Of a DNA stretch of 37,923 nucleotides, positions 1 to 37,923 are shown one piece after another (position 1 is the first letter of the stretch; the number at the start of each line of letters is the position of its first letter). A program made the position numbers and the translations under genes. The notes beneath the pieces are model-generated. The model was not told the DNA's origin. It worked only from the letters and a program-made list of their open reading frames with translations, and searched no databases. Where the stretch lies: the NCBI GenBank assembly GCA_001784695.1, contig MFRV01000002.1, positions 1-37,923 of the forward strand, written 5' to 3'. The stretch comes from Candidatus Moranbacteria bacterium RIFCSPHIGHO2_01_FULL_54_31 (GTDB lineage: Bacteria; Patescibacteriota; Minisyncoccia; Moranbacterales; UBA1568).

Positions 1-687
1 GGCTTCGTGCCGTTTCTGGCGATCCTCTCCGTCGTGGGATTCCTCATCATCAAGCAGCCGGATACCGGAACGCTCGGGCTGATTTTTATGATCGCGCTGT
101 CCATTTTTTTCGCTTCGGGCGCCAGCATCCGGCATATCCTGTACTTGGTTCTCGGCGGTCTCGCGTTTCTCTGGATTCTCATCAAGATGGCGCCGTACCG
201 GATGCAGCGCTTCCTCGTCTATATCAATCCGGAGCATGATCCTCAGGGGTTCGGCTATCAGATGACGCAGGCGCTCCTGGCGATCGGATCGGGCGGTGTG
301 TTCGGCGCCGGTCTCGGACAGAGCCGGCAGAAATTCAATTATCTGCCGGAACCGGTGACCGACTCCATCTTCGCGATTCTGGGAGAAGAGTTCGGCCTGA
401 TCGGCACGGTCGCGGTCGTGTCACTGTTCCTATTCGTGGCGTGGCGGGGACTGCTGATCGCGCGCTATGCGCCGGATGCGTTCGGCCGGCTTGTCGCGGT
501 CGGCATCGTTTCCTGGATCGTCTTTCAAGCCTTCATCAATATGTCGGCGATCAGCGGCCTCATCCCGCTTACCGGCATCCCGCTGCCGTTCATCAGCTAC
601 GGCGGCACCTCGCTCGCCGTGCTTTTGGCGGCGGTCGGAATCTTGCTTAATATTTCCAAACATTCTACACTGACGGGGAAGAATTAG
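1..687 (+). CDS. ftsW: FtsW/RodA SEDS family protein, 5'-truncated by window edge
   Basis: Frame open from base 1; motifs QPDTGT, GYQMTQALLAIGSGG, LPEPVTDSIFAILGEEFG, TGIPLPFISYGGTS; directly upstream of murG. Confidence 0.93.
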   Translation, partial: GFVPFLAILSVVGFLIIKQPDTGTLGLIFMIALSIFFASGASIRHILYLVLGGLAFLWILIKMAPYRMQRFLVYINPEHDPQGFGYQMTQALLAIGSGGVFGAGLGQSRQKFNYLPEPVTDSIFAILGEEFGLIGTVAVVSLFLFVAWRGLLIARYAPDAFGRLVAVGIVSWIVFQAFINMSAISGLIPLTGIPLPFISYGGTSLAVLLAAVGILLNISKHSTLTGKN

Positions 688-782
688 GTATCATGAAGCA
701 GGAATTATGAAATGAGAACTGCTCGTCTTGTGTTTCTCTGAACGTATTTATTCTTGGTTCATAATTCATGATTCATAATTCC
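682..782. repeat. Inverted pair of degenerate heptamer arrays
   Basis: Left AATTAGG-TATCATG-AAGCAGG-AATTATG; right TTCTTGG-TTCATAA-TTCATGA-TTCATAA; the arms are mutually complementary. Confidence 0.7.
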
Positions 783-788
783 GTTTCT

Positions 789-1916
789 ATGGCTGATATT
801 CCTCGCGTAGTTTTGACGGGCGGCATCTCCGGCGGCCACACGTTTCCCTTGATCGCCGTCGCGCGGACGCTCCGCCAGCAGTTTGCCGGCGATCTAGAAC
901 TCTTGTTCATCGGGTCGCGCGGACGTTTCGAGAGCGATGCGATGGCGCGGGAGGATATCCCGGTGCGGTATGTCTTGACGGGCAAGTGGCGGCGCTATTT
1001 CTCGTTCCAGAACCTCCTCGATCCGTTCAAGGTGCCGCTCGGATTCATTCAGGCGCTGTGGCACCTGTTTTTCTTTATGCCGGACGCGGTGTTCGCCAAG
1101 GGCGGATCGGCATCGGTGCCAGTCGTGCTGGCCGCGTGGATATACCGCATTCCGATCCTCATCCACGATTCTGATGCCGTGGCCGGACGCGCCAACCGTT
1201 TCCTTGCGCACTTCGCCACGCGTATCTCGATTGCGTATCCGGGCGCGCACAATTTTTTTCCGAAAGACAAGACGGCGCTCACCGGCAACCCGGTGCGCGA
1301 AGAGATCCTCTCGGGCGATGCCGCTCGGGCCGTCGTGCAGTTCAGGCTCTCTCCCGAGAAGCCGGTGATTCTGGTATTGGGCGGCAGCCAGGGTGCCCAG
1401 ACGCTGAATGAAGCGATACTGCATATCCTGCCGCAGCTTTTGGAAAAAAATATCCAGGTGCTGCACCAGACGGGGAGCGCGCATTACGAGATGATCGTGG
1501 CTGCCGTCGAGGCTTATGGCGTGAAGATCGGCGAGAGCGGCTATACGCCGGTGCCGTTTTTCGAAGCCGCGGCTCTGGCTGACGCTCTGGCCGCTGCGAC
1601 GCTCGTCATCTCGCGCGCCGGTGCCGGATCGATCGCGGAACTCGCGGCGACCAAGAAAGCCGCCATCCTTGTGCCGCTCGAAAGCGCGGCCAATGACGAG
1701 CAGCGGATGAACGCCTATGATGTCGCGGCGCTCGGCGGGGCGCTGGTGCTGGAAGAGGCGAACCTCGGCGAACACCTCCTGCTCGAAAATATCGACAAGC
1801 TGTTAGGCGATCCGGGATTGCGGCAGACGATGGGGGAGAAACTCCATTCTTTCTACCACGCAGATGCCGCTTCGCAGATCGCGGATGGCGTGCGTGTGCT
1901 TATGCAGAAAATCTGA
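789..1916 (+). CDS. murG: Undecaprenyldiphospho-MurNAc-pentapeptide GlcNAc transferase MurG
   Basis: TGGISGGH, GKWRRY, TGNPVR, LGGSQGA, ISRAGAGS motifs; start taken at ATG 789, after the repeat. Confidence 0.95.
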   Translation: MADIPRVVLTGGISGGHTFPLIAVARTLRQQFAGDLELLFIGSRGRFESDAMAREDIPVRYVLTGKWRRYFSFQNLLDPFKVPLGFIQALWHLFFFMPDAVFAKGGSASVPVVLAAWIYRIPILIHDSDAVAGRANRFLAHFATRISIAYPGAHNFFPKDKTALTGNPVREEILSGDAARAVVQFRLSPEKPVILVLGGSQGAQTLNEAILHILPQLLEKNIQVLHQTGSAHYEMIVAAVEAYGVKIGESGYTPVPFFEAAALADALAAATLVISRAGAGSIAELAATKKAAILVPLESAANDEQRMNAYDVAALGGALVLEEANLGEHLLLENIDKLLGDPGLRQTMGEKLHSFYHADAASQIADGVRVLMQKI

Positions 1917-1933
1917 TTTCTTCCGTGTGTCTT

Positions 1934-3343
1934 ATGACCGAACCGCTCTCTCATTTCAAACACGTGCATATGATCGGCATCAAGGGTGCCGGTATGACGG
2001 CGCTGGCCGGACTCCTGACGAAACAGGGCGCTCTCGTGACCGGTTCCGATATCGGGGAGGTATTCTTTACCGATCGCATCTTAGAGGACCTCAAGATAAA
2101 ATGTGTGGAGCGTTTCGATCCGCAGAATATTCCGGCCGCTACCCAAGCAATCATCTATTCGACCGCCTATTCTCAGGAGGCGAATCCCGAGCTAGCGGCA
2201 GCGCTTGCGAGCGGTCTGCCGGTATGGAGCTATCCTGAGGCGCTCGGGATGCTGACGCGCGAGAAGCTGACACTCGCCGTGTGCGGAACGCACGGCAAGA
2301 CGACCACGAGCGCGCTCCTCGCGGAGACGCTCAAGTTCACCGGTCTCGACCCGTCGGCGATCGTGGGGAGCCGCATCATGAATTGGGACGGCAATGCGCT
2401 CTCCGGCAGCGGCGAGTATCTCGTCTTGGAAGCGGACGAATATCAGAACAAGCTGGCCGCCTACGCCCCGTTCGCCGTCATCCTGACGAGCGTCGATTGG
2501 GATCACCCGGATTTTTTCCCTGACAAAGAAAGCTATGAGCGGGCATTCGCCGATTTCGTGGAGCGCATCCCGCGTCACGGCGTGCTCGTCTACTGCAGCG
2601 ATTCGGCGCGCGTTGCCAGGATAGCGGAGCAGGCTATGTGCCGGAAGATTTCCTACGGATTGCTTGCGGGTGCGGATTTCCATATCCATGATTATGTTCC
2701 CGTGAAAATGGGTTTCGTCGGCGAGGCAGATATCATCAAACAGAGCTTCGCTGTCACGCATGACGGACAGGAACTCGGCACGTTTAAACTGAAACTTGCA
2801 GGGGAACACAACGCCGCGAACGCTACGGCTGTCTTGGCGCTCGCTCTGTATCTGAAGCAGGATCTCGCGCGCATCCGTACGGCGTTCGAGAAGTTCTCCG
2901 GCACCGAACGGCGTTTCGAGTACATCGGCGAACGCTACGGAGCGCTTTTCTATGACGATTATGCGCATCATCCGGAGGAGATCCGCGTGACGCTCAAGGC
3001 CTTCCGCGAGCTCTATCCCGACCGGCGCCTGCGCGTCATTTTCCATCCGCATACGTTCACGCGCACCAAGGCACTGCTCACCGATTTCGCGCAGAGTTTC
3101 GAGACGGCTGATGAGGTGGCTGTCCTCGATATCTACGGCAGCGCCCGCGAAGTTCAGGGCGGCGTATCATCGGAGGACCTGGTCCAGCTCATCAACCGTT
3201 TTTTCCCAGGGAAAGCCGAATATGCGCCGTCCCAAGAGGAGCTTATCGGCCGTCTGGAAGAGACAATGGGGCGTCAAGATGTTATCATTACGCTCGGAGC
3301 CGGCAATGTCTGGGAGATCGCTCATCGTCTGGCGAAGAGATGA
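1934..3343 (+). CDS. murC: UDP-N-acetylmuramate--L-alanine ligase
   Basis: GIKGAGM, GTHGKTTT, EADEY, DWDHPD, DDYAHHPEE, FHPHTFTRT motifs. Confidence 0.96.
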   Translation: MTEPLSHFKHVHMIGIKGAGMTALAGLLTKQGALVTGSDIGEVFFTDRILEDLKIKCVERFDPQNIPAATQAIIYSTAYSQEANPELAAALASGLPVWSYPEALGMLTREKLTLAVCGTHGKTTTSALLAETLKFTGLDPSAIVGSRIMNWDGNALSGSGEYLVLEADEYQNKLAAYAPFAVILTSVDWDHPDFFPDKESYERAFADFVERIPRHGVLVYCSDSARVARIAEQAMCRKISYGLLAGADFHIHDYVPVKMGFVGEADIIKQSFAVTHDGQELGTFKLKLAGEHNAANATAVLALALYLKQDLARIRTAFEKFSGTERRFEYIGERYGALFYDDYAHHPEEIRVTLKAFRELYPDRRLRVIFHPHTFTRTKALLTDFAQSFETADEVAVLDIYGSAREVQGGVSSEDLVQLINRFFPGKAEYAPSQEELIGRLEETMGRQDVIITLGAGNVWEIAHRLAKR

Positions 3344-3346
3344 AGC

Positions 3347-3470
3347 GAATCAGGAGTAGCGGATCCCTGCCCGGCAGGCGGGAGGAATTATGAATATGTC
3401 TTCGACCGTTTGATTGGCGCATCATTTTTTTACTCTTGATTCCGGATTCATAATTCATATATTCCGCTGC
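3347..3470. repeat. Inverted heptamer-type spacer with a nested GC-rich palindrome
   Basis: AATCAGGAGTA pairs with TACTCTTGATT; GAATTATGAAT with ATTCATAATTC; GTAGCGGA with TCCGCTGC; CCCTGCCCGGCAGGCGGG at 3365-3382. Confidence 0.6.
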
Positions 3471-3535
3471 GTATTGAGAGAATATTTTTGAGGAACCGGA
3501 AGCGTATTTTCAATCGAATCCTAAAATAAAAAATA

Positions 3536-4465
3536 ATGGTGACTGTACGGAAAAATGTCCCTTTGGCGCCGCTCACGACCTTTCATGTCGGCGGGAAAGC
3601 GGATTATTTCGCGGAAACGACGGGAGCGCTTGAGCTTGCCGAAGCGATAGAATATGCGGAAAATCATCATCTGCCGCTCTTTATCTTAAGCGGGGGGAGC
3701 AATATCCTGTTTTCGGACAAGGGGTTCGCGGGGATGGTCATCCGCATCATAGATAGCGGCATCCATATTTCAGGCGATACGCTCATAGCGGGTGCCGGCG
3801 TGCCGCTTTTCGATGTCGTGCGCGCCGCCGGCAAAGCGGGACTGGCCGGCATCGAGCGCTTGGCCGGTATCCCGGGATCGTTCGGCGGAGCGATACGCGG
3901 CAATGCCGGGGCGTTCGGCGTGGAGATCGGTGATGCTATCAGTACGGTCAAAGGCTGTATGCGAGTGAGCGGCATTGTGAAGGAATACAATCAGCGCGCC
4001 TGCGAATTCGGCTATCGGACGAGCCTTTTCAAGAAAAATCCCACTATCATCATCCTTTCGGCGGAGATCAGGCTGGCACCGGGCGATCGGCGTACTTTGG
4101 AAAAGATCGCCGCCGACACGGCCGCGGCGCGCGAAGCCAAACATCCGCAGAACGTGCGCTGCGCCGGATCGTTCTTTATGAATCCGGTCGTGAAAGATGA
4201 GCACCTGCGCGAAGAATTCGCCAAAGACACCGGGATGACTCCGAAAGGGGACGCGCTTCCGGCCGGGTGGATTATCGACCACGTCGGCCTGCGGGGCAAG
4301 CGCATCGGGGGTGCGATGATAAGCGATCGGCATCCGAATTATCTCATAAACATCGGCGCTGCGACCGCGGAAGACGTCATTACGCTGGCGAGCCTGGTCA
4401 AAACGCGCGTCCGCGACGAACTCGGCATCCGCCTCAAAGAAGAGGTGCAATTTGTCGGTTTTTGA
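3536..4465 (+). CDS. murB: UDP-N-acetylenolpyruvoylglucosamine reductase
   Basis: TTFHVGG, GGSNILFSD, GIPGSFGGAIRGNAGAFG, FGYRTS, CAGSFFMNP, HPNYLIN, EVQFVG. Confidence 0.96.
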   Translation: MVTVRKNVPLAPLTTFHVGGKADYFAETTGALELAEAIEYAENHHLPLFILSGGSNILFSDKGFAGMVIRIIDSGIHISGDTLIAGAGVPLFDVVRAAGKAGLAGIERLAGIPGSFGGAIRGNAGAFGVEIGDAISTVKGCMRVSGIVKEYNQRACEFGYRTSLFKKNPTIIILSAEIRLAPGDRRTLEKIAADTAAAREAKHPQNVRCAGSFFMNPVVKDEHLREEFAKDTGMTPKGDALPAGWIIDHVGLRGKRIGGAMISDRHPNYLINIGAATAEDVITLASLVKTRVRDELGIRLKEEVQFVGF

Positions 4466-4519
4466 ATGTTTTTTTTGGCTCTATAGAGCTATTTATAGTC
4501 AAAACACTTGACAAAAAAC

Positions 4520-4548
4520 TAGACATATCCTGTTTTTTGTGGTATAAT
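4520..4548 (+). promoter_or_regulatory. sigma70 promoter with extended -10
   Basis: TAGACA(4520-4525)-17 nt-TATAAT(4543-4548) with TGn; an extra TTGACA at 4508-4513. Confidence 0.7.
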
Positions 4549-4648
4549 GGAATCAGTAACAAATTGAAAGCTCTGTGGGGAACGAAGGGGAAACTCTTCG
4601 TTTTGTGTTTTTTTAACAATCTATCTGCAAGAAAGTGAGGAGAAAGTC

Positions 4649-4828
4649 ATGAATATAGAGCATAATGTGTATGAACAGTTGTGCGAATGTGCAGGATGCC
4701 ATAAGCTCGGTAATATGGATCAGATGATTGAGGTGAATGGCAAGTGGTACCACGGAGGTCACGTACCGCAAGTGGCACCGATGGCACATGGGAATTTTTT
4801 CCACCATTCATATGCGATGGCCGAATAA
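4649..4828 (+). CDS. 59-aa Cys/His-rich microprotein with a LIM-like zinc-finger half (absent from the ORF track)
   Basis: MNIEHNVYEQLCECAGCHKLGNMDQMIEVNGKWYHGGHVPQVAPMAHGNFFHHSYAMAE; SD GAGGAG at 4637-4642; promoter upstream and terminator downstream. Confidence 0.7.
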   Translation: MNIEHNVYEQLCECAGCHKLGNMDQMIEVNGKWYHGGHVPQVAPMAHGNFFHHSYAMAE

Positions 4829-4851
4829 AATGGCCACTACAGCACAGAATT

Positions 4852-4890
4852 ACGGGAGAAGACAGATACTGTCTCTCCCGTTTACTTTTT
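4852..4890 (+). terminator. Intrinsic terminator
   Basis: ACGGGAGAAGACAG-ATA-CTGTCTCTCCCGT hairpin followed by TTACTTTTT. Confidence 0.7.
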
Positions 4891-4901
4891 CACCCGTTTC
4901 T

Positions 4902-4990
4902 ATACCATATACTCACATACTAACTATTCACAGCGGCCGTTGTGAATGGTTAGTATGGTTGGTGCGGCAAGAGTATCGATGTTATGGTAT
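4902..4990 (+). other. Long hairpin, possible structured RNA
   Basis: 42-nt near-perfect palindrome 4916-4957 (two G-U pairs) with outer pairings ATACTC/GAGTAT and ATACCAT/ATGGTAT. Confidence 0.55.
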
Positions 4991-5037
4991 TGTTATATAT
5001 ATATTGTTATATCTGTAATTATCTAACCTCAAGCAGC

Positions 5038-5235
5038 ATGGATGAAACAGTCTTGAAAAAATTGGCGGAGCAGGAGCAGAAGATCGACGCCATCTACGCG
5101 TCCGTCGAGAAAACGCGCAAGTATTTCTTGTGGACGCTCATCACATCGCTTGCGTTCTTCGTTCTGCCTCTGATCGGGCTTACGTTCGCGATACCGTTCT
5201 TCCTCAACACGCTTGCGGCCTACAGCGGCCTCTAG
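5038..5235 (+). CDS. Small membrane protein (coiled-coil plus hydrophobic segment), unknown function
   Basis: MDETVLKKLAEQEQKIDAIYASVEKTRKYFLWTLITSLAFFVLPLIGL...; genome-typical codon usage. Confidence 0.8.
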   Translation: MDETVLKKLAEQEQKIDAIYASVEKTRKYFLWTLITSLAFFVLPLIGLTFAIPFFLNTLAAYSGL

Positions 5236-5295
5236 TTCCTGAGACGATGCCGAGATGGTATACTGAGAGCATATAAACCGTTAAATAGAGAGCAT

Positions 5296-5646
5296 ATGAA
5301 TACGCGCTTTTTGTTCAAGGGAGTGGAGATCGATGGGCGGACACAGGAGTATGTCCTGAAACGGCTGGAGAGAGTGGAAAAGCTGGTTGATCCGGTAAGC
5401 GAGTTCGAGGTAGAGGTGGATAGGGATAAAAAGGGAAAGTTTCGCGTCGAGATAATGATAAAAACGCCGCATAACCTCTATCGTGCCGAAGAGACATCGG
5501 TCAGCATAGAGGGCTCGACGGATATCGTGATCGACGAATTGGAAGTCCAGATTGCCAAGCAGAAAAACAAGCATCATGATTTGAAGCTGCGTGGCAACCG
5601 CTCCATCAAGAAGAATCTCGTAGTGGACGAATCCGCTCGCTTTTAG
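5296..5646 (+). CDS. raiA: Ribosome hibernation factor RaiA/HPF (short form)
   Basis: S30AE-like pattern (YVLKRLERVEK...FRVEIMI...YRAEE...SIEGSTDIVIDELEVQI); upstream of secA. Confidence 0.85.
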   Translation: MNTRFLFKGVEIDGRTQEYVLKRLERVEKLVDPVSEFEVEVDRDKKGKFRVEIMIKTPHNLYRAEETSVSIEGSTDIVIDELEVQIAKQKNKHHDLKLRGNRSIKKNLVVDESARF

Positions 5647-5667
5647 TCTTCCTCAATGATTTCCGGG

Positions 5668-5821
5668 TATCACATCCTTGAGAGCAACCTTCCAGAGAGA
5701 TGTTCCTTTGTCCCAGCGGACAAACTCACTGCGTGAAAGTCTCGCAATCCGCCTCAGAAGGCGGAACCATGCTTGCTCAACTTTCAAGCCTCTCTGGAAG
5801 ATTCTCTCTGCAGATGTGATA
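5668..5821 (+). repeat. Structured ~150-nt repeat element, copy A
   Basis: P1 AACCTTCCAGAGAG/CTCTCTGGAAGATT; P2 TTTGTCC-CAGC-GGACAAA; P3 TGAAAGT..GCAA/TTGC..ACTTTCA; P4 CCGCCT-CAGA-AGGCGG; bulge AACCATGC; outer stem TATCACATC/GATGTGATA. Confidence 0.85.
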
Positions 5822-5961
5822 TGAAACATCCTCTTTGACGGGTGCTTTTTTGTTTGCTATCCTTAAATGGTTATTGGCTTGAAAAAGGGATGTTTTGTGT
5901 TTTCTTTATCTCTTTTGTTTCTGTCAAGATGCTAAATTCAATATTCTAGATTCTATTCCTT

Positions 5962-8619
5962 ATGGCATTTTTGGAAAAACTCTTCGGATCGAATGAACGG
6001 GAAATAAACAAATTCCGGCCGCTGGTAGAAACAATCAATGCTTTCGAACCCGCGCTCAAGGCGCTCTCCGATGACGAGCTGAAAGGCAAGGCTGCAAGTT
6101 TCAAGGGGCGCTTGGCGGCAGGCGAGACGCTCGATGATATCCTGCCGGAGGCGTATGCGGTGGTGCGCGAGGTGGCAGAGCGCGTGATCGGCGAGCGGCA
6201 CTATGACGTGCAGCTGTTGGGCGGCATCGCGCTCCACAATGGCAAAATCGCCGAGATGAAGACCGGCGAAGGCAAGACGCTGACCTCGACGCTCCCGATC
6301 TATCTGAATGCGTTGACCGGCCGCGGCGTGCACGTGGTGACGGTGAACGACTATCTCGCCAAACGCGACTGCAACTGGATGGGACGGGTGTACGAGGCGC
6401 TCGGCTTGACTTCCGCCTGTATCGTGGGCCAGGGCGTGTCGTATCGCTATGAATCGCATATCACGGATGAGTCGGCCGTGACGATCGAGATGGAGAACCT
6501 GATTCCGGTGACGCGCCGCGAAGCCTATGCGTCCGACATCACTTATGGCACCAACAACGAATTCGGTTTCGATTATCTGCGCGACAATATGGTGGCGGAG
6601 CTTGCCGAGATGACGCAGCGGGAGCTCAATTTCGCCGTCATCGACGAAGTGGACTCCATCCTGATCGACGAAGCGCGGACGCCGCTCATCATCTCCGCGC
6701 CGGACAGCGAATCGACCAAGCTCTACGAGCAGTTCGCCCGGATGGTGCCGCGCCTCACAGCCGAGACGGATTATGTCGTGGACGAGAAGATGAAAGTGGT
6801 GACGCTCACCGACGAGGGAATGAACCATATGGAGAAGCTTCTCGGAATGGGGAATATCTACGCTTCCGGCAATATCCAGTACGTGCATCATTTGGAACAG
6901 TCGCTCAAGGCGCAGATCATCTTCCATCGGGACCGCGATTATGTCGTGAAGGACGACCAGGTGATGATCGTGGATGATTTCACCGGGCGCCTGATGCCGG
7001 GACGCCGCTACAGCGAAGGCTTGCACCAGGCATTGGAAGCCAAAGAAGGGGTGACCGTCCAGCGGGAATCCCGGACGCTCGCGACGATCACCTTTCAGAA
7101 TTATTTCCGTCTCTATGGAAAATTGTCGGGGATGACCGGTACGGCGACGACGTCGGCCGAGGAATTCGCCAAAGTGTACAAGCTCGATGTCATCGAGATT
7201 CCGACCAATCGCGTGATGGTGCGCAAGGATCTGCCGGATATCGTGTACAAGACGGAGGAGGCGAAGTTCCGCGCCATCGTCGATCGCGTGAAAGAGATCC
7301 ACACGGATGGACAGCCGGCACTCATCGGTACGATCGCCATCGAGAAGTCCGAATACCTGAGCGTGCTGCTCGAACGCGAAGGGGTGCCGCATGAGGTCCT
7401 GAATGCCAAGAACCATGAACGGGAAGCGGTAATCGTCGCCAATGCCGGACAGAAGGGCGCCGTGACCATCGCGACCAATATGGCCGGGCGCGGTACGGAT
7501 ATCAAGCTCGGCGACGGTGTCCGCGAAGTGGGCGGGCTGTTCATCATCGGTACGGAGCGTCATGAGGCGCGGCGCATCGACAATCAGCTCCGCGGCCGCG
7601 CGGGACGGCAGGGCGATCCGGGAGCCTCGCAGTTTTTCGTGTCGCTCGAGGATGAGCTGATGCGGCGTTTCGGCGGCGAAAAAATGAAAAGTATGATGAC
7701 GACGCTCGGACTGCCGGAAGACGAACCGATCCAGAACGGTCTTATTTCCAAAACGATCGAGAGCGCGCAGTCGAAGATCGAGGGTTTCAATTTCGATATC
7801 CGGAAGCACGTGCTCGAGTACGATGACGTGATGAACAAGCAGCGCGAAGTCGTCTATCGCAAAAGGAAGAGCGTGCTCGCACAGACGACTTTCCGCGATG
7901 AGACGCTCGCTCTTTTATCCGAGGAATTGGATCATGCGATCGGTTTCCACACGGCGAGCGAAGAGGCTCTGTGGAATATGCCGGAGATCGTCGCTGAGGC
8001 GAACGGCCTGTTTCCGACACTCGATGAGAAGGAGGCTCTGAAGCGGCTCGAGATGATCCGCGACGACCGTTCCAAGGATGAGATGGAAAAGAAGGGTTTG
8101 ATTCTCGAGTATCTGATGGGCGAGGCGAAAAAAGCCTATAGCGGCCAAGAAGCGGCTTTCAGCAAGGATATCTGGAACAATATCCAGAAAGCGCTCTACT
8201 TGCGTTCGCTCGATACGCTCTGGATGAATCACCTCGACGAGATCGATTATCTGCGCCAAGGCATCGGACTGCGCGGCTATGGCCAGCGCGATCCGCTCAT
8301 CGAATACAAGCGCGAGGCGTATGATCTCTTCCTCGGGCTGATGGATGCCGTGCGCAAGACGTACCTGATGACGATTCTCAAAGTCGGACCGGCGACGAGC
8401 GTACCGGAGCAGGCGGCTCCGCGCGAGATACAGCTCCGCGGCGCAAGCGAGGATATCGAGCAGTTCAGCGCCCCCCAGGGGGGTGAAGTGGCCGCATCGG
8501 GTGCCGAGCAGGGCGAAGCGCCGAAGCAAGAGCCTCTCGTGAACACCGATACCGTCGGCCGCAATGATCCCTGTCCGTGCGGATCAGGGAAGAAGTATAA
8601 AAAGTGCCATGGGAAGTGA
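5962..8619 (+). CDS. secA: Preprotein translocase ATPase SecA
   Basis: [56 protein letters not shown]-terminal [17 protein letters not shown]. Confidence 0.98.
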
Positions 8620-8620
8620 T

Positions 8621-8845
8621 ATGCTCAAATTAGGAAAATACAGGCATTACAAGGGGAAAGAATACGAGGTGATCGGTGTAGCTAAGCACAGCGAAACACT
8701 GGAAGATCTGGTCGTGTATCGGGCGCTATACGATTCGGAGGAGTTCGGTGATAAAGCGCTGTGGGTGCGTCCGCAAGCGATGTTTCTCGAGGAGATAGAA
8801 ATCGATGGCAAAAAGGCTTTGAGATTTGAATACATCGGAGGGTAA
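8621..8845 (+). CDS. DUF1653 family protein
   Basis: GKYRHYKGKEYEVIGVAKHSETLEDLVVYRALY...LWVRP..MF signature. Confidence 0.88.
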   Translation: MLKLGKYRHYKGKEYEVIGVAKHSETLEDLVVYRALYDSEEFGDKALWVRPQAMFLEEIEIDGKKALRFEYIGG

Positions 8846-8861
8846 TTTTTTGGGAGGCGAT

Positions 8862-9266
8862 ATGGAACAGGAAAAGTTCTATGCAGGCGGGTTTTTGTAT
8901 AATCCAGAGACCAGAGCAGTGCTGCTTCACTTGAGGGATGGACACACAGAGGTGAACCCTCACAAGTGGGGATTTTTTGGAGGGGAAAGTGAGGGAAAAG
9001 AAACGCCAGAAGAATGTTGCATACGCGAATGGAAAGAAGAACTCGCTATTGATGTCGATGCACAGGAATTGATTCCGCTCTGTGATTATTTGAATACTGA
9101 TCGCGGCGTATAGCGCTTTGTGTTTTATAAAAAAAGCAACCTGGAAAAATCACAGATGACTCTTGGTGAAGGAGCGGATTTTGAGTGGATTGCTCTTGAA
9201 AAGGTTTTCAGATATGATTTGACTGAAAAAACGAGGATGGATTTGGAGAAGTTTATTGAAAATTAA
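8862..9266 (+). pseudogene. Nudix hydrolase interrupted by an in-frame TAG (9111-9113)
   Basis: Nudix box GGESEGKETPEECCIREWKEEL; the frame continues after TAG as RFVFYKK...LGEGADFEWI...EKTRMDLEKFIEN to TAA 9264-9266; SD GGAGG. Confidence 0.8.
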
Positions 9267-9293
9267 AAACCTCCGAGTCATAGTGACTGGAGG
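9265..9293 (-). terminator. Intrinsic terminator (minus strand)
   Basis: Minus strand CCTCCAGTCA-CTA-TGACTCGGAGG followed by TTTTT. Confidence 0.7.
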
Positions 9294-9426
9294 CGGTGTG
9301 TGGGCTTCCGCTCATTGGCGGAAGAAGGGAGGCGAGGAGAGGAGTGATGGGAGGAGAAAGACGTTGTCTTTTTGTTGCGGTGTCTAAGCAGACACAAATT
9401 GTTTCCCATACTCCCCATTCCTCGCA
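9265..9426 (-). ncRNA. Candidate ~160-nt small RNA
   Basis: Lies between a minus-strand promoter and a terminator; folds into a three-way junction plus two hairpins; no well-spaced SD-led ORF. Confidence 0.55.
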
Positions 9427-9431
9427 CTTGG

Positions 9432-9460
9432 AGTATACTACGGGAAGGGGATTGTGGCAA
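9432..9460 (-). promoter_or_regulatory. sigma70 promoter
   Basis: TTGCCA-17 nt-TATACT on the minus strand. Confidence 0.65.
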
Positions 9461-9463
9461 GGC

Positions 9464-9763
9464 TTATTTTTTCGGATAGGTTCTTCCGAGGTTGAACACC
9501 ATAGTGAGGAGGTATTCGAGCCTATCCGGTCCTTCTCGTTCACGCAATGCGTCGATGTAATTCTCTATTTCCTCCGGAAAATCCAGGACTTCGTGCGCGA
9601 CGACTATATCTGGGGACTCGCCAGCCTCTCCCCAATACTGACGATCTTTCTCCAAAGAATCGCAGCGACTGTCAGTGAGGACTGGAGCAAATTCGAAGAT
9701 GATGTAGTGCGGCGGATAGAGAAGGTTCTCTCCCGGCCTGAGTAGGGTAAAGTGGATAGGCAT
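9464..9763 (-). CDS. Hypothetical 99-aa acidic orphan protein
   Basis: SD AAAGGAG 7 nt upstream of ATG; protein-like composition. Confidence 0.65.
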   Translation of the reverse strand: MPIHFTLLRPGENLLYPPHYIIFEFAPVLTDSRCDSLEKDRQYWGEAGESPDIVVAHEVLDFPEEIENYIDALREREGPDRLEYLLTMVFNLGRTYPKK

Positions 9764-9796
9764 TGGAAAGCTCCTTTCGGTTGAGATGAACTGTTG

Positions 9797-9830
9797 TCAG
9801 CTAATCATGGATCAGCTAATCATGGATTAG
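9797..9830. repeat. Perfect 15-bp tandem duplication
   Basis: TCAGCTAATCATGGA x2 then TTAG; includes the palindrome CTAATC-ATG-GATTAG. Confidence 0.85.
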
Positions 9831-9915
9831 AGGAAAAGTCAATATTTCTCTTCGGCGCGGGAGATGTCATTTTTGGAAAAGAGATTTTAGCAGCGGAGAG
9901 CCTTACCTCGATTGA

Positions 9916-9943
9916 TTGACTTTACCTTTAGATATGCTAAAAT
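9916..9943 (+). promoter_or_regulatory. Probable tRNA promoter
   Basis: TTGACT-16 nt-TAAAAT with TGn extended -10. Confidence 0.55.
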
Positions 9944-10035
9944 TCGTGTGTTTTGGGATCTCGTCTTGCTCGCTTTTCTCGCTCGCCAAAGCTTTTGAGA
10001 TGGAGAGATTCACGATTCTTGATTCCGAATGAAGG

Positions 10036-10109
10036 GGGCCTGTAGTCTAGTGGTAAAACAGTGCATTCGCATTGCACAGCCGGCGGTTCGATTCCGCCCA
10101 GGTCCACCA
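10036..10109 (+). tRNA. tRNA-Ala(CGC)
   Basis: Acceptor GGGCCTG/CAGGTCC with G3:U70, anticodon arm GTGCA-TTCGCAT-TGCAC, T-loop TTCGATT, encoded CCA. Confidence 0.96.
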
Positions 10110-10142
10110 GAGAGAACTTTTGCGCAAAGTTGAGAATACCCT

Positions 10143-10781
10143 ATGGAGAAGATGTTTCCCAATCGAGTTCTGCGATGTCTGCGTGAATTTCCAGTCGTGC
10201 TTTTTCTCGTGTTTTCCGCACTCTGGGTATATCTCGCTATCAATCCTCTGTATCGGGAAGCGTGGATGTTTGAGAATATCGTGATCGCGCTCTTCGCGCC
10301 GATGGTTGTTTGGAGTTACTTCGCATTCCGGCTCTCGAATATTTCGTACCTCCTCATTTTCATCTTCGCTTCGCTCCATATCCTGGCAGCGCACTATACC
10401 TATGCCGACACGCCGTGGGGACGCTTTATTTCCGAGTTGTGGGGTCTTGAGCGGAACCACTTCGACCGGGTAGCACATTTCCTCTACGGACTATTTATGG
10501 TGGCGGTTTTTTCCGATCTCCTCAAGAAATATCTCCCGAAGGAGAAATGGGCGGTCGGGCTGTTTCTCTTCGCCATCTCGTTCTCTGTCGGCGCGCTCTA
10601 TGAAGTAGGAGAGTTCGTCGTCGGCGTCGTGGGCGACCCCGAGGCGGGACTCGCGTTCCTCGGGTTCCAGGGAGATATCTGGGACACGCAGAAAGATATG
10701 GTGCTCCAGGGTATCGGTGCGATATGCGGCATCCTTTCCCTGTTTTTCTTTGCGAAAATATCTCCCGAAAAGAAAGCGTAA
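10143..10781 (+). CDS. DUF2238/YjdF-like inner membrane protein
   Basis: W.FEN, HILAAHYTY, RNHFDRVAHF, YEVGE, FLGFQGDIWDTQKDM motifs. Confidence 0.88.
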   Translation: MEKMFPNRVLRCLREFPVVLFLVFSALWVYLAINPLYREAWMFENIVIALFAPMVVWSYFAFRLSNISYLLIFIFASLHILAAHYTYADTPWGRFISELWGLERNHFDRVAHFLYGLFMVAVFSDLLKKYLPKEKWAVGLFLFAISFSVGALYEVGEFVVGVVGDPEAGLAFLGFQGDIWDTQKDMVLQGIGAICGILSLFFFAKISPEKKA

Positions 10782-10799
10782 GCATTCGCTATCGCCACA

Positions 10800-11600
10800 A
10801 TGACCATTGATACGGTTTTTTCAATATGGATTCGCGTTACCCGGATACTCATTCTGGTCTATTTTGGATTCGGGGCGTACCTCTTTTTTAACCAGCGGAA
10901 CCTCCTCTACTTTCCGGCACTCGGCGATCCGGAAGCGTGCGAAGCGTTCGCAAAGACAGGAGCGGAGAAAATCGTCCAGAACGGAACGATGCTTTATTAC
11001 AAGAAGAATGGCGGGACGATCGTCGTGTTCTACCATGGGAATGGCGGAACGGCATGCGATCGGAAATTTCTCGCCGATGAGTTCGACCGCGACAGTCTCT
11101 CGTATCTTTTTGTGGAGTATGCGGGGTATGCGGATGATCGCGAGACGACGAAAGAAAATGTTCTTCAGGATGTGCGAAACGCTGATGACTTCCTCCGGAC
11201 GATTTCATATGAGAAGCTTGTGTTTGTAAGCGAGAGCCTCGGGGCGGGGCCGCTCGCGTACCATACGACACGTCGGCTGCCGGAGAAAATAGCGCTCATC
11301 GCGCCATACACGAGGATAAGCGATATCGCGAAGGCGCATTTCCCGTACTCGCTCTATCCGGCAACGCTTCTCGTGAGAGACGATTTCAATACCGTTTTGC
11401 TCGATGCATTCCGCGGAGAGACGCTTGTCATTCACGGAACGGCCGATGAAATCATTCCATTCGAGCTTGGAAAAAGGTTGTATGAAATGATTCCTTCAGA
11501 GAGAAAAGAATCTCTTTTTGTGTCGGGCGCGACGCACAATATGGTGCTTAATGTTCCGGGCGTGATGGAAAGTCTCCTCCGGTTTCTCCGGTCAGAGTGA
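10800..11600 (+). CDS. Membrane-anchored alpha/beta hydrolase (ABHD/BEM46-like)
   Basis: N-terminal TM, QRNLLYFP, YHGNGG, EYAGY, nucleophile ESLG, IHGTADEIIP, GATHN. Confidence 0.85.
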   Translation: MTIDTVFSIWIRVTRILILVYFGFGAYLFFNQRNLLYFPALGDPEACEAFAKTGAEKIVQNGTMLYYKKNGGTIVVFYHGNGGTACDRKFLADEFDRDSLSYLFVEYAGYADDRETTKENVLQDVRNADDFLRTISYEKLVFVSESLGAGPLAYHTTRRLPEKIALIAPYTRISDIAKAHFPYSLYPATLLVRDDFNTVLLDAFRGETLVIHGTADEIIPFELGKRLYEMIPSERKESLFVSGATHNMVLNVPGVMESLLRFLRSE

Positions 11601-11696
11601 TCTCGCTTGCGGATTGTCAAAAAGAGGCGCGCGATTCGAGAATGGGATGCTTAGATAGAGTTCCAATTGAGTAGGATATAGTATAATCCACATTTA

Positions 11697-11734
11697 AAAA
11701 ATAACACCCCCGTACGCGGTTGCGTATCGGGGGG
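11697..11734 (-). terminator. Probable intrinsic terminator for the minus-strand orphan
   Basis: CCCCCGTACGC-GGTT-GCGTATCGGGGG preceded by an A-rich tract on the plus strand. Confidence 0.5.
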
Positions 11735-11759
11735 ATACAGGCGGCTGAGGCTAAAAAGC

Positions 11760-12278
11760 TCAGGAGTAGGTCTGTCCGTAGTGGCGGACAGGTGAACGGA
11801 GCAGGGTTTTTTCAGGCTCATCCCGCATGCTGTCGCCAGGGGCGTATGTTATCGTGTCGACAAATGCCACCATCGTGTGTTTCAGAAAATTCAGCATATT
11901 GCGCAGTTTGCGTTTGATGCTTGTGAATTTGTTAGCGGAGCGGTACAGGGCGCGACAGATATCTCTCACGCGCTTTTTCGAATCGTGAAATACTTCCGTA
12001 TTGAGATGTGCCTTTTTGGCAAGACAATACAGGTATATCCGGCAGATATAGCTGATGATGCTTTGCGCCGTATCGCGATCGCGGCAGCCATGGAGGATAT
12101 CTCGGCTTATGCTGCGAACTTCATCGAAATTGGGAACCCGTGCTTCCGGCATCATCCAGTGGCGTATGCGCTGTTGCAGTATCGGCAGCATATGGTCAGG
12201 GATGGGATGTCCCATCATCGGGGTTCTCAGTGTTGCGCATATCGTGTTATGTCGCATGGCAATATTACCTTTCGTCAT
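11760..12278 (-). CDS. Hypothetical basic orphan protein
   Basis: 172-aa ORF filling the gap between the hydrolase and rplI, with a hairpin downstream; no recognisable family; the opposite-strand ORF competes. Confidence 0.45.
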   Translation of the reverse strand: MTKGNIAMRHNTICATLRTPMMGHPIPDHMLPILQQRIRHWMMPEARVPNFDEVRSISRDILHGCRDRDTAQSIISYICRIYLYCLAKKAHLNTEVFHDSKKRVRDICRALYRSANKFTSIKRKLRNMLNFLKHTMVAFVDTITYAPGDSMRDEPEKTLLRSPVRHYGQTYS

Positions 12279-12429
12279 TGTATTGTTAAGGAAAGAAGCT
12301 CTTTAAACTGGCTAGCCGGTCTTTTGGCTGCCAAGAGCTTAGCTATAGGAAAGCATTTCTACGGACGCTTGTCAAAAGGCTCTGGATAGGGTAGACTGGG
12401 GCGAGTAAATAGTTTTGATGAATCCTGAT

Positions 12430-12870
12430 ATGAAAGTCATTCTTTTGGAGGACGTGGCGAAATTGGGCAAGGCCGGAGAGGTCAAAGAAGTGCGTAACGG
12501 ATACGGATTCAATTTTCTGCTGCCGGCCGGTCTGGCGGAATTCGCGACGCCTGCAGGCATCAAGCAATCGGAGAGGGTGATCGCGAAGCGCCAGAAGGAG
12601 CTCGAGACGGTGGCTACGGATGCCAAGACCAAGGCCGTGGCACTCGCGGGCAAGACCGTGACCGTCAAGATGAAAGCGGAAAACGGCAAATTGTTCGGCT
12701 CGGTAGGGCGCGAGGAAATCGCAGCCGCAATGAGTGCGATGGGCATAGAGGCTGACGCGGAAAGCATCACGATCGATAAGCCGTTCAAGGAACTCGGCAC
12801 TTTCCCGGTGGAAGCGAAGCTCGGGCACGGCGTGAAAGCCGCCTTTCAGGTGACGATCGAAGCCGCATAA
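12430..12870 (+). CDS. rplI: 50S ribosomal protein L9
   Basis: MKVILLEDVAKLGKAGEVKEVRNGYGFNFLLP; GKLFGSV. Confidence 0.96.
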   Translation: MKVILLEDVAKLGKAGEVKEVRNGYGFNFLLPAGLAEFATPAGIKQSERVIAKRQKELETVATDAKTKAVALAGKTVTVKMKAENGKLFGSVGREEIAAAMSAMGIEADAESITIDKPFKELGTFPVEAKLGHGVKAAFQVTIEAA

Positions 12871-12898
12871 GACTCATTGAAACAGCATCTTTAACAAG

Positions 12899-12930
12899 CC
12901 CGCCCGTACCGAACGGTACGTTCGGGCGGG
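12899..12930. repeat. REP-like GC-rich palindrome
   Basis: CCCGCC-CGTACCG-AA-CGGTACG-TTCG-GGCGGG. Confidence 0.6.
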
Positions 12931-12984
12931 AGCCGCTCCCTTCCCTTGCTCGGAACGGCGGTTCTTTCTCTATAAAATATATTT

Positions 12985-14643
12985 ATGGTGAAACAAACGA
13001 AGCGGACGAAATTCATTTTTGTGGTGGGCGGCGTGATGAGCGGCGTCGGCAAAGGCGTCACGACGTCTTCGATCGGCAAGATCCTGCAGGCGCGCGGCCT
13101 GTCCGTGACAGCGCTCAAGATCGATCCGTATATCAACGTGGATGCGGGTACGATGAACCCGACGGAACACGGCGAGGTCTTCGTACTGAAAGACGGGGCG
13201 GAAACCGATCAGGATATGGGCAATTACGAGCGCTTCCTGAATATCGAGCTCGATCGCGACAATTATATGACCACCGGGCTGGTGTACAAGACGGTCATCG
13301 AGAAAGAGCGCAATCTCGAGTATGAGGGAAAATGCGTCCAGGTGGTGCCGCATATCCCGCTCGCGGTCATCGCGCGCATTAGGCGGGCGGCGAAAAAGAA
13401 CAAGGCCGATGTGGCTATCATAGAGATCGGCGGGACCGTCGGGGAATACGAGAACATCCTGTTTCTCGAAGCGGTGCGTATGATGAAGATCGAGCACCCG
13501 GAAGATGTCATCACGGTGATGGTGAGCTATATCCCCACGCCGTCGAAAGTGGGCGAGATGAAGACGAAGCCGACCCAGCACGCGGTGCGGACGCTCAACG
13601 GCACCGGTATCCAGCCGGATATCATCGTGGCCCGCGCCGATCGCCCTCTGGATGAGAAACGCAAGGAGAAGATCGCCGTGTTCTGCAGCGTGCGCAAGGA
13701 AGACGTCATCAGTGCGCCGGATGTGGAGAGCATCTATGATGTGCCGCTCAATTTCGAAAAAGATCATCTGAGCGATATTTTGGGCAAGAAGCTCGGTCTG
13801 AAAATGAAAAGAGCGGATGGCGGACTGAAAGAATGGGAGCGCTCTGTCAGGCGCATCCATACCTCCAAGAGCGAAGTGCATATCGGCATCGTCGGAAAAT
13901 ATTTCAAGACCGGGGATTTCGTCTTGAGCGACGCATACATAAGCGTCATCGAAGCGCTCAAGCATGCTGCCGGGCGCGTCGGCAAGAAAGCCGTCCTTAC
14001 CTGGATCGACAGCGCCGGCTTCGAAGAAAGTCCCAAGAAGCTTGCCGAGCTGAAGCAGTACGATGGTATCCTGATCCCGGGTGGTTTCGGCGCGCGCGGC
14101 ATCGAGGGGAAAATATCCGCCATCCGCTATTGCCGCGAGAACAAGATCCCGTATTTCGGTCTCTGCTACGGTATGCAGCTGATGGTCATCGAATACGCCC
14201 GCCATATACTGGGATGGAAAGGCGCCCATACCACCGAGGTCAGTCCGGATGCGACGTATCCGGTCGTGGATATTATGCCAGCCCAGAAAGAGAATCTGCG
14301 TAAGAAAAATTACGGCGCGACGATGCGTCTCGGGCATTATGAAGCGAAGCTCGTGCCGAAAACGATCGCGTACGGAGCCTATGGTACCGGCAGCGTCCTC
14401 GAGCGCCATCGCCATCGCTATGAAGTCAATCCGGCCTATGTCGAGGATCTGAAGAATGCCGGGCTGGTATTTTCCGCCACATCGCCCGACGGCGTGCTGA
14501 TGGAAGTCGCCGAACTGCCGAAAAAGAAACACCCGTTCTTCCTGGCGAGCCAGTTCCATCCGGAATTCCAATCTTCGCTCCTCCGTCCGCATCCGCTCTT
14601 CGTCGCATTCCTCAAAGCCGCAAGCAGTTACCGAAAAAAATAG
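12985..14643 (+). CDS. pyrG: CTP synthase
   Basis: GGVMSGVGKG, KIDPYINVDAGTMNPTEHGEVFV, KTKPTQH, GLCYGMQ, ERHRHRYEVN, QFHPEF. Confidence 0.98.
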   Translation: MVKQTKRTKFIFVVGGVMSGVGKGVTTSSIGKILQARGLSVTALKIDPYINVDAGTMNPTEHGEVFVLKDGAETDQDMGNYERFLNIELDRDNYMTTGLVYKTVIEKERNLEYEGKCVQVVPHIPLAVIARIRRAAKKNKADVAIIEIGGTVGEYENILFLEAVRMMKIEHPEDVITVMVSYIPTPSKVGEMKTKPTQHAVRTLNGTGIQPDIIVARADRPLDEKRKEKIAVFCSVRKEDVISAPDVESIYDVPLNFEKDHLSDILGKKLGLKMKRADGGLKEWERSVRRIHTSKSEVHIGIVGKYFKTGDFVLSDAYISVIEALKHAAGRVGKKAVLTWIDSAGFEESPKKLAELKQYDGILIPGGFGARGIEGKISAIRYCRENKIPYFGLCYGMQLMVIEYARHILGWKGAHTTEVSPDATYPVVDIMPAQKENLRKKNYGATMRLGHYEAKLVPKTIAYGAYGTGSVLERHRHRYEVNPAYVEDLKNAGLVFSATSPDGVLMEVAELPKKKHPFFLASQFHPEFQSSLLRPHPLFVAFLKAASSYRKK

Positions 14644-14647
14644 GCAT

Positions 14648-15196
14648 ATGCAACCATTTGAAGGAATGCCGAATAATCAAACGGAAGCCCAGGGACTCTT
14701 TGCTGAAGATCAGCAGGATCGCGAGAATGGTCTCGACAAATCTGATCCCGCGCTCTTCGCCGAAAGAGAGAAAGCTCGTTATCAAAAAGCGCAAGAAATG
14801 TTTGCTCAGTACGAGCAAAATCCTCAATCTTTGTCTGCACAAGATGTGTTTCATCTGGCTTTTTTATTCCAGCATGGGCAGATACCAGAAGATTATAACA
14901 AGGCGAATATATTAGCCCTTGATGCAGAGAATCGCGGGGTTGAAGACGCAAAGTGGCTCTCGGCTGCTGCGGAGGATCGCTATCTCGTTTCCCTGGGGAA
15001 ATCGCAGAAATGGGGAACGCAATTCGTCCGAACTGAAAAGGGATGGCAATATGCTGCTCCTCTCGAGGATGAGGCGGTTTCCGGAATTACTGACGAGATG
15101 AGACAAGACAAGAACGTCCCTGCCAGGAATAGCCAGCTCCAAAAGATTGCGGAGATATACCCTGAGCCTTTGAGTGGCTTGGATGATGAAAAGTAA
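14648..15196 (+). CDS. Hypothetical protein with a DRYL...Q.WGTQF motif (DUF6624-like)
   Basis: AFLFQHG, WLSAAAEDRYLVSLGKSQKWGTQF; more AT-rich codons than its neighbours. Confidence 0.75.
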   Translation: MQPFEGMPNNQTEAQGLFAEDQQDRENGLDKSDPALFAEREKARYQKAQEMFAQYEQNPQSLSAQDVFHLAFLFQHGQIPEDYNKANILALDAENRGVEDAKWLSAAAEDRYLVSLGKSQKWGTQFVRTEKGWQYAAPLEDEAVSGITDEMRQDKNVPARNSQLQKIAEIYPEPLSGLDDEK

Positions 15197-15226
15197 AACA
15201 CCCTGACAGAACGTGCAGGGTATTTT
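15195..15226. terminator. Intrinsic terminator-like hairpin
   Basis: AAAACACCCTG...CAGGGTATTTT. Confidence 0.55.
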
Positions 15227-15252
15227 CTTGAGAATAAAAAGAGGTTTTATCG

Positions 15253-15403
15253 AAGCCTCCCTACCGCAAGAATCTTCCCGGGAGTCAGTCGTTTGCCCCA
15301 GCCGGCAAACTCCTTTATGAACTTTTTTCGATCCGTCGAAACGACGGCACCGTGCTCGAAAAAACTTCAACTCTCCCGGGAAGATTCTTGCGGCAGGAGG
15401 TTT
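15253..15403 (+). repeat. Structured ~150-nt repeat element, copy B
   Basis: P1 CCGCAAGAATCTTCCCGGGAG/CTCCCGGGAAGATTCTTGCGG; P2 TTTGCC-CCAGCC-GGCAAA; P3 TGAACTTTTTTCGA/TCGAAAAAACTTCA; P4 CCGTCG-AAA-CGACGG; bulge CACCGTGC. Confidence 0.88.
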
Positions 15404-15430
15404 TCCTTTTGTGACATCGTGTGAAAAAGG

Positions 15431-15583
15431 CGAAAACCGCCCTCCATCAAAGGTTCCGGGAACTTGAAATTTTTTTGAGCACGGTTCCTGATTCTGATCA
15501 GGATCAAAAAAATTTCATGAGCGAAATCTCGGCTGGGAGATTTCGTGGGTCCCGGAAGCTTTCGGATGGAGGAGCAGTTTTCG
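15431..15583 (-). repeat. Structured ~150-nt repeat element, copy D (inverted)
   Basis: Minus strand: TTCCGGGA/TCCCGGAA; CGAAATCTC-CCAGCC-GAGATTTCG; TGAAATTTTTTTGA/TCAAAAAAATTTCA; CCTGAT-CAGA-ATCAGG; bulge AACCGTGC; outer CCTCCATC/GATGGAGG. Confidence 0.88.
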
Positions 15584-15595
15584 GAAATAATAGAG

Positions 15596-15622
15596 AAAAA
15601 ACACCCGCACGGGGTGTTTTTT
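15596..15622 (-). terminator. rpmA terminator (bidirectional type)
   Basis: AAAAAACACCC-GCACG-GGGTGTTTTTT. Confidence 0.75.
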
Positions 15623-15635
15623 GATTGGGAAGCGG

Positions 15636-15935
15636 TTATTTCTTGGCTTTGGCGGCTTTTTGCGGGATGACGTGGACGAACATCCGCTGTGCCAGCTTGC
15701 CGGTGAAATCCTTGATCTTCTTGGTCTGGAACTCGACGGTGCCTGAGACGAGAGCGAACAGGGTGTCATCCGCGCCGCGCTTGACGTTTCTGCCAGGGTG
15801 GAATTTGGTCCCGCGCTGACGGATGATGATATTGCTGACCGCGACCGCTTGCCCGCCGAAAATCTTGACGCCGAGACGCTTGGAAATGGAATCACGGCCG
15901 TAGGAAGTTGATCCGCCTGCTTTTCTGGTTGCCAT
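15636..15935 (-). CDS. rpmA: 50S ribosomal protein L27
   Basis: [28 protein letters not shown]...[13 protein letters not shown]...GADDTLFAL. Confidence 0.97.
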
Positions 15936-15981
15936 AGTGCTGAAAGCTTACGTATTACCGAAGTTTTATGTATACTGGATG

Positions 15982-16009
15982 AGTATATCATATCGGCGCG
16001 TTTTGTCAA
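15982..16009 (-). promoter_or_regulatory. rpmA promoter
   Basis: TTGACA-16 nt-TATACT with TGn on the minus strand. Confidence 0.65.
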
Positions 16010-16033
16010 TTCCGCCTTATCTATGCACTACAT

Positions 16034-16474
16034 ATGCTTGATCTGACCTTGTTATCCAGAGCGAAAGAATGGGGCATCGGCCATCGGAAGGACATCGCGC
16101 TTCTGGCGGGTGTTCTGCTTACGGGGACGCTGGCTTTCGAAAGCGGGGTGCTGCGCGGCAGCCTGGAGCAATCAGAGCCGCTCGTCATCTCGCTTCCGGC
16201 TCCGACAGAAAGAGATCCGGCCGTGCTCTCTGAAACTGCCGAAACAGGCGCGAAAACAGGAGGGGGTACGGTTGCGGGGGTGGCACAGGCGGTAGCGCTA
16301 GCCGGCAAGCCATCAGGCGATGCGGCCTGCCCTTTCGTCGGGAGCCGCAATTCGAACAAATACCACCTTTCTACCTGCGCGGTCGCCAAGAGGATCAAGC
16401 CCGAAAACAGGGTCTGTTTCGCTTCACAGGAAGAGGCACAGAAACGCGGCTATGTGGCGAGCTGTATCAAGTAG
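16034..16474 (+). CDS. Membrane-anchored protein with a C-terminal Ada metal-binding-like domain
   Basis: N-terminal TM, low-complexity linker, FVGSRNSNKYHLSTCAVAKRIKPENRVCFASQEEAQKRGY. Confidence 0.8.
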   Translation: MLDLTLLSRAKEWGIGHRKDIALLAGVLLTGTLAFESGVLRGSLEQSEPLVISLPAPTERDPAVLSETAETGAKTGGGTVAGVAQAVALAGKPSGDAACPFVGSRNSNKYHLSTCAVAKRIKPENRVCFASQEEAQKRGYVASCIK

Positions 16475-16521
16475 GGGGAACGAAGGTTATGTGGCATAAT
16501 GAAGGGGGAAAAACAAAAAAG

Positions 16522-17709
16522 ATGCATAACGAACATTTCAGCAGGAACAAAGTGCGTTTGGTTAGTTTCGTCGCCTTTCTCTTGGGCTTCCTGGACGCTT
16601 TTTTGATCTATATCCTTTCGGCTTATTTCTCGCAAGTGACCGGCAATGACAACGTTGGCGTATTCTATTTTGTCGCGTATAGCATCGTACTGGTGTCGCT
16701 TTTCTATCTGCAGCCATTGATCCGGACGATCGGCAAGGCGCGGGCGCTCTACCTGTCCCTGGGTATCGCCATACTCGCCTGCGCGCTTCTGACGCGACTC
16801 CCGGTCGGGTGGCTGTCTGTCGGTATCGTGCTTGTTTTTATGGTCGCGACGAACGTCCTCTGGGTAACGCTCGATATCCTGCTGGAGAGTTTTTCTCAGG
16901 ACCGGATGTCGGGGAGGATCCGGGGTTTCTATCTGATGATTATGAACGCGGGTATCCTCGCGGCGCCGTTCTTATCGACTCTGACGCTGGAGCGTTCCAG
17001 CTATGAGGGCGTTTTTTTCATCCTGATCATCGGGTATACCCTCGTGTTCCTCATCACGCTTCTCGGTTTCCGCAATGACAACGCGGTGTTTCAGGAGAAG
17101 CTCCGCCTGCGCCAGACGATCGCCAAGATGCTGCGCGAGAGAAACCTCCTGCGGATCTATCAGATATCGTTCGCGATGGAATTTTTCTATGCGATGATGA
17201 TCGTGTATACGCCGCTCTATCTCCGCTCCCTTGATTTCTCCTGGAACGAGATCGGCATGATGTTCACGCTGATGCTCGTGCCGTTCATCATCCTGCAGTA
17301 CCCGCTCGGCATTTTGGCCGACAAGCGTTTCGGGGAGAAAGAGCTCCTGGTAGGGAGCATTTTCATCGTGCTCGTGTCGACAGCGGCGCTCGGATTTATC
17401 GACGGCGCCGGTTTCTGGGTATGGGCCGGAGTATTATTCCTCACGCGCATAGGGGCGGCCGGCATCGAAGTGCTGCGCGACTCGTATTTTTACAAGCAGA
17501 TCGATGGTGATCGGATGGATGTCATCGCCTTTTTCCGGACTGCGCGACCCATAGCCAATATCGTCGGCGCTTTGTTTTCTATCGTGTTGTTACTCTTTTT
17601 CCCTCTCCAGAGCATCTTTGTTATGGTAGCCGTCGTGCTGCTGTTCTCTCTTTTCACCGCTTTTTCGCTCAAAGACACGCGAAGTGAGCTCGAGCTCGGT
17701 GTCCGCTGA
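16522..17709 (+). CDS. MFS transporter
   Basis: About 12 hydrophobic segments; motif-A-like PLGILADKRFGEKELL. Confidence 0.88.
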   Translation: MHNEHFSRNKVRLVSFVAFLLGFLDAFLIYILSAYFSQVTGNDNVGVFYFVAYSIVLVSLFYLQPLIRTIGKARALYLSLGIAILACALLTRLPVGWLSVGIVLVFMVATNVLWVTLDILLESFSQDRMSGRIRGFYLMIMNAGILAAPFLSTLTLERSSYEGVFFILIIGYTLVFLITLLGFRNDNAVFQEKLRLRQTIAKMLRERNLLRIYQISFAMEFFYAMMIVYTPLYLRSLDFSWNEIGMMFTLMLVPFIILQYPLGILADKRFGEKELLVGSIFIVLVSTAALGFIDGAGFWVWAGVLFLTRIGAAGIEVLRDSYFYKQIDGDRMDVIAFFRTARPIANIVGALFSIVLLLFFPLQSIFVMVAVVLLFSLFTAFSLKDTRSELELGVR

Positions 17710-17792
17710 CCTGGCAGAGGGGTTTTGTTTGGCAAATCAGCCAAGAAATGCTATTCTGAAGAGGAAATGGACTCCCATACCTTGGTTTGATT

Positions 17793-18500
17793 ATGGCTTA
17801 TCATATACGTTTGGAGCAATTCGAAGGACCTCTGGATCTTTTGCTGTCTCTGATCGAGAAAGAGCAGCTCGATATCACCCAAGTCAGCCTCGCCAAGGTG
17901 GCCGATCAGTATCTGGCATACTTGCGCGATGAGGAGTCTCTTTCGCTCGACAATCTGGCTTCTTTCCTCACGATCGCGGCGCGTCTGATACTCATCAAAT
18001 CGAGAGCCCTCCTGCCGATTCTCCAGTTCAGCGACGAAGAGGAGGAATCGATGGCGGATCTGGAGATACGCCTCCGCGAGTACCAGCGCTTCCGCGAGGC
18101 GGCAGGCAGGCTCGACACGCTGCTTGGGCGCGGACAGAGCGCGCACACGCGGGAGAGTTTTCTCGGCACGCAGGTGGTGTTCTATCCGCCGAGCGGTCTC
18201 TCGGCCACTGATCTGCGGACGCATTTCGCCAATGTCCTGGGAGACATACCGGTCTTCGAAACATTGCCGGAAAAAGAGATCCAGGCCGTCATCACGCTGG
18301 AAGAGAAGATCATCCATCTCAAGCAGTCGCTCGCAGAGCGCGCCGAATCTTCTTTCGCCGATCTGACCAGCGTGGCGACCGATCGCATCGAAGTCATCGT
18401 TTCTTTTCTCGCGGTACTCGAGATGGTGAAGCAGCGCATCATCTTCGTCGAGCAGGACAGATTTTTCAGCGACATCCGCATCAAACGTTTTATTGCATAG
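17793..18500 (+). CDS. scpA: Segregation/condensation protein A (kleisin)
   Basis: FEGPLDLLLSLIEKEQLDI...LIKSRALLP; SFLAVLEMVK. Confidence 0.95.
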   Translation: MAYHIRLEQFEGPLDLLLSLIEKEQLDITQVSLAKVADQYLAYLRDEESLSLDNLASFLTIAARLILIKSRALLPILQFSDEEEESMADLEIRLREYQRFREAAGRLDTLLGRGQSAHTRESFLGTQVVFYPPSGLSATDLRTHFANVLGDIPVFETLPEKEIQAVITLEEKIIHLKQSLAERAESSFADLTSVATDRIEVIVSFLAVLEMVKQRIIFVEQDRFFSDIRIKRFIA

Positions 18501-18506
18501 ATCATT

Positions 18507-19079
18507 ATGGCGCAAGCACACCTCGCATCAGCTCTGGAATCCTTGCTCTTCATAAGCGGCGAACCGCTGTCTTTCGCGCGTATCGCGAAGACGATCGGTA
18601 TCACCGAAAAAGAAACAGCGGAGCATATTCAGGTGCTGGCAGAAAAATATGCGAGCGATGGCGAGCGCGGCCTGATGATCATCATCAAAGACCGCAGGGC
18701 GGCGCTCGCGACTAAGCCGGAGAACGCTCAGGCAGTGGAAGCCCTGACCAAGAGTTCGCTTCAGGAACACTTGAGCAAGGCGGCGCTGGAGGTGCTCTCC
18801 ATTGTCGCTTACCGCGCACCGATCACGCGCGCCGAGATCGAATCCATCCGTGGCGTGAATTGCAGCTTCACCCTGCGCAATCTCCTGCTCCGCGATCTGA
18901 TCGAGCGGCAGGGGAATCCGGATGACAGTCGCGGTTATATCTATCTGCCGACATTCCGTTTCCTCCAGTCGCTCGGCATACGGAGTACCGAGGGATTGCC
19001 GGATTACGAGGCATTGTCAGAAGATGAGCGCCTGAAGATGGTCGCCGAAGAGCATAATTCAGAGACTATACATCGATAA
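18507..19079 (+). CDS. scpB: Segregation/condensation protein B
   Basis: LESLLFISGEP; LSKAALEVLSIVAYRAPITRAEIESIRGVN. Confidence 0.95.
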   Translation: MAQAHLASALESLLFISGEPLSFARIAKTIGITEKETAEHIQVLAEKYASDGERGLMIIIKDRRAALATKPENAQAVEALTKSSLQEHLSKAALEVLSIVAYRAPITRAEIESIRGVNCSFTLRNLLLRDLIERQGNPDDSRGYIYLPTFRFLQSLGIRSTEGLPDYEALSEDERLKMVAEEHNSETIHR

Positions 19080-20104
19080 TGCGTACACTGATTATTTTCA
19101 TCATCGCGGCTGGCATAGCATATTCTCTCGTAATCGGGGATGGCGCGTATTTTCTGGCGCGCGGCGAGAGCGCATTGGATTTTTTCGATGGCAGAGGAAG
19201 CCGTGTGTTGGGGGAACAGAACACCATAGAGCAGCCGACGATGCCATTCGTGACGGAGAATCGCAGTTTGGCGGCGGGATTCGACCCGGAGCTCCGTCCC
19301 TATGCGCCGCAGCTCAGTATCGTGACGGCGCATTCCTCGATCATCCTGGATGTGGATTCTGGCAAGGTGCTGTATGAGCGCAATGCCCGCGAAGAGCGTC
19401 AGATTGCGTCGCTCACCAAGCTCTTTACGGCGACCATCGTTATCGAGCGGGTGCCGGATCTGGATGAGCTGGTCACGATCGATGAGGAGGCGGTCTATGC
19501 CGAAGGGACGCGTGTCGGTTGTCCGCGTTCCGGTTTCTGCAACGGGGAGCGTCTCAAGTCGGGCGAGCAAGTGACCGTCCGCGATCTCCTGAAAGCGGCG
19601 CTGATGAATAGTGCCAATGACGCCGCTATCGCGCTTGGCAAGCACATCGGAAAAACGCAAGCCGGCTTTGCCAGGATTATGAATGAGCGCGCCCAGGAGC
19701 TTGGTTTGGAAAATTCTCACTTCTGCACGCCTTCCGGATTGGAGCCGGACGGACGGGAACACGAGTGCTATTCTTCGGCGCGCGATGTCGCCTTGATCAC
19801 GGCACAGGCTCTCAAATATGGCATTCTCTGGGATATGATGCGTACCGAAAAGACGTACATCACTTCATATGACGGAAAATATACCCACGAAATCTTCAAT
19901 ACCGATGAGCTGCTCGGGCAATTGCCCAATCTGATCGGGACCAAGACCGGTTTTACGCCGCTTGCCGGCTATTCGCTCTTGGCGGTGGCATCGGATCAGA
20001 CAGAGAATCACCGGGTGATAGCCGTGCTGCTCGATGACCCGTACCGCTGGCAGAGTATCCGTTCGATGTTCGACTGGAGTTTCCAGGCTATCGATTGGAG
20101 ATAA
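19079..20104 (+). CDS. D-alanyl-D-alanine carboxypeptidase (peptidase S11)
   Basis: SLTK, SAN and KTG catalytic motifs; N-terminal signal/anchor. Confidence 0.92.
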   Translation: MRTLIIFIIAAGIAYSLVIGDGAYFLARGESALDFFDGRGSRVLGEQNTIEQPTMPFVTENRSLAAGFDPELRPYAPQLSIVTAHSSIILDVDSGKVLYERNAREERQIASLTKLFTATIVIERVPDLDELVTIDEEAVYAEGTRVGCPRSGFCNGERLKSGEQVTVRDLLKAALMNSANDAAIALGKHIGKTQAGFARIMNERAQELGLENSHFCTPSGLEPDGREHECYSSARDVALITAQALKYGILWDMMRTEKTYITSYDGKYTHEIFNTDELLGQLPNLIGTKTGFTPLAGYSLLAVASDQTENHRVIAVLLDDPYRWQSIRSMFDWSFQAIDWR

Positions 20105-20135
20105 ATCATACTCTTTAGCGTAACCGATTCACACT

Positions 20136-21245
20136 ATGGACACTATCCAGATCGCGCAGATACAGCATATCCCGATGGTTATGAACGCTCTCAAGGTGCT
20201 CACGACGGGCTTCCTGGCGTTCATACTCGCCTTCGCGCTGACGCCGGTGTGGACGCATATCCTGTATAAGTACAAGATCGGCATCCGGATCAAGAAAACC
20301 GACGTGAACGGGGAGCAGCTGACGTTCGTCAATAAGCTGCACGCGAGCAAAGCTGGTACGCCGACGATGGGTGGGGTGATCGTGTGGGTGACGGTGCTGC
20401 TTTTGGCGCTGCTCTCGCATTATGCGTTTCCGTTCATTGCGGAGTGGACCGATACCAATTTCATCGCGCGTCTGGATTTCTTCAAGCGTTCCCAGGTCTG
20501 GCTGCCGCTTTTCGTACTGGTGACTGCGGGCGCTTTGGGATTGCTCGATGATTATATGAGTGTTCGCGGTACCGGGAGCAACAAGGGTGGCGGTATGCGT
20601 TTCGCCTTCCGTTTCTGGTGGCTCTTCATTATTGCCGGCGCGGGAGCGTGGTGGTTCTATTCGAAGCTCGGCTGGGATCAGATCCATGTTCCGGCGATGG
20701 GGGATTTCTCGATCGGCTGGTGGTATATCCCGCTTTTCATCTTTGTCATCCTGTTCACGGCGATTTCTTCCAATGAGACCGATGGCTTGGATGGATTGGA
20801 TGGCGGCGTCCTCCTGACCGCGTTCAGCTCGTTTGCGCTCATCGCATTTCTCCAGAACCGGATGGATTTGGCGGCATTGTGCGCGGCGATTTCCGGGGCT
20901 CTGCTTGCTTTTTTGTGGTTCAATATCTATCCCGCCCGGTTTTTTATGGGTGACACCGGCGCTCTGTCGCTCGGGACGACGCTCGGCGTGGTCGCGATGC
21001 TCACCAATTCCACGATCGTGCTGTTCGTGATCGTCTTCATCTATATCCTGGAATCGGGGAGTGCCGCTCTCCAGCTCGCGAGCAAGCGTTTTTTCGGACG
21101 GAAAGTTTTTCTGGCGGCACCGCTCCATCACCACTTTGAAGCGAAAGGCTGGCCGGAACCGAAAATCGTGATGCGTACGTGGATTTTCACCGCGTTGACC
21201 GCTCTGATCGGGCTGATGATCGGGATATTGGGGATGGGGAAGTAA
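20136..21245 (+). CDS. mraY: Phospho-N-acetylmuramoyl-pentapeptide transferase
   Basis: KAGTPTMGG, LLDDY, NETDGLDGL, PARFFMGDTG, APLHHHFE. Confidence 0.96.
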   Translation: MDTIQIAQIQHIPMVMNALKVLTTGFLAFILAFALTPVWTHILYKYKIGIRIKKTDVNGEQLTFVNKLHASKAGTPTMGGVIVWVTVLLLALLSHYAFPFIAEWTDTNFIARLDFFKRSQVWLPLFVLVTAGALGLLDDYMSVRGTGSNKGGGMRFAFRFWWLFIIAGAGAWWFYSKLGWDQIHVPAMGDFSIGWWYIPLFIFVILFTAISSNETDGLDGLDGGVLLTAFSSFALIAFLQNRMDLAALCAAISGALLAFLWFNIYPARFFMGDTGALSLGTTLGVVAMLTNSTIVLFVIVFIYILESGSAALQLASKRFFGRKVFLAAPLHHHFEAKGWPEPKIVMRTWIFTALTALIGLMIGILGMGK

Positions 21246-21279
21246 CCGGGGCAGGTATCATAAATATTATGCACACATT

Positions 21280-22374
21280 ATGAAATTACGAAGCATCGAA
21301 GAAGCGAATTTCGAAAATGCTCGTGTGCTCGTCCGGGTGGATTTCAATGTAGCGCTGAATAACTCCGCGGAAGTCGAGGAACATTTCCGTTTCGATATCG
21401 TGAAAAAGACCGTCGATCATATAGCAACGTTTCCCGGCGTCAAGATCGCTCTGTTGACGCATTTCGGCCGCCCTTCTGGCGAGCCTCGCACGACGGGACA
21501 GCCGCAAGGCGAGTCTCAGGCAGCGGAATACTCCGTCGCGCAGATCGCTTCTGCTGCGGCACGGTCCTTGGGCCGGAAAATAGTGTGCGTATCCGATTGT
21601 ATCGGCGCTCCGGTAGAGGAGGCTCTCGGAAAACTTGATTCCGGAGAAGTGCTGCTTCTGGAAAACGTACGTTTGCATCCGGAAGAAGAGGCGAACGATC
21701 CTCTGTTCGCGGAGACCCTCGCCCAGCCATTCACGCTGTTCGTGAATGAGGCGTTCAGCGTCTGTCATCGCGCTCATACATCCATCGTCGGTGTGCCGAA
21801 AGTGCTGCCGGCCTATGCCGGCTTCCGCGTACTGGAGGAGATCGAAAAGCTGGATCAGGTCAGGCTTTCGCCGGCGCACCCGGCCATCGCCGTGATCGGC
21901 GGGGCGAAGATCGAGACGAAGCTGCCGCTCATCCGGGCATTTGAAGAGAATTATGATGCTATCCTCGTCGGCGGCAAGATAGCCAATGAAGCGCTTGATG
22001 AGAAAATAGTCTTTTCTGAGAAAGTGCTGCTGCCGCGGGACTTCGATTCTTCGGAGCGCCTCGATATCGGACCGATCACGACCGCTCAGTATATCCAGGT
22101 CATCAAAATGGCGAAAACCATCGTGTGGAACGGCCCCTTGGGGAAATTCGAAGAAAAACCGTATGACAGGGGGACGCTGGCGATACTGCAAGCGATGCTC
22201 GAGACGGACGCCTTCGTGGTGATCGGCGGCGGAGAGTCGCTCGCGGTCGCGGAAAAAGCCAACGTGATGAACAAGATCGGTTTTGTTTCTTCCGGCGGCG
22301 GGGCGATGCTCGAATATCTGAGCGGACATACGCTGCCTGGAATAGAAGCGCTCAAAGAGGAGCGGTCGCTGTGA
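21280..22374 (+). CDS. pgk: Phosphoglycerate kinase
   Basis: VRVDFNV, HFGRP, LLENVR, HRAH, IGGAK, VWNGPLG, GGGES, SSGGGAMLEYL. Confidence 0.95.
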   Translation: MKLRSIEEANFENARVLVRVDFNVALNNSAEVEEHFRFDIVKKTVDHIATFPGVKIALLTHFGRPSGEPRTTGQPQGESQAAEYSVAQIASAAARSLGRKIVCVSDCIGAPVEEALGKLDSGEVLLLENVRLHPEEEANDPLFAETLAQPFTLFVNEAFSVCHRAHTSIVGVPKVLPAYAGFRVLEEIEKLDQVRLSPAHPAIAVIGGAKIETKLPLIRAFEENYDAILVGGKIANEALDEKIVFSEKVLLPRDFDSSERLDIGPITTAQYIQVIKMAKTIVWNGPLGKFEEKPYDRGTLAILQAMLETDAFVVIGGGESLAVAEKANVMNKIGFVSSGGGAMLEYLSGHTLPGIEALKEERSL

Positions 22375-22405
22375 TATACTGGATACATATATAAGCTGCA
22401 ATACC

Positions 22406-23686
22406 ATGCCGACTATCACATCAGTCAAAGGAAGGGAAATCTTGGATTCGCGCGGCAATCCGACCATCGAGGTGGAAGTGACGCTTGCGGACGGGACGAC
22501 CGCTAGAGCCGGCGTGCCATCGGGCGCTTCGACCGGCGCCTTCGAGGCGGTAGAGCTTCGTGATGGGGATCCGCATCGGTATGGCGGCTTGGGCGTAGAG
22601 AATGCCGTGGCGCATGTGAATGGCGAGATTGCGGAAGCAGTGCTCGGTATGGAAGCGGATGACCAGACAGCGGTGGATGAGAAAATGATCGCCCTCGATG
22701 GGACGGAAAACAAGGCCCGCCTCGGGGCCAATGCTATTCTCGGGGTATCGCTGGCTGTCTGCCGTGCGGCAGCGAAATCGTCCGGCAAGCCGCTCTATGA
22801 GCATATCGGTACGCTGCTTTCCAAAAAGAAGCAAAAGGCGGAATTCGTCGTGCCGATGTTCAATATCTTGAACGGCGGCAAGCACAGCGATTCGGGTCTG
22901 TCAGTACAGGAATTCAAGATCATTCCGTTCGGTATCGTGGGATATGCAGAACAATTGCGTGCCGGCAGCGAGATTTTTCATACATTGAAGAAAGTATTGG
23001 AGCACGAGGGGTATGCGGTCGGCGTAGGTGATGAGGGCGGTTTCGCGCCGCGCCTGGAAAGCCACGCGCAGGCATTCGAGATGATCATCCGAGCTGTCCG
23101 CGATGCCGGTTATCGTCCGGGCGAAGATATCTGCATCGGTCTCGATGTGGCGGCCAATTCTTTCTATGATGCCGCGGAAGACCAGTATGCGCTCAAGCCC
23201 GAAGGCGTATCGCTTTCCCGCGAGAGCATCATCAACGTCTATAGGGAATGGATACAGAAATATTTCGTCGTATCTATCGAAGACGGTCTGCACGAGGAAG
23301 ATTGGCATGGCTGGAAGCTGATGCAGGAGAAGCTCGGCAAGGAGGCGGTCGCCTGGGGCAAGCCGCTGCTGTTCATCGGAGACGACCTCTTGGTGACCAA
23401 TGTGAAGCGTCTGGAAAAAGCTATCGCGGAGCATTCCTGCAACGCGGTGCTGATCAAGCCGAATCAGATCGGGACGGTGACAGAAACGCTTCGGTGTATG
23501 GAACTTGCGGCAAAGAATCATATGCAGAGAATAGTCTCCCATCGTTCCGGAGAAACCATCGATGATTTCATCGCGGATTTCGCGGTGGGCACCGGAGCGG
23601 AATTCATCAAGACCGGATCGCTTTCCCGCGGCGAACGGATCGCCAAATACAATCGCCTGCTCGCTATCAGGGATGAAACCGTTTAA
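22406..23686 (+). CDS. eno: Enolase
   Basis: REILDSRGNPTIEV, PSGASTG, GDEGGFAP, GDDLLVTN, LIKPNQIGT, SHRSGET. Confidence 0.98.
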   Translation: MPTITSVKGREILDSRGNPTIEVEVTLADGTTARAGVPSGASTGAFEAVELRDGDPHRYGGLGVENAVAHVNGEIAEAVLGMEADDQTAVDEKMIALDGTENKARLGANAILGVSLAVCRAAAKSSGKPLYEHIGTLLSKKKQKAEFVVPMFNILNGGKHSDSGLSVQEFKIIPFGIVGYAEQLRAGSEIFHTLKKVLEHEGYAVGVGDEGGFAPRLESHAQAFEMIIRAVRDAGYRPGEDICIGLDVAANSFYDAAEDQYALKPEGVSLSRESIINVYREWIQKYFVVSIEDGLHEEDWHGWKLMQEKLGKEAVAWGKPLLFIGDDLLVTNVKRLEKAIAEHSCNAVLIKPNQIGTVTETLRCMELAAKNHMQRIVSHRSGETIDDFIADFAVGTGAEFIKTGSLSRGERIAKYNRLLAIRDETV

Positions 23687-23698
23687 TACCACTTCTCT

Positions 23699-24727
23699 AT
23701 GTTTTTGACTCCTTCAGCTTACAAAGTCATCTGTGTCGGATCGACCTCCAAAGACATCTTTTTTCCGACAGACGAAGGTATCATCATCCAGACGCCCGAC
23801 GATATCGTTTCCAAGGAAAAGATCGCTTTCGAATTGGGAGGGAAATATCGCGTCGCGGATCGCTATGAGGCGGTGGGCGGCGTCGCGGCCAATGTCGCGC
23901 ACGGATTGCATCGGCTCGGGCACGCGGCAGCCTGCTACAGCAAGATAGGCCAAGACGAGATGGGGCGCTGGATACTCGATGCCTTCAAGCAAGAAAAGGT
24001 GCCGACCGATCTCTTGTCCGCCGATCCGGTAGCGAAAACGGACCTCTCTGCGATCATCGTGCTGACGCAGAACGGCGAGCGCACCATTTTTCATAATCGC
24101 GATGCCAATGAGAAGCTGGAAATCATTGATGAGAAATTCGCCCATACGGAGTGGGTGTTCCTGAGCGCTCTCAATGGGGAGTGGAAAACCAATATGCAGA
24201 AGCTGCTCGCGCTCAAAGAGACGTACGGCTTTTTGCTCGCGTTCAATCCCGGTCAGCACAATATCAAAGAAGATGCTTCGTTTATGCTTCAGATGCTAGT
24301 CCATGCGGATGTGCTCCTTCTCAACAAAGACGAAGCCATCGAGCTTACGATGCAGACGCATAAAGAGCTTGACGCGGAGCATCTGAATGACGAGATGTTC
24401 CTGCTCGAGGCGCTCTCTCGGGCGGGTGCGAAAACCATCGGTATGACGGACGGCAAGCGCGGCGCGTGGAGTTTCGATGGTACGGAATACTGGTATTGCC
24501 CGATCCATACCCTGAAGGGAGTGGTGGATACCACGGGAGCGGGAGATGCGTTCGGATCCGGATTTTTCGCGGCGCTGCTCAATGGCAAGCCGATCGAATC
24601 CGCACTCCGCTACGGTATGGCGAATAGCGGGAGCGTGGTGGGAGCGTATGGCGCTATCGATGGACTCCTCTCGTCAGGCGACATAGATGGCATCGCAGAA
24701 AATATCCTTCCGGAGCGTTTGAATTGA
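23699..24727 (+). CDS. PfkB family carbohydrate kinase
   Basis: GGVAANVA, FNPG, LNKDEA, DTTGAGDAFGSGF. Confidence 0.92.
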   Translation: MFLTPSAYKVICVGSTSKDIFFPTDEGIIIQTPDDIVSKEKIAFELGGKYRVADRYEAVGGVAANVAHGLHRLGHAAACYSKIGQDEMGRWILDAFKQEKVPTDLLSADPVAKTDLSAIIVLTQNGERTIFHNRDANEKLEIIDEKFAHTEWVFLSALNGEWKTNMQKLLALKETYGFLLAFNPGQHNIKEDASFMLQMLVHADVLLLNKDEAIELTMQTHKELDAEHLNDEMFLLEALSRAGAKTIGMTDGKRGAWSFDGTEYWYCPIHTLKGVVDTTGAGDAFGSGFFAALLNGKPIESALRYGMANSGSVVGAYGAIDGLLSSGDIDGIAENILPERLN

Positions 24728-24783
24728 GGCGGGCGTCGCGGATGCTGTATACTGAAGAAACAAATAAATAAGGGCATTTTCGT

Positions 24784-26052
24784 ATGGGACTTTTTTCGCG
24801 CTTACCATGGAATCGTGACTCGGATCTGATCCTGGCTCTCGACATAGGCACCGAGGTGGTCAAAGCCCTTATTTTTCGCGTTGATTATGATCAGAAGCAT
24901 GGCGTGGTCATAGGCGTCGGCCGCGTAGCGCAGAAAATAGGCAATATGCAGAGCGGCGCTGTAGCGGATATAAACGGCGTGATCCAGTCTTCCCGCGAGG
25001 CGATTATGCTTGCCAAGGAAAAAGCCGGCGTGAAACGCGTGGAAAAAAGCATTATCGGCATCGCCGGCGAGCTGGTCAAGGGCACGACGACGACGGTGCA
25101 CTACGAGCGCGTCAATCCGGAAATGCATATCGGCATCCCCGAACTCAAGATGATCATCCAGAAAGTTCAGGAAAAAGCCTATCAGCGCATCAAGCGCCAG
25201 CTGGCCTGGGAAACCGGTCAGGATGATATCGATGTGAAGCTCATCAATGCGGCTATCGTTGATGTGCGCATCGACGGCTATCACGTCCTGAACCCGGTGA
25301 ACTTCCAGGGGCGCGATGTGTCGATGAGCGTGTTCAATGCGTATGCGCCGATGATCCATCTGGGTGCTTTGCAGACGATCGCCGATGAGCTGGACCTTGA
25401 TCTGCTGTCTATCGCGGCCGAGCCGTATGCGGTAGCGCGTTCCATCGAGGTGGAAGATATGCTGGATTTCAGCGCCATCTTCATCGATGTGGGCGGCGGG
25501 ACGACCGACATCGCCGTCGTGAGGAACGGCGGACTCGAAGGGACAAAAATGTTCGCGCTCGGCGGTCGCGCTTTCACCAAGCGTTTGGCGCAGGAGTTCC
25601 ACCTGAGTTTCGATGTGGCGGAACAGATGAAAATCGATTATGCCAATGGCCGTCTCAAAAACGAGGATGCGGCGCGTATCGCCGCGCTGTATGCCGATGA
25701 CTGCCGCGTGTGGCTGGGCGGCGTCGAACTCTCCCTCTTGGAATTCGCCGAAACCGATCTCTTGCCATCGCGTATTTTCCTCTGCGGAGGCGGTTCGGCT
25801 CTGCCAGGCATCAAGCAGGCGCTTCTCTCGCAGGAATGGGTGCAGACCCTGCCTTTTGCCAAATCTCCCCAAGTCGGGTTTCTGCAGCCGCGCGATATCG
25901 TCCGCATTACCGATACGACAGGAGAATTGAACAATCCGCAAGACATTACGCCGATCGGGTTGGCCAATCTCGCGCTCTTGGATCGCATCGAAGAGGAAAA
26001 AATGCTCTCGAGTATCTTGCGCCGCAGTATGGAATCTGTAGAAAAGAATTGA
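24784..26052 (+). CDS. ftsA: FtsA-like actin-fold ATPase
   Basis: ALDIGT, AEPYA, IDVGGGTTDIAV, GGRAFT, LCGGGSALPGI; not followed by ftsZ. Confidence 0.78.
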   Translation: MGLFSRLPWNRDSDLILALDIGTEVVKALIFRVDYDQKHGVVIGVGRVAQKIGNMQSGAVADINGVIQSSREAIMLAKEKAGVKRVEKSIIGIAGELVKGTTTTVHYERVNPEMHIGIPELKMIIQKVQEKAYQRIKRQLAWETGQDDIDVKLINAAIVDVRIDGYHVLNPVNFQGRDVSMSVFNAYAPMIHLGALQTIADELDLDLLSIAAEPYAVARSIEVEDMLDFSAIFIDVGGGTTDIAVVRNGGLEGTKMFALGGRAFTKRLAQEFHLSFDVAEQMKIDYANGRLKNEDAARIAALYADDCRVWLGGVELSLLEFAETDLLPSRIFLCGGGSALPGIKQALLSQEWVQTLPFAKSPQVGFLQPRDIVRITDTTGELNNPQDITPIGLANLALLDRIEEEKMLSSILRRSMESVEKN

Positions 26053-26104
26053 GAGTGCGCACCCGGAGCTTTCATTGAAATAAAATATTTTCACCAAATA
26101 TCCT

Positions 26105-28057
26105 ATGCCGCAAACTTTCTATATCGAAGCCGACGAAGAGATCATTTCCGTGATCGGCCGCTTGCGCAAATCATCTGCGGAAGAGAATATTTTCGTTTTT
26201 CCGAAACGCGCCTTGGTACTGCAGAGCATCGTCAATCTGCGGCTTTTGCAGCGCGAGGCGCAGAAGGTGGGGAAGAAGATAGTGATCGTCAGCCAAGACG
26301 AGGTGGGGAGAATGCTGGCAGAAAAGGCCGGTATCGCCATCGAGAACTATTCCGAGGATTTTTCCCAGAAAGCGGCTCATCTGGAGCTCATCTCCGCGGC
26401 AGGCGCTGTGCCGGCATCGGCATCTCCGAAACAAGGATCTCGGGAACAGAGCGTGCCGCACTCCGAAGCCATCGGCAGCAGCGATTTTTATGCGCTGCAG
26501 AGCGCTCCGCAGGCTCCTGCCGCTCCTCTGACGAGAGAAGCCTCGCCTGCCACGACGCTCCGCATACGGAATGCGACCCCTCCGAAATTGACCAGCTTGA
26601 ATTCCGCACGTTTGGCAGAGGCGACGACACCCGTTCAAAGAGAGCCTGTTTCTCGGCTGGGACAGTACCCGGCCTCGCCGTCCTTGTCTCCTTTGCCTCC
26701 CGTATCTCCCGTCTCTTCCGTGCCTCTTGCCCCGATTCCATCGTCATTTACCGCGAGTTCGCCGAGCACGCCGCAGCTGGAACGGGGAGATCGTTTGAAG
26801 AACTTCTACAGCGGAACGAGATCGTTGCCTCCGGCTGCTGCCGCTCCGAATAAAGCGCCGAAGCAGCAATCTGTTCCGGTTCTTGGCAAGAAAGCGCATA
26901 CCATATTTTTCGTGTTGGGAGGCATATCGATCCTGTCGCTCGCCGGAGTGCTGATTTTCTTTTTTATGCCGAAAGCTGAGGTGCACGTAGTGCCCTACAA
27001 GATCATACAGCCGACCGATGTCGAGCTTATGGGACGCGCCGATGTTTCCGTACCGGATGATCAGGCTATTCCCGTGCGTATCTTGGAAAAAGATGTCGCA
27101 GTCACTCTGACAACCGCGACCACCGGGAAATCCGATGGTACGAATCAGAAAGCCCGCGGTACGGTCGTAATCCGGAACGCTTATAGCGCCGATCCGCAGC
27201 CGCTCGTTGCCACGACGCGTTTGGAAACCGCTGATGGCAAGCTCTTCCGCCTGGTAAGCGGCGTGACCGTGCCGGGGATGACGACCAAGGATGGCGCCAA
27301 AGAACCGGGGGTGATCGAGGCGAATGTGGTGGCTGATCAATCGGGCGCGGAGTACAATATCGATGCGGCGGCATTCACTATTCCCGGATTCAAAGGCGGT
27401 CCGAAGTACGGCGCTTTCTCGGCTCAATCGACGAAACCGATGACGGGCGGCGGTAGCGGCGGTACGTCGGATATCGCTGTGGTCGCCAAAGTCGATCTCG
27501 ATACGGCCGAACGGGATGCCAAGACGAAAGCCAAGGAGGACTTCATGACTGCCGTGCGCGATGAACTGGCTCCGGATGAAAGGGTATTGGAAGAGCAGAT
27601 GGATATCGTTTTGCCTGCGCCGATCACATTGCCGCAAGTCGGTACGGCAGCCAATGCTATCGAGTACAGCGCGACTTTCAAGGTGCGCGCCTTCGTTTTT
27701 TCGGAAAAATCCGTGCAGGAGAAAGTCGATGCCAGGAGCAGGAAAGACGTCCAGGGTGTCGCGTTCAAGCCGGTCGCTTCGAGCATCACGTACAGCGATT
27801 CCGTGCCAAATTTTTCTGACGGGACGCTCAGTCTGCGGGCGCACGCGCTTGTGACGATGGAATCGGATATCGATCGCGACAAGCTGCGGGACAAGATTCT
27901 CGGACAGAACGAAGACGGCATCCAGCAAGCGCTTGGCGACTTCCCGGAAGTGAAAAAGATCTCGGTCACATTCCGTCCGCAGTGGTTCATCCATAGTATT
28001 CCGACGTCTCAGGACCGCGTTTTCATTCTCGTCGAACCGGGCGAGGAAGGGGAATAA
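26105..28057 (+). CDS. Bitopic membrane protein: small N-terminal domain, Pro/Ser-rich linker, one TM, large beta-rich external region (baseplate-J-like)
   Basis: YIEADEEIISVIGRL..VFPKRA..LQSIVNLRLL; TM IFFVLGGISILSLAGVLIFFFMP; KARGTVVIRN, ADQSGAEYNI..FTIPGF..MTGG. Confidence 0.8.
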   Translation: MPQTFYIEADEEIISVIGRLRKSSAEENIFVFPKRALVLQSIVNLRLLQREAQKVGKKIVIVSQDEVGRMLAEKAGIAIENYSEDFSQKAAHLELISAAGAVPASASPKQGSREQSVPHSEAIGSSDFYALQSAPQAPAAPLTREASPATTLRIRNATPPKLTSLNSARLAEATTPVQREPVSRLGQYPASPSLSPLPPVSPVSSVPLAPIPSSFTASSPSTPQLERGDRLKNFYSGTRSLPPAAAAPNKAPKQQSVPVLGKKAHTIFFVLGGISILSLAGVLIFFFMPKAEVHVVPYKIIQPTDVELMGRADVSVPDDQAIPVRILEKDVAVTLTTATTGKSDGTNQKARGTVVIRNAYSADPQPLVATTRLETADGKLFRLVSGVTVPGMTTKDGAKEPGVIEANVVADQSGAEYNIDAAAFTIPGFKGGPKYGAFSAQSTKPMTGGGSGGTSDIAVVAKVDLDTAERDAKTKAKEDFMTAVRDELAPDERVLEEQMDIVLPAPITLPQVGTAANAIEYSATFKVRAFVFSEKSVQEKVDARSRKDVQGVAFKPVASSITYSDSVPNFSDGTLSLRAHALVTMESDIDRDKLRDKILGQNEDGIQQALGDFPEVKKISVTFRPQWFIHSIPTSQDRVFILVEPGEEGE

Positions 28058-28111
28058 GCCGCTTGTCCCCGATCCTTATTTTTGTTACCCTTTCTTTTCA
28101 GCGATACGCCT

Positions 28112-28384
28112 ATGAGAAACGATATGACCCCGGAAGAACAAGCGCACCGCCAGACCGGCATCAGAAGCTCCCAAGCGCTGCTGTTTTCGCTGCAGTCCGA
28201 CAAGAGCCGTTTGGAGCGTAAGCAAAACGACATCCTGAATGATATCCGCCGGATGAAGACGGAACTCGGCCATCTCAAGGCGAGCCTGGAAGAACAAGAG
28301 GCTGCCGCCCGCTCGTTGAAACGCGAGATCGAGCTGGTGGACGAGGAACTGGCGCGGACGAAAAAACATATGGATACCCTGTGA
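28112..28384 (+). CDS. Small coiled-coil protein
   Basis: Continuous heptad pattern; operon-like spacing. Confidence 0.75.
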   Translation: MRNDMTPEEQAHRQTGIRSSQALLFSLQSDKSRLERKQNDILNDIRRMKTELGHLKASLEEQEAAARSLKREIELVDEELARTKKHMDTL

Positions 28385-28385
28385 T

Positions 28386-28613
28386 ATGACCGAAAGCACG
28401 TTCATCAAGATTATCCGTGAAGTCGTCGAACCCAAAGGGGTGCGGATTTTCGGTTCTCAAGAAACGAAATTGCATGCTCTCGCGCGTCAGTACAGCTCCG
28501 GATCCGTCGATATCAATTCGGCTCTCGAGACGCTCCAATCCATTTTCGCTGATGACTTCGTTCTCGAGCGGCATAGCTATGCTGAAATCGAAAAACGTCT
28601 GAAACGCTCTTAA
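28386..28613 (+). CDS. Hypothetical 75-aa protein
   Basis: Starts 1 nt after the upstream stop and ends 12 nt before alaS. Confidence 0.7.
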   Translation: MTESTFIKIIREVVEPKGVRIFGSQETKLHALARQYSSGSVDINSALETLQSIFADDFVLERHSYAEIEKRLKRS

Positions 28614-28625
28614 CGTATCCTGTCT

Positions 28626-30434
28626 ATGCAATCAAGCGACATCCGTTCCCATTTTCTCGAATTTTTCCGCAAACGCGAGCATACCATTATCCCCTCCGCA
28701 CCGCTGGTTCCCGAGAACGATCCTTCGGTACTGTTCAATACCGCCGGGATGCAGCCTCTGGTGCCGTATCTGCTCGGCGAGCCGCATCCGGAAGGGTCGC
28801 GCCTCGTGAATGCGCAGAAATGCGTCCGCACGACGGATATAGAGGAAATCGGCGACAAGACGCACGCCACTTTTTTCGAGATGCTCGGCAACTGGTCTCT
28901 CGGGGCGTATTTCAAGCAAGAAGCAATCGAGTGGAGCTACGAGTTCCTCACTTCGGCGGAAGAGGGATTGGGACTGGATCCGACCCGTCTGTATGTCACG
29001 GTGTTCGGCGGCAATGCCGATGCGCCGCGCGATGACGAATCATACGCGATCTGGAAGAAGATTTTCGATAGTGCCGGTGTCGCTGGCGAGCGCATCTACT
29101 ATATGACCACCACGCCCCTAGGCAAAGAGCCGAACTGGTGGAGCGCGGGAGAGAACGGTCCCTGCGGACCCGACACGGAGATGTTCTATGATGTCACCGG
29201 CACGCTGACGGCGGGGATGACCCAGGCAGAGTATATGGCAGCCGATGAGCGTCAGGATGTCGTCGAGATCTGGAACGACGTCTTTATGGAGTATGAGAAG
29301 AAAGACGGTCAAGTCATCGGCAAGCTCAAGCAGAGGAATGTGGACACCGGCGCCGGTCTCGAGCGCGTGACGATGGTGATCCAGGGCAAGGATACTATTT
29401 TCGATACGGATCTGTTCGCTCATCTGATGGATGTCCTGAGAGCGGGGAGCTCTTCTCCGGATATTCGTTTGCAGCGTATTGTCGCGGATCATCTCCGCAC
29501 TGCTATTTTCCTGATTGGTGATGGCGTAGAGCCCTCGAATACCGACCAGGGGTACATATTGCGCCGCCTGATCCGGCGAGCTGTGCGCTTCGCCGATGTC
29601 CTCGGCATCCAAGAGGGGACGCTGGATAATTTCATCTCCTCGGCGCTTGTTCCCTATCAAGGAGTATATGCGAATATCTGCGATCGGCAGTCGGAGATAG
29701 AGGCAGTCATCCGGAGCGAAGAAGAGAAATTCCGCCAAACGCTGAAAAGGGGACTGGGAGAGCTGGAAAAACGTCTGACAGATGGGAGCATATCCGGGGA
29801 CGACGCGTTCGTTCTCTTCTCCACGTATGGGTTTCCGCTAGAAATGACGATCGAGATAGCGAAAGAGAGAAATGTTCCGGTAGACGAAAGCGCTTTCCGG
29901 GAAGCGTTCAAGCGGCATCAGGATCTGTCCCGCACGGCGAGCACCGGCAAATTCAAAGGCGGGCTGGCGGATCATAGCCCCAAAGTGACGGCTTTTCATA
30001 CCGCGACGCATCTTTTGCTCGCGGGGCTCCGCAAAGAGCTCGGCGACGGGGTGCATCAGGCGGGATCGAATATCACCGAGGAGCGCACCCGTTTCGACTT
30101 CACCTATCCGGAAAAAGTCCCGCGCGAGACGCTCGATCGCGTGGAAGCCTATGTCAATGAGGCGATCGCGGCGCAGGCCGCTGTCGGTACGGTAGTGATG
30201 GAGAAAGAGGCTGCCAGAGCTGCCGGCGTCGAGGGGAGTTTCTGGGAGAAATACCCGGAGAAAGTGACCGTGTATCAGGTAGAAGCCCCGGATGGCACCG
30301 TCTACTCCCGCGAGCTCTGCGGCGGCCCCCATGTCGCGAATACGAGCGCTATCGCGCCTTTCGGCCGCTTCAGGATCATCAAGGAAGAAGCCTCTTCTGC
30401 CGGCGTGCGCCGTATCAAGGCTATTTTTGAGTAA
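28626..30434 (+). CDS. alaS: Alanine--tRNA ligase (short form, no C-Ala domain)
   Basis: LFNTAGMQP, QKCVRT, FFEMLGNWS, GPCGPDTE, DTGAGLER, editing HTATH and ELCGGPH; ends at AGVRRIKA. Confidence 0.96.
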   Translation: MQSSDIRSHFLEFFRKREHTIIPSAPLVPENDPSVLFNTAGMQPLVPYLLGEPHPEGSRLVNAQKCVRTTDIEEIGDKTHATFFEMLGNWSLGAYFKQEAIEWSYEFLTSAEEGLGLDPTRLYVTVFGGNADAPRDDESYAIWKKIFDSAGVAGERIYYMTTTPLGKEPNWWSAGENGPCGPDTEMFYDVTGTLTAGMTQAEYMAADERQDVVEIWNDVFMEYEKKDGQVIGKLKQRNVDTGAGLERVTMVIQGKDTIFDTDLFAHLMDVLRAGSSSPDIRLQRIVADHLRTAIFLIGDGVEPSNTDQGYILRRLIRRAVRFADVLGIQEGTLDNFISSALVPYQGVYANICDRQSEIEAVIRSEEEKFRQTLKRGLGELEKRLTDGSISGDDAFVLFSTYGFPLEMTIEIAKERNVPVDESAFREAFKRHQDLSRTASTGKFKGGLADHSPKVTAFHTATHLLLAGLRKELGDGVHQAGSNITEERTRFDFTYPEKVPRETLDRVEAYVNEAIAAQAAVGTVVMEKEAARAAGVEGSFWEKYPEKVTVYQVEAPDGTVYSRELCGGPHVANTSAIAPFGRFRIIKEEASSAGVRRIKAIFE

Positions 30435-30507
30435 CGCACGAGTCATTTGACAGCAGCGGCAAAAAAAGATAGACTATTTGGGTATATAAATGACTAGTTT
30501 TTGGCAT

Positions 30508-30819
30508 ATGCTCGCGATTATCAGGACTGGCGGAAAGCAGTACAAGGTTTCCGAACATCAGACAGTGAAGATCGAGAAGCTCGATCAGGAAATCGGCGCC
30601 ACCGTGAAATTCGAGGTGCTGTTCTTGGGCGATGAGAAAGAAGTGCATATCGGTACGCCGGTTCTGGAGAAGGCCGTCGTCGAGGGCAAGGTGATCGCTC
30701 AGGAGCGCCACAAGAAAGTGACCGGCATCAAGCACAAGCCGAAGAAGCGCTATCTCGTCCGTTATGGACATCGCCAAGCCTACACCGCCGTGGAAATCAC
30801 CAAGATCTCAGTGAAGTAA
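30508..30819 (+). CDS. rplU: 50S ribosomal protein L21
   Basis: MLAIIRTGGKQYKV...GHRQAYT. Confidence 0.97.
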   Translation: MLAIIRTGGKQYKVSEHQTVKIEKLDQEIGATVKFEVLFLGDEKEVHIGTPVLEKAVVEGKVIAQERHKKVTGIKHKPKKRYLVRYGHRQAYTAVEITKISVK

Positions 30820-30822
30820 TCG

Positions 30823-30852
30823 AAACGGCCTGCAATGAGCAGACCGTTTTTT
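30823..30852 (+). terminator. rplU terminator
   Basis: AAACGGCCTGC-AATGA-GCAGACCGTTTTTT. Confidence 0.65.
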
Positions 30853-30908
30853 CATCATTGCCGATACAAATAAAATAGCTCCCGTACGATTGTACAGAGA
30901 GCCGTTTT

Positions 30909-31097
30909 TTAGGTTTTCCTTATTTGTGTCCAGAGATTGCGGCACAAGCGGAGACACTTGTTAGGAAAAGAATGAAGCCGCTTCATTTGCCGATCGTACT
31001 CGGCTTCTTTCTGCCGGATGACAGCTGCTATCTGGCGTATTTCTTCTGCACTGGCTGGCTGAAAGCCTTGGCCACTTTCGGTAAGCACTGGCCGCAT
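30909..31097 (-). CDS. 62-aa orphan protein
   Basis: SD AAAGGAG 7 nt upstream of ATG; consensus promoter upstream; hairpin ~30872-30910 downstream. Confidence 0.65.
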   Translation of the reverse strand: MRPVLTESGQGFQPASAEEIRQIAAVIRQKEAEYDRQMKRLHSFPNKCLRLCRNLWTQIRKT

Positions 31098-31130
31098 GAC
31101 CCTTCTCCTTTCGAAAAGAACTTGTTTGTT

Positions 31131-31158
31131 ATTATACCAGTTCTTTGCGGTTTGTCAA
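31131..31158 (-). promoter_or_regulatory. Consensus sigma70 promoter embedded in the recR 3' end
   Basis: TTGACA-16 nt-TATAAT with TGn; the -10 overlaps the recR stop codon. Confidence 0.7.
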
Positions 31159-31728
31159 GGATGAGACAAGGGTCAGCTCGTCGGCATATTCGATGTCGCC
31201 GCCGGTCGCCATACCGCGGGCGATGCGGGTGACCTTGATATGCATCGGCTCAAGTTTTTTCTTGAGATAGAGAGCAGTCAGATCGCCTTCCGTGGTCGGG
31301 TTGGTCGCCAGGATGACTTCTTGGATGCCATCGTTCTCCACCCGATTCAGGAGTTCGCTTACGCGCAGATTGCCGCTGTTGTCATTCTTGCCGCTTTCCA
31401 AGAGGCCGCCCAAGACGTGATACAGCCCCTGGTAGGTCCCGGTGCGTTCGATGGCGATGACATCGAGCGGCTCTTCGACGAGACAGAGCGTGTCGGTCTG
31501 GCGCTTCGGATCGGCGCAGATAGCGCAGAGCTCGCCTTCCGCGATATGGAAGCAGCGGACGCAGCTTTTCAGATGATGCAGCTCCTCGAGGCTCTCGGCG
31601 AAGCTCTGCAGTTTCTCCTCGTCCTGCTTGAAGAGGTAGAGCACGATGCGCTCGGCCATTTTCGGACCGACGGAGGGGAGGGCGGAAAAGTGTGCGATCA
31701 GGGATTGGAAGACTTTGGGGTAATGCAT
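31132..31728 (-). CDS. recR: Recombination mediator RecR
   Basis: LPSVGPKMAER HhH, C4 zinc finger CVRC..CAIC, TOPRIM VEEPLD, ATNPTTEGD, DIEYADELTL. Confidence 0.96.
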   Translation of the reverse strand: MHYPKVFQSLIAHFSALPSVGPKMAERIVLYLFKQDEEKLQSFAESLEELHHLKSCVRCFHIAEGELCAICADPKRQTDTLCLVEEPLDVIAIERTGTYQGLYHVLGGLLESGKNDNSGNLRVSELLNRVENDGIQEVILATNPTTEGDLTALYLKKKLEPMHIKVTRIARGMATGGDIEYADELTLVSSLTNRKELV

Positions 31729-31743
31729 ATTGGTTTTTTTGAT

Positions 31744-31889
31744 GAGTTTTACAGCCAATAATCTTTCCGAGAGACACTCGCTCGTCCAGCGACGAACTCA
31801 CTTCTGAAACTTTCGTGATCCGTCGAAACGACGGAACCATGCTCACGAAAGTTTCAAGCCTCTCTGAAAGATTTTGGCTGTAAATACTC
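31744..31889 (+). repeat. Structured ~150-nt repeat element, copy C
   Basis: Outer TTTACAGCCAA/TTGGCTGTAAA; P1 AATCTTTCCGAGAG/CTCTCTGAAAGATT; P2 TCGTC-CAGC-GACGA; P3 TGAAACTTTCGTGA/TCACGAAAGTTTCA; P4 CCGTCG-AAA-CGACGG; bulge AACCATGC. Confidence 0.88.
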
Positions 31890-31905
31890 TTGCGATAAAG
31901 ATATT

Positions 31906-33264
31906 TCAGCCGTGGATTTTTTCGAGGGATTTGAAGGTGGTGGAGTTTTCGTCGAAGTACAGGGAGATCTTGCCGACCGGACCGTTACGGTGCTTGGCAA
32001 CGATGATGTCGGCGATATTCTTGTTGGGGGTGTCCGGCCGTACGCGGTCTTCGCGGTAGAGGAACATCACGACGTCGGCATCCTGCTCAATGGAACCGGA
32101 TTCGCGCAGGTCGGAGAGTTTCGGCACCTGATCCGGTCGGGATTCCACGGCGCGCGACAATTGCGAGAGGGCGATGACCGGGATATTCAACTCGCGGGCG
32201 AGCTGCTTCAGTCCGCGGGAGATCTCGGAGATTTCCTGGACGCGGTTGTCTCCCTTGCTGCTACGGCCTTCCATCAGTTGCAGGTAGTCGACGATGATGA
32301 GGCCGAGATTGTGCTCGGCCTGCAGGCGGCGCGCCATCGTGCGCATCTCCATTATATTCAGCGACCCTGAGTCATCGATGAAGATCGGGGCCTCGGAGAG
32401 CACTCCCATAGCGTCAGAAATGCGCTCAAAGTCGTTATTCGGCCCCTCACTCGAGAGTTTTCCGGTACGGAGCTTCCAGAGGTCGACTCCGGCCTGGGCG
32501 GCGATCATACGGTCGACGAGCTGGTCAGAGGACATTTCCAGGGAGAAGACGCCGACCGGGACTTTGGAGTGGATGCCGACCTGGCGGGCGATATCGAGGG
32601 CGAACGTCGTCTTGCCGATAGACGGGCGCGCGGCGAGGATCAGGAGATCGGATTTCTGCAAGCCGGCCAAGAGCGCATCGAGATCCGGAAAATGCGTCTG
32701 GACGCCGCGGAAGGCGTGATCGCTTTTGTGCAGCTCATCGATACGGTTGAAGGCGATCTCCAGGATGGATTTGATCGGTACGAAATCTTGCTTGATGTAT
32801 TTCTGCGACACCGCGAAGACTTTCTGTTCCGCTTCGTCGAGCAGTTTCTGGACGTCTTCGGATTCGTCGTAGCCCATCTCGATGATATCGCTTGCGGCCG
32901 AGATGAGGCGGCGCAGGAGGACTTTCTTCTGGACGACTTTCGCGTAGTGGGCGACATTGGTTGCGGAGGGGACGGAGTTTACGAGCGAGGCCAGGTAGCT
33001 TGATCCGCCGACGCGTTCCAGTTGGCCTTTTTCTTCGAGCTTGTTGGCGAGCGATAGGACGTCGATTGGTTCGCGATCCTCATAGAGGGCGAGCATCGTC
33101 TCATAGATCAGGTTGTGGTCGTCCTTGTAGAAATCACCGATCTTCAAGAGGTCAGCCACCTTGATGATCGCGTCCTTGTCCAGCATCAAAGAGCCGAGTA
33201 CGGACGTTTCGGCTTCGAGGTTGTGCGGAGGAACGCGGAGATGTTCGGTCTTGGATGTAGCCAT
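31906..33264 (-). CDS. dnaB: Replicative DNA helicase
   Basis: PPHNLEAE, AARPSIGKT, FSLEM, IVDYLQLM, LSQLSR, SDLRESGSIEQDAD, KHRNGP; no intein. Confidence 0.98.
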   Translation of the reverse strand: MATSKTEHLRVPPHNLEAETSVLGSLMLDKDAIIKVADLLKIGDFYKDDHNLIYETMLALYEDREPIDVLSLANKLEEKGQLERVGGSSYLASLVNSVPSATNVAHYAKVVQKKVLLRRLISAASDIIEMGYDESEDVQKLLDEAEQKVFAVSQKYIKQDFVPIKSILEIAFNRIDELHKSDHAFRGVQTHFPDLDALLAGLQKSDLLILAARPSIGKTTFALDIARQVGIHSKVPVGVFSLEMSSDQLVDRMIAAQAGVDLWKLRTGKLSSEGPNNDFERISDAMGVLSEAPIFIDDSGSLNIMEMRTMARRLQAEHNLGLIIVDYLQLMEGRSSKGDNRVQEISEISRGLKQLARELNIPVIALSQLSRAVESRPDQVPKLSDLRESGSIEQDADVVMFLYREDRVRPDTPNKNIADIIVAKHRNGPVGKISLYFDENSTTFKSLEKIHG

Positions 33265-33304
33265 AGCGGATTCTATTCTAGCACTGTTTTTCCGATACGG
33301 GAAC

Positions 33305-33333
33305 TGGACAAAATACCGGAAATAGGGTATACT
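33305..33333 (+). promoter_or_regulatory. Probable sigma70 promoter
   Basis: TGGACA-17 nt-TATACT. Confidence 0.55.
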
Positions 33334-33386
33334 GTTCGGATACGTTCTTTACCAACCAACCATGCTTACTTGAAAGGGGCAAATCC

Positions 33387-33812
33387 ATGAAAAAGCGGAA
33401 AAAACCAGTTTCTAGTCCACCACAACCACCCATTGATAACCCGCAGCACCGGGCAATCGCGGAGAAGATCATCACTAAGCTGAAAGAGCCACCCGATGGA
33501 GTAGATGTGCTTTTTTGTCGTCCGGAAGACGGGTTTTCTCTGGATGTGCTGACGGAGACGGAAGAGCAATGTTTCCGAGCAGCGCTCGCGGCGACATCCA
33601 TTCAGGTCGTGTCATTTCCGATAAGCGATCCGAAGGGGCACTTCGCTGATTTATTCGGTAACGGAAAAAAAATCATTACTTGCTTCGAGCGTGATCATAT
33701 CCGCAGAGACATGCGCACTTTTATACCAACGTCGCTCAGTGGGCCATGGCTCAAGGATGATAAAGATAAAAAGGATAAGCATAAAAAAGATAAGAATGTT
33801 CTGGTTATCTGA
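33387..33812 (+). CDS. Hypothetical orphan protein with a Lys/Asp-rich C-terminus
   Basis: Promoter, SD-like AAGGGG and terminator flank a 141-aa ORF. Confidence 0.65.
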   Translation: MKKRKKPVSSPPQPPIDNPQHRAIAEKIITKLKEPPDGVDVLFCRPEDGFSLDVLTETEEQCFRAALAATSIQVVSFPISDPKGHFADLFGNGKKIITCFERDHIRRDMRTFIPTSLSGPWLKDDKDKKDKHKKDKNVLVI

Positions 33813-33825
33813 ATCAGGTGACAAC

Positions 33826-33858
33826 AAAAAGCCGAGTACTGAAAAGTACCCGGCTTTT
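33826..33858. terminator. Bidirectional terminator between the orphan and cysS
   Basis: AAAAGCCGAGTACT-GAAA-AGTACCCGGCTTTT. Confidence 0.75.
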
Positions 33859-33866
33859 AAATTTGT

Positions 33867-35282
33867 CTAGGATTTCTTGAGGCGATAGCTGCCGGGGACA
33901 TCCTCGATCACGTAGCCATGTGTGGCGATCTCATCGCGCAATCGATCCGAGAGGGCGAAGTCTTTGGCATTGCGGGCAGCCTCGCGATCTGCGGCGAGAT
34001 CAAGCACTGCTTGCGGGGCGGTTGCGGTTTCCTGCACGAGGCCGAAAAGGAAGAATATCTTTTCCCAGACGAGTGTCAGCGCTTCGCGGTCGATCGGTTC
34101 ATCCGCATCGAGGAGCGTGTTGATTTTTTTCGCGAGCTCGAGCGCGATGGCGAGCGCCTCGGGCGTATTCAGGTCATCTTGCATCGCAGTCCGGAAGCGC
34201 TCCAGGAAGTCCGCTCCATTGAACGCCCCAGCTTTCGCCTGGTCATTGGTCAGCTGATCGAGGCGGGTCGTGAGACCAAACAATGTTTCCTTGTTCTTTT
34301 TTCCTTGTTCGAGGGCTTCCCAGGTGAAATTCATCTGACTACGATAATGCGCGCCGAGGAGCGCCATCCGGAAGTCCATCGGGGCGTATCCGTGCTCGAT
34401 GATGTCGTCGAGGGTATAGAAATTGCCTTTGGATTTGGACATCTTCTCGCCGTTCACCAGGATATGGCGCATATGGAGGAAGTAGCGGACGAACGGCTTG
34501 CCGGTGACGCCTTCGGACTGCACGATTTCCGCCTCGTGGTGGGGGAAGATGTTGTCTTCGCCGCCGGTATGGATGTCGAGCGTGTCGCCGAGATATTCCA
34601 TACTCATCGCGGAGCACTCGATATGCCAGCCGGGATAGCCTTCGCTCCAGGGCGACGGCCAATGCATCAGGTGTTCCTTGGGCGCTTTCAGCCACATCGT
34701 GAAATCCCACGGATGTTTCTTGTCAGGGTGCTCTTCGAGACGCGCGCCGACTTTGAGGTTCTCCAGCGTATTGCCGGAGAGCTTGCCGTATTCCGGGAAG
34801 GTCGTCACATCGAGGAAGACGTTGCCGTTCTTCTCATAGGCGTGGCCTGCGGCGATGAGCGCTTCGATGAGCTTGATCATCTGCGGAATATGTGCCGTGG
34901 CCCGGGGGAAATAATGCGCCGGGAGGATATTCATCTCTGCTTCCGTCTGATGGAAATAATTTTCGAAAAATTCCGCTATCTCTTGCGGGGTCTTGTGTTC
35001 GGCCCTGGCCTGTTTCTCGATCTTGTCTTCGCCGCTATCGCCCTGGGCGACATCGTCATCTGTGAGGTGCCCGACGTCGGTGATGTTCTTGATCATCCGC
35101 ACTTCATAGCCGCCATCCTCGAGGACGCGGCGCAGGGTATCGGCGAACACAGAGGCGCGCAGATTGCCGATATGGGCATAGCTGTATACCGTCGGACCGC
35201 AAACATACATCCCGACCTTTCCTTTCGTCAACGATTCAAAAATTTCCTTCTGTTTCGTGAGGGTATTGTAGAGTTTGATCAT
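33867..35282 (-). CDS. cysS: Cysteine--tRNA ligase
   Basis: [43 protein letters not shown]. Confidence 0.98.
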
Positions 35283-35293
35283 ATCGAGAGCGG

Positions 35294-35424
35294 ATGCAAA
35301 ATGTAAAAATAAAAATGAAAAATGACAATGTAAAATGTAAAAATAAAAAGAATTTTTTTTAAGATTCGCTCATTTTGAGCTTCTATCTGTTACTTTGCAT
35401 TTTGATATTTGATTTTTCCATTTT
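35294..35424. repeat. Inverted arrays of degenerate 7-nt AT-rich repeats
   Basis: ATGCAAA-ATGTAAA-AATAAAA-ATGAAAA...ATGTAAA versus TTTGCAT-TTTGATA-TTTGATT-TTTCCAT. Confidence 0.7.
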
Positions 35425-36333
35425 CTAGAGCCATTTCTTGCGCCTGAAAATCGTGATGGTGACGATAGAGAGCAGGACCATCAGTCCGGCGTGGATCCAG
35501 AAAGCGTTGGGACTCTGGCCGAACGGGATCTGGGCGCTCATCGCGAGCATATTGGAGTATACCGTCATCGGGAGCAGGACCGCCGAGAAGATCGTGAGCA
35601 CTTTCATCGTGAGATCGAGCTTGTTGGAGAGGAGGGAATTGTTTGTCGCTTCGAGCGCTTCGATAGTTTCCTTCTGGCTTTCGAGGAGGTTCCAGAGGCG
35701 GATGTTGGTGCCGATCAGATCCTGGAAATAGATCTTGGTTTCGAGCGGGATGAACGGGTGATCCTTCTGGATGATGGACTCGAGGATCGAGCGCTGGGGC
35801 TTCAGCGTGCGGCGGAAATTGAGGATGTCGCGCTTCAGGACCGATATCTCGAACACCATCTCCTTCTCTTTCTCCGCGAAGACCTGGGTCTCGATATAAT
35901 CCAGCTTCTGATTGATGTGATTCAGGCGCGGAAAACAGGAATTGAGGAGTATCTCGATGAGGCTGTAGAGGAGGTGCGCCGGTGTGGTCTCGAGAGAGAG
36001 CCGGCGCTTGCCCTCGCTTTTTTCCAGATCCTCGAGAAACTTGGTGAGCTGATAGATGCTCTGCCGATGGCTCGTGATGAGGTGGTTGCTCGTCAGGATG
36101 ATATCGAGTTCGCCCGGATACGTCGTCCGGTGTTCCACGTCGAAGAGGGGAATATGGATGGAAAGGAACAGGCAGTTGTCATACTGCACGACCTTGGGCT
36201 GATAGGTGGGCGTGACGAGCTCCTCTATCGCGAGCGGATGGATATTGAAATTCTCCTGCAGATAGGTGATATCATCGCTCCCAGGATTCTCAAAATCGAT
36301 CCACGTTATCTGTTTGTGTTTGATTATTTTCAT
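35425..36333 (-). CDS. corA: CorA family Mg2+/Co2+ transporter
   Basis: ITWIDFENP, FNIHPLAIEE, MKVLTIFSAVLLP, two C-terminal TMs; GMN replaced by AMS; start taken at MKIIKH. Confidence 0.85.
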   Translation of the reverse strand: MKIIKHKQITWIDFENPGSDDITYLQENFNIHPLAIEELVTPTYQPKVVQYDNCLFLSIHIPLFDVEHRTTYPGELDIILTSNHLITSHRQSIYQLTKFLEDLEKSEGKRRLSLETTPAHLLYSLIEILLNSCFPRLNHINQKLDYIETQVFAEKEKEMVFEISVLKRDILNFRRTLKPQRSILESIIQKDHPFIPLETKIYFQDLIGTNIRLWNLLESQKETIEALEATNNSLLSNKLDLTMKVLTIFSAVLLPMTVYSNMLAMSAQIPFGQSPNAFWIHAGLMVLLSIVTITIFRRKKWL

Positions 36334-36447
36334 TTTTCTGCAAGCGTGAAAAACAGCTTTGGGCTGAACGCCGCCTTTTTTGTTTACTCTTCTCAGATTA
36401 TAACATAAAAACATTGACAAAAACAGCAGAAAATGGACAATAGTCAT

Positions 36448-36684
36448 ATGCTTAAGCGGTTCATACTTGGCAGCATACGCCTTTACCAGAAAACCCTCTC
36501 CTTCGAGCACGGGTTCATCGGTATGCTGTTCGGAGAGCGTTTCTGCCGGTTTCATCCAACCTGCAGTATGTATACCTACGCTGCCATAGAGAAGTACGGC
36601 GTCGTGCGGGGCGGCATCCTCGGGATGAAGAGGATACTCCGCTGCCATCCGTGGAATGACGGAGGCTACGATCCCGTACCATAA
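36448..36684 (+). CDS. yidD: Membrane protein insertion efficiency factor YidD
   Basis: [10 protein letters not shown]...[17 protein letters not shown]. Confidence 0.93.
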
Positions 36685-36722
36685 TGGTTTTTTGACAATT
36701 TTTTCGAGAAAGGAGAATTCGC

Positions 36723-36983
36723 GTGAATCGGAAAATGATGCTAGGAAGGTCTTTCGGTGGTGCTCTCGCCCTCGCGCTGAGCCGCTGTTCTTCTCTACAT
36801 TTGGTTGCGGCACCTATGGATGTATCTCCGAATATACCGATGCATGTATTGGAAATTTGTGACGTGCGATCCGCATCCGATATACCCGCTGACAAAGGAC
36901 GTGGGCGGAATCAAAAAAATAGATGGCAACCTCGTTTGATACGCGGCTACCTGACCCGTAGGAATGGTTTTCGCGGCAAGTGA
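36723..36983 (+). CDS. 86-aa orphan with a basic C-terminus
   Basis: SD AAAGGAG 8 nt before GTG; signal-peptide-like N-terminus. Confidence 0.5.
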   Translation: MNRKMMLGRSFGGALALALSRCSSLHLVAAPMDVSPNIPMHVLEICDVRSASDIPADKGRGRNQKNRWQPRLIRGYLTRRNGFRGK

Positions 36984-37071
36984 TGCACACCCGCACCTCC
37001 ATTTGACAAGAACCCCAGAGAATCGCATTTCTCTCTGGTTTTTATTTTGTTTAAGCCATTTTCCCATATCT

Positions 37072-37112
37072 TTAGCACTCCTATTGACAGAGTGCCAATT
37101 CATTTTTATAAT
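37072..37112 (+). promoter_or_regulatory. CIRCE operator overlapping a consensus sigma70 promoter
   Basis: TTAGCACTC-N9-GAGTGCCAA (37072-37098); TTGACA (37084-37089) lies inside the spacer, 17 nt from TATAAT (37107-37112). Confidence 0.93.
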
Positions 37113-37147
37113 GCTTATATATCACTTTATGCGTGCAGTCATTGCCT

Positions 37148-37900
37148 ATGAATAATCGCCAGAAACAAGTCCTCTCCACTATCGTCAAGCTTTACACCGA
37201 GACGGCGCTGCCGGTCGGTTCGCAGGCGCTCCTCAAATACTCCGATTTCGGCGTGAGCGCGGCGACGCTGCGGAGCGATATGGTGACGCTTGAAGAAGAG
37301 GGCTATCTCTATCAGCCGCACGTGAGCGCCGGGCGCATCCCGACGGATGCCGGGTACCGCATCTATGTGCAGGAGATGATGGGCGAAGAGACCCTCTCGC
37401 GCCGTGATCAGGAACATCTCCAGAAAGAACTCCTGATGCTTCGCGCCAAACACACGCGCCTCGGCCGAACCACTGCCAAACTCCTCTCGGCGCTCTCCGG
37501 CAATCTCGTCGTGTCCGGCCTCATCGACAAGGATGAATTCTATGACTTCGGGATGAAAGAGCTGATCGAACAGCCGGAGTTTCAGGAAATCGATGAATTG
37601 TGCCGCCTCGTGGAAACCCTCGATTCGCTGGATGAGAAGCTGGAAGGCGTGATGCTCCAGCTGAAAGACGGGGAGACGCGCATCTTCATCGGCAAGGAAA
37701 ACCCCATCTCAGGCATTGACAACTGCTCGATGATCGTCGCGCCCTATCAGACGAGCGAAGGTCGGGGAGTGCTCGCCATCATCGGTCCCAAGCGGATGGA
37801 GTATGCCAAGAACAAATCCCTCATCGAGTATATGCGCAAGCTCCTCAATTCCTCTCTGATACTCCTCGTGACGGGCAACGTAATCTATCTGATCAAATAA
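37148..37900 (+). CDS. hrcA: Heat-inducible transcription repressor HrcA (short form)
   Basis: PVGS, SAATLRSDMVTLEEEGYLYQPHVSAGRIPTDAGYRIYV, IIGPKRMEY; CIRCE upstream. Confidence 0.95.
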   Translation: MNNRQKQVLSTIVKLYTETALPVGSQALLKYSDFGVSAATLRSDMVTLEEEGYLYQPHVSAGRIPTDAGYRIYVQEMMGEETLSRRDQEHLQKELLMLRAKHTRLGRTTAKLLSALSGNLVVSGLIDKDEFYDFGMKELIEQPEFQEIDELCRLVETLDSLDEKLEGVMLQLKDGETRIFIGKENPISGIDNCSMIVAPYQTSEGRGVLAIIGPKRMEYAKNKSLIEYMRKLLNSSLILLVTGNVIYLIK

Positions 37901-37923
37901 AAATATGAAAGATATGAAAGAAA

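Follow-up and report, generated by a model that had tools for sequence, protein, structure and literature searches.

Copies of a branched palindrome and their neighbours

Beyond the hpf stop codon (position 5646), and ahead of a weak terminator-like hairpin and a promoter-like site for secA, the window (the whole 37,923-nucleotide stretch that was analysed) contains the first of four copies, A to D, of an element of ~155 nt. The source genome, G000, has 724,422 bp in 36 contigs, is 92% complete, and has the window as its contig 2. A preliminary description, made from the letters of the window, had placed four intergenic copies in it; all four are located there by a covariance model, R1, whose boundaries are given in Table 1, and in their alignment the mean column identity is 69%. 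The neighbouring genes, as identified by Pfam, are hpf and secA for A, L27 for B and C, and dnaB and recR for D. In what follows 'drawn strand' is the C-rich strand given in the preliminary description (+ for copy A), and 'complement' is the opposite, G-rich strand.

Table 1. Features of the window that belong to, or adjoin, the four copies
Feature	Position	Strand	Remarks
Copy A	5664..5824	+ (drawn strand)	Model R1, 124.5 bits
Copy A, hairpin P2	5707..5724	+	TTTGTCC/GGACAAA, loop CAGC 5714-5717; invariant C-C-A-G-C is 5713-5717
Copy A, P3-P4 domain	5731..5788	+	P3 TGAA.../...TTCA; apical P4 5748-5765; internal loop A-A-C-C-A-T-G-C 5765-5772
Promoter-like site upstream of secA	5835..5863	+	TTGACG, 17 nt, TATCCT; site scan
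Copy B	15250..15407	+	159.4 bits; downstream of an unnamed 182-aa ORF and that ORF's hairpin
B-C spacer	15408..15429	.	22 nt; small hairpin CCTTTT...AAAAGG; moves along with the B-C composite
Copy C	15430..15583	-	105.6 bits; inverted relative to B; downstream of rpmA (L27)
rpmA terminator-like hairpin	15596..15622	-	Copy C lies beyond the hairpin
Copy D	31738..31894	+	159.1 bits; between dnaB (31906-33264, -) and recR (31132-31758, -)

The promoter-like site beside copy A lies outside the element, marking its right-hand neighbourhood, and belongs to secA; by eye, a TTGAC..TAnAAT arrangement is also present upstream of secA in relatives. The site scan gave no promoter-like site at or in copies B, C and D, and neither a promoter-like nor a terminator-like site near D, whose drawn strand is antisense to both dnaB and recR. 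Copies B and C have the 3′ ends of their drawn strands pointing toward each other. Copy B is 96% identical to a copy on contig 34 of the same genome, and the closest relative of copy C, at 92.7%, is the partner copy in a similar composite in another species, G004; in a third, G064, the spacer between the two copies is altered yet, by eye, still hairpin-like. The public runs listed as containing 5650-15600 comprise six of DNA and none of RNA. Contigs from four public DNA runs, examined over 5000-16500, confirm copy A with its flanks and break inside copy B; none of them joins across an element, and an empty allele was not seen among them.

Some other features of this stretch may be recorded here. 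The contigs of all four runs have an additional C after 15270, which restores a bulged C of the closing stem (GCAAGCAATC) that is absent from the window's copy B. The 182-aa ORF (14648-15196), between pyrG and rpmA, has no Pfam match, is confined among 30 loci to those of G000 and G064, with part of it in G024, and accompanies the B-C composite in both G000 and G064. The sole Rfam match in the window is a tRNA gene at 10036-10106.

Fold, covariation and the choice of strand

RNAalifold gives the same architecture from the four window copies as from 13 copies. A long closing stem, P1, of ~35 bp encloses the hairpin P2, with loop C-C-A-G-C, and the stem P3 (UGAA/UUCA), in which an internal loop, with a single base facing (A)ACCRUGC, precedes the apical hairpin P4 (CC..GG). 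That is the arrangement of P1, P2, P3, asymmetric loop and P4 proposed in the preliminary description. Against its own shuffles, copy A folds with z = -6.7 on the drawn strand (+) and -8.9 on the complement (-).

Are the stems kept paired through changes in sequence, as had been proposed from four copies? Among 101 copies from 36 genomes, which are related to each other and whose alignment was fitted to the model, the 45 consensus pairs provide 4501 pair cells, and 91.3% of these hold standard pairs, as compared with 69.0% in shuffles, none of 500 of which reaches the observed value, and 36-52% in slid controls where partners are moved by 1-3 columns; the covariation score is 0.607, as against 0.207 for the shuffles and at most 0.145 for the slid controls. 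Both measures thus stand above their controls in the larger set. Changes on both sides occur in 43 of the 45 pairs; within P2 all seven pairs vary, six of them with both-sided changes. In DNA palindromes, compensatory changes can also arise without selection, via template switching between the arms, and because of this covariation alone does not prove selection on an RNA fold.

The unpaired positions are a separate matter. In the internal loop the conservation over 100 copies is A 96%, C 100%, C 97%, R 95%, U 93%, G 98% and C 99%, and the first C of the P2 loop is kept in 97% of the same number, so for these motifs the near-invariance noted from four copies carries over. The CUC linker is moderately conserved only, and the four outer stems, which had been called unrelated, have the inner half of P1 (CAAGCAAYCUUYC / GRAAGAUUCUUG) in common with most copies. 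P1 also has a bulge and a mismatch or wobble, both of them conserved; its outermost 10-20 nt vary by subfamily, with no conservation of terminal sequence. When mutual information is computed for every pair of columns, an extra P1 pair, 31/129 (UA 34, CG 29, AU 18), and a junction pair, 68/123, come out. Pairing of the P2 loop with the internal loop as a pseudoknot was considered, and the same scan gave no link between these two loops, both of which scarcely vary. Three copies, two in G000 and one in G064, have an additional hairpin in the internal loop, always at the same point. This is a real family, constrained on its fold and on the identity of its loops.

A short peptide starting from the R-U-G of the internal loop, with a frame of 14-20 codons seen by eye in A, B and D, was also considered, and was dropped because the codons downstream track the covariation of the stem and not a protein.

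Which strand is it that folds? The preliminary description had drawn the C-rich one, and it is its complement that folds better: 99 of 100 copies have the more stable fold there (means of -72.9 versus -60.7 kcal/mol), and the count is again 99 of 100 when DNA energy parameters are used. G.U pairs number 4.5 per fold on the complement and 1.4 on the drawn strand, and when only the 45 consensus pairs are counted, 89 of 101 copies favour the complement and 9 the drawn strand. The position 25/135 of P1 illustrates the point: on the drawn strand it is C.A in 53 copies, U-A in 32 and C-G in 8, and on the complement this becomes the usual wobble series U.G, U-A, C-G. Over all consensus pairs the drawn strand has 76 G.U cells versus 154 A.C cells, with a smaller contrast, 16 versus 23 position-types, when counted by position. 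Read on the complement, the loops are GCUGG in the hairpin and GCAYGGUU in the internal loop. The conclusion is that a single-stranded form is under constraint, with the complement the likelier strand, and this is a lean and not a proof.

Distribution, insertion and movement within one lineage

A profile built from the four window copies finds nine more in the source genome, a total of 13 in 724 kb, and R1 scores all 13 at E <= 2.6e-27; eight further R1 matches there are weak opposite-strand echoes of those same places. In 29 of 36 other species of the genus the family is also present, with from one to at least 21 copies per genome among the matches listed, and seven sister species are without it. 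The preliminary description had proposed such a covariance-model check for copies beyond its four, and the answer is ample: across the sampled genomes the data set has >190 model matches. Outside the genus matches are few. Of 24 genomes from other genera in the same search, one has a match; in a scan of the order (150 genomes drawn, plus G000) 11 of 151 do: seven of the ten from the genus, a single genome in each of two sister genera, and one of the 129 that lie outside the family-level group.

A strict motif pattern was also run on 185,579 one-per-species genomes, and gave 44 stretches. Moranbacteria or Moraniibacteriota records hold 34 of them, a Patescibacteria MAG holds four, and another four come from a single MAG whose title is uncultured Bdellovibrionales, as it is for many hpf relatives; the remaining two, in a Lachnospiraceae MAG and in Phytobacter, are taken as chance. 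In viral contigs the pattern has no match. The range of the family is restricted to a single lineage, of genus level, within Candidatus Moranbacteria (CPR/Patescibacteria).

It had been thought that the element was no known riboswitch or ribozyme, and no Rfam 15 family matches the copies. At gathering scores the window yields nothing but its tRNA, and copy A together with nine other copies, at E up to 10, gives weak unrelated matches, the best with E = 0.25. Resemblances to hammerhead, twister and hairpin ribozymes and to group II domain 5 were considered, and were dropped because Rfam has no match. A search, within a limited library, of the literature on Moranbacteria, Patescibacteria and the candidate phyla radiation found no such repeat.

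Copies are found in short intergenic spacers, usually 0-60 nt from a stop codon and filling the whole spacer. By eye, the other copies of the source genome adjoin atpD/atpC, dnaJ, recJ, RNase HII/nusB, murJ, a gene for a Ctp-type protease, and xth; the one inside the atp operon is 3 nt past atpD and 10 nt short of atpC. They are scattered singly or in inverted pairs among housekeeping genes, with no cassette arrays. By crude ORF calls, 99 copies divide into 68 in co-directional spacers (43 sense and 25 antisense for the drawn strand), 16 in convergent and 10 in divergent spacers, and five with a flank missing; the spacers of G000 overall are 61% co-directional, 20% convergent and 20% divergent. 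From these counts orientation is weakly biased, and promoter spacers, with 10 of 94 copies versus 20% of genome spacers, are mildly avoided. Along the 939-kb contig of G033 no clear orientation switch is seen when the copies are read from their coordinates.

How constant is occupancy at one place? The hpf-secA spacer has the element in G000 and in none of 29 other species, in 25 of which secA is next after hpf, and relatives have an hpf terminator hairpin where copy A sits. At pyrG-rpmA two of 29 other species have the element, and the rest keep a single terminator-like hairpin in ~90 nt. At atpD-atpC it occupies 4 of 29 loci, in one orientation in G000 and G009 and in the opposite one in G017 and G062; eight loci have spacers of only 5-30 nt, and those of G006, G011 and G034 have, by eye, apparent truncated remnants of the same subfamily. 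In several species the spacers on either side of atpD hold the same subfamily. By tblastx of flanks, there are ~18 groups of copies lying between the same two genes in different species, with the same orientation in some groups and opposite orientations in others, often within one subfamily. Across species such same-spacer copies keep their structure and loops, and the adjacent non-coding DNA does not align. Nearly all detectable copies have intact loops, including those at one spacer in several species, and intact loops in copies that persist so would also fit a host function. Same-spacer occupancy may reflect repeated insertion and not descent, because unrelated hairpin families occupy the same atp spacer. 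A metagenome scan with hpf gave 26 loci, none above 82% identity, and therefore no strain-level empty site; neither among these loci nor among the DNA-run contigs was there a pair of empty and filled alleles close enough to give exact junctions.

In the hpf-secA spacer of G025 (L041) and of G008 (L043) there is a second long-stem hairpin repeat of ~90 nt, with core TTTAGGGAAMCC ... GGTTCATCYAAAA, which occupies the spacer where G000 has copy A; it is present also in the upstream flank of L090, and a regular expression did not find it in G000. The atpD-atpC spacer (L281-L309), whose length varies between 5 and 186 nt across 29 species, holds at least three other hairpin-forming repeat types in different species. 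G002, G004, G005, G012, G036, G061 and G064 have AT-rich TTGAAAATT-type palindromes, G025 and G033 have a GATAAG...CATCACTCATCA type, and G024 has one of GTTAACG type. It seems that hairpin repeats gather in these compact genomes at a small number of permissive spacers.

When 101 copies are placed in a tree, those of G022, G014, G011 and G000 have clades of their own and the species are intermingled in other subfamilies; 42 copies have their nearest neighbour within their own genome and 59 have it in a different one. The G000 clade consists of copy B and two others that are 94-96% identical, and because of this some copies are recent. The composite of B, spacer and C (335 bp) recurs in G004 at another locus with unrelated flanks, where 311 of 332 positions (93.7%) are identical, spacer included among what is conserved, in two genomes whose rpmA genes are 78.8% and pyrG 3′ ends 76.1% identical. 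Between the two composites there are compensatory changes in P4 of B and in P2 of C. In G064 the composite is at the same locus as in G000 and is 78.2% identical. All the inverted pairs noted (in the window, two in G004, and in G064, G035 and G138) have the 3′ ends of their drawn strands facing. One copy of G022 (L095, 1301-1457) has its P3-P4 domain, and no other part, turned round with respect to P1 and P2; insertion cannot produce this, and so it is a case of in-place inversion between the inner hairpin arms. Beside an intact copy on contig 11 of G000, at ~9205-9230 (-), there is by eye a 22-nt remnant of a B-type 5′ arm (AAGCCTCCCGACCACAAGCAGC). The preliminary description had contrasted the family with a recently copied MITE. 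That contrast is not supported, in view of the bursts, the copies at 94-96% identity, the species-variable insertions, the 93.7% composite and the remnants. From its bursts, variable insertions, shared composite and remnants it follows that the family acts as a dispersed mobile repeat.

What might mobilise it? The window was said to contain no cognate enzyme, and this is borne out. A partner elsewhere of the HUH or reverse transcriptase type had been suggested, and the searches do not support it: neither PF01797 (Y1/RAYT) nor PF00078 (reverse transcriptase) was found in G000, G014, G017, G025 or G033, five high-copy genomes. PF01797 is in 13 of 41 genus genomes (10 of 29 carriers of the element versus one of seven non-carriers, G001-G036) and PF00078 in 16 of 41 (11 of 29 versus three of seven), and neither tracks the element across the genus. 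The same five genomes have no PF07282 (TnpB), PF01548 (IS110) or PF01609 (IS4/IS5-type DDE), and PF00665 (rve) is in two of them; the partner search comprised these five Pfam families plus PF00665, with G000 itself at 92% completeness. Within a genome no gene recurs beside copies, and half-element profiles run on G000 revealed no separated halves and none flanking an ORF.

The arms of P1 are inverted repeats, yet have no conserved terminal sequence, unlike transposase-bound inverted repeats, and R-box-like conserved ends are absent from the copies. The best flanking direct repeat of 100 copies has the same length distribution as that of mismatched flanks, giving no sign of target-site duplication in a test which fuzzy ends weaken. 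Ends called by a fold-based finder are unreliable, as it over-extended the elements to a median of 211 nt.

As to the genus at large, reverse transcriptase genes with open frames of ~290-570 aa are present in 16 of its 41 genomes (e.g., G023:C8, G004:C16, G005:C19), and might be parts of diversity-generating retroelements; Y1-like ORFs, weak ones of 215-243 aa, are in ~9 genomes.

What the repeats may be and may do

In attC sites the fold is conserved over the sequence, and imperfections in the stem mark one strand. The family is like them in keeping its fold while its sequence varies, and its stem imperfections recall theirs. However, attC sites form cassette arrays beside an integrase and have conserved R boxes, and the Moranbacteria copies occur singly or in inverted pairs and have variable ends.

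Nearer likenesses are with small dispersed repeats. In one survey, bacterial repeats of 100-200 bp are described as giving long stem-loop transcripts, with effects on mRNA stability and mostly no proven transposase (PMC2229807). The 127-bp imperfect palindromes ERIC/IRU resemble the present family in size, in being a long palindrome, in intergenic location within transcription units and in both orientations, in a copy number that varies widely between related species, and in having no proven transposase; the likeness is one of features, and none in sequence would be expected. According to the same survey, ERIC transcripts affect mRNA stability, and ERIC has short terminal inverted repeats, TA ends and target duplications (PMC2229807, Table 1). 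None of these three end features was seen in the Moranbacteria family, which differs further in its branched core with two near-invariant unpaired motifs. With REP/REPIN sequences, as portrayed in two papers, it shares being a hairpin-forming extragenic repeat, long vertical persistence, and inverted doublets as units (PMC3337134, PMC3116915). REPs, according to a third, are palindromes of 20-40 nt tagged GTAG or CGTC (PMC3733652); they accompany a single-copy Y1 (RAYT) gene, whereas the Moranbacteria unit is of 155 nt, branched, and without PF01797 in the five high-copy genomes. The CIR elements of Caulobacter and Brucella have a two-arm branched transcript with a short motif in a loop, are partly MITE-like, and are given in the survey's section on them as of unknown mobility mechanism (PMC2229807). 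The branched transcript and the conserved short motif exposed in a loop are the points of likeness; the CIR motif is a GANTC methylation site, the lineage is another one, and no closing stem of ~35 bp is described in that section. Correia/NEMIS elements of Neisseria, in the corresponding section, are 100-155 bp long, are co-transcribed, and form long stem-loops cut by RNase III (PMC2229807); their conserved 24-bp terminal repeats, TA duplications and IHF site were not seen in the Moranbacteria family. What sets that family apart is its branched core, its two near-invariant and similar motifs, its strand asymmetry, its travelling composite, and that no mobilising gene was detected in the families searched.

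The reading which we consider fairly probable is that these are lineage-specific, palindromic, branched intergenic repeats of ~155 bp, non-autonomous and dispersed in a structure-dependent manner, of the kind of ERIC/IRU, REP/REPIN, CIR and Correia elements. By a like judgement, on balance favourable, they would be a new structured variant within the small palindromic dispersed repeats, with a mobilising factor that the searches did not reveal. As the observations above show, copies insert in short intergenic spacers and multiply in genome-specific bursts; they can persist at one spacer across species, a given spacer may have them in either orientation, a two-copy composite can move between lineages, and copies decay to remnants. 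Changes of orientation may come about, at least partly, via in-place inversion between hairpin arms. Selection would act on how one of the strands folds, the G-rich complement being the likelier of the two; its GCUGG and GCAYGGUU loops would present two similar single-stranded motifs at a three-way junction as putative recognition points for a trans-acting factor by which the element is copied or protected. The closing stem of an inserted copy would be co-transcribed with the neighbouring genes, in either orientation, and probably acts like REP/ERIC hairpins on the stability or processing of mRNA 3′ ends. The hairpin would likely also serve the host at the RNA level, though only secondarily.

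Could that host role instead be the primary one? A cis-acting RNA module which sets mRNA 3′-end stability, processing or translational coupling in operons, for instance through an RNase III cut in the ~35-bp P1, with its mobility incidental, would account for copies lying 0-60 nt from stop codons and filling spacers, for the one in the atp operon, for the same subfamily at both spacers flanking atpD in several species, and for same-spacer copies that keep structure and loops beside non-coding DNA that is unalignable; the shortage of copies in divergent spacers and the placing of copy A where relatives have the hpf terminator hairpin point the same way. However, between co-directional genes there are 25 antisense copies for 43 sense ones and a single spacer may hold either orientation, with loops that are strand-specific; seven of 36 sister species lack the family altogether, most orthologous spacers are empty, remnants show copies to be dispensable, and a 93.7% identical composite at an unrelated locus of another species is unlike a locus-bound regulator. 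On this evidence we regard it as unlikely that such a module is the primary explanation, including the version with an RNase III cut. Less is to be said for a small ribozyme of a new type, or a trans-acting structured RNA gene in multiple copies. The three-way junction, invariant unpaired nucleotides and strong covariation, the resemblance of the G-rich, wobble-containing strand to a typical structured RNA, and the variable extra hairpin tolerated at one internal-loop point in three copies would suit it, but there is no Rfam match on either strand at E up to 10, all known self-cleaving classes included, no promoter-like site at or in B, C and D, a copy number of 0 to >20 among sister species, and no covariation between the two conserved loops, which hardly vary. 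It is accordingly held to be very improbable.

If the constraint is on DNA, the element might be a folded single-stranded site, like attC, the attP hairpin of CTX phage or a plasmid single-strand origin, used by a recombinase, primase or polymerase in replication or DNA uptake. With this would agree the strand asymmetry, which holds with DNA parameters, the conserved bulge and mismatch or wobble of P1, recalling the extrahelical bases of attC, a fold conserved where sequence is not, an orientation largely independent of transcription, and the lack of a transposase or reverse transcriptase, in the families searched, from high-copy genomes. Yet the copies are single ones among housekeeping genes, being neither cassette arrays nor one attachment site, their ends have nothing like R boxes, and the long contig of G033 has, as far as its coordinates tell, no clear switch of orientation; a site of this sort is distinctly improbable. 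Rather doubtful too is the proposal that the two invariant motifs at the three-way junction are the handle of a mobilisation free of transposase and reverse transcriptase, or the binding site of a lineage-specific protein. These bacteria are DNA-scavenging and have competence machinery, and in one version nuclease-resistant folded single strands would be taken up by it and built in at replication forks. If true, that route would account for an element which stops at the hairpin's foot and has no target duplication, for the transfer of a whole two-hairpin composite between species, and for the keeping of fold over sequence. The alternative, a junction bound by a lineage-specific protein, would if true be a new class of RNA or ssDNA element.

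Returning to the dispersed palindromic repeat as the favoured reading, what does it mean for these organisms? CPR genomes are among the smallest and most tightly packed known, and this lineage tolerates up to twenty or more structured repeats of 155 bp, with other hairpin families in the same spacers. In annotation, the covariance model would flag such spacers, which could then no longer pass for riboswitches or small RNA genes. As a clean set that can be aligned, the family lends itself to study of how repeats spread, flip and persist; it could serve to separate selection on a fold from the self-repair of palindromes, and help to find the factor that reads the invariant loops.

Follow-up and report, generated by a model that had tools for sequence, protein, structure and literature searches.

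Organization of the region between the 182-aa gene and rpmA

The window analysed in this study is the whole stretch of 37,923 nucleotides of contig MFRV01000002.1 from Candidatus Moranbacteria bacterium RIFCSPHIGHO2_01_FULL_54_31 (hereafter G000). Within it, an open reading frame of 182 aa and the ribosomal protein gene rpmA face each other, and two copies of a structured repeat, designated B and D, lie between them in inverted orientation. The copies were matched with two covariance models: R1 was built from the four copies in the window, and R2 was built from the 13 copies in the genome. The model strand is the one that had been read in the first-pass annotation of this DNA, which was made from the sequence alone. 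The locus comprises the following features.

14648-15196, + strand: upstream gene, an open reading frame of 182 aa with pyrG before it
15195-15232, + strand: terminator-like hairpin and U-rich tail of gene 14648 (-10.9 kcal/mol, z -2.3)
15248-15408, + strand (model strand; better-folding strand -): copy B (R2, 159.3 bits, E about 1e-46 to 9e-46)
15409-15426, no strand: spacer of the doublet, with the core TGTGACATCGTGTGA, also present in the doublets of the relative G004
15427-15585, - strand (model strand; better-folding strand +): copy D (R1, 136.3 bits)
15596-15622, - strand: intrinsic terminator of rpmA, reported by the consensus scan (-13.1 kcal/mol, z -5.2, U6 tail)
15636-15935, - strand: rpmA, ribosomal protein L27 (Pfam Ribosomal_L27, E 1.4e-32)

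The first-pass annotation had described B (+) and D (-) as inverted elements lying 27 nt apart. The covariance matches fall at that place, with a gap of 18-20 nt between the model ends and approximately 27 nt between the outermost base pairs. Copy D is also matched by R2 (15429-15585, - strand, 106.5 bits, E about 1e-30 to 2e-29), and the two copies therefore fit a common model, as had been supposed. When folded alone, each copy forms a long helix with two inner hairpins (-81.6 kcal/mol and z -9.4 for B; -75.9 kcal/mol and z -9.3 for D), and none of 200 shuffles folded as well as B or D. The identity between the two is 67% (119 of 177 aligned columns), in agreement with the view that their stems differ and that the pair is not a recent inverted duplication. 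The spacer by itself folds no better than shuffles.

The pair had also been placed between two terminators. That of rpmA is clear. Gene 14648 is followed by a hairpin (about 15195-15226, then AUUUUCUU) that the consensus terminator scan did not report because its loop is larger than the limit of the scan; this hairpin is plausibly a terminator, weaker than that of rpmA. T-rich tails lie beyond the model-strand 3' ends of B and D. The 182-aa gene matched no Pfam family.

Elsewhere in the window, A-T-rich repeats based on the words ATTCATAATTCAT and GAATTATGAA (687-782 and 3436-3458) form a family of direct repeats as well as an inverted pair of 32 nt (78% complementary). Similar words also occur between pyrG and rpmA in G004 and another relative, G008.

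A family of branched repeats with a covarying fold

Copies B and D belong to a family that has 13 copies in the 724,422-base, 36-contig genome of G000, as found with R1; five weaker echoes were detected on the opposite strand at the places of the G000 copies. The two other copies in the window are as follows.

5662-5822, + strand: copy A (R1, 141.4 bits), 15 nt past the stop codon of a raiA/hpf-like gene and before secA
31736/31747-31895, + strand: copy C (R2, 158.6 bits), between dnaB and recR, both on the - strand

The neighbours were assigned by Pfam as Ribosomal_S30AE and SecA for copy A and as DnaB and RecR for copy C. Copies B and D had each been said to stand in the same orientation to the upstream gene as copy A does to raiA; this is correct for A, B, and D, whereas the model strand of copy C is antisense to both dnaB and recR.

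The unit is 150-180 nt in length, with 130-185 nt between the outermost pairs, and is built as a long closing helix capped by a conserved three-way junction. The closing helix, P1 (25-35 bp), varies in sequence between subfamilies. P2 is a 7-bp hairpin whose loop is conserved, and P3 is a long helix interrupted by a conserved bulge and capped by an apical hairpin. Two conserved single-stranded motifs can be read on the better-folding strand: approximately CGCUGGR in a hairpin loop and approximately GCAYGGUU in a bulge. An extra hairpin is located within the bulge in two G000 copies and in the D copy of the relative G064. Subfamilies have different termini but a common, conserved interior junction, and the copies showed no conserved terminal inverted repeat. 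Copy B is 91-95% identical to copies E and F of G000.

The fold covaries. In a 51-copy alignment from many genomes, which was fitted to the model, the paired cells amounted to 92.9%, compared with 69.5% in shuffles. Double changes occurred in 41 of 42 pairs of this same model-fitted alignment, a level reached by none of 500 shuffles, and slid partners gave at most 56%. Independent MAFFT alignments of 13 and 47 copies showed compensatory change in 33 of 42 and 32 of 34 pairs, respectively. Exact DNA patterns caught too few of the diverged copies (24 of 77 loci and 13 of 100 loci).

Rfam gave no relevant match, either at the gathering threshold or at E up to 10, and the best of nine sub-threshold matches in 15150-15700 scored 22 bits against a threshold of 40. 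The sole Rfam match in the window is a tRNA gene at 10036-10106. In the literature (listings and abstracts, without supplements), we found nothing linking Patescibacteria or the Candidate Phyla Radiation with such repeats.

A different long inverted repeat of approximately 200 nt lies by copy F (G000:C23, L006 ~1680-1877). Its arms begin with TTTCACAACAATATTC, and it may be a member of a second repeat family. A 250-nt stretch by copy F folds at -96.8 kcal/mol.

Distribution across genomes and occupancy of orthologous loci

Matches were present in 30 of the 36 genomes examined from the same genus, with 0-21 per genome (some opposite-strand echoes included); six of the 36 had none. Within the same order, 11 of 21 genomes of the same family carried matches, as did 1 of 19 and 1 of 20 genomes in two other families, and the remaining 90 sampled had none. 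A sample of the phylum outside the order yielded four carriers among 150 genomes, with 1, 3, 5, and 8 matches, and the fold in these was alike.

We compared the rpmA locus in 30 genomes of the genus. Throughout these loci, pyrG, rpmA, and the next two genes largely retain their synteny. The pair is present only in G000 and G064, each of which also has the 182-aa gene there, while one B-type unit stands alone in G005. The other 27 loci have a short spacer, which in the seven inspected contains one short hairpin with a T-run. A homolog of the 182-aa gene lies between pyrG and rpmA in three of the 30 loci (G000, G064, and G024), which marks it as an accessory gene inserted at the variable place where the doublet also lies. 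The patchy occupancy of the locus indicates that the elements are insertions or at least lineage-specific. Since G000 and G064 carry the pair at a common locus, the divergence of B from D is older than the split of these two genomes, whose L27 proteins are about 82% identical.

Occupancy varies from locus to locus: elements were found at rpmA in 3 of 30 genomes, upstream of groES in 4 of 30, and within 1.5 kb of dnaJ in 12 of 30. The dnaJ copies lie at three kinds of position, and a copy is located approximately 30 nt upstream of dnaJ in G000, G064, G022, and G004. Copy M of G000 lies between the ATP synthase beta gene and the gene that follows it, 12 nt from each, and in G034 and G019 copies also adjoin the ATP synthase beta gene. 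In five groups of positionally orthologous copies, 47 pair positions carry double changes, while the wobble intermediates number 8 and 6. Compensatory change at such shared positions suggests that the fold is under selection in place, that quasi-palindromes are corrected arm to arm, or that copies are replaced by other copies.

Contigs from two sequencing runs contain the B-D pair with its unique flanks, and no contig with an empty-site joint at the element was seen in four runs. Logan contigs break inside the elements. A 151-nt contig corresponds to 15349-15498 of the window and runs from the end of B through the spacer into the start of D, with 11 differences (approximately 93% identity), which points to a related doublet in another habitat. 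It comes from a soil library labelled RNA-Seq, whose RNA status is a guess, and it is no evidence of transcription.

The doublet as a copied unit

The B-D doublet occurs at three loci: between gene 14648 and rpmA, and at two sites in G004, on contigs C7 and C9. Including its spacer, the G000 pair is 92.6% identical to the G004:C7 pair over 338 nt and 85.1% identical to the G004:C9 pair over 328 nt. The spacer core TGTGACATCGTGTGA is identical in G004:C7 and is reverse-complemented with one change in G004:C9. The flanks of the two G004 doublets are syntenic with G000:C9 (~21.2 kb) and G000:C18 (~9.2 kb), where the counterpart sites are empty and only 10-60 nt long; the rpmA locus of G004 is without an element. 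By contrast, the G064 pair, which is positionally orthologous to that of G000, is only 74.3% identical to it. As the protein distance from G000 to G004 is about equal to that from G000 to G064, the common ancestor of the G000 and G004:C7 doublets is younger than that of the species. Judging from these sequences, B, spacer, and D appear to move as a unit in a transposition-like spread.

D-type copies were seen only inside doublets (4 of 4). B-type copies also occur singly, as E and F in G000 and as one copy in G005, and no D remnants were found beside E and F. The G004:C9 doublet lies between co-directional genes; a site between convergent terminators is therefore not required. The filled and empty sites (G004 versus G000 and G005 versus G004) are too diverged for exact ends, and no target duplication was readable.

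Eight doublets were found in seven genomes, the further ones being in G035, G138, G069, and G016; all have one relative orientation, and their gaps span 0-74 nt. BLAST shows no similarity between the B-D pair and the pairs of G035 and G138, indicating that doublets arose more than once. No close tandem or opposite-orientation pairs were seen among the matches listed, and single units are far commoner than doublets. The expectation that pairing exceeds chance was borne out: 37 genomes of the genus yielded four close convergent pairs, where chance would give 0.26-0.52 (Poisson P 0.0002-0.002), although these four are non-independent because three of them are of the same B-D lineage or type.

Partial extra arms accompany two of the doublets. 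At G004:C7 (L085 ~2880-2905 and ~3290-3310), a D-type 5' arm precedes B and a reversed B-type arm follows D, and at the G138 doublet (L095 ~1430-1500), a 5' arm is duplicated in tandem. The extra arms hint that doublets grow or rearrange by template switching.

Strand preference, orientation and local skew

The reverse complement of the model strand is more stable than the model strand in 46 of 47 copies, with a mean difference of 11 kcal/mol, and 210 G-U pairs form on the reverse complement versus 80 on the model strand in these 47 copies. The complement is also more stable in all eight further copies, giving 54 of 55 overall, and likewise with DNA parameters. In the 47-copy alignment, wobble pairs number 149 on the complement versus 35, or 69 versus 34 when three recurrent pairs are left out; the structure used for this count was predicted on the complement strand, which favours that strand. 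Single changes in the orthologous groups show no strand asymmetry (8 versus 6), and the strand call thus rests on whole-element folding and the recurrent wobble positions. On these grounds, we consider it fairly likely that the structured strand is the complement of the model strand, i.e., not the strand read in the first pass. In that case, the active strand would be - for B and + for D. The pair had been called tail-to-tail; it is indeed inverted, but it may be head-to-head. If the strand call is true, any transcript reading through from either gene would encounter one unit on its active strand.

Among copies in co-directional contexts, 25-26 have the model strand in the sense orientation and 10 have it antisense (P 0.011). 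These counts are based on crude longest-ORF calls with doublet members included, and the figure of 26 was obtained after the neighbour of copy E was re-read as groES. The fixed orientation to the upstream gene that had been proposed is thus only a bias across the family. Convergent contexts number 16-17, and divergent contexts number two. Within the elements, the model strand is rich in C (the GC skew averages -0.17 and is negative in 39 of 41), yet in 38 of 52 single copies it coincides with the strand that is locally G-rich. Skew is confounded with gene direction, and the sole discriminating case, copy C, sides with the skew against its genes. The U-tract is inconsistent across the family, with copies C, F, G, H, and J having no T-rich tail.

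At approximately 22-27 kb on G000:C34, the GC skew flips from positive to negative, and this may be a replication terminus or origin; the other contigs checked are single-signed, one window of C24 apart. The same contig (L003:1458-1484) has an inverted repeat, TTAGCACTC-N9-GAGTGCTTA, between copy E and a 91-aa GroES-like gene, which we take to fit the consensus of the CIRCE heat-shock operator. A looser CIRCE-like repeat is present upstream of copy G, and copy G lies 34 nt before dnaJ.

Search for a mobilizing enzyme

Y1_Tnp was found in 13 of 41 genomes of the genus, without relation to copy number. No Y1_Tnp or RAYT was found in G000, which is 92% complete, and Y1_Tnp likewise gave no match in G316, G213, and G065, three genomes with a listed completeness of 100% that have 8, 5, and 8 matches to the repeat, respectively. 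The weak RAYT-like ORFs of G004, G006, and G022 do not adjoin listed copies. Among five high-copy genomes, the TnpB domain, IS110, and DDE_Tnp_1 were each found in none (0/5), while RVT was present in one, rve in two, and resolvase in four.

We also looked for an autonomous parent element at two clusters of copies and rejected both candidates. Copies H and G (G000:C9) flank dnaJ and a probably spurious ORF, without a transposase, and the neighbours of three copies on G022:C3 are nrdD, nrdG, a helicase gene, dedA, and uvrB. Among the flanking genes, those for ABC ATPases, GT4 glycosyltransferases, and ATP synthase beta recur; all neighbours checked are housekeeping or ordinary genes with no common function. 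An origin of the B type by insertion into an existing terminator loop was rejected as well, as the terminator of G005 is intact beside the element and the distal helix travels with the unit. The attC sites of integrons lie after genes and are recognized by their shape on the bottom strand. An attC-like nature was rejected by eye: the copies are dispersed, have mixed orientation, and show no apparent core-site motifs.

Comparison with known repeat families

REPINs are described as inverted REP doublets that are mobilized by RAYT tyrosine transposases (Bertels and Rainey 2011; PMC3116915, PMC3337134). The REP unit is an imperfect palindrome of approximately 20-40 nt with a conserved terminal tetranucleotide, GTAG or CGTC (see also PMC3733652). 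The present repeats resemble REPINs in being extragenic, multi-copy, and hairpin-folding, in varying in copy number between relatives, and in that two non-identical units, inverted and separated by a short spacer, can replicate as one. They differ in having branched units of 150-180 nt in place of simple palindromes of 20-40 nt, and in their diverse termini, among which no conserved terminal tetranucleotide was seen. Further differences from these descriptions are that no RAYT was found in G000 or several complete carriers, and that single units far outnumber doublets. Given the unit type and the RAYT results, the family is a variant of the dispersed structured-repeat kind and not a member of the REPINs. 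The likeness to BIMEs and REPINs drawn in the first-pass annotation therefore stands in part: it is strengthened by the recurrence of the doublet as a unit in G004, whereas no RAYT was found in these genomes and the units are larger and branched.

The BIMEs of enterobacteria are mosaics of alternating inverted REP types between genes, with IHF and gyrase as binding proteins. The present doublets share with them two unit types (B and D), the inverted order, a conserved linker, and a position at gene 3' ends, and the partial extra arms at the G004:C7 and G138 doublets resemble mosaic growth. The differences lie in unit size and architecture, and no longer arrays were seen here. Correia elements and certain other MITE-like repeats have no known transposase. 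In MITEs, which are non-autonomous derivatives of insertion sequences, the terminal inverted repeats shared with the parent element are conserved and the interior is variable. Like Correia and similar elements of about 100-160 nt, the present repeats are intergenic, their ends pair into a long helix, and co-transcribed copies likely affect the neighbouring transcripts. Unlike MITEs, they have a conserved interior junction, and it is the distal helix that varies between subfamilies.

Discussion

We propose that the family is probably a REPIN/BIME-like, dispersed structured repeat of ultrasmall bacteria, which is non-coding and tolerated at gene 3' ends. Both the single unit and the whole inverted doublet B-spacer-D would spread to new intergenic sites in a transposition-like manner, by a structure-specific factor acting on one strand. 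Copies would persist where the harm is small, i.e., after stop codons, between convergent genes, and rarely between divergent ones. The doublet in the window would have landed, or been retained, in the dead space between two convergent terminators, and its two long hairpins may serve at most as a back-up block or as 3'-end protection for read-through from either side. Several findings stand against a mobile repeat. No mobilizing enzyme was found among the families searched, no conserved terminal inverted repeat was seen, and no target duplication was readable at the diverged filled and empty sites. Some copies are kept inside operons (ATP synthase beta in three genomes), 12 of 30 dnaJ neighbourhoods have one, and four sequencing runs showed no contig without the element. 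The maintenance of the helices through 47 double changes at shared positions speaks against simple junk DNA. An unlikely extension of this proposal is that the three-way junction is the recognition module of a new kind of mobile or domesticated element, the G-rich strand of which would be read by a factor other than RAYT, TnpB, IS110, or DDE_Tnp_1. The doublet, presenting the active strand on both DNA strands, would then be either a two-way transcription or replication signal kept by the host or the transposition-competent form.

The 47 compensated pair positions in the five groups of positionally orthologous copies would also be expected of a cis-acting RNA or DNA structure selected by the host, such as a 3'-end or intercistronic stabilizer, an RNase III-type processing site, or a transcription insulator. 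The doublet would then be a two-directional version for either convergent gene, and a mobile origin is compatible with this. We regard such a function as possible, if on the unlikely side. The motifs of the loop and the bulge persist in distantly related lineages of the phylum, a copy lies 12 nt from the ATP synthase beta gene in G000 and others are beside this gene in G034 and G019, dnaJ loci are occupied more often than rpmA loci (12/30 versus 3/30), and T-rich tails follow the model-strand 3' ends of B and D. However, most orthologous loci are empty (27 of 30 for rpmA and 26 of 30 for groES), 6 of 36 genomes of the genus have no match, and operon contexts show both orientations (~26 versus 10). 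Moreover, the better-folding strand is mostly the one absent from the neighbouring mRNA, the neighbours have no common function, and there is no consistent U-tract family-wide.

The excess of double Watson-Crick changes over wobble intermediates (47 against 8 and 6) is also what arm-to-arm correction would give. It thus fits a single-stranded-DNA element, the G-rich strand of which folds when unwound and is recognized when DNA is replicated, repaired, or taken up, perhaps as a signal for priming or recombination; the helices would then be kept by template-switch correction and not by selection. This very unlikely reading agrees with the greater stability of the complement in 54 of 55 copies with DNA as with RNA parameters, with the observation that 38 of 52 single copies nevertheless have their C-rich model strand on the side that is locally G-rich, and with copy C, which tracks skew rather than genes. 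It is weakened by the confounding of skew in the 3-kb flanks with gene direction, which leaves one discriminating case, and by the better-folding strand being mostly the leading-strand template, the least exposed in single-stranded form under the usual reading of GC skew; nor is there a known candidate protein. That the pair is an inverted repeat formed by chance, or an artefact of assembly at a contig repeat, is extremely improbable. Logan contigs do break within the elements, as they do at repeats, but the pair with unique flanks is present in the contigs of two runs and in G064, the E-values of the model reach 1e-46, and 0 of 200 shuffles fold as well.

Genomes below 1 Mb are thought to be stripped of selfish DNA. 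In the 0.72-Mb genome of G000, the 13 copies of this repeat amount to approximately 2 kb (0.3%), and as many as about 20 matches occur in relatives. Even at orthologous sites, paired changes preserve the fold, and the transposase families searched are not consistently present. These repeats break assemblies and can be mistaken for gene-specific leaders or riboswitches, and they provide markers with which strains of uncultured lineages can be typed. Should the repeat be mobile, its mechanism may be new; if it is kept by the host, it would represent a widespread, unannotated regulatory or structural signal.
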